Positions 1 through 59,003 of a stretch of DNA of 59,003 nt are shown one piece after another. Source of the stretch: Chiloscyllium plagiosum (taxonomy: Eukaryota); contig NC_057719.1 in NCBI RefSeq assembly GCF_004010195.1, forward strand, positions 37,055,417 to 37,114,419, in the 5' to 3' direction. The first letter of the stretch is position 1. Each line of letters starts with the position of its first letter. The notes below the pieces were generated by a model, which was not told the DNA's origin, searched no databases, and saw only the letters and a program-made list of their open reading frames with translations. The translations under genes were made by a program, and so were the position numbers.

Positions 1-115
1 TCCTGTTGTTTATTTTTATATTTCTTGCCAATTTACTTACATAATATTTTTTTCCCTCTTTGTTTGATTTTTAGTCAACTCTGCTGCTTCCCAAAAAACT
101 CCCAATCTTCTGGCG
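1..115 (-). mobile_element. Old CR1 LINE ORF2 fragment, probably continuous with 3500-5900
   Basis: Minus strand reads like the lysine-rich CR1 region between endonuclease and RT (KLARNIK-like). It appears to resume at ~3500 after younger insertions. Confidence 0.5.
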
Positions 116-122
116 TTCAGAT

Positions 123-2735
123 ATACAGTCATAGAGTTATAAAGTTGTACAGCACGGAAACAGACCCTTTGGTTCAAATCGTCCATGTCGACCAGATATC
201 CTAAATTAATCTAGTCCCATTTTGCCAGTATTTGGCTCATATCCCTCTAAATCCTTCCTATTCAATATCCATCCCGATGGCTTTGAAATGCTGTAATTGT
301 ACCAGCCTCCACCACTTCTTCTGGCAGCTCATGCCATAAGACCATAGACATATGAGCAGAAGTTGAGCCATTCAGCCCATCGAGTCTGCTTCACCATTCA
401 ATCATAGCAGATAAGTTTCTCAACCCATTCTCCAGCTCTCTCCCTGTAACCCTTGATCCCTTGAACCTATCTATCTCAGTCTTAAATACACACAGTGACC
501 TGGCCTCCACAGCCTTTTGTGGCAATGAATTCCATAGATTCACCACTCTCTGGCTGAAGAGGTTTCTCTTTATCTCCGTTCTAAAAGGTCTGTGTCCTAG
601 TCTCTCCTACCAATGGAAATATTTTCCCAATATCCATTCTGTCCAGGCCATTCAGTATTCTGTAAGTTTCAATTAGATTCACCCCTCATTCTTCTAAATT
701 CTATTGAGTATAGACCCAGAGTCCTCAGACATTCCTCATGTGTTAAGCTTTTCATTCTTGGGAACATTTTCGTGAACCTCCTCTGAATACACTTCAGGGC
801 CAGTACATCCTTCCTGACATATGGGGCCCAAAACTGCGCACAATAATATAAACATGGTCTGACCACAGCCTTATAGAGCCTCAGAAGTACAACCCTGCTT
901 TTATGCTCAAGTCCGCTCAAAATAAATACCATCATTGCATTTGCCTTCCTAACTACTGACTCAACCTGCAAGTTTACCTTGACAGAATCCTGGACTAGAA
1001 CTCCCAAGTCTCTTTGCATTTCTAAATTTTCTCCCCATTTAGAAAATAGTCCATGCCTCTATTCTTCCTAGCAAAGTGCATGACCTCACACTTTCCCACT
1101 TGCCTCCTCTTTACCCACTCTCCAAACCTGTCTAAATCCTTCTGCAGCCTCCCCACCTCCTCAATGCTATCTGTCCCTCTGCCTATCTTTATATCATCTG
1201 CAAACTTAGCCAGAATTCCCTCGGTTCCTTCATCGAGATTGTTAATATATATGAGGTGAAAAGTTCTGGTCCCAACATTGAGCCTTGCTTGTCACTGGCT
1301 GCCAACTGAGAAAGTCCCTTTTATCCCCACCCTTAGATCCCTTTTAAATCTATCCTCTCTCACTTTAAACCTATGCTGTCTAGTTTTGGACACCCCCACC
1401 CCAGGGAAAAGACCTTGGCTATTCACTCTATCTATGCCCCTCATGATTTTTTAAACCTCTATAAGGTCATCCCTCAGGCTCCGGCACACCAGAGAAAATA
1501 GCCCCAGTGTATCCAGCCTCTTCCCAGCACAAACTCTCCAACCCTGGCAACATCCTTGTAAATCTTTTCTGAACCCTTTCAAGCTTCATAACATCCTTTC
1601 TATAGCTGGGCAACCAGAATTGCACTCAGTATTCCAAAAGTGGCCTAACTAATATCCTGTACAGCCGCACAAAACATCCCAACTGGTATACTCAATGCAC
1701 TAACTAATAAAGTAAAGCATACATAAGCCATCTTCAGTGTCTTATCTACCTGCAACTTCACTTTCCAGGTACTGTGAACTTGCACTCCAAGGTCTCTTTG
1801 TTCAGCAACACTCCCCAGGACCTTACCATTAAGTGTTTACGTCCTGTCTTGATTTGCTTTTCCAAAATGCGGCACCTCACATTTATCTAAATTAAACTCC
1901 ATCTGCCTATTGGTCCATCTGATCCACATCCCGTTGTAATCCAAGGTAACCTTCTTTATTGTCCACTACATCTCCAATTTTGGTATCATCTGCAAACTTA
2001 TTAACCATATCTCCTACGTTCACATTCAAATCATTTAATTAAAGGTAAAAAACATTGGACCCAGCACTGATCCTGGAGGCACACCGCTGGTCACAGGTCT
2101 CCAGTCTTAGACTAAACCCTCCATCAACACCCTCTGTCTTCTACCTTTGATCCAGTTCTGTATGCAAATGGATAGTTCTGCCTGTATTCCATGTGATCGA
2201 ACCTTGCTACAACGAGGAAACTTGTTGAATGACTTATTGAAGTCCATACACGTCACGTCCACTACTCTGCCCTTGTCAATCCTCTTTGTTTCTTCTTCAA
2301 AAAACTCAATCGATTTCCCTTGCACAAAGCCATGTTTATTTTCCCTAATCAGTCCTTCCTTTCCAAATACGCATAAAATCCTGTCCTCCAGATTTACCTC
2401 CAACAACTTGCCCACCACTGATGTCAGGCTCACCAGTGTATAGTTTCCTGGCTTTTTCTTACCACCTTTCTTAAATACTGACACCTCACCTGTGATTGCT
2501 GACGACACAAATATCTCAGCAAGGGATCCAGCAATCACTTCTTCAAAGAATTCTAGGGTACACCTGACCAGGTCCAAGGGATTTATCAAACTTTATGCAT
2601 TTTATGACATTCAGCACCTCCTTCTCTGTAATATGAACATTTTTCAAGATGTCACTATTTATTTCCCCACGTTCTCTACCTTCCATATCCTTCTCCGCCG
2701 TAAACACTGATGCAAAATACTTGTTTTGTATCTCC
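123..2735 (-). mobile_element. HER1-like CR1 LINE, 5'-truncated and decayed, interrupted by a second CR1 at ~336-1330
   Basis: 3' tail (gtcatagag...cagcacggaaacagaccc) at ~123-170. RT-region peptides PGNYTLVSLTSVVGKLLE, HGFVQGKS and VDVTCMDFNKSFNK in ORF 2107-2589. Confidence 0.9.
336..1330 (-). mobile_element. CR1 LINE 3' fragment (second subfamily) nested in the HER1-like copy
   Basis: Has its own tail (ccataagaccatag). ORF 669-1019 gives QRDLGVLV...LYKAVVRPCLYYCAQFWAPY, the CR1 ORF2 C-terminal signature. Confidence 0.88.
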
Positions 2736-2737
2736 GA

Positions 2738-3500
2738 GTTAACATTCATTTATAAGTGGCTAGAATTCAATAGAATAGATGTACTGCTGTGTAAGGCTCT
2801 GGTCAGATCACAATTGAGGAGAAAGTGAGGTCTGCAGATGCTGGAGATCAGAGCTGGAAATGTGTTGCTGGAAAAGCGCAGCAGGTCAGGCAGCATCCAG
2901 GGAACAGGAGAATCGATGTTTCGGGCATAGGTTTCCTGAAGAAGGGTTCAGACCACAATTGGAACATTGTGAGCAGTTTTGGACCCCGTATCTAAGAAAG
3001 GGTGTTCTGATGTTGGACGGGGTTCAGAGAAGGCTTATGAGAATGATCCTGGTGACAAAGAACTTGTCAGATGAGGAGCAGTCGAGGACTCTGTATGTAC
3101 TCAATGGAGCTTAGATCGATGAGTGGGGCACCTGATTCAAACTTACAGAATACTGAGAGGCTTGGAGAGAGTGGATCCTTGTCTCACCTCCTTCACTAGT
3201 AGGCGAGACTAGGATCTGAGGGGACAGCCTGAGAGTGAAGGGATGACCTTTTAGAACTGAGATGAGGAGGAATTTCTTCAACTAAAGGGTAATCTATGGA
3301 GCTGTATTGTTGCAGAAGGCTGTGCAGGCCAAGTCATTGAGTTCATTTAAGACAGAGATAGATATAATCTTGATTGGTAATGACATTAATGGTTATGGGA
3401 GAAATCAGCAGAATGGGTTTAAGAAATATCAGCCATGATCATATGGCAGAGCAGACTGCATCGGTAGAATGGCCTAACTTTGCTCCTATGTCCTATGGTC
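2738..3500 (+). mobile_element. CR1 LINE 3' fragment interrupted by a Penelope mini-insertion
   Basis: RPQLEHCEQFWTPYLRK motif; ends in a cctatgtcctatggtct tail. Confidence 0.85.
2817..2947 (-). mobile_element. Penelope-derived ~130-nt terminal-repeat insertion with an internally inverted hammerhead half
   Basis: Homologous to the Penelope terminus at 22940-23030 and 23400-23531. Flanked by tcagatcacaattg (2803-2816) and tcagaccacaattg (2948-2961), a 14-bp TSD with 1 mismatch. Confidence 0.88.
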
Positions 3501-3765
3501 TTTGGTTAGCCTTCACCACTTTGTACACTCTCGTTTTTGACTGGATTCTCTCCTTGAGCACCATTGTTATTATGAGTTCATCCTTTTCATTAAGTTCTTC
3601 TTTTGGGCTGTAATGAATTTTTGTATTATGAAATATTTACTTCAATGCCTGCCACTGCTCATTCACTGACTTTCTGCTTTGTCTATTCTCCCAATCTAGT
3701 TTAGACCATTCTTTCATCATACCTGAGTAATTATTCTTTTTAAAATTGAGGACATTGGTTTGCGA

Positions 3766-3892
3766 GGAGAAAGTGAGGTCTGCAGACACTGGAGATCAAA
3801 GCTGAAACTTTATTGCTGGAACAGCACAGCAGGTCAGGCAGCATCTAGGGAACAGAAGATTCGACGTTTCGGGCACATGCCCTTCTTCAGGA
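3766..3892 (-). mobile_element. Penelope-derived 127-nt hammerhead-headed mini-element
   Basis: Perfect 17-bp direct repeats aggacattggtttgcga at 3749-3765 and 3893-3909; the body is the Penelope terminal repeat. Confidence 0.92.
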
Positions 3893-3893
3893 A
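3860..3893 (-). ncRNA. Minimal type I hammerhead ribozyme motif, core intact
   Basis: Minus strand: ttc-CTGAAGA-A-GGGC-atgt-GCCC-GAAA-CG-TC-gaa. This gives CUGANGA, 4-bp stem II, GAAA, palindromic ACGU in place of stem III, a GUC cleavage triplet and a short stem I (ttc/gaa). Confidence 0.8.
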
Positions 3894-4565
3894 GGACATT
3901 GGTTTGCGACCCAAGTTTCACTCCCTCATACTGAATTTGAAATTCTACCATGTTGTAATCACTACCACTTAATGGATCCTTAACTAAATTATTCATCCTA
4001 CCTCATTACATATTTCAGGATCTAAAATAGCCCGTTCCTGGGTAGCTTGTACAATATACTGCTCTAAGAGCCAATTGTGATGATCTCTACAAATTTATGT
4101 TCTGTACTACTCTTGCCTATTGGATTTGTCCAATCAATGTGCAGATTAACATCACCTATGACAATTGTCATGCTCTAAGTACATGCCTTTGTTATTACAT
4201 AACTTATATTTATTCTACAGTGAGGCAATAAATAAGGGACATATACACAATCTCCACCCTTCTTTTCCTTGATATTCCTTATTTCCACACAAATTGATTT
4301 CACATCACAACCTATTGTATCCATATCACTATTTGTTCCTTTATTAACAAAGCTACCACAGCCCCTCTACATTTTTGCCTATTTTCCTGGAAAGTCAAAT
4401 ACTCTTGAACATTGAGTTCCTAGTGCTGATCACCCTGCAACCATGTCTCTGTCATACATATTAAGTCATATTCCTTGATTTCTATTTCAGACATCAACTT
4501 ATCTCTTTCATTATGAATACTGCAAGTTTTCAGATAAAGAGCTTTGATTTTTTTTAACTACTATT

Positions 4566-4858
4566 GGGGCGGCACAGCGGCGCAGTGGTTAGTACTACTG
4601 CCTCACAGTTCCAGGTTCAATTCCAGCCTTGGGCGATTGTCTGTGTGGAGTTTGCACAGTCTCCTTGTGCCTGCGTGGGTTTCCTCCGGGTGCTCCAGTT
4701 TCCTCCCACAGTCCAAAGATGTGGAGGTCAGGTGAATTGGCTGTGCTAAATTGCCTATTGTGTTAAGAAATGGGTCTGAGCGGATTACATTTTGGAGTGT
4801 CGGTGTGGACTGGTTGGGCCGATGGGCCTGTTTCCGCACTGTAGGGCATCTAATCTAT
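4566..4858 (+). mobile_element. HE1-like V-SINE (tRNA-derived)
   Basis: tRNA-like head with A/B boxes, V-domain tgtgtggagtttgcac...cctcccacagtccaaagatgtg, LINE-like tail gggcctgtttccgcactgtag...tctaatct. Confidence 0.92.
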
Positions 4859-5454
4859 TAATTATTCTGGTTCTAATTTTGACTGCACTCTTCTGCTTTT
4901 ACGATCTGCCCCTTCCTGTCTCTCTTTGATAGTAATCTGCTTCCTCATGAACCTACATCTTTGCTGTCCCTTTTTTTTTATTTTTTCAACTTCCCTTGAA
5001 TTGGACCTTTCGTAACAACTGCTCCCATCGAAATGAATTAGTTTACAGCCCTATCTACAATCCTACATTTTCAACTCATCAAGATACTGGTCCCAGCATC
5101 ATTCAAATAAACCCCGTTCCAACAGAACTGGGATTTCTTTTCCCAGTACTGGTGCCAGTGACCCATGAATCAGAACCCACTTGTACTGCACCAATCTTTA
5201 GCCATGCATTTATCCCTCTAACATTATTTACCTTGCATCAATTTTCATGTGGCTCATAGTAATCTGGAAATTATTACCTTTGTAATAATTTTTAATTGAG
5301 TCCCAACATGCTCATAATCCCTCAGCAATACCTCCTTCCTAGTACTATTTATGTCATTGGTATGTATGTGGATCATAGTAACTAGATCCTTCCCCTCTCT
5401 CTCCAAGTTCCCCTCCAACCTGAAGAAATGTCCTTAACCTTGGCAATAGGTAAA

Positions 5455-5733
5455 CAATAGACATAGGTGCAGGAGTAGACCATTCTGCCCTTCGAGCCTG
5501 CACCACCATTCATTATGATCATGGCTGACCATCCTCAATCAGTAATCCTGTTCCTACCTTATCTCCATAGCCTTTGATTCCACTATCCTTGAAAGTTCTA
5601 TCCAACTCTTTCTTAAATGAATCCAGAGACTGGGCCTCCACTGCCCTCTGGGGCAGAGCATTCCACACACCCACCACTCTTTGGGTGAAGAAGTTTCTCC
5701 TCATCTCTGTCCTAAATGGACTACCCCTTATTT
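5455..5733 (-). mobile_element. CR1 LINE 3' end
   Basis: MRRNFFTQRVVGVWNALPQRAVEAQSLDSFKKELD, the CR1 ORF2 C-terminus, followed by 3' UTR. Confidence 0.9.
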
Positions 5734-8700
5734 TAGCCTTCAGGACTTTCTGTCTTTGCTGCAGAGAACTATATCTTTTACTCTAGCTATGCTATTCCCC
5801 ATTATAACTCCACTTCTCTTTTCACCCCATGTTCTGTACCACAGTGCTTTGTTCAGGTCACACATCCTCTCAACAATCTGTGCGCTCATCCACATCAAAA
5901 GAATCAAAATTCTTAACTGTTGTTGGTGTTGTACTCATCCAAAGTGGAGAGTATTCCATCTTAGCCCTGACTTGTGACTTGTAGATGGGAGGCAGATTTT
6001 ATGGAGTCATGGGTATGAGGGGATATAAAAGATGGGTCCAGGGCATTAGGTTACATGGGTTGGCATATGTAGAGCATGGCGAATGTGTGCGGAACATAGA
6101 AACATATGAACAGGAAGAGGAGTAGGCCATGCAGCACCTCGAGCCTGTTTCACCTATGAGCCTGTGAGTGTTTGAGAGGCTAAGGGTTGGACGGATGTTT
6201 CATAATTCCCACACCTTTGAAGAGGTCAAGTCCTGCATTGGATCTGGTCCCTGAATGCCTTTGGTTGAGGTATTGCAGCATATGGAAGAGATAAGACAAT
6301 GTTGGTGAAGGAACGGCTCCTTCAGGATTCTGAAAACGCGTGTGTGTGTTTGTAGAAGAATGTAAACCTATTGAGATTGGCAAAATCATGAAAGAACTGT
6401 CAAAGAAAATGTGTGGAATTAAAAAATAGTATTTCAGAATGACTGTTCACATCAAACTATCATGGGGTCTGTGCTACATTATTAAACTTCCAAACTATAA
6501 TTTTCACATGAGGAGCCTATCAAGTAATTAATTTGATGGACAGCTCAAAATTATTTATTGAAAGGAAATATTTGTTGACATAATGAATTGAGCACTTCAA
6601 GTTTAAACAGTTAAGTGAGATGTTTGTCTTTATTAGGGACCGGTTTAAGGAATTTCAATGTATTTTGTCATCAATGAGACTGCTTTTTGTCCAGTAGTGA
6701 CATTATCAATAGACATAGTCAGCATGTCTCCTGAAGTTTTCTCATGAGTTACTGAAGGAAGTGACTAGGGGGTTATGAACAGCAGTTATTCAGGGCCTTG
6801 GGAATGACTTGAGTTATTGAGTAGCACAAGGTGTAGGAGGGTCTAAGGAGATAGGGAGATGGGCACAGCACAACAAAAGACTATGATATTGCAAATGTGG
6901 TACAGGGTAGCTGGAAAGCAGCCTTGAGGATAGGAAAAGGGCATATGGTGGCATGGACGGGCATTGGGGATATGTGAGGGTGACCAGATGATTTATGTTT
7001 TAATTGTTAAAAACGTTGGCTCCAACATTGGAGAACCCGAGCAGTCTTTCTGCTCAGCCCACCTTGGGAACTGGTAGCATCTTTGTTTTCTTATGGGTCA
7101 CCTAGGTCAACTCCCAAACCAGCCTATCCACTCACCCTCTGACCAAAAATTCGTAACACGGGCAGCCATTTTTAAATGTTGGATTCCCAGAACTGGGATT
7201 CCTCCTGCTGATGCGGGAATGAAATTAAGACCTCTGTCATTATCCTGACATGGGAGTGCTCAATGTTAAGTTTAAATGCCAGTGCAAAAATATGCTAACA
7301 CTGTTAACCTTCATATTGATAAGCAAAAGAATTAATGGAAATACAAAGAATAGAAAGGATCAAAAGGTCAAATTGTCAAATCTTTGTAAAATCTTGCCAA
7401 GAAAAACTTGAACCCATATGTAATAGAAGAGAAAAATGTGAATCAAACAATAACAACACAAAAATGAAAATGCTTACAAACAGTGCACTAAAATATCTTT
7501 CATAAAAAGTGCATGTCCATTGTTTGACCATCAGATGGCAGTGATCGACTGCTCTTATAACAATAATGTACAGTTGAAAACAACAGCAGGGATTCAATTA
7601 CACCAAAGGCAGATCTTCCACCCTCAGCGAGGCATAAAACAAATCATATCAGATTGACCACCTGATATATACACCATCCTAAAGTTTAAAGTAGCCAGAG
7701 TATAACTCTTTAGTTCTGCTAATGACTAAAACATATGGAATAGCACATTAATTATATATGCATCACTTACTGACTGGAAAGGAACAAGCCATTAAAAAAA
7801 AAATCATTTGCTCCATCTACCCTAAATATCCCTAATAACCCTGGGTAATGTTTCACTAATCCTGGTTTGTAGTAGGAGTGATTAGACTCATGTTGCAATT
7901 CTGTTGTCATGCATTGGTTTACATAAAACAATAGATATATTTTGAAAGTAAAATAATTTTGATGCACAGCTGAATGATGATCATCTGGTATTATTAAGGG
8001 AACTGTAATATTTGTATGAATTTGTAAACATTGTAGTTTCCAACTGTGGCAATGGTGTGCCTCCGGTCATATGATATGATGAATTGCCAGTCTTGTTTGC
8101 GGTAACACAATGACGAGACTATTGAATTTATCAATGAAAGCAGATTTCACATTCATTTTCATTTCTAATCATGCTGTACTGTTCTTTAAAGATACTGTCT
8201 TGTATTTTGATAGCTTTTGCCATCTAGCTGACACTAGCGTTAGCAATATTGCACACAGTTTTATCCAGCTCCAAAAAAGAAAACAAACTGATTATTTTGG
8301 ATTGTGATCCAGATTGTTCCTAACTCAGTCTAGGGGTAGACTTATTAAAAAGTAAGTGATCTTTTCACAAGCACCAAAAGCTGAAAATCCTAATTTGAAA
8401 TTAGCTTGTTTATCAGGTTTCAATTGCTGGGACTGCAGACGTCAGAGAAATGAACATTACTGATAATTTTATTGAGTTTTTTCTATGACAAAGGGAATAT
8501 ATTGTGTTTCTGGAGACAGTTCTTTCCAATTTAGCAGGTTACAATATGCAAAGTCAGATCTAGGTTAAATGTAAAGAAGTTGGTCTTTCCACAGAGAATT
8601 ATGGCCCAGTAGTGCTGGCTGTTGGATCATGTGGTGAAAGCTAACATGCAGAAGCCAGAGCTGAATTGCTTTCTGGTGATGAAAAGACGTCTTCATATAA

Positions 8701-9874
8701 AGGAACTATATGTAAGCACCAGAATCACAGTGCTCTCTGCATTGCATTTATTTGTCAAAGATGTTACAAGAGAATGTTTCATATTTCTCTTCCCTAATTT
8801 TGTTTTTTGCTTTGACAAGGAAGTTTGTGTGTGTGTGTGTGTTGTGACACTCTAGAAATTGCTGATGTGTCAGTTGGGCTGGACAGACGAGTGGATATGT
8901 TTTGTAGGTACAGTTGAAGTGAGTCACAAACCAAACCTCTAATTTTGACATGCAGTGTTTGTAAAATTTCTCAGCATACACAAGGGCCAATACCTTGTGG
9001 CCTCATGATGGAGGCAGAGTTAGGAAAGAGATGCAATATGTAAGTCCTGCTTCTGTTTCTAACAATTTTCACCAGCAAAGGAAAGGGGCAAGTCTGGAAC
9101 GTAACCTAGGGGAAACAACAGTCTTGTGATATTACCGCTGAACTATTAATCTAGACATCCAGGTAATGTTCTGGGGACCCAGATGCAAATCCTGTTATGG
9201 TAGAATTTGAATTCAATAAAAATTTGGAATGAAGTGTTTAAGGATGACCATGAAACCATTGCCAATTGTTTACTTGGATGGATGTATGAACTTTCAGCTA
9301 TATAATTATAAGATTTGTGAGTTATATTTATAAGATTGTAATGGAGTGCGTAGGTGAATATTAGGAGGTTGTGGGTAAGAACAGGTATGGTGGGGATGGA
9401 GATTGAAGGGGGTGAAGGAGTGGGAATGGTCAATGAGTTTGGGTAAAGGGAGGGTGAAGGAAGTGAGGGTGAGAACTTTCCACTGACCATTAGATTCAAT
9501 TTTATGTGGATAAGCCACTGAACCAAACTAATGTTTTTGGGAATGTTAACTTGACAACATTATCACTGTCACATCTTCAGCCCAATCCACTTAAAACAGG
9601 TCAGAACAACCTAAAACATTGTGGAATTTGAAGTACAAATAATGTTTTTCCTATTTTATGATCTTAGGTCACTAATAGGCACTTTCTAAGGTTTTGTTTT
9701 GTTTATTTTTCTAACTAACCTTTTTTAACATGACAAAGAAAACAATAAAACCAATAAATAGTCTTCTGTGGATTTTTTAAACATTTCATTCTTACCTGCT
9801 GAGCTACCGAATTATTTGTTTATGACAGATTTTGTTTGGCAAGAAGCATTTAGGTTTTAGCTAAAAGAGGAAAT

Positions 9875-11118
9875 CTTATGATCCAGGCTGATGTTACTAG
9901 TGGTCAAGTTAGATCCTGGAATGGAATTTGCCTTGATAGATTCTTATTAAAGCTTAACATGGCAGTCTTTCACTGAAACACCGCACACAAGGCTGCAGGT
10001 TTGGCTTTAACAATATAATAGAAACTTACAATGCAAAAGAAAAAAAAAATGAAATAAAAAAACAAAATGTATCACAAAATGAAAGATTTCAACCCATACA
10101 GCAAACCAAAATCCTAACTATTCTCCAATAAAAGACTTTAAAGTTAATCAAAATCCAAGTCATTTTCCTTCCCTGTCCAATCTGAAGTTTTTTTCTCAAT
10201 TCCTGTCATGTCAGCTGTGAAGTCTTTCCCTTGAATACTCACATAACTGAGAGCTTAGACTGCTTCAGTCCTTTAATAATCTACAGAGTTCTAACCAAGC
10301 ATTTCTGAGCTGGAAGTTTCACAAATTACACACTTTCACCACAGTAACTAATTCCTTAACTGCTCTGAACAACCTCCTTTTCTCAGACTGACAACTGTTG
10401 CCTCCAACCCCAGGGGAAGGTAATGGCATAGTGGCATTATCACTGGACTGTTAATCCAGAGATGCAGATAACGTTCTGGGGTCCCAGGTTCAAATCTCTC
10501 CATGGCAAATGGTAGAATTTGAATTCAACAAAAAATAAATCTGGAATTGGGGTCTAATGATGACCATTGTCGGACAAACCCACCTGGTTCACTACTGCCC
10601 CTTAGGGAAGGAAACTGCTGATCTGGCCTACATGTCACTCCAGACCCACAGCAATGTGGTTGACTTAACTGCCTTCTGGGCAAATTAGGGATGGGCAATA
10701 AATGCTGTCTAGCCAGCGATACCAAAAACCTGTGAATGAATAAAGGGAAAAACATGTCAATTCTCCCTCAAACTGAATTCAAAAGCTTTTGAACAAAATT
10801 AAGATAAAAGTTTGCTCAACACAGATTCTGCTAGAGGTAATGGCTTATTGTTTTCTCTCTCCTATCAGTCTCAACAAACTTCCATTAACTTCCCAGGAGT
10901 CTTTGCAGTCACCTGCTCTCTGCTGGTTTTAAATCACGGTTCTAGACAGATTAACTTAATTAATTTTTATACCTTTTACAAAAATAAACCAACACCCATA
11001 TGCAATATAAATGCAAATTCTAAAAAAATTATACAAGTCATACAGCTCTCATCACAGAAAGATATATACTTCTCAAAACTAAAGCAATTTTGAACATAAT
11101 TTTCACCTTGGATCATGG
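9875..11118. mobile_element. Possible LTR-like or MITE-like element interrupted by a SINE
   Basis: Short inverted termini: atgatcca.. near 9878 and ..tggatcat near 11109-11116. Family not established. Confidence 0.3.
10415..10750 (+). mobile_element. tRNA-derived SINE with LINE-derived 3' tail
   Basis: A-box-like tggcatagtgg, B-box ggttcaaatc, tail gggatgggcaataaatgctg...tgtgaatgaataaa shared with the LINE 3' ends at ~37195 and ~45760. Partial copies at ~9120-9270, ~41790-41965 and ~50730-50870. Confidence 0.75.
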
Positions 11119-11181
11119 TTATGCCCAAAGCAGAAACTTTGGGCCTACACGTTTAATTTGCTTTCTTCAGTAGATCTAATA

Positions 11182-11385
11182 TTAAAGGCAAAGACACCAT
11201 AGTTCCAAGGTCTCATTAGAGATGACTGGTGGTGAATCTGAGAGTCACCATTCCTCAGGTGAGGGGCAAGGTTGCAAAGGAGAGTCCTTCATTGTAACCA
11301 CAGCTAATGTGGGAATTGAACCCACGCTGTTAGTGTCACTCTGCATCGTAAACCATTTGTCCAACCAATTGAGCTAACCAAACCC
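11182..11385 (-). mobile_element. tRNA-derived SINE
   Basis: Minus strand begins gggtttggttagctcaattggttgg (A box) and contains gggttcaattccc (B box). Confidence 0.7.
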
Positions 11386-11394
11386 ATAAATCTA

Positions 11395-11787
<393 letters not shown>

Positions 11788-14252
11788 CTAAAAGCAAATT
11801 GCAAATCAAATCAGGAAAAAACATAATACATTAATTCTGAACATAATACATTGTTAGTTTATTCTCCAAAATTGAAAACACGTTACGTGAATAAGTTCTG
11901 TCAAAGTAATATCGATGGCTCGTGTATCAAAAGATTAATGTTTTATACTTGTCATAAGATATGTGGGTATTTTTGCTGCACATAAATTTACAAATATTTA
12001 CAGGAATATATTAGAAAGTGGAATAGATACAATCCTGTAAGCTAAAGTGAGGACACTTCACTTTCTAACACTTTTGGCATTATGCCAAGCTACTTCAAAT
12101 AAATCATAAACTATTTTAAAAGTTAATTTGAATTAAATGCTTGGGAAAGACATCATATTAAAGACTTTTAAACAAAGATCCAAGTTTAATAATGTGTGGG
12201 CTATCAAAGTTCTAGGATTATCTTGCTGTTCATGAAGCCAAGCAAAACTTTAATTTCCATGACCCAGTAACACTTTCAGAGTTACTCTGTGCTAAATTCT
12301 GTTCTTTATTTCAGATACAGACCAAAACGTTTGCTATTAAAAGAAAATGATCTAACTACAGAATTTAAAGATCAAATATGAATAGATCATACAGATGAAC
12401 TTCCACCAGCTCCAATGATAAGAGAAAATTGCATTCTAGTGGCTTTGGAAATATAACACCACATTGTTTAATATAAACTCCTACTTAGCAGTTTGCCAAC
12501 ATAACAGAGTCCTGTTTTTTGTTGTCTGGCCTGAAGCAACAAAATTCAGCTTCAGAAAAATATGATCACATCGACAGTATTTACATGAGAATTGGAGAGG
12601 CTGGTATCAAAAGCTTAGTTATCAAAGAATCAAATGTCGAAATGTTGCTTTCTTATAATTCCTCAATTGGTCATTTTCAGTTTCAAATCCTACTTTTTGC
12701 TTTGTTATTGATCGAATAAATGTGATAACAATGTTGGGGTCAGTAAAAGAAAGTCATAGCTGTGTGATTTATTACACTGTATGTGTTTGAAATCTGCACC
12801 TTTAAACAGTTGACTCTGCATAGCCCTCAGGCGAGGCAAAATGAACTTCAGCACAAACAGAGCTTCTTTCATTGGTGTCAAAATTGGCAGTCAGATTCTA
12901 AATGTTTGTAAAGAGTCTTTTAAAATAATCAGATATAGTAATAGTCATATTTTTGTCTTTTTCGTGAAACATTCAATGAAAAGCTATTCCCCAGATGGCT
13001 GTGAACGAGGTAAAAATGTAACTTTTTAAGAAAAGCTAACGACCAAATGCTTTTGGCAGGAATGCATAAGAAATATAACTCATTTAGGTTTCTTAACATT
13101 GAAAGCCTGAAAAATAACTGAGTCTTTTAAGAAATAATTTAAAAAGTGCACAAATTTATAATAGATACCAAGGACTTGAATTTCAATCTGGAATCAGAAC
13201 CCTAATATTCAGATAAAGTCTGGATGTTGATCCTGTGCCACTTTTGCATTATTTGGATGATGGCATCTTCGAACGTAGTTACCCTAATTAGGCCACCAGC
13301 AAGTGTTGTGCTCAATTAAAATCATTAAGTGCTGCCAGCAGGCAGGAATTGACTCCGAAGTACATTCTGTGAAGGTAGACAACAGCCATGATAGTGCCTG
13401 CCACTGCCTTCAAGAATAGAGAAGGTTGAACTCAGGTGACTACTCTCCTGAAATAGAAAATTGGCCAAAACAGTGAATAAAAAGGTATTATATCTGATGC
13501 AATAAACATTATTGTCAAAAAGATTTATTCAGTTAAAAAAAGTTATTTACTGTCTTCTATCAGTGCAATTGATAGCATTGAACTAATGTATGGCAGGCTG
13601 TGGGGCATAACAATCTGCAGTTTGAAAGCCATCATCTGGTTCTCCTTGTCCATCCTCAAGGAGATTCTCAAGGACCATGACAGGCAGTTGATTAGAGGTG
13701 AAAGAGTTTCTGGTTCCTCTGCTTTCATTTTTAAAACAGCAATGTGTCCCAGAAGCATCAGGACATCAACAATGCATCTGAGAATATGCTGCAAGTTATG
13801 GGATGTAGACAAGAAAATGGAGATGAGACCACAACCAGATCAGCTATAATCTTATTAAACTGTGGAGGAGATTTGAAGGGCTAAATACTCTTCTCCTCCT
13901 CTGAAGTCCAATGTTTCTCAGGGAACCTTACTTTCAGTATGTGCAAGCAGCCATTCTTGCCTCCACAGGGAAGTATATATCAAACGCTGCAAAACATCCC
14001 TTCAGCGTCAACTAGGAAGGATCAACTATGAATGATTCCCAAGAGAAAGGTCAGAGCCTTGGATTTAGCATTTAGGTGACAGCTACAGACTAATAGAAAG
14101 ACAATAAAATAGTATTCTGAAGGATGAAATTAAATTGGCCAGAGGGACTTCTTCCTTTAAAACTATGTCTGACTTCACTACCTTCTCTGACCTGTTCTTG
14201 ATCTTTCTTTACTCACATAAATTGACTAGATGATGCCTATTAGGGAAGTTTT

Positions 14253-14567
14253 TAGATTACCTACCTACAGTGTGGAAACAGGCCCTTCGGCCCAACAAGT
14301 CCACACTGACCCTCCGGAGAGTAACCCACCCAGATCCATTTCCCTCTGACTAATGCACCTAACACATTGGGCAATTTAGCATGGCCAATTCACCTGACCT
14401 GCACATCTTTGGACTGTGGGAGGAAACCGGAGCACCCAGAGGAAACCCACGCAGACATGGGGAGAATGTGCAAACTCCACACAGACAGTTGACCAAAGTT
14501 GGAATCGAACCTGGGTTCCTGGTGCTGTGAGGCAGCAGTGCTAACCACTGAGCCACCGTGCTGCCCC
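14253..14567 (-). mobile_element. HE1-like V-SINE
   Basis: Full head, V-domain and tail in reverse complement. Confidence 0.93.
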
Positions 14568-14571
14568 AAGT

Positions 14572-17065
14572 TAAGGATACTATTAGATTAGAAGAGGCTT
14601 ATAATATTACATGAGTCACAGAAACTTGCACAGGGTTATTAGAAGTTGATAATAAAGAAAAACACAAAAGCCAGGAACACAAAAGCAGAAAAGACCTCTT
14701 ATAGGCAAGTAAAAAGTAGGATGGCTGAAGTTAACATTCTCTAGAAGAGAGGAAATAATTTATCATGGGGCATGTAGAAATGCCCTGAGCCATTTAGCAA
14801 ATGTTATAAGGTAAGCTTATCTTCATTGTAGAATTCACAAGTTACGTAACTAAACAGTAACTGGGTTGGGGTGGGGATGGGGGATGGTGACTAATGTGTG
14901 AATTATCAGCGGAGAAGAACGTATCAAGAATTTTAACAGATTAAAACAAAGAAACCTCCAGACCTGATGAACCACTTCCCAACAGACCAAGAGAGGTAGC
15001 TGCTGAGATATTAGGTACATTCCTTGTCAGTTTTAACAATTCCCCAGATGCCAGAGCAGATCAGGCAGATTGGAAGTTAGCAGATAGTAAACACACAATT
15101 CAAGAAATGTGAGTGGGAAAACATAAAGAACCACAGTCTAATGAGCCTTTCATCAGTTGTCAGGAAAATGCTGGCATCTATTGTTAAGGAATTCTTAACA
15201 GTGCATTTAGAAAATCATAGCATGATGAGTCAAATACAACATACATTCATGGAAGAGATATTGTGTTTGACAAATTCATTAAAGACCTTTCTAAGAATGC
15301 AACTAGTGGGATAAACAAAGAGGAACCAGTAGATGTAAATACTAGCATTTCCAAAAGACATTTGATAAAGCAACATTCCAAAGCTTAAGCTAATAGATTT
15401 GGAGTTAAATATTAGCATGGACAGACGATTATTAATGAAAAAGAGACAGAGTTGGGACATGCAGAACATTTTCCAGTTTGCAGGTTGTAGCAAATGGAAT
15501 GCTGCAAAGATCAGTGGTAAGTCTCAAACAGAGCCCCAGCATCAATCAGGATAGGGTCTTCATCCAGAATCCATGTATAATAATAACTTCGACAAAAAGA
15601 CCAAGTAATGGATCAATTTTGCCAATGATATAAAGCTTGGTGAGACTGTAGATGGTGAGGAGGAAACAAAAAAGCTGCAAAGGCATGGAGATAATATGTG
15701 TGGGCAATGAGGTAGCAGGTGAAGTACAAAGTGGGGAAGTGTGAGGTTATTCCATTTGATGGTAACAATAGAAAAGCAGACTTTTTTTTAGAACATGCTG
15801 CTGTTCAGACAGACTTGGGTATTCACTGTAAAGGGAATATAAAAAGTTAATATGCAGGTTCAGTAAATAATTAAAGCAGCAAATGGTATTTTGGCCTTTA
15901 TTACAAGGAGTAAGAGAGTCTTACATAACGCATTGGTGAAAACTGTCCGCAGTTTTAATCTCCATAGAATAGAAAGGGTTTGGAGGAATATGGGCCAAAT
16001 GGAACTATAGTAATTTAGAATATCTGGTCAGCATGGATGAGTTGGACTGAAGGGATTTTTTCTATGCTGTGCATCTCTATGATTCTACCTAAAAAAAAGT
16101 ATTATACTTGCACTGAAGGTGCTGCTGAGATGTGAGAACTGTCCAGTACTGACAGGCTATATAGACTGCACCTACACTCTCTGGAACTTAGAAGAATGAG
16201 AAGTGGTCACATAGAAGCATACAGGGTTTTGATGGGACTTGTTAGAGTAGCTCCAGAAAGTTGATCGCCACCCCTGACTAGAGAATCAAGAACACTAGGA
16301 CACAGTCTCAGAATAAAGAGTCAATCATCGAGGACTGAAAGTTGGAGAAAATTCTTCAAAGTGTTGTGAAATCTTTGGAACTTCCAAATACTGAGTACAT
16401 TTAAGGCTGAGTTAGACAGCTTTTGCTCTTTTAATGAATCGAGAAATAGGTGTTGCGAAATCATGTTGAGGTTGTACAGGACAATGCTGAGGCCTCTTCT
16501 GGAATACTGTGTCCAGTTCTGCCTGCCCAGTTATGGGAAGAATAATATTAAGCTGGAGAGGGTTCATAAGAGATTTACCAGGATGTTGCCAGGTAGCGAA
16601 GGTCTGAATTATAAAGAAAGACTGTGAGTTTTTTCACTGGAGCGTAGGATGTTGAGAGGTAACCTTATAGAAGTTTGTAAAGTAATGAGAGTTATAGATG
16701 ATCTTAATGGTAGTTGTCATTTCCTTAGGAGGGGGATTTCAAGACTAGGGGTTAGATTTTTAAAGGTGAGAGGAGTGGGATTTAAAAAAAGACATGAGAG
16801 GCAAACGTTTTACACAGAGGGTGCTGCGTGTGTAGAATGAACTTCCTGAGGAAGTGAGGATATGTGTACAATTATAATGTATATACATAAAAAGGAAAGA
16901 TTTGTAGGGATACGGGCCAGGAGCAGGCAGGTGGGATGAGTTTAGTTTGGGATTATGTTCAGCATGGACTGGTTGTAACGAAGAGTTTATTTCTCTGTGG
17001 TCATACTGATTAATAGAGAAGACTAGAGGGTCAGTATGGTCTACTCTGCCCCATTTGCCATGGTC
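14572..17065 (+). mobile_element. Cluster of decayed CR1 LINE fragments (old RT region plus nested younger 3' ends at ~15965-16085 and ~16450-17000)
   Basis: Degenerate RT landmarks (tttgccaatgata, FADD-like; ccaaaagacatttgataa, FQKAFD-like). LEYCVQF and LRGNLIEVCKVM motifs at 16490-16700. Confidence 0.8.
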
Positions 17066-17550
17066 TCAAACTGCATTCAAGTGAGTTCCATTTAGTAGCA
17101 AACATGTTCCATGTAGCACATTTTCCATTAATTTCTGAACTTCCTTTTAAGTACAAGTAGTTTTGCTTTTACAGCGAGCACTTATTTTTTCGAAAGCTAT
17201 GTAGCACTTGGATGTGTTAACATGACCTTTTGTTTTATAGTCTGTTGCATTAATCATTGACGAATGACTCATTCACATAGCAAAAGCTTTGAATATGTAT
17301 TAACAACTTGACAGACCATCCATGTTTCAACAGCACAGTTATTTTTAGAACTTGTCCAATGTCAGTCATCAAACAACTTTCTTAGCATTTAAGTATTACC
17401 CATTGTCAAAAATTCTGCCTCTTGTAAAATATTTCACAGTACTTACTGATATTATAGCCTGGTGCCTTTTGAACATCAACGCACTGTGGTATGGGATAGC
17501 CATTCACAGTTCTGTGCACAGCAAGTTCCCAATTCTAGCCCTTTCCCAAT

Positions 17551-17898
17551 TCTAATCCCTACAGTGTGGAAGCAGGACATTCAGCCTATTAAGTCCACAC
17601 TGCCCTTCCGAAAAGCATCCCACCCAAAACCATCCTATATCTCTAACCCTGCATTTCCCAGGGCTAACCCATCTATCCTGCACATCGTTGGACACCATGG
17701 GCAATTAAGCATTGCTGATCCAACTGATCTGCACATCTTTGGACTGTGGGAGGAAACCAGAGTACTTGGAGAAAGCCCATACAGATATGGGGAGAATGTG
17801 AAACTCTACACAGACAAACAGTCGCTGAAGGCTGAAATTGAACCTGTGTCTCTGGCACTGTGAGGCAGCAGTGCTAAACACTGAGAAACTGTGCCGCC
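17551..17898 (-). mobile_element. HE1-like V-SINE (older, diverged)
   Basis: V-domain and tRNA head in reverse complement; internal repeat of ctgcacatc. Confidence 0.88.
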
Positions 17899-18169
17899 AC
17901 AGGAAAAACAGGAAGGAGTATGTACTGAATTAATCTTGACTGCTCTATGCATACCTTTTGAGGCTGGTTACATAAGAGAATCAGCAGAAAGTCAGGAACA
18001 GATCACTTACAGAATCTTACAACTGAGATATGTTGGGTGACACTGGAGGCTTTAAACATCTGTATATAGCTTTGTATTGCTGTGAGTTGATGTACACTTA
18101 TTTCGCATGAGGGTACCATTTATCAAAAACAAATTATTGTTACAAGTAAGTAGTCGATAATACTAATGT

Positions 18170-18508
18170 GGGCGGCACGGTGGGAGTGGGCGGCACAGTG
18201 GCACAGTGGTTAGCACTGCTGCCTCACAGCGCCAGAGACCCAGGTTCAATTCCCGCCTCAGGCGACTGACTGTGTGGAGTTTGCACATTCTCCCCGTGTC
18301 TGCGTGGGTTTCCTCCGGGTGCTCTGGTTTCCTCCCACAGTCCAAAGATGTGTAGGTCAGGTGAAGTGGCCATGCTAAATTGCCCGTAGTGTTAGGTAAG
18401 GGGTAAATGTAGGGGTATGGGTGGGTTGCGCTTCGGCGGGGCGGTGTGGGCTTGTTGGCCAAAGGGCCTGTTTCCACACTGTAAGTAATCTAATCTAATC
18501 TAATCTAA
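18170..18508 (+). mobile_element. HE1-like V-SINE (young) with duplicated 5' end
   Basis: gtgggcggcacggtgg occurs twice at the head (1 mismatch); intact A/B boxes and V-domain; (taatc)n tail. Confidence 0.95.
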
Positions 18509-18629
18509 TAACTGTGGCTATATCTAATGGCACGTTATAGGATCAGAGCATTAGTAAGAGGAAACGTATAGCTAGAATTCCAGGATAATTATTGAATGAT
18601 TAAAAAAATATGAGGTACTAGGTTATGGG

Positions 18630-19060
18630 GCAGATTCTTGACATGGAAGTCAGAATGGGTAGCGAGCAACTTTAGCTCATCACTCAGCACACAACAGCAC
18701 CTCAGGACATGACCCATGGGCACCCACATGGGCACTTCTCATACAAGTATCCAATAATTGATAACCCCTCAGGATCCTCATGGCACATCTCCTATCCACT
18801 TGCTGGATACTTAGGAAATGCACACCTGTAGTCAGGGTGTTCTGGCAATGAGTATTGAAAGGCTGTTGCGAAGTTACAGGGACAGCCAGCTAATTCATGG
18901 ATTGCACTAGGCTGCAACACAGGGCTGCTCACTTGCTCTCAGCACTCGCTCTTTTAATGCTTACCTCGCAGCACCCAGGCCTGTCTTTGCCTTGCCTCAC
19001 TCTCCCTATTAGCATAGTCTATCAACCAGACAAAATGGCAAACATTGGATTTTCCTGGGT
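18630..19060. repeat. Unclassified interspersed repeat, related copy at ~26915-27290
   Basis: Both regions share colinear blocks cttg(a/c)catggaagtcaga, catgggcac and cctcatgg(c/t)acatct. Confidence 0.55.
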
Positions 19061-19556
19061 GTTTTGGTGCATAGCACTGTAGGAAGCACTCACTCCCATG
19101 AAAAGCTTGAGTGTCATTTTGACATCAGTATACATCCCATCTACAGAGCTCTTGTGAGACAGTGGGCCTGGAGTTTTGAAGGACTGTGCTTGAAGGTCTG
19201 GGTTCAAGTCCCACTAGCCCTAGACATGACATGCTAAAACAGGCTGATTAAAAATATCGACAGTTCAACTATTAAAACATGCTCCTGTGCTGAGGGGTGG
19301 ACTGCGGGATAAATCTAAGAGCTGGTATAGTATACTCCCTGGCACATCAAAACTGCCACACTCTTTTATATTGCTTTTAAAATTGGCAGCATTAGCATCA
19401 ATCATGCCCAATAGCTGTTCCAATGCTATCAGAAACAAAAAGGAGTTCAGCTACAGAGGAATGAAACAAGAAGCAATCAGAACAATAATCAGGAATATAA
19501 TTTGTTCATCCCTGATGATGTACTATTCAGATTTTCAATTATCTCTTCCTTTAATG

Positions 19557-20177
19557 TGTGGTGATGTTGAAGCTGTAGCTTTATTTTGTCCTGTTTTGTT
19601 TTGAAGAGAGGTTGTAAGGAGACGTTCCAAGCAGTCTACCAAAACCACTGGAGTAAACAGCTTGTGAGGTCTTGGTTTTTTTTTAAAGTTGGAACAATAA
19701 AAGCAGTCTGGCTGGGTGTGGCTAGCACTCACAGATGAGGATTTCTCAGTTTTTTTTAGTTTTTAGGTTCAGCTTTAAGCAGTTGCTGTTGTGGGCTTCA
19801 AATTGAAGTGATCATTCTCCCTCTCTTGGTTACAGCTATGTTTCTTTTTGTTGCTGGATTGTCTGTGAGACAAATCTGAACCTGCCTTTTTGCCAAAGAG
19901 TGTGTTTAATGGATGTTACTATATTGGAACAGTTAATTAGTAGTAGTTCTCTATCTATTATTCTGTTACATTTTCTAATAGAGTTAATTTTCTTTCTTTG
20001 GATGTATTTCAACTATAGCATTTAAATAAATTATGCTTTGCTTAATGTTGAGTAGTTTGACCACTGAAATTGCACCCAGAACATGGCACATTGCATTTGT
20101 CTTTAAAAATAAGAAAATTTGAGGGTCCAGGCTACCTTCTTAAAATATTTTGAGGGGATCTGGTCTGGTCCATAATA
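19557..20177. mobile_element. Solo LTR (621 bp) with 4-bp TSD
   Basis: Starts TG, ends ..cataaTA (probably decayed CA); AATG on both sides (19553-19556 and 20178-20181); AATAAA at ~20025; no coding content. Confidence 0.6.
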
Positions 20178-20443
20178 AATGTGAAATTGTAAGATTCCAC
20201 TGTATAATGTACTTCACAGATTCTACAGTAACATTTATGAAAAATCATGAAGATAAGTTCAAAAACCTAACTTGAGCCTTTGACCTCTCTTTTACTTCTA
20301 AACAGTTTACTAAAATTGTAAAATTGTCGAATCAACTTGAGAGGTAGTCAATAAAAACACAAGTTTTCAGCAAATAACTGGTAGGTCTGAGGAGGTTGAA
20401 CAATTCATCAACTTCACCAATACATTCCACCCCAACCTTAAAT

Positions 20444-21785
20444 GCATGTTAAGGATGAAATTTCTAAATTCTTGGAAGTGCAGGCTTGGATTAGAACAAG
20501 TCAGCATGGATTTAGTAAGGGGAGGTAGTGCCGACAAACCTGTTAGAATTCTTTGAAGATGTCACAAGTAGGTGAGATCAGGGAAACCCAGTGGATGTTA
20601 TTTATCTAGACTTCCAAAAGACCTTTGATAAAGGTGCCCAGCGGGAAGCTGCTGAGTAAGGTGAGGGCCCGTGGTGTTCGAGGTGAGCTACTGGCATGGT
20701 TTGAAGATTGGCTGTCTGACAGGAAGCAGAGAGTTTGGATAAAAGGTTCTTTTTCAGAATGGTAGCTAGTGACAAGTGGTGTCCCGCAGGGTTCAGTGTT
20801 GGGTCCACAGCTGTTCACTTTATATATTAATGATCTGGATGAAGGGACTGGGGGCATTCTGGCAATGTTTGCCGATGATATGAAGTTAGGCGGACAGACA
20901 GGTAGTACTGAAAAGGTGGGGAGGCTGCAGAAAGATGTAGACAGTTTAGGAGAGTAATCCAGGAAATGGCTGATGAAATTCAACGTGAGCAAATGAGAGG
21001 TCTTGCACTTCGGCAAAAAGAATACAGGCATGGACTATTTTCTAATCAGTGAGAAAATTCATAAAGCCAAAGTACAAAGGGATCTGGGAGTGCTGTCCAG
21101 GACTCTCTAAAGGTTGACTTGCAGGTTGAGTCCGTGGTTAAGAAAGCAAATGTAATGTTGTCATTTATCTCAAGAAGGTTGGAATATAAAAGCAGCGATG
21201 TGCTCCTGAGACTTCATAAAGCTCTAGTTATGCCTCATTTAGAATACTGTATCCAGTTTTGGGCCCCACAACTCAGGAAGGACATACTGGCACTGGAGCA
21301 TGTCCAGCGGAGACTCACACGGATGATCCCTGGAATGGTAGGCCTAACATACGATGAATGGTTGAGGATCCTGGGATTGTATTCATTAGAGTTTAGAAAG
21401 TTGTGGGAGATCTAATAGAAATTTACAAGAAAATGCATGGCTTAGAAAGGGTGGATGCTGGGAATTTGTTTCCGTTAGTCGGGGAGACTAGGACCGTGGC
21501 CACAGCCTTAAAATTAGAAGGGATCAATTTAAAATGGAAATGAGGAGACATTTCTTCAGCCAGAGAGTGGTGGGCCTGTGGAATTCATTGCCATGGAGCG
21601 CAGTGGAGGCCGGGACGTTAAATGTCTTCAAGGCAGAAATTGATAAATTCTTCACCTCGCAAGGAATTAAGGGCTATGGGGAGAGTGCAGGTAAGTGGAG
21701 TTGAAATGCCTATCAGCCATGATTGAATGGTGGAGTGGACTCAATGGGCTGAATGGTCTTACTTCTACTCCTACATCTTTTGGTC
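20444..21785 (+). mobile_element. CR1 LINE (1.34 kb, 5'-truncated) inserted into the Penelope RT
   Basis: TSGVPQGSVLGPQLFTLYINDL...FADD RT core and CR1 C-terminus; taaat duplicated at 20439-20443 and 21786-21790. Confidence 0.93.
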
Positions 21786-22650
21786 TAAATTCACCTGGAC
21801 CATCTCTGTCACATCCCTCCCTTTCCTGGACCTCTCCATCTCCATCAACGGTGACCGACTCAACACTGACATTTTCTACAAACCCACCGACTCCCACAGC
21901 TACTTGGATTACACCTCCTCCCAGCCTGTCAAAATGCTATCCCTTATTCTCAATTCTTCTGCCTCCGCCGCATCAGGAGGACCAGTTCCATCACAGATGG
22001 TCTCCTTCTTTAAAGACTGCAATTTCCCCTCCCATGTGGTTGATGATGCCCTCCAGCGCATCTCATCCACTTCCTGCACCTCTGCTTTCAAACCCTACCC
22101 CTCCAACTGCAACAAGGACAGAAACCCCCCCCTTCTGTCCTCACCTTACACCCCACTAAGCTCTGGATAAACCGCATCATCTGCTGCCATTTCCGTCACC
22201 TACAAACAGACCCCACCACCTGAGATATATTTCCCTCCCCACCCCTATCTGCTTTCCATAAAGACTGTTCCCTCTGCGACTACCTCAAAAGATCCACGTT
22301 CCCCCAACAACCCAGCCTCCCCTCCTGGCACCTTCCCCTGCCACTGCACCTATGCCCATACCTCCCCCTCACTACCATCCTAGGCTGCAAAGGTGCCTTC
22401 CACATCCATCAAAGTTTCACCTACACTTCCACATGTCATTTACTGTATCCGCTGCTCCTGATGCGGTCTCGTCTATATTGGGGAGATAGGATGCCAAATC
22501 CCATAGCGCTTCAGAGAACATCTCCGGTACTCCCGCATCAACCAACCCTACCGCCCTGTGGCCGCACACTTTAATTCCCCTTCCCCTTTGCAACCGCAGG
22601 AGGTGCAACACTTGCGCCCACACCTCCCCCCTCACTTCTCTCCAAGGCCT

Positions 22651-22818
22651 TAGGTCAGGATCACGGTGAAGCAGACTGGGATCACATTTAATTAGGTCAG
22701 GATCACAGTGAACCAGACTGGGATCACGGATAGTTAGGTCAGGATCACGGTAAAGCAGACTGGGATCACATTTAATTAGGTCAGGATCACAGTGAACCAG
22801 ACTGGGATCACGGATAGT
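22651..22818. repeat. Hierarchical minisatellite: 21-bp subunits, 42-bp units, 84-bp higher-order repeat x2
   Basis: Unit A taggtcaggatcacggtgaagcagactgggatcacatttaat and unit B taggtcaggatcacagtgaaccagactgggatcacggatagt, arranged ABAB; ggatcac recurs every 21 bp. Confidence 0.95.
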
Positions 22819-22938
22819 TAGTCTCCTCCGACCTATCACCCTCACCTTGACCTCTTTCCACCTATCACATTTCCAACGCCCCTCCTCCCAGTCCCTCCTC
22901 CCTACCTTTTATCTTCTCCTGCTGAACACTCTCTGCTC

Positions 22939-22974
22939 ATTCCTGAGGAAGGGCCTGTGCCCGAAACGTCGAAT
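22939..22974 (+). ncRNA. Minimal type I hammerhead ribozyme motif, core intact
   Basis: attc-CTGAGGA-A-GGGC-ctgt-GCCC-GAAA-CG-TC-gaat; stem I attc/gaat. Confidence 0.8.
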
Positions 22975-23401
22975 CTCCTGTTCCCTGGATGCTGCCTGAC
23001 CTGCTGTGCTGTTCCAGCAATAAAGTTTCAACTTAATTCCCCTTCCCACTCTGCCGAGGATATGCAGGTCATGGGTCTCCTCCATGACCACTTCCTTACC
23101 ACCCAACGCCGGGAGAAAGAACTTCCGGCTCGGGACCCTCCAACCCCATGGTATCAATGTGGATTTCACCAGCTTTCACATTTCCCCTCCCCCCCACCTT
23201 ATCCCAGTTCCAACCTTCCAGCTCAGCTACACTTCATGACCTGTCCTGCCTGTCCATCTTCCTTCCCACCTATCCGCTCCACCCTCCTCTCCAACCTACC
23301 ACCTTTACCCCACCTCCATCCACCTACTGCACTCTCAGCTACCTTCCCCCCCAGCCCCAGCCCCCTCCCATTTATCTCTCCACCCCCAGGCTCCCATCCT
23401 C

Positions 23402-23437
23402 ATTCCTGATGAAGGGCTTTTGCCCAAAATGTTGGTT
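23402..23437 (+). ncRNA. Degenerate hammerhead motif, probably inactive
   Basis: attc-CTGATGA-A-GGGC-tttt-GCCC-AAAA-TG-TT-ggtt; GAAA>AAAA and CG>TG changes fit CpG decay. Confidence 0.65.
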
Positions 23438-25527
23438 CTCCTGCTCCTCAGATGCTGCCTGAGCTGCTGCGTTTTTCCAGCACCACACTCTCGACTCTTA
23501 TCTCCAGCATCTGCAATCCTCACTTTCTCCTGGGTTGTTCACCAAACCACCATAGTTGCATTCCAGTGAAACTTTGCTTAATAGAAATAATGGGGCCTAT
23601 GGGAAAAGTGGGGTTGGGGCAGATCAGCAAAAAATATTACTCATGATTGTTGAAAAATCATCCAAAAATCTAACACAAAGTGTAGCACAGCCTAAATTAA
23701 GGTTGAAATCAGACTTATTAACAAAACAAAAGTAAATTTAACACAGTACAATGCAAAAAAAAGCAGCTCTCTGTCCAGTACCTCTCACAGAAAGCTGCCC
23801 TGTTGGCAATTGACATTGGCGCATGCGCAGAACAGCTCTAAGACCTACACTGATGTCACACATGCATGAACACCGACACATGCGCAGAACGGCAAGAACA
23901 CTGAAGTATGTGCAGAACGGTGTGGAGATTTCGGCGCACACATCAGTGCATGCGCAGAATGAAGCACGGGAACTGATCCCACCTGGAATCATGCTATTGC
24001 CAACGGAGATAAGCGTTCTCCAAACTACCGTCCCCTAAATCTTCAGCAACATTATCGCCAAATCGCACTGCTGAAACGCACGTTATCCCAGAACTGCTAG
24101 TATAAACAAAGATAGAGGGCAATTTGTTAATATGACCTTTACCAATCCACATCTAAATATTGCTGCCCAACATTACAAATGAAGAAAACTTTAAATTTTT
24201 GTGTGAAAAAATTAATTTTGACCAAGAAATCTATATTCAACTTTTTACACTGACAATTCTCATTGAACTTGAACTTAAAAGGGTATGCTACTGCCAACAT
24301 TATGACAACATTGTAAAAGAATGTGAAGGCTCCACTTTATTTTGTTGATGCCCTTGTAATATCCACTGGACAAAAGAGATCAAGTCATTGTTTACAGTTG
24401 AATCATTGCCAGACATTCTTCTACAATTTTTTTTAAACTAGAAAATGCTTTCAAATTGTTGGTATTGATGCTATGTTTATAAAGCATAGTTCATGAAATC
24501 ACAGAGCCGGAAGATCACCTTTGGATCATCAGCACAATACCCCCTACCCCGAATATCCTTAGGTCAACAGCACAGAAATTTCGCTATTGTATGCCTTACT
24601 TGGAAAGTAAGGGTGCTACTCTAAAATGTCAGATGATTCCAAGATTCAAAACTTAAAAAGTAATGAGATGAGGTTCACAGAATCAAATGTGTTTCCAACA
24701 GAGGAAAGAAAATTTAAAAGGGTCATAAGAAGAATTTTCTCCTCAAAGTGGTGGGTTTCTTGCATAAATCTCAGTCAAAGTAATTAGTGTTGTTTTAATC
24801 TAGAAAAGAACTCAATGGGGAGACAGAACAACAGTAGTTTTAGTTTTGGATGGTTTCAGTAACCAGTACATCAGCCACATGCCCATGTTCAAGAGATGAC
24901 AGAGCAGAGCTGAGTAACTGCATTTTTGAATCAGTAAGTAACGAGTAGGAGATGTATATATCAGGCATGTGGTCTTAATATTCATTCTCACAGTAGGCAT
25001 ATGTACTATAATTTTCTTGTGCATTTAATAATAACATAATAAGATGAAATCATAGAGTGTGAATTTTCTCTGTTGTGTTTACTTTACTTCCTTGGTTACT
25101 GCTAAAATTCTATGCAACATGGAAGAAAATGATGGAATTCAGCACCATGGAAACACTAACAGCATTCATTAGAACTTTCATCTTCAGCAGGCCCATAAGG
25201 CAAGTTGTCTGAGCAAATGAGATCAGCAGCCTGTCATACTTCTCACTCACTTATCTTTACTAATAGTGGAGTGGAGACGGGAAATGTCATTGCATTCCAG
25301 GACAGCAGAAGAATGTAAACCCAATGAATAATGCACAACAGTAACAGGGCATATCCCTACGAATAGCCAGCAGCATCCAATCACATTTTGGGAACAGAAT
25401 CGGTCGCAAGTGTCAATGTCCCCAGCAATCTGACAACACTGGAAAACTCAAGCTGGAAATTGTAACTTTGCTGAAAGAGAAAGACAGAAAGGTATCACAC
25501 CAAGTGGTGCTGAATTAAAGCATAGTG

Positions 25528-25660
25528 AGCTCTGGTGAAAAGTCATTTAGCCTCAAAACATTAGCTGGCTCTCTCTCCATAGGTGCTGCCTGACCCGCTG
25601 AGATTTGCAGCATTTTCTGTTTTCAGTACAGCTTCGAGTACCTGCAGTAATTTGCTCCTC
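25528..25660 (+). mobile_element. Older Penelope-type terminal-repeat fragment with eroded hammerhead
   Basis: agct-ctggtga-aaagtca...aaaacatt-agct followed by gctgcctgacccgctgag. Related eroded minus-strand copies at ~44015-44110 and ~56283-56382. Confidence 0.6.
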
Positions 25661-26096
25661 TAAAGCATCTTCGTTCAGGTGAAAACTGTGAGTAATGACC
25701 GATATTGTTGAACAACACTGTGCTATACGATGAACCAAATAATCTCTTTCTATGTTGCACAAGTTCAGGGTTCTGAAGGTTAGAAGGACAAGTATATACA
25801 AAGATAGTTAAATAATTTACACAATATTATGGACAGAACAATGAACCTTGTAATCGAATATTGATTTCATAGAACCTTTGCTCAATTACCATCACTGAAA
25901 AGGGACACGCAATATAGCATTTTATGTTTGTAGACAGTTCACTTAAGGCCAGCAGATCCATTCAGCAGTTTGAATAAATTAGGTGCAATCCATGACATTA
26001 CAGTTGGAAATGGCCTATTGGAAGCAAAGACCTATGCCTTGTTCCTAAATATTCTGAAAACTGAAAGAGGATTGTTTGATCATGACTCAACCCTCA

Positions 26097-26366
<270 letters not shown>

Positions 26367-28194
26367 TCAATATACAAGAGCACAAATCTAGGAATGGAGC
26401 CTAAGTACATTTCAATATAAGCTGTAAAAGATGACAACTGTAATGCCACTGTTTGGCTGTGATAAGAGAACAAATAGACTTTACCATGAAGTATTTGGAA
26501 TGGTCAGTAAATCAGTCAAATATCAGAATATTTCCCTGCTTCTTTAAGAAGATCATTCCCCCTGTCAAATGGGTTTGTTTAAAAGGGCTTTTTAAGCAAA
26601 TATTTCAAGAACAGAATGCATTATGTTTCTGCATAGTCAATGACCTTGTCATCACATCGGGATGAAATGAAGCTTGCACATTAACAATCAACAGTTTATG
26701 AACAAAATATCATCTTTCCTGGCTTGTGTCAACATCAATTAATACTGCATTCTTTCACTTTATTTCACAACACCATAGCATTAAAATCAATTCTTTGTTG
26801 AACTGCATCCAGTTGCTGCTATACCTTTAATCAGAAACAATACACACCATGAAAGTCACTGTGTTGAATCTTCTAAGGGTCTAAAGCAAGCTCTGAGAGC
26901 AAACTGGATGTTAAGAGTTCTTGCCATGGAAGTCAGAGGCGGTACCAGGTGACTTTACTTGTCACTTGCTCCAAAGAACCTCCATGCTGGACACAAAGCA
27001 CTGACAGTTCAGAGCATGGACATGGGCACTGGACACCTGCACCCACATCCATGGGTATTAGCATCTGATTGTGCTACTCTCTAAGAACCCTCATGGTACA
27101 TCTGTACCTCAATGCTGCACTTTGGGGTAAGGACGTTTCACGCTCAGGGACATGCACCCAGCCCATGCAATTGACCAGGTTGCATCATTAGGTCATTTAC
27201 TTGCTCGATTAGCACTCATTCACTACGGGCCTACCTTGATACTCTGTCTTGTCTTGCTTTTTGCACCCGCTGTGAAATTCAGCAAAATTGACACTTAGCT
27301 CAAAAAAACATAAGATTGGGCCCACTCTTTCTATTATTAATGACTTCACTGCAAGCCAGTTTATCAATTTTTCAAGTCAAAGTGTAGACATTTTATTATG
27401 TTCACCTATACAACGTTCCCAATGCAGAACTGCACACAAAAGAGAGGTAGAGGCTGAAAATCTGCATTGAAGCTATGCAGCCCTGTCTGACTGCACTCCC
27501 CTTCAGCACTGCTCCCTGCTGGGAACAACATCATAAATTTCCACGTGTATACCTCGCTGGCTTTATCTGGCTGTGACAGGTGGTTTTGTGCTCAACTCAA
27601 GTTCTCTGGTCAGGAAGTCAGCCTCTGTGTAACACGTGAAATCACCCCTTGCATTCAAATTTGAACATAGACCCATCAGAATTTAGAATTCGAGTGACCA
27701 TGAACCTAGAACCAATCAGTGAACTTAGATTCCTGAACTGATATAAAGAAAATGGTATTTCACCACTTAGGGAAATATCACAACCTACACAGAGACTTAA
27801 AAACTTAATATTTGGAATTGCAGTGATGAATGCCTTAATATCTACATAATGCATTGGAATATTGGTGACAAATTTGCATAATAATCAGAAAAGAATTCAT
27901 GCTTATGAGTTCCAAACTAGGAGTTTGCCTCTATAACTGGACAGTAGTGGGAAAATATTTAACAGAATGCACTAAAGTTAGTTTTTGATATATTGGCTTT
28001 CGATCTTCAAACATATAAGGTTATGGGTCGGGCTCCCATCCCTATTAGAAAAGGTATGTGTTGTGGGAAGACCTAGTATCAAAAAGGAAAGGGTGATTTG
28101 GCCAGAGAAGAAGAGAATTTACTATGCACTTTATAAACCCTCTTTGGACAATCCAAACCACTTTTGGTAAAATTTGTATCTTTTGAGGATCACT

Positions 28195-28450
28195 GTTAGA
28201 TGTAAGGGATAGATATTAGCCATGATCTCAGGAGAACTCCTTACTATTACTCAGCATCTGCATCAGTTCATCAAAACTAAAACAGCCAGATGAAGTTTCT
28301 GTGAAATGCCTCATTAAAAACATGGAAGCTGACAATGCAGCACTCATGCAGGACATGATCTTGTATTCAACCAATATCAGATGCTTGAGAACTGGACGGC
28401 AGCTTGAACCCACAACTTTCTGGCTTAGAGGTAAGATGCATCAACTCAGA
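28195..28450 (-). mobile_element. DeuSINE-like fragment
   Basis: Reverse complement shows a tRNA-like head (gttgtgggttcaag) and Deu-like ggagttctcctgagatcatggctaatatctatccct. Confidence 0.6.
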
Positions 28451-31400
28451 CAAGCTCCAAATAGAAATAGAATAACTCTTTTATTACCTTAAAATTAGGA
28501 ACAAATATTATTGCAGAATTGCAAAATTTTCTATTTTAGGATTCAGAAGGCATAGGAGTTGCACTTAACACATTTTTATCAAATCACCAGAGAATAGAGT
28601 TTCAATGGTATAAAAGTGAATAGCTGAAATAGTCTGTACTACAGACACCAATGATAACACCATATCTTGCTCGATCAGCTGTTTCTGAACAGCTTTCACC
28701 AGACAATCGTGGGAAAGAGTTTCAAAGCTGTGCCTGCAAATGTTGGAAATTAGCAGACAGTCAATTTAAATGAAGTAGTCAGGAAATAATACCATAGAAT
28801 CAGCAAAGTGTGAAACCAGAATAAACATGATTAACAAAAATAGCTTGACCTTTTCATCAGACAAAGTTCTGTTTGTGATTTAAATGAGAAACATTTAACA
28901 ATGAAAACAATATTCACATCAAAACATGAAGAAAACATTAAGAAAAGCAAGAGTATTTACTTTACTGTGCTATCAATGTCACTGTGGTCCTGTTCCTGTC
29001 CCCTCCCTTATTAAAACTTTTTTATATGGTTAGTGTTCAAAGATGCAGAAGATAATGCCAAGCTTCAAATGCTTTTTTGACTGATTTTACATTCATCTAA
29101 ATAATTAATGCCATAAGTTATGTCTAAGATGGATTCCTCTACATTTTCAGAAAATTTGTACATTGAGGTCAGGATGTTCACATCCTTATATATTTTTACA
29201 TATCCAGAATAATACATTAGCGCCTTCTTTGTGTCTATGATGCCTGGAAATGATTCCTTTCCACATGCTATTAACTGATTCTAAAGTAAGTATTTTAGTG
29301 ATACAGCTGGCTGAAAATTCCCTCCTGCTTCTTCTATACCTTTTCTGTGCCTCATTTCCCCAATGTCCCATATTCATTCTTCCCATAATCCCATGCTATG
29401 CAAAACCTGTACTTTCCTGCTATATGGCTCTTCCTTTTCTGTACTCCTATGCTTGCTCATCAAACATTTAATATGGACAGAATGCATGAGTCCTATAATT
29501 ACATTGGAAACTTTTGAGATGTTCATGAAAATGTCAGAATAAACAAACAGGCATTTGAAAGCCACTTAATTTAAACACTTCTGAGGAGCTCATGAATCTA
29601 AAGAGAGATCACAGTCCCCTAGGTAGCTTTACAAATAACTCCCACTATGTTGAATCCCCTTAATATGGACTAGAGCTCAGATAGGCATTCATCATATGAT
29701 TCAATTCCACACATGGGTCATCAAAACCTCTAGGGATGAATATATTAAAGCCCTTGAACAAATGGCTATCATTTCTTTGCTTTCCCTTCATTTCGAAGAA
29801 TAAACAAGTGGCTGACTTGTTGAACAAAGAACTCAGCCATCTGTTCCACTACTTCAAAGACTGAAGAGAAGGCTAAGCTGTCAATCGATGAAAAGATGAA
29901 AGCACAAGGATTAATTGACAACGTAAAATCTGAACATCAATATTGTTCAATGCAGAAAAGCACTTTATCCACTGTATAAACTAACTTATGTTTCTTTCCA
30001 CAATCACAATGCTGATCAAATTAACAGTCGCTTATGTTTTCCAAATCTTATCATTGATCCTTGAATTAAAATTATACTTCACTCATCATACAGCAATACC
30101 TTATGAAATAGGAAGTTAGCAAAACTTTTAAATTTACCTGCCAAAGGATTCCAGATACCAAATCAAGCTTCTCCAATGGTTTCCCATACCTCTGAGTTGA
30201 CATGAACTACTCCTTCAGGAGCTGTCCCAACTCTGTGAAAACTGAGGGAATGTCTGAAATCACAGCTCCACAATGCAGCCTCCATTACAAGAATTACTGT
30301 ACATGGGCTTGGGGCTCCCACTCCTTACTTTAGATACCAGGGATAGGGTTAGAAATCCCAGAATCAGGTGTCACACTTCTTTCCACCAAGACAGCTAAGG
30401 ATCAAAAGGAAATGTACAGCTGAACTGCACACTGAGAATAAGGTTCTGAAAAGTTACTTAAGATTTGCCATTTCCAATCTTATACAACATTATATTGGGT
30501 GGATCAAAGACAGTGACTGGTCTTTGAAGTGCATCAGATCCCTTGTCTCTGTCGCACTGACCATCAAGACCTGGGCTTTGGAATGTCTAAGACACTGATA
30601 TCTCAATATGGTCAGATAGTATAAAGGGCATGTGAGACTGTTCAGAAACTATACAGAAGGCTCATTAAAGACTTGATAGCATTTATACGAGGGGGCTTTC
30701 AGAAGTTGTGAAATGCATCATACCTGAATTTCAAGCAATCTTGTTTTCTCAACAGATGATGAGTTAGAGTTAGAGTTTGTTTCAGATTTCTACCATCTGT
30801 AGCAGCTTGCCTTTTATAAAAAACACAGTTCTGTTCATTTGACAGAATCACCTTAATGCTTAAATTACATAATTTTAAGAGTACTACGTATTATGTATTG
30901 CAATTTTTCTTCTAGTTTCTCTTCTCCTTACCACAATTTTTAATAATTAATTTCACATCATAGGAAGCCAGCTGCCTTCACTTTCAACATGGCTCAGGTT
31001 AGTCACCCAGCACTATATTTGTGACCCCAATTTATTATCATCTCAGAGTGGTTGAGTATTTCAAGAACTGAAAGTCTCTATAAAATGCAAGAATCTAACC
31101 ACACTACTTATCTGAAGCATTAAGTTCATTAACATAAGACACCACAGCAACAACTAATACAGAACTGTGAATTGCACACAAAGGTGGGGAAATTCCACTT
31201 AGAAACTTATAATGATTGCTCCTTTCATATAACTGATATCTCAAGATGCTTTACAGGAAGATTGGTGAACAGTTGGCCAGAGCTTGCACTGAAATTAATA
31301 GAGGAGATGAAAAGCAATGGAGTAGGTTGTGATGATGCATTTGAGGGTGGAGAAAGATGCAGCGAGGTAGAGTAAACTGTAGTTCCATTATTTTTCTTTT

Positions 31401-32134
31401 CTGTATTAATCATTCTTAAATCATTCCTTTATTAATCTTACTTCAAGTGTGAGCTGAATAGTATTTATGGATGCACTCGATAACTGCCGCTAGATGTTTG
31501 AAGTTGATGGCCTGAATCTTCTGAGCAGCAATAATCATCTCAGATTTCGGTTCTGCTCTTAGCTTTTTGAGTGCCCCGGTGCTCTGCATTTCTGACGGGG
31601 TCTTCAGTTACAGGCCTGTTCAGAAACCTGGAGTGTTATTCCATCAAATATCATCCTTGTACCTCTGGATCGTCAGGGAAAGACAGGCCAAGTGGCATTA
31701 ATGAACATACTGGAGAATTTTGGGACATTTAATCAGCTTTTCAGGATCTTACCTCACTCTCTGATTGCAGTGAGCTGGTTTGAATGGTAGATACAATGAG
31801 AAAACCTGCTTAGCCTCATGGAGAGAATCGCTTAATCAAAATTGACCCAACTCGCACTTAGCCAAAAAATAGTAATTTTTTGTCCAATGTGGCTGACAGA
31901 AGGGTGACTCTGTGCGTCTGTATTGGTAGGATGATAGCTAGTTAGGGTAGCAGCTGTTTAGGTTATAGATAGGTAAAGTGTTAGGAGGGTGATTGGTCGA
32001 TAGGTTGGTAGCATTACAGGCGGACAGGGTAGCAGTTGGGCAGGGTGGTAAATCCGTTAGTAGGATGGTGTGATAGCAGCTGTGTTGGATGGCAGATGGG
32101 TAGTGGCAGCTGGGTTAGGTGTTATTAGTAGTTA

Positions 32135-32905
32135 CATAAAGAAACAATACAGCATAGCAACAAGACCCACCAAGCCTGCGCCAATTCCTAATCCTTATTC
32201 AGACCTACAACTCATTGCCCGTGATTTCTAATCCCTCTGGTCACCTCATGTTCACGTGTCTATCAAGATATGCCTTAAATGTTGCTAACTTGCCTGCTTC
32301 CACCACCTTCATGGGCAATGTGTTCCAGGCACTCACCATCCTCTACATGAAAAGATAACTTCTCCCTTCTTCCCGAAACTTTTCCCTCTCACCTTGAACC
32401 TGTGCCCTTCTGCAGTTGACCTTTCCACCCTGGGAAAAAGCCTCTAACTCCACACTCTCTATGCCTCGCATAATTTTGTAGACCTCCATCAAGTCGCCCC
32501 TCAGCCTCCCTCTTTCCAGTGAAAACAATCCAAGTTGATCCAACCTCATCTCATACTTAAAACTCTCTAGACCAGGCAACATCATGGTAAACCTCTACAC
32601 TCTCCCCAAAGCATTCACGTCCTTCTGGTAGTATGGTAACCAGAACTGCACTACTCCAACTGTGGCATAATTAAGGTTTTTTCTGATTGTAACATAACTT
32701 GCCAGCTATTACATTTGATGCCCTAAGTGATGAAGCCAAGCATGCTGTATGCCTTCTTGCCCACTTTATCCACCTGTGTTGTCACTTTCAGGGATCTGTG
32801 GACCTGTACTCCCAGATACCTCTATGTCAATGTTCCGAAGGGTTCAGCCATTTCTTGTATAATTCACACCTGAATTTGATTTTCCAAAGTGCACCACCTC
32901 ACATT
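32135..32905 (-). mobile_element. CR1 LINE 3' fragment
   Basis: MLPGLESFKYEMRLDQLGLFSLERGRLRGDLMEVYKIMRG. Confidence 0.88.
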
Positions 32906-35900
32906 AGGTAGCATATTAGTAATTGATTTGGATTGGGAAAGAATTTCAGAGACAGGCAGACTATTGGGATGTAGGAGGGTCAGGCTAGAGTTAGGGTTTC
33001 AGAGGGAATGGGAGACTTAGGGGTGACTCAGTGAAGTGGTATGTAGGGTGGGGACAGCTAGGCATTATAGGAGAGGTTGTGAAGGCGAGAAGTCAAGGAC
33101 GCAAGTTAGGAATTTAGAGGATACGGGTGGTTTGGTGGGAGGTCAGTGATTTTGGAGGAACCAGGATTAGGGGAAGATTCAAGTGATGTTAAGAAGGTCA
33201 GTTGGACAGTCACCCAGTGGACTTGAATTTTCTCATTCAAGATTTCCTGGGGAACTATCCAGAAACATACTGGATATCGGAACTGCCCAAAGCATCTGAC
33301 TCTATCTCAGAAGTGGAGACTTTGTCAGAAGGTGTGGGGAGCAGGGGAATTCCCTTTTTAAACTTTCAACATCCTGGTTAATTCTCACTTAGTCAATGCG
33401 CAGATCATCCGGGGGATCCTGATGCATATACTTGACCAAGGGTCCATTCTATCACTAGACAGAATCAATGTTCTGGTTCATGAACTGTTTGAAATGCTGA
33501 GTGATGGTAGGGAGCAAAGACCATTCATATGAACCTGCCATGTGTTTCAATTCACATTTCTAAAATGCATCCCCTAGGCATTAGGCAGTGACTGACTTTA
33601 AGTATGTCAGCCTCTTGCAGTCAAGATCAAGCCAACACAATTAACTGCTTATAAATGTCTTAATGGTCTATAAATCAGTAGTTAACAACTAAGTTGTAAA
33701 CTTATTCTTATATCCTAGTGAAACAAGGATCTTGTGGTGTTGTGGTAATGGTTCCTACTTCTGGGCCAGAAAGCCCAATCTGCATCACAGGTTTGTCATA
33801 CCATGTCTGAAATGGTTAATTAAAACACCAATACTGGTGAAACAGGAATGAAGAAATTGACATGAACATATGGCCAATCAGATGGACGTGGTCTTGAACT
33901 TGACAATTCGTTTTACAAATAAAGGTTCTTGTTAAATGCCAGAAACTTATATTTATGGTTACCTTTACATCATAGAATATCCCAAAGGAGCATTCACCAA
34001 GCCACATAAGGAGAAATTTGGTCAGATGACCAAGAGCTTTGTCAAAGTTTTAAAGGATAATGATGAGATTGGGTTAAAGAGGTCAGCGGTTCAAACGGTG
34101 TGTTTCCCAGACCTTAACACAATCTGTGTTCAAATAAAGTTCTATCCATTACATTTATCAGATTGCAATGCCTCCTTTTGAGCAAAACAAGGGAAAAATT
34201 GTAGTTTTCCCCAAAATTAATAACTTGTTATTGAAACTGCACTCATGCGTACATTCTAAAACCAACCTTGTTGGCTCATTGAGATTTTGTAATTTACACA
34301 GCAAATTGAGCAGTTCAATTTTTTTTGTTTTTGACTAAGTTTCAGGTTTCTTGCATTCCTGCAGCATGTATAACCAAAATATATCTAAAATGCAAACTGT
34401 AATATTTAAATGCTGCCTACGATTGTTATATTTTTGAGCAAATTTCTCTGGATACTGTTTTATTTTAGAAAGTAATTCCCTCCCTAAGTTTGCTGATGAT
34501 TTATCATGTACATCTCAACAAGCAGCCCAAAATCAAAGAAATACAATTTTTGAGATAACTAATTTCATAATTAATTTAAGATGAACATGTGGTCAGATAG
34601 AAGTTGTTTAGAACGTGCCAATTTATTTTACAAGCAAGCAATAACTTATTTCTTTATTTTTCTATTTTTGTATGTAAGATTTTGTACCTACATACCTTTG
34701 TGTCTAAGATGGTGCCGGGAATGGCCACTTTGTACACATTTCATTGTACTCCTGTACCGTGGAGTTCAGTTTACGTGATAATAAAACCTAAATCTAAAAA
34801 GTTTAATGATTTTCATGATTCACTGTATTCAAGTCTAAACGGGTGCATAGAAAATATATAACCACATAAAAGTATTTCAAAGATGTCTATAAATAACTGA
34901 ATTTCTTTAACTGTTGACTACAAGAAACAAGTGTAAGCCCAATTAGGTTTGCATTCACCATTTCTGTACAATTTTGATAGTAACGTACAGGACAGGCTTG
35001 TGTGTTGATATATTGGGAAACAAATGCACGCATTCACTATGTACCTTTATAGTTTTCAAAGTCATGTGAATTATTAAGGATGCAATTCAGTAGTAGATAA
35101 TTATATTTACACTTTAAATCAGACTGTTCATCTCAATTGTTATGTTATAGCTGCACCACAATGGTCGGCCTGACACTTCATTTGTACCGGTTTTGGAATA
35201 TTTAAACAGCACTCTAATCTGTATTGTTTAAAATGAAGAGCTAAAATCAGATACTCTCAGGTACAAACCAGGCAACTTATTACATCCTCTGGATGTCCAA
35301 GGAACTTTTCAGTTGAAATGTTACAGTTACGTATTTTCATACAGTAAGAGCCTACAAAAAAAAGTAAATAAATGACCAGAAGGTTTATTTTTTTGTGGTG
35401 TTAGTTGAGGAGGAAAGTTGCCCCAGGATATCAGGATAATTCCATAGCCTTGATCTCAACTCCCCTCAGCTGATATTGGATAATTAAAATGAAGCCAGGT
35501 ACTTATATACTTCTTTCCACAGCTCATCCTGATGTACTGAAGTATTAACTCACAGATAGGAATCCTATTACATTTGCAGATCCATATCCAACTCAGCCAT
35601 AAACCTGGGCCGGAGCAGGAAGCAACAATTACTTCTCTGACAGCCTGTTAATGAGGCACTGAGGCATTCCCAGGGTCTCTTCTAAATGTTTTCTAACCAT
35701 AATGGTACAATATGGACTGTGAAATAATTTTGAAAATATTTTTTGATGTTTTAATCTGGTTGGATAAGTCCCAAGAACCTAAACCGTGGCTGAAATCTTT
35801 GGAGTACTACAGTGATGATATGTCCCATGTTGAAGTCCAAAAGATGAACAATCTATCATTTTTCATTCTGGAATATGTACTGTGTGTTGCCACTATTAAT

Positions 35901-37194
35901 GATTTGCAGAGTTTATTTTAAAATATAGTCCTTATTCAGGTGTAAGACTGATTTAAACTTTGTGGCCTAGCAATTGGTCCACATTTCTAAGGAGGTTTTC
36001 AAACTAAGGATCCAACGTGGTGGGAATTTCCCGGTGTTGTTAATTGGCCTCAAACCTCTGGGGAGGAAAGAAATGTGTAATTTATCCACACTTCAAACAA
36101 ATGTTAAACACCCTGCCAATGGAAATGGCAGGTCAAACAGCTGTTAAAAGTCTTTTTTCCAAGAACCTTTGACCTCTCCACACATGAAAAGGAAATGAGC
36201 TGTGCGCCCCTACCCCATTGTAAGTGCAATCTGTCTAAATTTCTAGATGTGTATCTTATAAGGTCATGGATATACTTTCAATGATAATGGATTGACAATA
36301 CACTAAAGCTCTTTCCAGTTTCTGCAAAGGGATATGGACACATCCAGATTGAGAGAGTAGGAAAAGGCAAACTCTTTGAAAACAAAACCTTTATATAATA
36401 TTGCTTTTTCATGGTTTCACTGAGTTATAATTTGTTTCAGATCTACAGGCAGTGAAAAGTCTGTTCAGTAACAAGAAATGATCAAGCCTAATATGTCACA
36501 TACATTCACAAATTAATACCAGACACTGTTACCTCAGGGAGCTGCTTTTCTATTGTCAAGTGACCATTATGTTTATAAATCTACAATGACAAAAGAAGCC
36601 ATGGGAGCAGATTTTTCGATCAGCAGCAGCCAACGGCACTAGTTTTAATGAATAAGCTAAAAATAACTTTAACCAAGATGTTCTAACAAGGTAACCATTT
36701 CCTGAGTGCTTGCAGAGCAGATTAGTCACTGTTCCTATAGCCTTGGATGGAGGAGGTAGGCAGGCAGGGAAGTCATGCTTTTACAGTCAGCACATGGTCT
36801 CTGAATTGTCATTCTCATTATAACTTCTACACAAAATTCCATCTTTCTGCTCATTCATGTCTGTGATAACTTTCATCAGTAGTTCTTTTCGGAGGACATT
36901 TGGGTCACAGATTCTTTTCCATTCTCAGACATGTCAGTTCTTGTGCAGTTATCTGGTTTGTCTTTCATAAATAAATACATTCAGTATAAAACTGTCAATA
37001 TTGCTTTGGACATATTCTGTAGTTATAATATTTGTATAGGTTTAGAACACAAATACAATAGAGAATTAATGATAAAGGAACTAGCAATAGCTTAAATTTG
37101 CCTGCCAGGGAAATGAGTGTTTCATGCACAGCTTTTAAATAATAATGTGCAATTTCGCTCAAGGCCTGCGTTAACTAAGATGGAGCATGTTTGA

Positions 37195-38150
37195 CTTTTT
37201 TTATTCATATGTGGGATGTGGGCTTCTCTGGTTGGGCTAATATTTATTGCACATCCATAATTGCCCTAAAGTGAGCTGCTTTCTTGAACTAATCTTGTCT
37301 TTGGGGTGAATGAACAAATCATTGTCATGGTGTAGTTAGGGAAACAGTTTCAGGATTTTGACCCAACACCAGTCAGGAAGCTCTGTGACCTGGAGGGGCA
37401 CTTGCACATAGTGGAATTTTCATGCATCTGATTCTCTGGTCCTTTTTGCTGGGAGACATTCCAGGTTTAGAAGGCGCTGTTGAAACAGCCTTGGTTAGTA
37501 ACTGCAGTGTATCTTCTAGATGGTGCCATGGTACATTGGTGGTGAAGGGAGTGAACTTTGAAAGTGGGATACCAATTAAGCGGGCTGTTTTCTTGTGCAT
37601 AGTGAGAAGCTCCTTGAGTGTTGATGGAACTGCACCCATTCACACATCTGGAGGCAATGCATCATGCATCTTGGAGATTGTGGACAGGCTTTAGAGAGAC
37701 AGAAGATGAGTTATTCATCTCAGAATTCCCAAGCGCTGACATGTTCTTGTAGCCACAGTATTCAGTTCAGTTTCTGGTTAATGATATCCTGATAGTGGGG
37801 GCTTGCAGTGATGGTAATATCATTGAAGATCAAGGGCAAGGGTTAGCTTCTCTCTTGTTACAGATTGTTTTTGCCTGGCTGTTTTGAGACATGCATGTTA
37901 CTTGCTACCATCAGCCCAAACCTGGATATTGTCCAGAATTTGCTGTGTATGGACACGGACTGCTTCAGAGGAAATGAATATATTGAACATTGTGCAATCA
38001 TCAGTGACCACCCTCACTTCTGACCTTATGATAGAGGGAAGATCATTAATGATGTGATTGGGCCCAGGACATTCCCATGAGAAACACATGCAGGGATGTT
38101 TTTGAGCTGAGTGAATGACATCCAACAAGTTCCATAACCTTTACAGGATC
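37195..38150 (-). mobile_element. Old CR1/L2-clade LINE 3' fragment; related copy at ~45760-46340
   Basis: INDLPSIIRSEVRVVTDDCTMF (RT xADD region) in ORF 37898-38128; 3' tail shared with the SINE at 10415. Confidence 0.75.
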
Positions 38151-39264
38151 CAGTGCTTTCAGTTGCTTGCTGATATCCTATGCAGCAAGTCAAGTTAGTG
38201 AAGACTGACACCTGTGATGCTGGAAGAGCCCAAGATGAATCATCCACTCAGCACACCAAGGTGAAGATGGATGCATTCTGTAATTGCTACCTATCAATGG
38301 TAACAATGATTGGCAACAATCTGAAATATGATGATACATTAACACCTTAAAAAATGGATGCAAACATCTTTGCAAAGCGAGAAAGAAGTAAGCAGCAGCT
38401 GCTCAATGGTTATCTACTGCTGTCGAGGATCAATGCACAACTGTCATCATGTGCTCTTTCATCTACATCCTGTTTCTATTTACCTTCTGTTTTATTAGCA
38501 AACGGATTATGTTATGCAAAACAAAAGTTCTATTGTTCATCCGGTGACAGAATCAATCATTAGCACAGTTGACACAGCTCATACTATCTTAATCAACTGG
38601 CTTGAACTCTGGTGTCTTTGTTAGGAATAATTTTGCAGTACATTTGTTCAGCACTGCTCCCGTTCAATAGTATATGGTACTAATGATGTGGCCAACTGTT
38701 CTATAAGAGAATGAGGCTGTTCAAAGATCAGAACAGACTTTAACAACACAGCCAAATCCAGGAATGTTCTGTACAGACCCTTTAAAAATTAATGATTTTT
38801 TTCTAACATAATGTTACTTATTCAAAACTTGTGAGCAGAAGTTCTATATTTACAGATGTGTGAATTGTCAGCTCATTAAAAGAGAGAATCCACTGGCACT
38901 CATAATGTAATTATTTTGGTATCAAGGCCAGGCCAGCGTTAACTTCCAATTTCACTGCAGTGTCAAGTTTGGCATCCAGAAAGATTGCTTAGAGCAGACT
39001 TATTAAATTAGCCAGTCCTTTCCTGGGAACTTAACTTTCATGTAATGGATTCCAGTTGAGTCAGAAATCGATATAATCTACATTACTTCTCAGAATTATA
39101 AATAAGAAATAATTTGTTGTGATTTTTAAATAGCAATACTTTATATTAATGCCACTTACCTTGCACTGTGACTTCTTTAGCCTTACTGCCATAAATATTG
39201 CTAAATTAACTTATTAGATCCTTTTTCACAGTACAGATTAAAACATTCCCAGAGCACTACTGCA

Positions 39265-39568
39265 GACCCACTTGCTACAGAGGTGTCTTATAACACATCT
39301 GAACAGGTTCATCATAAATATCGACAAAGACTTAATGGGCTCTTATGGTGCAGTGGTAGTGTCCTTATCTCTAAGTCAGAAAGCCCAGGTTCAAGTTCAG
39401 CCCAGTTGACACCAACCATAAGCTATTTCAATATTATTTATAAACTACAAACAAAATATCATGGTTAAAGGAAATAGAAACAGAAAAAAAAATGGAAATA
39501 CTCTGGCAGCGTCTATGAAGAAAAAAAAACAGAGCTAAGGGACTGACCATTGTGATAGGAGTGTTAGT
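39265..39568 (+). repeat. Local duplicate of 40278-40651
   Basis: Near-identical colinear sequence; this copy lacks 63 bp (40419-40481) and 7 bp present in the other. Confidence 0.95.
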
Positions 39569-40019
39569 AAAAGAAAATTCCTAGTTCTTGCTTTTCATAA
39601 ATGATGCTGTTTCAGACATGTCTATTTGGTGAAGATTTTGATTATGTGTCTGATTATTACATTGAGTGGCTCAATGTCAAAATTTATTTGCTAAGGGTCC
39701 TGTCATATGATCACTTTCTCTGAAATCCATTACTAATAAGGATTCTGACAAACTACATAATGGTGTAAAGAGATGCTGCCTTATCAACACCATATGTATA
39801 TACTAATCAGTTCCAGATTCATTGACAAATTAAATCTGTATTCCAATTGTGACAGCAATGGTCACTGTATTCAAGAGATGGGTTTGTCCAGATAATTGTT
39901 CAGTTTGATCATCAATTCTCAGCCTTGTAATTTGTCTTGTAGTTAAACAGTCATTTGGCTTTAGCAATTACTGCTTTGTATCGATTACCTTGATTGATTA
40001 TCAAGTCTACAAAAACTTC

Positions 40020-40470
40020 TCGAGAGTTCTTGCAGTGGTAGTGGCCCTACCTCTGAGTCTAAAGGTCTGAGTACAAGTCCTACATGCCTCCCAATGTGTG
40101 CCATGAAATATCTGAACAGGTTGACTAAAAATATCTACAAAGACTTTCAGAGCGTCTTGTGATGCATTGGCAGTAGTACCCCCATTGTTGGGTTAGAAGG
40201 CAAAAGGTTGAAGTCCAATTTGTCAGGACGTGTCCTAACAGGTTGATTGGAGAAGGATATTTAGGGATTCTTGTAATGACCCACTTGCTTCAGAGGTGTC
40301 TTATAACACATCTGAACAGGTTCATCATAAATATCAACAAAGACTTAATGGGCTCTTATGGTGCAATGGTAGTGTCCTTATCTCTAAGTCAGAAAGCCCA
40401 GGTTCAAGTTCGGCCCAGCTGTTCCTGAGGCAATTAATAACATGGCCAAACAAGTTGATTAAAAAGGTTT
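40020..40470 (+). repeat. Head-to-tail array of ~4 short tRNA-derived SINE-like units
   Basis: Units share gcagtggtagt (A-box-like), ggttcaagt/caagtcc (B-box-like) and end in aacaggttga(t/c)taaaaa. Monomers at ~19145-19258, ~33727-33825 and ~54753-54868 (minus). Confidence 0.7.
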
Positions 40471-41332
40471 CCAAATCGCTTTTGACACCAACAATAAGCT
40501 ATTTCTATATTATTTATAAACTACAAACAAAATACCATGGTTAAAGGAAATCTGAAATAGAAACAGGAAAAAAAATGGAAATACTCTGGCAGCGTCTATG
40601 GAGAATAAAAAACAGAGCTAAGGGACTGACCATTGTGATAGGAGTGTTAGTTCCACCCTCTTGCATAAAGATCAGGCCATGCCTGCCTCTGCATGGCCCT
40701 TTAACTGGTTTGAGGCATGTCCTTAAGAGGTGTTGGAGATGAATATTTCCAAAGGGCAAGGCAGTGCGTGGTTGAACCTTGCAAGTTGCCATCAAAGATG
40801 TCCATCAGAGAGGCATCACTCCTAACCCAGCACCACGGCTCACAGGTAAAATCCTAGCTGCAGACGGAGGTCCTTAAATGGGTATTAATTGCTCCAAGGG
40901 TGATCAGGCATCCTGAAATCTCCCCTTCTGCTGATGAAATTGGAACAGAGGTGGGTGGATGCTCATAGGAACTGGGAATGACACTGCTGTGATGGCGCCC
41001 AATTTTATTGCCCCCTCCCATCTGCCCTTGTCCTACTCAGTTTCAAGCAAGCCATGACATCAGAATGATCTCCCCTTTTTCTCTATACGTATATTTGATC
41101 TGTACTTACTTTTAGCTTTTGCATCTGTATTTTAGCTATACCGAGAGCTTTCTTACTCAAGAATTTTCAGCAATAGCTTGTAATCAACTAAATTTTTAAC
41201 TGTTTAACATGAAATCTTTGCTGCTGGCTAGTCCCTATTTGGAAATACACCTGGTTGTGACACCTAACTATTCAAATGGATAATGTAAGGCAATATTGCC
41301 ACATGATGTTACATCTCCAAGGTGATTGAGGG

Positions 41333-41511
41333 ATTAGATTAGATTANNNNNNNNNNNNNNNNNNNNNNNNNNNNNNNNNNNNNNNNNNNNNNNNNNNNNN
41401 NNAACCGGAGCACCCGGAGGAAACCCACGCAGACACGGGGAGAACGTGCAAACTCCACACAGTCTGGCGCTGTGAGGCAGCAGTGCTAACCACTGTGCCA
41501 CCGTGCCGCCC
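41333..41511 (-). mobile_element. HE1-like V-SINE spanning an assembly gap, B-box segment deleted
   Basis: (attag)n tail, N run, V-domain and head. caaactccacacagtc joins directly to tggcgctgtgagg, removing the ggaattgaacc segment seen in the 44201 copy. Confidence 0.88.
41347..41402. other. Assembly gap (56 N)
   Basis: Run of n characters. Confidence 1.
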
Positions 41512-42031
41512 AAAAGGATATGACGCAAGTCTAGAAATTCTTCAGCAACTAAATCCCAGTGGCTGGTAAAACTGTTCCTCAATACCATTGAATTTGGATG
41601 TATTTCAAAAGTATGGCAACGGATGTATTTCCATACTCAAATTAGGCATGGTGACCTTGAAACTACAGGACAATATCACTCTTGTACATGATTTGTAAAT
41701 TCCTGGAACCAATCATCTTCTGCAGAAACAGCCCTCTTGTAAGTCAGTAATTCATGCAGAACAACTGGACTTTTGGTCCTTCTTGAATGTCCTTTAAGGA
41801 AGGAAAATGCCATACCTATCTGGTTTGGGCCGACAAATGGCACAAGATCCACAGTAATGTAATTGATTTTTAACATTGAGCCACTCAGTTCCAGAGCAAT
41901 TAGGGATAGACCACAAATGCTGCCATTGCAGGTGGTGCCTACATCCTCGGACAGAATATTGAAAAAAACTAATCTAACAGCAATTGTTGTGATCTGGTTT
42001 TGTCCTTGCAATGCAAAGATATCAGATACAG

Positions 42032-43648
42032 ATGGAATACAGGGAGAACTAGCCATTTGGATACAGAACTGGCTCAAAGGTCGAAGACAGAGGGTGATGG
42101 TTTCATGGGTACAATCGATATCAACAAGGCATACATTTATGAACCATCTGTCCCTCACATCACAATATTCCTGATTGTGTAGCTTTCCACAATTGCTTTT
42201 CAAGTGCCCAATCAATAATACACCAGTTGTGGTCTTAGCATCTTCAAGATACTCTCATAGCTTTCCAGATGTAATATAATTTTAGCCAGTATTATGAGGG
42301 GCATAGATAGGATAAATAGACAAAGTCTTTTCCCTGGGGTGGGGGAGTCCAAAACTAGAGGGCATAGGTTTAGGGTGAGAGGGGAAAGATATAAAAGAGA
42401 CCTAAGGGGCAACATTTTCACGCAGAGGGTGGTACGTGTATGGAATGAGCTGCCAGAGGATGTGAAGGAGGCTGGTACAATTGCAACATTTAAGAGGCAT
42501 TTGGATGGGTATATGAATAGGAAGGGTTTGGAGGGATATGGGCCGGGTGCTGGCAGGTGGGACTAGATTGGGTTGGGATATCTGGTCTGCATGGACGGGT
42601 TGGACCGTAGGGTCTGTTTCCATGCTGTATGACTCTATGACTCTATGATTGTTTTTCAGACTGGAGGCCTGTGACCAGTGGAGTGCCACAAAGATCGGTG
42701 ATGGGTCCACTACTTTTCATCATTTATATAAATGATTTGGATGTGAGCTTAAGAGGTATAGTTAGTAAGTTTGTAGATGACACCAAAATTGGAGGTGTAG
42801 TGGACAGTGAAGAAAGTTACCTCGGATTACAATGGGGTCTTGATCAGATGACCAATGGGCTGAGGAGTGGCAGACGGAGTTTAATCTAGATAAATGGGAG
42901 GTGCTACATTTTGGGAAAGTAAATCTTAGCAGCACTTACACACTTAATGGTAAGGTCCTATGGAGTGTTGCTGAACAAAGAGACCTTGGAGTGCAGGTTC
43001 ATAACTCCTTGGAAGTACAGTAGCAGGTAGATGGGATAGTGAAGAAGGTATTTGGTATGCGTTCCTTTATTGGTCAGAGTGTTGAGTACATGAGCTGGGA
43101 GGTCATGTTGCGGCTGTACAGGACATTGGTTAGGCCACTGTTGGAATATTGTGTGCAATTCTGGTCTCCTTCCTATCTGAAGGATGTTGTGAAACCTGAA
43201 AAGGTTCAGAAAAGATTTACAAGGTGTTGCCAGGTTTGGAGGATTTGAGCTATAGGGAGAGGTTGAACAGGCTGGGGCTGTTTTCCCTGGAGCGTCGGAG
43301 GCTGAGGGGTGACCTTATAGAGGTTTATAAAATCATGAGGGGCATAGATAGGATAAATAGACAAAGTCTTTTCTCTGGGGTGGGGAAGTCCAGAACGAGA
43401 GGGCAGAGGTTTAGGGTGAGAGGGGGAAAGGTATAAAAGAGACCTAAGGGGCAACATTTTCATGCAGAGGAAGCTAGTATAATTGCAACATTTAAGAGGC
43501 ATCTGGATGGATATATGAATAGGAAGGGTTTGGAGAGATATGGGCTGGGAGCTGGGAGGGACTAGACTGGGTTGGGATATCTGGTCGGCATAGACGAGTT
43601 AGACTGAAGGGTCTGTTTCCATGCTGTACATCTGTATGACTTTATGAC
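42032..43648 (+). mobile_element. HER1-like CR1 LINE interrupted at 42102-42648 by non-LINE DNA plus a second HER1 3' end
   Basis: GIQGELAIWIQNWLKGRRQRV (42032-42101) resumes at 42649 with TSGVPQRSVMGPLLFIIYINDL...FVDD. Two 3' tails, at ~42648 and ~43648. Confidence 0.9.
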
Positions 43649-44200
43649 CTGAAGAAATCCAAGATAAGCACAGCTTTACCAAATCTTACAAAATCCTGAG
43701 GGATGATGTGTGTGGAAGGACAGACATTGAAGCTCACAAACACCATTCCTCCTATGGTGATGCTAGGTAATAGATGGTTGTATGTCCACTTGACTGACAA
43801 AGCCAACTTGCTTCCATTCCTTCACAATACATTCTCATAAAGCTCAAAGCTTACACCATTGTACTTCATTACCTGGTATTGAACACTGGTATTCTACTTG
43901 CATATTTAAATGATTCTGTCCTTAAGCAACATTGAATCCACAATGAACAGCTAAACATCTTGGAGGACCCTTTATCAAACTAAAAGCACAAGTCAAAGCT
44001 CCAAACTAACAAGTTACTGAAACAGAATTGATGGAGAAAACCAACTGGTCTGGCAGCATCTGTGGACAGAAAGTTAATGCTTTGGGTCCAGTGACTCTCC
44101 TCAATGAAGAAATGGAAGAATTAAAACTCTCCGGTGTACAACTGTTCTCACCCAGAACAAGCCGCAACATGTACAATGACTTGATGTATGGTTTACAAAT

Positions 44201-44539
44201 TAGATTACTTAGATTAGATTAGATTACTTACAGTGTGGAAACAGGCCCTTCGGCCCAACAAGTCCACACCGACCCGCCGAAGCGTAACCCACCCATTCCC
44301 GTACATTTACCCCTTTACCTAACACTATGGACAATTTGGCATGGCCAATTCACCTGATGTCCACATCTTTGGACTGTGGGAGGAAACCGGAGCACCCGGA
44401 GGAAACCCACGCAGACACGGGGAGAATGTGCAAACTCCACACAGTCAGTCGCCTGAGTCGGGAATTGAACCCGGGTCTCTGGTGCTGTGAGGCAGCAGTG
44501 CTAACCACTGTGGCTAACCACTGTGCCACCGTGCCGCCC
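44201..44539 (-). mobile_element. HE1-like V-SINE (young) with 6-bp TSD and 13-bp internal duplication
   Basis: acaaat at 44195-44200 and 44540-44545; gctaaccactgtg repeated at 44500-44525. Confidence 0.95.
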
Positions 44540-45014
44540 ACAAATATTAAGAAAGCTTTGTGATGATGCTATCCTATTGCACAATTCCTATTGCAGTGAT
44601 TTGTTTTCCTTGTCTGCCAGTGAAAGGATGGCTGCTGCTGAAATTTTCATAAGAAATAAGGAAGAGAAAGCAATTTTAGAGATCTTCAAAACACAGACCT
44701 TAGAAGCAGAAAATCTCCTAATCTTTTAATACAAATATATTTTCTTGATGTATTTAATCCTATCCTATTTTCAAGCAGAAATTAAACCTAGTCACCTGTT
44801 TCATTAAAATGAAAACTGCACAGGAGCTATTTTAGGAAAATGCATGATCTGCAAGATAAAAGCAGCCTTGTTGTCTCAACTTTTAATCTACAATTTAAGT
44901 GCACAGAGACTATTTGTTAGTATTACTCTATGTTGAGAAATCGGTTATTCAGTTTTCACTCCTTATCATTACAAAATTAATAATTGGCTCTATACCATTT
45001 CAGTATAAAAATGT

Positions 45015-45355
45015 AGCCTGACAGTCCAGTGCAGAACTGAGGAAGTACTGGAATGCTTTACAAGAGATCTTAAACTGACAATCCTCTCTGCTCTCTCAGT
45101 TGGGATTAAAAGATCTTATGGTACTATTTCAAAAAGAAGCAGAGGAGCTCTCCCTGGTACACTGACCAATATTCATCAATGTAACCAAGTTAAACTACTT
45201 GGCTATTACTGTTTATATGGGAACTTGCTGTGTATAAAGTGTTTCCTATGTTAAAACGTCTGCGTCAAAAATATTCCATTGTCTGTAAAGTTCTTTATAA
45301 CATCCTAAGGTTGTGGATATTGCCATATATATAAAATTGCAGATGATTTCTTCTT
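45015..45355 (+). mobile_element. DeuSINE-like element (AmnSINE1/SacSINE1-type Deu domain)
   Basis: ccagtgcagaactgaggaagtactg...ctgctctctcag...aaaagatcttatggtactatttc...gaagcagaggagctctccctggt...ccaatatt matches the Deu domain as I recall it. Confidence 0.75.
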
Positions 45356-46469
45356 TCATGACTGGTTTAGATTAAGCGAATACTGAAGGAAGGGGGTCTT
45401 GCTAATTTTGTCTTTTCACAGATATAATTGTACTAAATAAACAGCCTCATGTAATAATGTCACAATGGAAATTCCATGCTAGCCAGAGACAGTTCAGTGT
45501 CAAACTACAATGTTGGGGCAGAGCACAGGAAGTTTTATTCTGCTTCTGACTAAAGCTATATTTGAATTGGAGCTGCACCTCCTGAAACCGTAAAAAATGT
45601 TTTATTAACCAAGACGTTAGTGATCAGAAAACCTCACCACAATAAGTGAAATTTTGTTTTTAACACTCTGGTTATAAAAACAGCCTAACTTATTTTTGGC
45701 AAGTTCTGAATTTTTTAAAAATGTGAGTAAAGCTGAATGATATTTTCATGATAATTCCTTTTTATTCTTCCCTGAAATCTGTGCATCACTGGCAAAGCCA
45801 ATATTTGTGCCAAACTGCCGTCAACAAAGGGGTGGTGAAGCACCTTCCTAAATCACCATAGTAATCTGATGCAGGCACATTTACCATGCTGTTAGGAGAG
45901 GAGATCCAGAATTTTGATCCAGTAATACTAATGGAATTAGTGATATTGCTCCAAGTCAGGCTGCTGTGTAGTTTGGATGGGAACATGCAGGTGCTGATGT
46001 TCCCATGTGCCTGTTTCTCTTGTTCATCTCAAGATTGTGGATATCACTATATATACACAAAATTGCAAATTCTTTCGTCTTTCATAACTGGTTTAGATCA
46101 AGTGAGTACTTAAATTTTGAAGGTGCAGTCAAAGAAGCCTTGATGAATTGTTGCAGTACATCTTGTAGACAGTACACACTTCTGCCATTGTGAATCGGTG
46201 GTATAGGGAATGGACATTTAAGATCGCAAATGTGGTGGCAGTCAAGTGGAGTGCCTGGATGGTGTTGAACCTCTTGCGCTATTGGGACCAAGCCAATGGA
46301 GGACATTTCATTACATTCCAGATTTATGTATTATGGATAGGTCATATGGAGTTTGGAGATGAGTTACAATTCCAGACATTTATTAATCAGTTGAATGTAA
46401 ATTCCACCAGCTGACATGTTAAGACTTGAACTGGTATTCTCCTGGATTATTTGTCCAATTATACTACCA

Positions 46470-46800
46470 TACATTCCTGGGCACCACATCATAGGAAGGA
46501 TGTGAATGCATTTAAGAGATTGCAGAAGAGATTTAGAAGAATGTTTTCAGGGATGAGAAACTTCAGTTATGAGGATAAATTGGAAAGGTTGGAACTGTTC
46601 TCTTTGGAGAGAAGGCGGCTAAATGGAGACTTTATAGATGTTTTCAAAATCATGAGTGACTTGGATATAGTAGATCAGGACAGACTGTTCCCACGCATAA
46701 AAGGATTGAGAATGAGAGGGCATTAAATCATGCTGTTCATTTGGACAGCCAGTGTTGACATGATGGGCCAAATGGCCTACTTCTATGCTTATATTCTTCC
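46470..46800 (+). mobile_element. CR1 LINE 3' fragment
   Basis: WAPHHRKDVNAFKRLQKRFRRM...LFSLERRRLNGDFIDVFKIM. Confidence 0.85.
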
Positions 46801-47260
46801 GTGAAGTACCCACTATCATCTCCCCCAGCAGCAAAAAAAGAGCAACTGACTTTTTGAAGAAGATTTATTTAGGAATCTGCATAACTGAAGCAGATTAAAA
46901 GTTACAGAAATGATACAAGGACAACCTATTTTCCATTTGCTAGTTGAAGCCAATGATGGCAGATGGCAATTAATAGCTATGTATGAATAATATTTATACA
47001 TCATAATTTATAATATAATCACATTAAATAAAAATCAGTCAGAAGTATTGGTGAAAGATGTTCAATTTTCACTTTGTAGCCTGAGTATCGGGGCAGTCAT
47101 GTTCAGTGACAACATGTCTCGCCCTCATGAACAAGAAAGCTCGCTGAATTGAGTTCTTATCAGATGTTTACAAGCTTCTCTGCAAATTGCAGGTCTTGAT
47201 GTTGAAGTCCTGCCTCATCAGGAGCTGCTGATCACTCAGAGGCTGGCAACATCTGAGTCT

Positions 47261-49135
47261 TAGAAATCAGAAGGGCAAAAAGGGGACATGAGATAGCTTT
47301 GGCAAATAGAATTAAAGAGAATCCAAAAGGGTTTTACAAATGCATCAAGAACAAAAGGGTAACGAGGGAGAGAATTGAGCCCCTCAAAGATCAGCAAGGC
47401 AGCCTTTGTGTGGAACCACAGAAAATGGGGCAAGATACTAAACGAGTATTTTGCATCAGTATTTGCTGTGGAAAAGGATATGGAAGATATAGACTGTAGG
47501 GAAATAGATGGTGACACCCTGCAAAATGTCCATTTAAAGAGGAGGAAGTACTGGATGTCTTGAAATGCATAAAGGTAGATAAATCCCCAGGACTTGATCA
47601 GGTGACCCAAGAACTCTGTGGGAAGCCAGAGAAGTGATCGCTGGGCCTCTTACTGAGATATTTGTATCATCGATAGTCACAGGTGAGGTGCCGGAAGACT
47701 GGAGGTTGGCTAACATGGTGCCATTGTTTAAGAAGGGTGGTAAGGACAAGCCAGGGAACTATAGACCAGTGAGCCTGATGTCAGTGGTGGGCAAGTTGTT
47801 GGAGGGAATGGACTAGATGTACATGCATTTGAAAAGGGAAGGACTGATTCAGGATAGTCAACATGGCTTTGTGCATGGGAAACTATGTCTCACAAACTTG
47901 ATTGAGTTTTTTGAAGATGTAACAAAGAGGATTGATGAGGGCAGAGCAGTAGATGTGATCTATATGGACTTTAGTAAGGCATTCAACAAGGTTCCCCATG
48001 GGAGACTGATTAGCAAGGTTAGATCTCATGGAATACAGGGAGAACTAGCCATTTGGATACAGAAATGGCTCAAAGGTAGAAGACAGAGTGGTGGTAGAGG
48101 GTTGTTTTTCAGACTGGAGGCCTGTGACCAGTGGAGTGCCACAAGGATTGGGGCTGGGATCAATACTTTTCATAATTTATATAAATGATTTGGATGTGAG
48201 CATTAGAGGTATAGTTAGTAAGTTTGTAGATGACACCAAAATTAGAGGTGCGGTGGACAGCAAAGAAGGTTACCTCAGACTACAACAGGATCTTGACCAG
48301 ATGGGCCAATGGGCTGAGAGTGGCAGATGGAATTTAATTTAGATAAATGTGAGTTGCTGCATTTTGGGAAAGCAAATCTTAGCAGGACTTATACACTTTC
48401 TGGTAAGGTTCTCGGAAGTGTTGCTGAACAAAGAGACCTTGGATTGCAGGGTCATAGCTTCTTGAAAGTGGCGTCGCTGCTAGATAGGATAGTGAAGAAG
48501 GCATTTGGTATGCTTTTCTTTTTTTGGTCAAGTATTGAGTAGAGGAATTGGGAGGTCATGTTGCGGCTGTACAAGACATTGGTTAGGCCACTGTTGGAAT
48601 ATTGCGTGCAATTCTGGTCTCCTTCCTATCGGAAAGATGTTGTGAAACCTGAAAGGGTTCAGAAAGATTTATAAGGATGTTGCCAAGGTTGGAAGATTTG
48701 AGCTATAGGGAGAGATTGAATAGGCTGGGGCTGTTCTCCCTGGAGCGTCGGAGGTTGAGGGGTTACCTTATAGAGGTTTACAAAATCATGAGGGACATGG
48801 ATAAATTGACAAAGTCTTTTCCCTGGGGTCAGAGAGTCCAGAACGAGAGAGCATAGGTTTATGGTGAGAGGGGAAAGATATAAAAGAGACCTAAGGGGCA
48901 ACGTTTTCACACAGACGGTGGTACATGTATGGAATGAGCTGCCAGAGGAAGTGATGGAGGCTGGTACAATTGCAACATTTAAAAGGCATTTGGATGGATA
49001 TATGAATAGGAAGGGTTTGTAAGGATATGGGCTGGGTGCTGGCAGGTGGGACTAGATTAGGTTGGGATATCTGGTCAGCATGTACGGGTTGGACCGAAGG
49101 GTCTGTTTCCGTGCTGTACATCTCTATGACTCTAT
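47261..49135 (+). mobile_element. HER1-like CR1 LINE (1.9 kb, 5'-truncated, frameshifted)
   Basis: PEDWRLANMVPLFKKGGKDKPGNYRPVSL, QHGF, VDVIYMDFSKAFNKVPH, GVPQG and FVDD motifs; tail ctctatgactctat. Confidence 0.95.
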
Positions 49136-49798
49136 CATCATTGTAGATCTAATCTTCAGGAGATCCAACAGCAAGAAGCTAAGTCTCTTGCTTACAGGAT
49201 CAGCTGCTAGCGAGAATGGGGGATTGGCGGAGAGGTGAGTTAAAGGGTGGTAGGTAAGGGAAATGGATTGACCTTCAGCAGATGCTCCTTGCAACCCCTT
49301 GCCTTGGTCCCTAATTGGGCCAAGTGAAGGACCCAATCCACCAAAGTTGGGGGGTGGGGGGGCCTTGCCCTGGTTTTCTAACCCACAGAACTACTTTCCT
49401 TACTTGTTGGGAAGGCAGGCAATCAGGCTACTGATGAGGCCTTAAGTGGTCATTAATTGACCATGTAAAAGTTTTGAGTGCTAGTGAGTAAAGCAGGTCC
49501 CCAACTGACCATTTTGCTCAGCTGAGGCAGTGACAAGGGACAACCATTCCACTGATTTGCATTTCCCATTGTCATTCTCACCTCCTTCAGGGAAGGGAAA
49601 ATTGCACCCTTAATTTGGTTATTGAAGCTGCTACTTTCCTGTGAGTACAGAAGCTGAAATTATAATTTGTGACGGAGACTTTGAGACCAAGAAACACAGT
49701 GACGATTCTTACAGCAATTGACAAGGAAATTTCAAAATACACCACAGAATGAAACTGAACAAACTTTACTCAACTGTCATATTTATTAGCTTAACAGA

Positions 49799-50093
49799 AT
49801 CATAGAATTCCTACAGTGCAGAAAAAGGCCATTCCAGCCCATCTAATCTGCACCAACCCTCTGAAAAGCATCTCACCCAGACCCATACCCCACCCTACCC
49901 CCACATTTCTCATGGGGAATTGACCTAGCCTGCACATCTCTGGACTTGGATGGAAACTGCAGCACCAAGCAGAAACCCAGGCAGACACAGGGAGGATGTG
50001 CAAACTCCACACAGTCACCAGAGGTCAGAATCAAACCCGCCTCCTCAGTGCTGTGAGACAGCAGTGCTAACCACTGAGCCATCGCATTGCCAC
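49799..50093 (-). mobile_element. HE1-like V-SINE (older, diverged)
   Basis: V-domain (gatgtgcaaactccacacag) and head (gcagtgctaaccactgagcc) in reverse complement. Confidence 0.85.
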
Positions 50094-51089
50094 AGGGAGA
50101 AAGGGAAGGAGCATGTATTGAACTAATCTTGACTGCTTTCTGCTTTCTGTATATCTTCATATACATTACAGAATTAGCAGAATGTAAGAAACAGATCACT
50201 TTCAAAGCCAAAACAGCAGTTACATTAGTTTAAAAAAAGCTCAGCATTCTGCTTCTTACAGGAGAGTTTCATCTTGGTAAAAGAGTATAAATAAGTACTA
50301 CAAGATTGATTCAAATCAGGCCTGTTTTTCGAGATTTTGTTTTAAACAGAGTGGGCAAAACAAGAGATATTTGCTGTGGTGGCTTCAATGTAGGTTATGC
50401 TTTGTATGTGAAATAGACCGTAATGATACAGCATCACAATTGATAGCTTTTAGTGTGTGGCAAATGGCACGAGTGCTGAAGGTGGAAATGTAGGCATTAT
50501 GAAAATATTCTTTTAGACCTAAAAATTCGACTTTGTTGTTGCCAAATTGGAATATTCACACTGAAGCACAGAATTGCAGGGCTCAGTTTACTACTTAGAT
50601 ATGCGAGCTTAAGCTTTTAGTTGAACTGTTCTAGGGAAGTACAAAGTGTTGTCAGAACTTATTTCTGTAGAGTAGAAGATAAAGTTGGATACAAGACTAA
50701 ACACAGGCGATTTTTACAGGTCGGGCTCATTTATTTTCTTTCGGGAAGGGAACCTGCTGTCCTTACCAGGTCTGGCCTACATGTGACTCCAGACCATTTA
50801 TTGACTCTGAATTGGAATGGTCAATAAATGTTGGCAGAGTTAGTGATGTCACATCCCATGAATGAAAGTAATGAATACATTTTTTAAAAAGGATGTTTAT
50901 GTGAATCTTGAATGACATCTGTTGTTCTCAGAACGAAGTGGATTGATTTCTCCATATTCCTGTTGTTAAAATATATGCACTAACTAGAACACCACAAGAG
51001 AACAAAATAAATAGCTTCCCAAAAGGACATGAAAAACATTTTCCAAAGCAGGGATGAACTGATCATTGTTAGCCTCTTGGAGATGTTCA

Positions 51090-53087
51090 CACTAAATGTT
51101 GAAGTGTTGTGGAGCTTATTCAAGGACCAGCTACAGCGGGTCCTTGATAAGTACGTACCAGTCAGGCAGGGAGGAAGTTGTCGAGCGTGGGAGCTGTGGT
51201 TTACGAAGGAAGTTGAATCGCTTGTCAAGAGGAAGAAGGCAGCTTATGTTAGAATGAGATGTGACGGCTCAGTTAGGGCACTTGAGAGTTACAAATTAGC
51301 CAGGAAAGACCTCAAGAGAGAGCTAAGAAGAGCCAGGAAGAGACATGAGAAGTTGTTGGAGGATAGGATTAAGGAAAACCCTAAGGTTTTCTATTGGTAT
51401 ATCAGGAATAAAAGAATGACTAGAGTAAGATTAGGGCCAATCAAGGATAGTCGTAGGAAGTTGTACTTGGAGTCAGAGGAGACAGGGAAAGTGCTAAATG
51501 AATACTTTTCGTCAGTATTCACACTAGAAAAAGAAAATATGGTTGAGGAGAAAACTGAGATACAGGCTACTAGTCTAGATGGGATTGAGGTTCACAAGGA
51601 GGAATTCTGGAAAGTGAGAAAATAGATAAGTCCCCTGGGCCAGATGGGATTTATCCTAGGATTCTCTGGGAAGCCAGGGAGGAGACTGCCGAGCTTTTGG
51701 CTTTGATCTTTATGTTGTCATTGTCTACAGGAATAGTGCAGTGCCAGAGGACTGGAGGATAGCAAATGTTGTTCCCTTGTTCAAGAACGGGAGTAGAGAC
51801 AACCCTGGGAATTATAGACCTGAGAGCCTTACTTTGGTTGTGGTTAAAGTATTGGAAAGGGTTATAAGAGATAGGATTTATCATCATCTAGAAATGAATA
51901 TGTTGATTAGGGATAGTCAGCACAGTTTTGTGAAGGATTGCCTCACAAACCTTATTGAGTTCTTTGAGAAGGTGACCAAATAGGTGGATGAGGGAAAAGC
52001 AGTTGATGTGGTGTATATGGATTTCAGTAAGGCGTTTGATAAGGTTCCCCATGGTAGGCTATTGCACAATATATGGAGGCATGGGATTGAGGGTGATTTC
52101 ATGGTTTGGCTCAGAAAGTGGCTAGCTGAAAGATGACAGAGGATGGTGGTCGATGGGAAATGTTCATCCTGGAGTTCAGTTAGTAGTGGTGTACTGCAAG
52201 GCTCTGTTTTGTGTCCACTGTTGTGTTCATTTTTATAAATGACCTGGATGAGGGCATACAAGGATGAGTTAGTAAATTTGTGGATGTCACTAAGAGTTGT
52301 GGACAGTGACGAAGGATGTTGTAGGTTACAGAGAGACATAGATGAGCTGCAGAGCTGGGTTGAGAGGTGGCAAATGGAGTTTAATCCGGAAAAGTGAGAA
52401 GTGATTCACTTTGGAAAGAGTTACAGGAATGCAGAGTACTGGGCTAATGGTAAGATTCTTGGTAGTGTAGATGAGCAGAGAGATCTCGGTGCCCAGGTAC
52501 ATAGATCCTTGAAAGTTGCCACCCAGGTTGATAGGGTTGTTAAGAAGGAATTGAGTTTCGGAACCATGAGATCATGCTGCAGCTGTACAAAACTCTGGTG
52601 CGGCTACACTTGGAGTATTGTGTACAGTTCTGGTCACCGCATTATAGGAAAGATGTGGAAGCTTTGGAAAGGGTTCAGAGGAGATTTACTAGGATGTTGC
52701 CTGGTATGGAGGGAAGGTCTTACGAGAAAAGGCTGAGGGCCTGGAGGCTGTTTTCATCAGAGAAAAGAAGGTTAAGAGGTGACTTAATTGAGAGATAAGA
52801 TAATCAGAGGGTTAGATTGGGTGGACAGTGAGAGTCTTTTTCCTCGATGGCAATGGCTAGTACAAGGGGACATCGCTTTACATTAAGGGGTGATAGATAC
52901 AGGACAGGTGTCAAGAGGTAGTTTCTTTACTCAGAGAGTAATAAGGGCATGGAACGCACTGCCTGCAACAGTAATACACCCGCCAGCTTTAAGGGCATTT
53001 AAATGGTCATGGACTTCAGATTGATCTGACAAGTTGGCATAACATCGAGAGCCAAAGGGCATGTACTGTGCTGTAATGTTCTATGAG
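51090..53087 (+). mobile_element. CR1 LINE (2 kb, 5'-truncated, decayed)
   Basis: IKENPKVFYWYIRNKR, PEDWRIANVVPLFK..PGNYRP and LYKTLVRLHLEYCVQFWSPHY motifs, with stops and frameshifts. Confidence 0.95.
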
Positions 53088-55859
53088 TCATGCAGTCCTT
53101 TGGAGGTGTGAATTGTTCATCTCATTCATCAATGAACATGAAAGCAACTCGTATCATAGTTTTTGAAGATTGTGAACATCGAAAGCACAACTGGTATGAA
53201 CCCAATTCCACTCCATTGAGGAAACAGCAGGGAGGCTGTTTATCTGTGTTTATCGCGAGGTAGATAGAAGGAAGAGTTGGGTGTGTTGAAGCTTAAGTGT
53301 ATGATAATTCACAAGCTCTGATGTAAGACAGCTTGAAAAAAATTCATAATCTACTTTTCCTAAAATCCCAACAAGTCCTACACCTCATCTCTATCAATAC
53401 CAATACTTAAAAGATGAACCAGGCAGAAAAACAAAAGCATTAGAAGTAAATTACCTCTGGAGACCAAAATAAACTGCCTCAAAACTGAAGAATGAAGGCT
53501 AAAAGAACAGAGGAAATAAATACCCCTAAAATGAACTGAGAATAAGGAACAAAAGTAACTCCTTGATAGGCTACAATGTTTAAGTGGTGTTTCCTTCCAA
53601 CAGGCAAAGACAAGTTCTATTGTTTTTTTGCCAAGTTCTTATAGTGTGGTGAATTCACAGTCTTCAAGTTGCAAATTGTGCTGGTATTAGTTCACTAAAT
53701 TCTAGGATGGTTTCCTGAGCATGATGTGATGTGTTTTACTTCATTTCTGGGGGACCCTTAGCATCAGCTTCAGCCTCTTATCCTGTTGGTATTAGAGCTG
53801 CCCTCTTATTCTTGTTTATGTTCTGGCTCGCAGTGTCATGACTGTCCTGTGGAGACCTAAAGAAATACTAGAACATTCACGCTCAAGCCAAGGAATGTGT
53901 AATGCTATTAGGACAGAAGGTGAAAGCAATGAAGCAGCTGCATCCATGGACCACAAGACTTCCATTATTAAGTGAGTCATTTTCAAAAGACCTGAAGCAA
54001 TGGGTATCTTCTTCCTGCAAAATTTCCTCACTAATGGATCCTTTGGTAAGATATTGAAAAATGTTATAGAATGCACAAAATCCCTGAAGATATCTGAGGA
54101 GAGAGGAACCACTGTCCATCCTCACTGTGCGGAATCTGTAAGCACTGTTACCTCCACTGCCAGAACTACCTTATGAGCATCCACCTCCAGAATATTCCAG
54201 AAGTGTTCACTCTCCTCATTGGACAGGTCTTGCTGGCTGGGAACATCACGAAGGTCAATGGACTGTTCAGGATTTTAACAAATAAATGGCAGGTTAGGTG
54301 GCCCTGAAAGAAGATGGCAAGAGAAACATTGCTCAGTTTTGCTATCCTTAGACTCTGTGTTATTCGGACTATAGAGGGCAGCCAAGAATTTGTGGCACCT
54401 GCGGAAATCCAAACATATGGTGGCCAATTGCAGTTCTATCATCGACAAGAATTTCAAGAGCAAAGTGATTAAGCATTAGTGAGTGTCCTTACTTCTTTAT
54501 GATGGAGGGAAGGTAATGGATGAAGCAGCTGAAAATGGTTCGGTCTAGGTCAACAACCAAAGCATGGCTGAAATAATTGGCTTCTAATAACCATAACAAT
54601 CTTTCTTATGCTATGTATGACTCCAGATAGTGATAAACTTTCCCTCTAATCCCTACTGACTTCAGTATTACTCAGTATGCTTGATGCTGGGAGAAACCAA
54701 CTGAGCATTGGTTAGCAAGTTATTGGTGAGTAATTTCTTCTCAATAGCTTCCATATATTTTCCTCTAATCAACCTGTTCAGAGACGTTATTATTTCACAG
54801 CTCTAGAGTAGGCGGGGCTTGAACCTGGGACTCTTAGTCCAGAGGTAGTACAGCACCGCCAGAGCTCTTGCTTTCACCATTGTGAAAGAGCTGGAAGAGC
54901 GGTAATTGACCAGATTGATTTTCTCGCTTTTTTTGTGACCAGGACATATCTGGGAAATTTTCAACATTGTCATGCAAAACAGAAAAATGGAGCTGGAGAA
55001 ACTTGACACCAAGTTTTCTTTTTGCTCTTTGTCCTCAGGTGCTGCAACACATTAGAATTAAATGGCTGGACTCAATAAAAGATACAATTATCATGCTTCT
55101 AATGTTTAACCATCCAAGCAAAATTATACATTGATCACATTATGTATCAAAGCTAATGTAGATTCAGTGTTAATTGAAAAGAAAGGATCCTTGTGAGGGA
55201 ACACTGATGTGAAAGAAGTATTGTCACGTAGCATGGAAGAGACAGTTAACACATATTTTAAGTGTCTGTAATAAACGGGTACTAAGAAACAGCTTATAAA
55301 ATTATAGGGAACTTATTTTGTCAAGAATTAGTAAACCATCCAATCACTGATTGCATCTGTAATTTAAAAGTTTGCTAAAAATGGTCCCAGAAAAACATAG
55401 TGTGTAATGGTTTTAATGTCACATCTGTCATGGTGTGAATTTTCCAAGTACTCAGCACAGCAAGTGCACATTAGAGATTGCTAACTAGTTGTTCAAAGAA
55501 CTGAATACATGTCTCATTAGTACACCCTTCTGAAAAAGGATACTGTCTCTTCAATCTCCATTGCAAGAGGAAAAATTAACTCCTTCGGTGGCTATCAAAG
55601 TTGGGAAAGATATATAATGGGCAATATATCGGAAATTACCAGGTTCACATCATTGCTCAAAAGATAAAATAACTTATTCACTCTAGTTCTCAACAAACTA
55701 TCAGTTAATCCATGAGACCGATATTGTCAACTAGTAACTATCTCGAAGTGCATTTTATCTAGTTTAAATAGGAACAAGCAATGATTATTTCTGAAAAAAT
55801 CTCTCCATTTAATTTATAAATGAGTCAATTATCCAATGGACTTGAATCATCAACAACAG

Positions 55860-56245
55860 TTCAGAAGAATGAGAGGTGATTTTATTGAAGCATCACAGTG
55901 TGAGGGGGCTTGCCAGGGTAGAGATTAACAGGATGTTTCCCCTCATGGGGAATCAAGATTTAGGGGACACAGTTTCAGAACAAGCTCCTCCCATTTAAGA
56001 TGGAGATGAGGAGAATTTTTTCTGTCAGAGGGTCATTTATCTTTTGAATTCTCTAACCTCGAGGAGTCAAGGAGGCTGGGTCATTGAATATATTCAAGGC
56101 TGACATGTCAGATTTTTAATCTTCAAGGGAGTGATGGATTATGGGAGCAGGCAGGAAATGGAGTTGAGGTCACAACCAGATCAGCTACGATCTTACTGAA
56201 TGGTTGAGCAAGCCTGAGTGGTCTACTCCTATTCTGATTTCTTGC
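55860..56245 (+). mobile_element. CR1 LINE 3' end
   Basis: agaagaatgagaggtgat (RRMRGD), gagatgaggagaattttttc (EMRRIFF) and a 3' UTR ending ctactcctattctg. Confidence 0.8.
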
Positions 56246-58460
56246 ATGCAAGTGCAGAAAGCAATGAAGAAGGCAAATGAAACTAAAACAGAAATTGCTG
56301 GAAAAACTCAGCAGATCTGGCAGTATCTGTGGAGAGAAAACAGAGTCAATGTTTTGGATCTAGTGATTGTTTTTGAGAATGTTCTGGCCTTGGGCAGATC
56401 AGCAATGATCTTGTATAAACCCAGACAGGCTTGAGATGTTGAATGTCCAGCTCCCATCACCGAATCCCTTTTGATCTTATGCAGAAAACATTTACAAAGC
56501 TGGGTTTATTCATTGTGGGGACAAAATCTCTGGAAGAACAAGTGCTAAATAGCAGGAGTAGAAGAATTCTTTTCACATGTTTATTTAACCATAGAATACA
56601 TTAATGCACAAGACTGAAGTCAACTCAATTTCTACATTCAGAGGAAAATAAATATGCAAGGAAGAGCAAAACCGTGAGATAAGTATAGAGAAGTGGGATT
56701 AAATTGGTATTGTTGAGACAGAAAAGGATGAATTAAAGTTGCCTTGCCTATGCAATACATTCCCCAGTTTTGTGAGAGTTCCAAAAACTAAACTCCATCT
56801 GCTCACAGCATTAATATAATTGCAGCAATACCTTTTTATAAATATGGCACTGGGAGCTATGGGATACTGCTAGCCAATGGTGACAGTTTTGATTTATATT
56901 TTGCCTTCACAGGTTTGTAAGTAGGTCACTTGTGACACTCACTTCATTTCTGGGTCAGTGAGGAATTTGCAAAAGCTCTAACTTCTGAGCGAGTGTAGTT
57001 TGTCTGTCCTGAGATAAGATCCAAACGTATATCTCTCATTCACACGCATGAAAAAAAGACACAACACCAGAGTCTAGATTTACAGCATTGAGGTGGGGAG
57101 TCAGGGTTTGTACGGTTCCTGGTTTTGTGCGATCACCTTGGCAGTAAGTGCCCACAAAGGCAGGATTTTGTGCCGAAGGATGGTTGCAGGTGGACCAGCC
57201 AATACAGGAAAAAAAAGGTCTGAGGTTGCAACCCCTGGTGGCTGAAGCAGGCTGTATAAACACCCTGCTCTGGGGCTGTGGGAGCTTGTCTCAATTTATT
57301 AAAAAAAAATCAAAAACAAAAACAATTATGAAGCCCTAAGTTCCTCATTCCCCAATATACACTCCATGGCCCAGTCATTCCATCTCATGCACTCTATCTC
57401 ACACTATGTGCCCTCCTACCTCCATGGTGCCTCACACCACCTATGCTGGTCATCCCACCCTTGTCCCAATGTGGTCTGTTATGTCCCCTATGCCGCATTA
57501 TTCCTCCAACCACTGCCCATGCCCCTCATGACACTTATGCCAAATTATGGCTCTTCCATTCCCACAATGCACTGTATACAACTAATATACCCTCCAGTGA
57601 CAATATACCCTACAGTGTAACAAATACAGCTTCAAAGGCATTAATTACTATCCACTGTACGAAAACATTTATTTTTACTAAAAGCAAAGGGAACAGCAGA
57701 AACTGCAAACACTTGAATTAGCTTAACCTTATGTAAACAAACCTGTGAAATTGACAGCAGAAATCAGAGTCAGAGCTGTCAATCAGCAGGTATTTTCACA
57801 GAACAATGATGTCTCTGGCATTTCTTATGTTGACGCACTAAAGAGTGTGAATGATTAACACTTCTATTCTCTTGTAGCAAAAAGGAGTATTAACACGTTA
57901 TTGTAACTTTCATTAGTTTTATTTCATTAGTGCATAGTGGGTCAATGGAGATGCTACAGCTTGATATAAAGGGAAATAAGAAGTCACAGGGACAGCTGGA
58001 GGCATGGTTTGCCAAAGGAGTCATAAGGAAGCCCTTTAGAATTTACCACTCAAATGATATGTTCTTGCTGACTATGGAGCAGGAGTATTTGAAATGCTGA
58101 TCTGATACCGATGAGGGATGAAGAGCAGTAGGACATGCTTATCTCTGCCATGGAGCCTGGCTTGATCTGAGCTGTCCTCATGAATTGCCACAGATGTAGT
58201 GATAAGTTTTGTTTTTACCTTCACTAGGTTATTTATAAGCAATACTCATGTTGTTCTCATACATGGATGTAGGAAACACTGTATGAAAGATTCAATAGAC
58301 TTTTTTTGCAAGCCCTGGTATCTGCAATTGTTTCAGTTAATTCAGTTGCAAACTATTCACACTTCACTCAACATGTAATGTTGCAAGTGGCCCCAGTAAG
58401 ATGAAGACTAATACCTTTATACTATCAGGTCACATGCTACGAACTTATCTCGACGCCAAC

Positions 58461-59003
58461 GGTCTTTTCGCAGCAGAGAGCGACGGGAGCTGGGCGGAAG
58501 TTCAGGCGGAGCGCAAAGCCTGTCGGGAAAGTAAGTGATTGCTATTAGAGTGGGTGAGTTCTAAACCCCAGGTCCTACAAAGTAGGGTCTCCCTCCCTCC
58601 CTCCTCCTCTAACCTAAATTAAGAGTCCACAGACTTGCCACAAAAAGAGGGTCTAAGAAGTTTGGATCGAAGAGTGAGGCTTCAGCTCAGGAATCTTTGA
58701 CAAGGAGGTTGAGTGAAGTGATTACACCACAGTTGAAGAGGGTGAAGACATGACTGCCCAGCTGGTTCAGTGCACTACGTGCTTGATGTGGGAGGTCAAC
58801 GACTCTGGTGTGTCTGGCTCGTATATGTGTGGAAAGTGTGTGCACATTCAGCAATTGACCGAGCATATTGCACTGCTGACGAAAGAACTCGAAGACCTTA
58901 GGCTCATCCGAGAAAACGAGATCTTTCTGGACAAGACCTTCAGCATGGTTATTACACCAATCATGCCAGAAGAGAGCAGAAGAGAGCAGATGATGAGGAA
59001 GGC
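58461..59003 (+). mobile_element. 5' end of a CR1 LINE (CpG-containing 5' UTR and start of ORF1), runs off the window
   Basis: Local rise in CpG followed by a CR1-type ORF1; the exact 5' boundary is approximate. Confidence 0.75.
58750..59003 (+). CDS. CR1 ORF1 N-terminus (zinc finger/leucine zipper), partial
   Basis: Open from ATG 58750 to the edge: MTAQLVQCTTCLMWEVNDSGVSGSYMCGKCVHIQQLTEHIALLTKELEDLRLIRENEIFLDKTF...; CxxC-x15-CxxC followed by heptad leucines. Absent from the ORF track, presumably because no stop lies in the window. Confidence 0.82.
   Translation, partial: MTAQLVQCTTCLMWEVNDSGVSGSYMCGKCVHIQQLTEHIALLTKELEDLRLIRENEIFLDKTFSMVITPIMPEESRREQMMRK

Follow-up and report, generated by a model that had tools for sequence, protein, structure and literature searches.

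The stretch analysed here (the window) comprises 59,003 nucleotides of the Chiloscyllium plagiosum contig NC_057719.1 and includes two minus-strand exons encoding the EVH1/WH1 domain of EVL (Table 1), which we take to be exons 2 and 3 by vertebrate exon numbering; exon 1 was not located here. Approximately 7.7 kb beyond the donor of the second of these exons lies a 127-nt insert between direct repeats. An exon-4-like segment (G000:C10:37028469) and, beyond it, proline-rich and EVH2 exons and a tetramer-helix segment with a VASP_tetra match are found on the same strand, 27–84 kb past the left edge of the window. Because the EVH1 exons come before the insert and the exon-4-like, EVH2 and VASP_tetra segments after it, all on the minus strand, the insert is intronic and sense to the pre-mRNA. 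An earlier note had placed it, in sense, in EVL intron 3; the intronic position after the second EVH1 exon and the orientation stand, while the number 3 depends on the presumed exon numbering.

Table 1. Features of the EVL insert and related elements in the window
Feature	Position	Strand	Basis or remark
Insert, 127 nt: terminal repeat (pLTR) and tail of a Penelope-like element (PLE), putative Neptune type	3766..3892	-	genome search, family copies
Target-site duplication (TSD), copy at the 3' (priming) end of the element	3749..3765	+	exact direct repeat
TSD, copy at the 5' end of the element; first base ambiguous with element nt 128	3893..3909	+	exact direct repeat
Tail, approximately 35 nt between two RT start sites	3766..3800	-	inverted arms of relatives end at nt 30–38, mode 35–36
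Minimal type I hammerhead motif	3860..3893	-	core 3890-3863; helix II of 4 bp; palindromic ACGU replaces helix III
Competing 9-bp hairpin, predicted: flank/TSD 3899-3891 with ribozyme core 3885-3877	3877..3899	-	would block helix II
Older relative of inverted type between 14-bp repeats (2803-2816 and 2948-2961, one mismatch)	2803..2961	-	direct arm 2818-2927, inverted arm 2933-2946
Tail-less pLTR ending a longer family copy, antisense to EVL, with full 4-bp helix I	22937..23034	+	sequence comparison
EVL exon, second half of the EVH1/WH1 domain	11610..11787 (approx.)	-	presumed exon 3
EVL exon, first half of the EVH1/WH1 domain	26145..26303 (approx.)	-	presumed exon 2

Element positions are counted from the tail end, with nt 1 at window position 3766. 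The Penelope derivation proposed for the insert was borne out: searches of the same genome with the insert returned copies with an identity of up to 100%, the long ones continuing into an RT/GIY-YIG body. In a genome pattern search with the tail 50-mer, exact matches numbered 1318 for the form with CG at its variable site, 13 for the variant of the EVL copy, and 10 and 86 for sister variants; among the sampled CG-group copies covering all 127 nt, 29 of 42 have that site as their one mismatch to the EVL copy. CpG decay at three other sites of the unit, in the same direction, occurs at a rate (2/126) that leads to an expectation of approximately 21 variant copies against the 13 seen, and the one private change of the EVL copy fits ordinary CpG decay from the 1318-copy group. 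A private short-only subfamily was rejected on this count, the absence of long copies from the variant group (0/13) being a weak hint of a short-only source that is not significant (p = 0.064). The EVL insert is genuine yet unremarkable, near-identical stubs numbering well over a thousand.

In two long copies (L106 and L109) the unit follows RT ORFs, with an identity of 98.4%. A third (L120) has an ORF matching RVT_1 (E 2.7e-6) and GIY-YIG (E 3.3e-4), both slightly under the Pfam curated cut-offs, and contains the motifs DKG, YIDD and IY-CxxC-YIG, as expected of a PLE-type RT (DKG) with a C-terminal GIY-YIG bearing an internal CxxC, together with a CX4CxxC at amino acid 532 that corresponds to the CX2-5CxxC linker upstream of GIY-YIG. 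According to the available part of PMC8557442, this linker marks Neptune and Nematis and is absent in Poseidon. The motifs thus suggest that the parent is an EN+ Penelope-like element of Neptune type, the linker being common to Neptune and Nematis. The genome contains at least 150 RT matches, the majority with more than 90% amino-acid identity, so this is a large and young family. Its copies show a pLTR with hammerhead, an optional 30–40 bp tail, an inverted partner and a TSD, and they end 3' either at nt 1 or at approximately nt 35, which indicates two fixed start sites 35 nt apart; a tail of 30–40 bp is known in PLEs from the accessible portions of PMC11167929 and PMC8557442. No intact full-length 5' end was found, with none of 20 long-ORF loci (drawn from the at least 150 RT matches) having an upstream pLTR joined to the ORF start, and the ORF-start loci (30 of the 40 matches listed) are for the most part short tandems adjoining N gaps, on which no reliance was placed.

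Several composite forms of the family were also seen. In the window, the longer copy at 22300-23034 has a 42-bp tandem repeat (22650-22817) fused to the terminal 242 nt of the element, and the same junction at L125, L237 and L241 suggests a re-mobilised derivative with its own source. Elsewhere (L061-L090, L235/L236, L249, L298, L230 and L219), tandem units of approximately 210–320 bp have pLTR, tail and ORF start running straight on into the 3' UTR and another pLTR; these are retrozyme-like, and as many lie at N gaps with identical edges, they may reflect assembly collapse.

The reading of the EVL insert as a product of target-primed retrotransposition is upheld. Its perfect 17-bp TSD, as described earlier, holds as an exact repeat, with the qualification that 1 nt and a further 3 nt (CGA) also match the element: the last three bases of the priming-side copy equal the read-through sequence of the element (row L037: TSD 17, read-through 3), which is likely a priming microhomology. 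The true stagger was probably 13–14 bp, plus microhomologies of 1 and 3 nt; the modal TSD of the family is 14 bp (35 of 113 detected TSDs). At the other end, the target sequence 3893-3899 matches six of seven bases of the expected cDNA fold-back product, as in the inverted copies L231, L233 and L260, and such a fold-back may be the source of both the junction and the hairpin described below.

Read on the minus strand, the insert opens two bases before a CUGAAGA core; next come an extra A, helix II of 4 bp, GAAA, an ACGU stub and the cleavage triplet. The minimal hammerhead core reported by the earlier note is present (C3 at 3890, helix II formed by 3882-3879 and 3874-3871), and the core layout agrees with the predicted cut between 3863 and 3862. 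The Rfam check suggested for it failed to recover the motif: a scan of the window at E ≤ 1 matched no hammerhead family to the insert or elsewhere and gave only two weak, chance-level matches. A weak mir-192/215 match at 57730-57802 on the minus strand (26.4 bits, gathering threshold 54) is probably a chance hairpin. The description of the ribozyme as intact does not hold, as the copy stops at nt 127/128 while helix I of the family needs nt 129; 3 bp are left, one of them ambiguous with the TSD, compared to 4 bp in long family copies. Of the features of a minimal hammerhead, the conserved core, helix II and the palindromic helix III stub are all found in the EVL copy, while a formable helix I of 4–5 bp is not, its predicted probability being 0.0000 in the EVL context. 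In folding predictions, the EVL flank forms 9 bp with the ribozyme core together with the 5' strand of helix II; with 17–100 nt of flank, helix II has a predicted probability of approximately 0 and a hammerhead-compatible fold would cost +6.9 to +7.7 kcal/mol. The corresponding predictions for a parental RNA whose first base is nt 129 are 0.98 and +1.4 kcal/mol. The hammerhead of the EVL copy is predicted to be misfolded and inert, and the copy to be a passenger.

This bears on the suggestion that the copy cleaves EVL pre-mRNA within intron 3 during transcription, altering EVL output. Its sense orientation and unmutated core are what such cutting would call for. The nearest core on the same strand lies 17.4 kb downstream and is degraded (mutated core, 1-bp helix I). 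Of the hammerhead-like cores in the 189 kb of locus surveyed, eight (one of them probably chance) are on the EVL strand and 11 on the opposite strand, so that no purge of sense copies is visible. Cleavage of dimers has reportedly been described by Lunse et al., as cited in a review. In the available portions of the published work, minimal hammerheads in vitro had no activity as monomers and low activity as dimers (PMC4209133), eight of nine frog retrozyme dimers were without cleavage (bioRxiv 10.64898/2026.07.22.740005), and PLE hammerhead cleavage was reported with the help of protein (PMC11167929), so the protein of the element could aid folding here as well. Because helix I is clipped, the flank is predicted to sequester helix II and the same-strand partner is 17 kb away, cutting of EVL RNA is very unlikely, and the copy is probably without effect on EVL. 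A palindromic family copy further down EVL on the minus strand (G000:C10:37008912, in L304) retains all 4 bp of helix I on the EVL strand, which makes it the better cleavage candidate.

Using all copies of the groups with 13, 10 and 86 members and the first 90 listed of the 1318, it was possible to tabulate where copies end (199 rows; four same-locus duplicates were dropped to leave 195 tail-anchored copies, of which 11 censored by gaps or edges were set aside to leave 184). The truncation hazard per nucleotide of direct arms is approximately 0.004 at nt 50–111, increases to 0.029 at 112–123 and 0.091 at 124–131, and declines beyond the boundary to 0.013 at 132–160 and 0.006 at 161–300. Direct arms end at 124–131 in 58 of the 184 copies and at 128–129 in 36, and the furthest 5' reach per insertion is at 126–131 in 83/184, shorter in 59 and longer in 42. 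Inverted arms, present in 97 copies, mostly start at 112–131 (46 at 126–130, three of them at 127) and end at 30–38. The result is a sharp boundary at nt 127–130 that is the same on direct and inverted arms, and sequencing-read depth and contig joints in separate datasets drop off at the same place. Ends at the ribozyme cut are almost absent, with one of 184 direct arms ending at 96–99 and one of 97 inverted arms starting at 98. The near-fixed copy length claimed by the earlier note is upheld to the extent that 5' ends are not random, and random 5' ends, the outcome named beforehand as refuting it, were not what the tabulated copies displayed; the length of the unit is not random, yet it is not strictly fixed either.

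Among 93 inverted copies, 46 have an inverted arm whose start lies more than 3 nt past the end of the direct arm; because it begins beyond that end, the second arm was not copied from the first cDNA but from a separate cDNA with the same limit. Snap-back of a single cDNA is excluded as the only origin of the inverted arm in these 46 copies and possible in the remaining 47. The excess of ends at 112–123, many of them at microhomology junctions, indicates that end-joining or structure also shapes where copies end. Near-identical inversion and jump junctions (175–176/152–153, and 291) recur between copies (L005, L144, L226, L234; L083, L085, L139, L159) and could be microhomology hot spots, re-mobilised composites or assembly artefacts. 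Three stubs of 71–80 nt (L031, L048 and L246) have long duplications of approximately 40–70 bp, unlike the 14-bp norm.

At the boundary stands an initiator-like motif, TCATT, with its A as the boundary base; this A is also the first base of helix I. Initiator consensus sequences are short and common, which counts against reading the boundary as a start site. A splice acceptor, as in Drosophila Penelope, was rejected as the boundary since the bases before it are CTC rather than AG. A cap-templated extra base fell short of significance (9 of 19, p = 0.13). Reads from two sequencing runs were compared to L068:1489-1856. The single-cell RNA run X21 contributed 1527, from both strands, of which 92% run into unlike sequence, and the other run (X22) contributed none; the X21 reads have no pile-up of starts or ends, the library being a fragmented single-cell one that is not expected to reveal a start site or cleavage.

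A second, older hammerhead-bearing family (L313-L342) has at least 4451 matches, of which 30 were read. It has a 5-bp helix II of different sequence and its own tail, and it occurs in the same solo and inverted forms, with seven or eight of the 30 copies being long. Its boundary lies 6–9 nt ahead of the core (approximately 7/30, by eye), at an initiator-like motif and not at helix I, and none of the 29 readable copies starts at the ribozyme cut.

We consider it probable, at moderate confidence, that stubs such as the EVL copy are one-armed insertions begun at an internal RT start approximately 129 nt into the RNA of an active element and ended by run-off at the 5' end of that RNA. The protein of the element would prime at the tail within the 5'-terminal repeat of its own mRNA, and the RT would copy approximately 129 nt before running off the end, which would be the transcription start just ahead of the hammerhead. 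The template would be an uncleaved transcript in which the tail continues into the ORF start. One such cDNA would give a solo stub and two would give the head-to-head form, whereas priming at the downstream repeat would give long, randomly truncated copies. The GIY-YIG nuclease would cut with a stagger of approximately 14 bp, the ends being joined through short microhomologies. Under this reading the 5' boundary is likely the transcription start, at the initiator-like TCA(+1)TT. Several results speak against it: the X21 reads revealed no start site, the cap signature was not significant, the gapped assembly yielded no intact full-length 5' end, ends are already in excess at nt 112–123, and the variant group carries a weak hint of a short-only source.

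Both the genome and published systems offer points of contact with this proposal. Among short copies, 15 of 148 extend at least 5 nt past the tail in register with ORF-start sequence, so that their template continued as in the parent transcript, and because the sharp boundary lies upstream of the ribozyme with none at the cut, we infer that uncleaved RNA is the template in vivo. The available text on an anole PLE reports internal RT start in vitro at two sites, 111–118 nt into the ORF opening at helix II, extension of both DNA strands and no need for ribozyme cleavage (PMC11167929); in the shark family the distance from tail end to helix II is 117 nt. The transcript of Drosophila Penelope starts inside the upstream pLTR at a TATA-less internal promoter, according to the portion of PMC2377424 available. 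On balance, we lean slightly towards the broader statement that an autonomous element mass-produces hammerhead-headed stubs of fixed length as a by-product, every mRNA having a priming site approximately 129 nt from its cap and the stub 5' ends mapping the transcription start site with single-nucleotide precision.

The same ends might instead come from ordinary 3'-primed 5' truncation with a hot spot, the RT stalling or ends joining near the hammerhead on a long template owing to structure or palindromic microhomologies. The additional ends at 112–123 and the many microhomology junctions are as this would predict, and approximately a quarter of copies pass the site (20/83 in the main group). 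The cliff, however, is 12 nt past helix II, after the RT would have opened that helix, and it is the same on both arms and at a different offset from helix I in the second family; we regard this origin as unlikely, though it deserves serious weight. That copy ends are set by the hammerhead cut at approximately nt 97 is scarcely credible: the catalytic core is conserved, and weak cleavage by minimal PLE hammerheads is known for dimers (PMC4209133) or when protein assists (PMC11167929), going by the accessible parts of both papers, yet next to no arms end or start at the cut in either family and the copies retain the whole core, upstream of it.

The earlier note had instead proposed a SINE-like, non-autonomous unit of approximately 130 nt, self-propagating from its own master copies and mobilised in trans. 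Near-fixed length is in keeping with this, as 33 of 195 copies are solo copies of 124–131 nt, 21 of them with a TSD of at least 9 bp; an internal promoter might be included in a copy whose 5' end is the putative start site, and PLE enzymes act in trans on pLTR-bearing sequences in the part of PMC3846280 available. The haplotypes do not separate as independent descent would have them, being common to short and long copies (CGCTAT 34/18, TGCCGG 22/12 and TGCTAT 10/12, short/long), each solo copy has its own different flank, the ragged 3' ends track ORF-start sequence, and half of the copies have two arms in inverted arrangement around varied centres. Scanning the window with Rfam at E ≤ 1 gave no tRNA, 7SL or 5S head. 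The insert at 2817-2947, cited earlier as a second unit of near-equal length, turned out to be structurally different, an inverted-type copy of coincidental length with a 110-nt direct arm and a 14-nt inverted arm inside repeats matching at 13 of 14 positions, and with no hammerhead core on the EVL strand. With the same diagnostic alleles on short and long copies and a private change that fits CpG decay, an independent SINE-like family is not supported and we judge it improbable, while some stubs may have been re-mobilised.

Much of the architecture is familiar. The available portions of PMC4209133, PMC3846280 and PMC8557442 already describe pLTR, tail, inverted partner, TSD and solitary minimal hammerheads. 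Neptune-type EN+ PLE insertions (PMC8557442, PMC3846280) resemble the shark copies in hammerhead pLTR, 35-nt tail, TSD and inverted partner, and the parent in RT, CX2-5CxxC linker and C-terminal GIY-YIG. As described in the accessible text, their 5' truncation is variable, whereas approximately 45% of the shark family stop within a 6-nt window at the hammerhead front; the solo pLTRs of the rotifer paper (PMC8557442/PMC3846280) are without TSDs and ascribed to recombination or deletion, unlike the EVL copy with its TSD. The metazoan minimal hammerheads of Cervera and de la Pena 2014 (PMC4209133, in part) share the CUGANGA core, the extra unpaired base before helix II, the G10.1-C11.1 pair and the palindromic helix III stub, and are mostly single motifs from truncated PLEs, but their helix I is 4–5 bp, compared to 3 bp, beside a 4-bp helix II and a flank predicted to block the fold, in the EVL copy.

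The Anolis Poseidon element PAc (Frangieh et al. 2024, PMC11167929), which belongs to a different clade from the shark element, is alike in its two internal RT sites bounding the tail and in the helix II distance, with both strands primed and cleavage not needed; its main text, so far as available, contains no fixed-length, start-site-bounded class of insertions derived from 5'-repeat priming. Non-LTR retrozymes (bioRxiv 10.64898/2026.07.22.740005, in the portion available) are likewise non-coding, pLTR-related and equipped with a type I hammerhead, and dispersed monomers are known, but they comprise at least two tandem units with complete ribozymes, while the EVL insert is a single TSD-flanked unit collinear with the end of its parent. 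Retrozyme identity was rejected for the insert on this ground, a single unit lying between the TSDs. A literature search that covered few subscription papers returned nothing describing the sharp 5' boundary or a shark PLE-derived SINE.

The end statistics of this family matter modestly for understanding the transposition cycle of Penelope and the job of its hammerhead, and the boundary gives a single-nucleotide prediction of where Penelope transcription starts. If true, the by-product reading would account for the solitary minimal hammerheads that animal genomes contain in their thousands, with no need to invoke SINEs or ribozyme cleavage, and frequent simultaneous priming of two arms would also explain the head-to-head inverted pLTRs.
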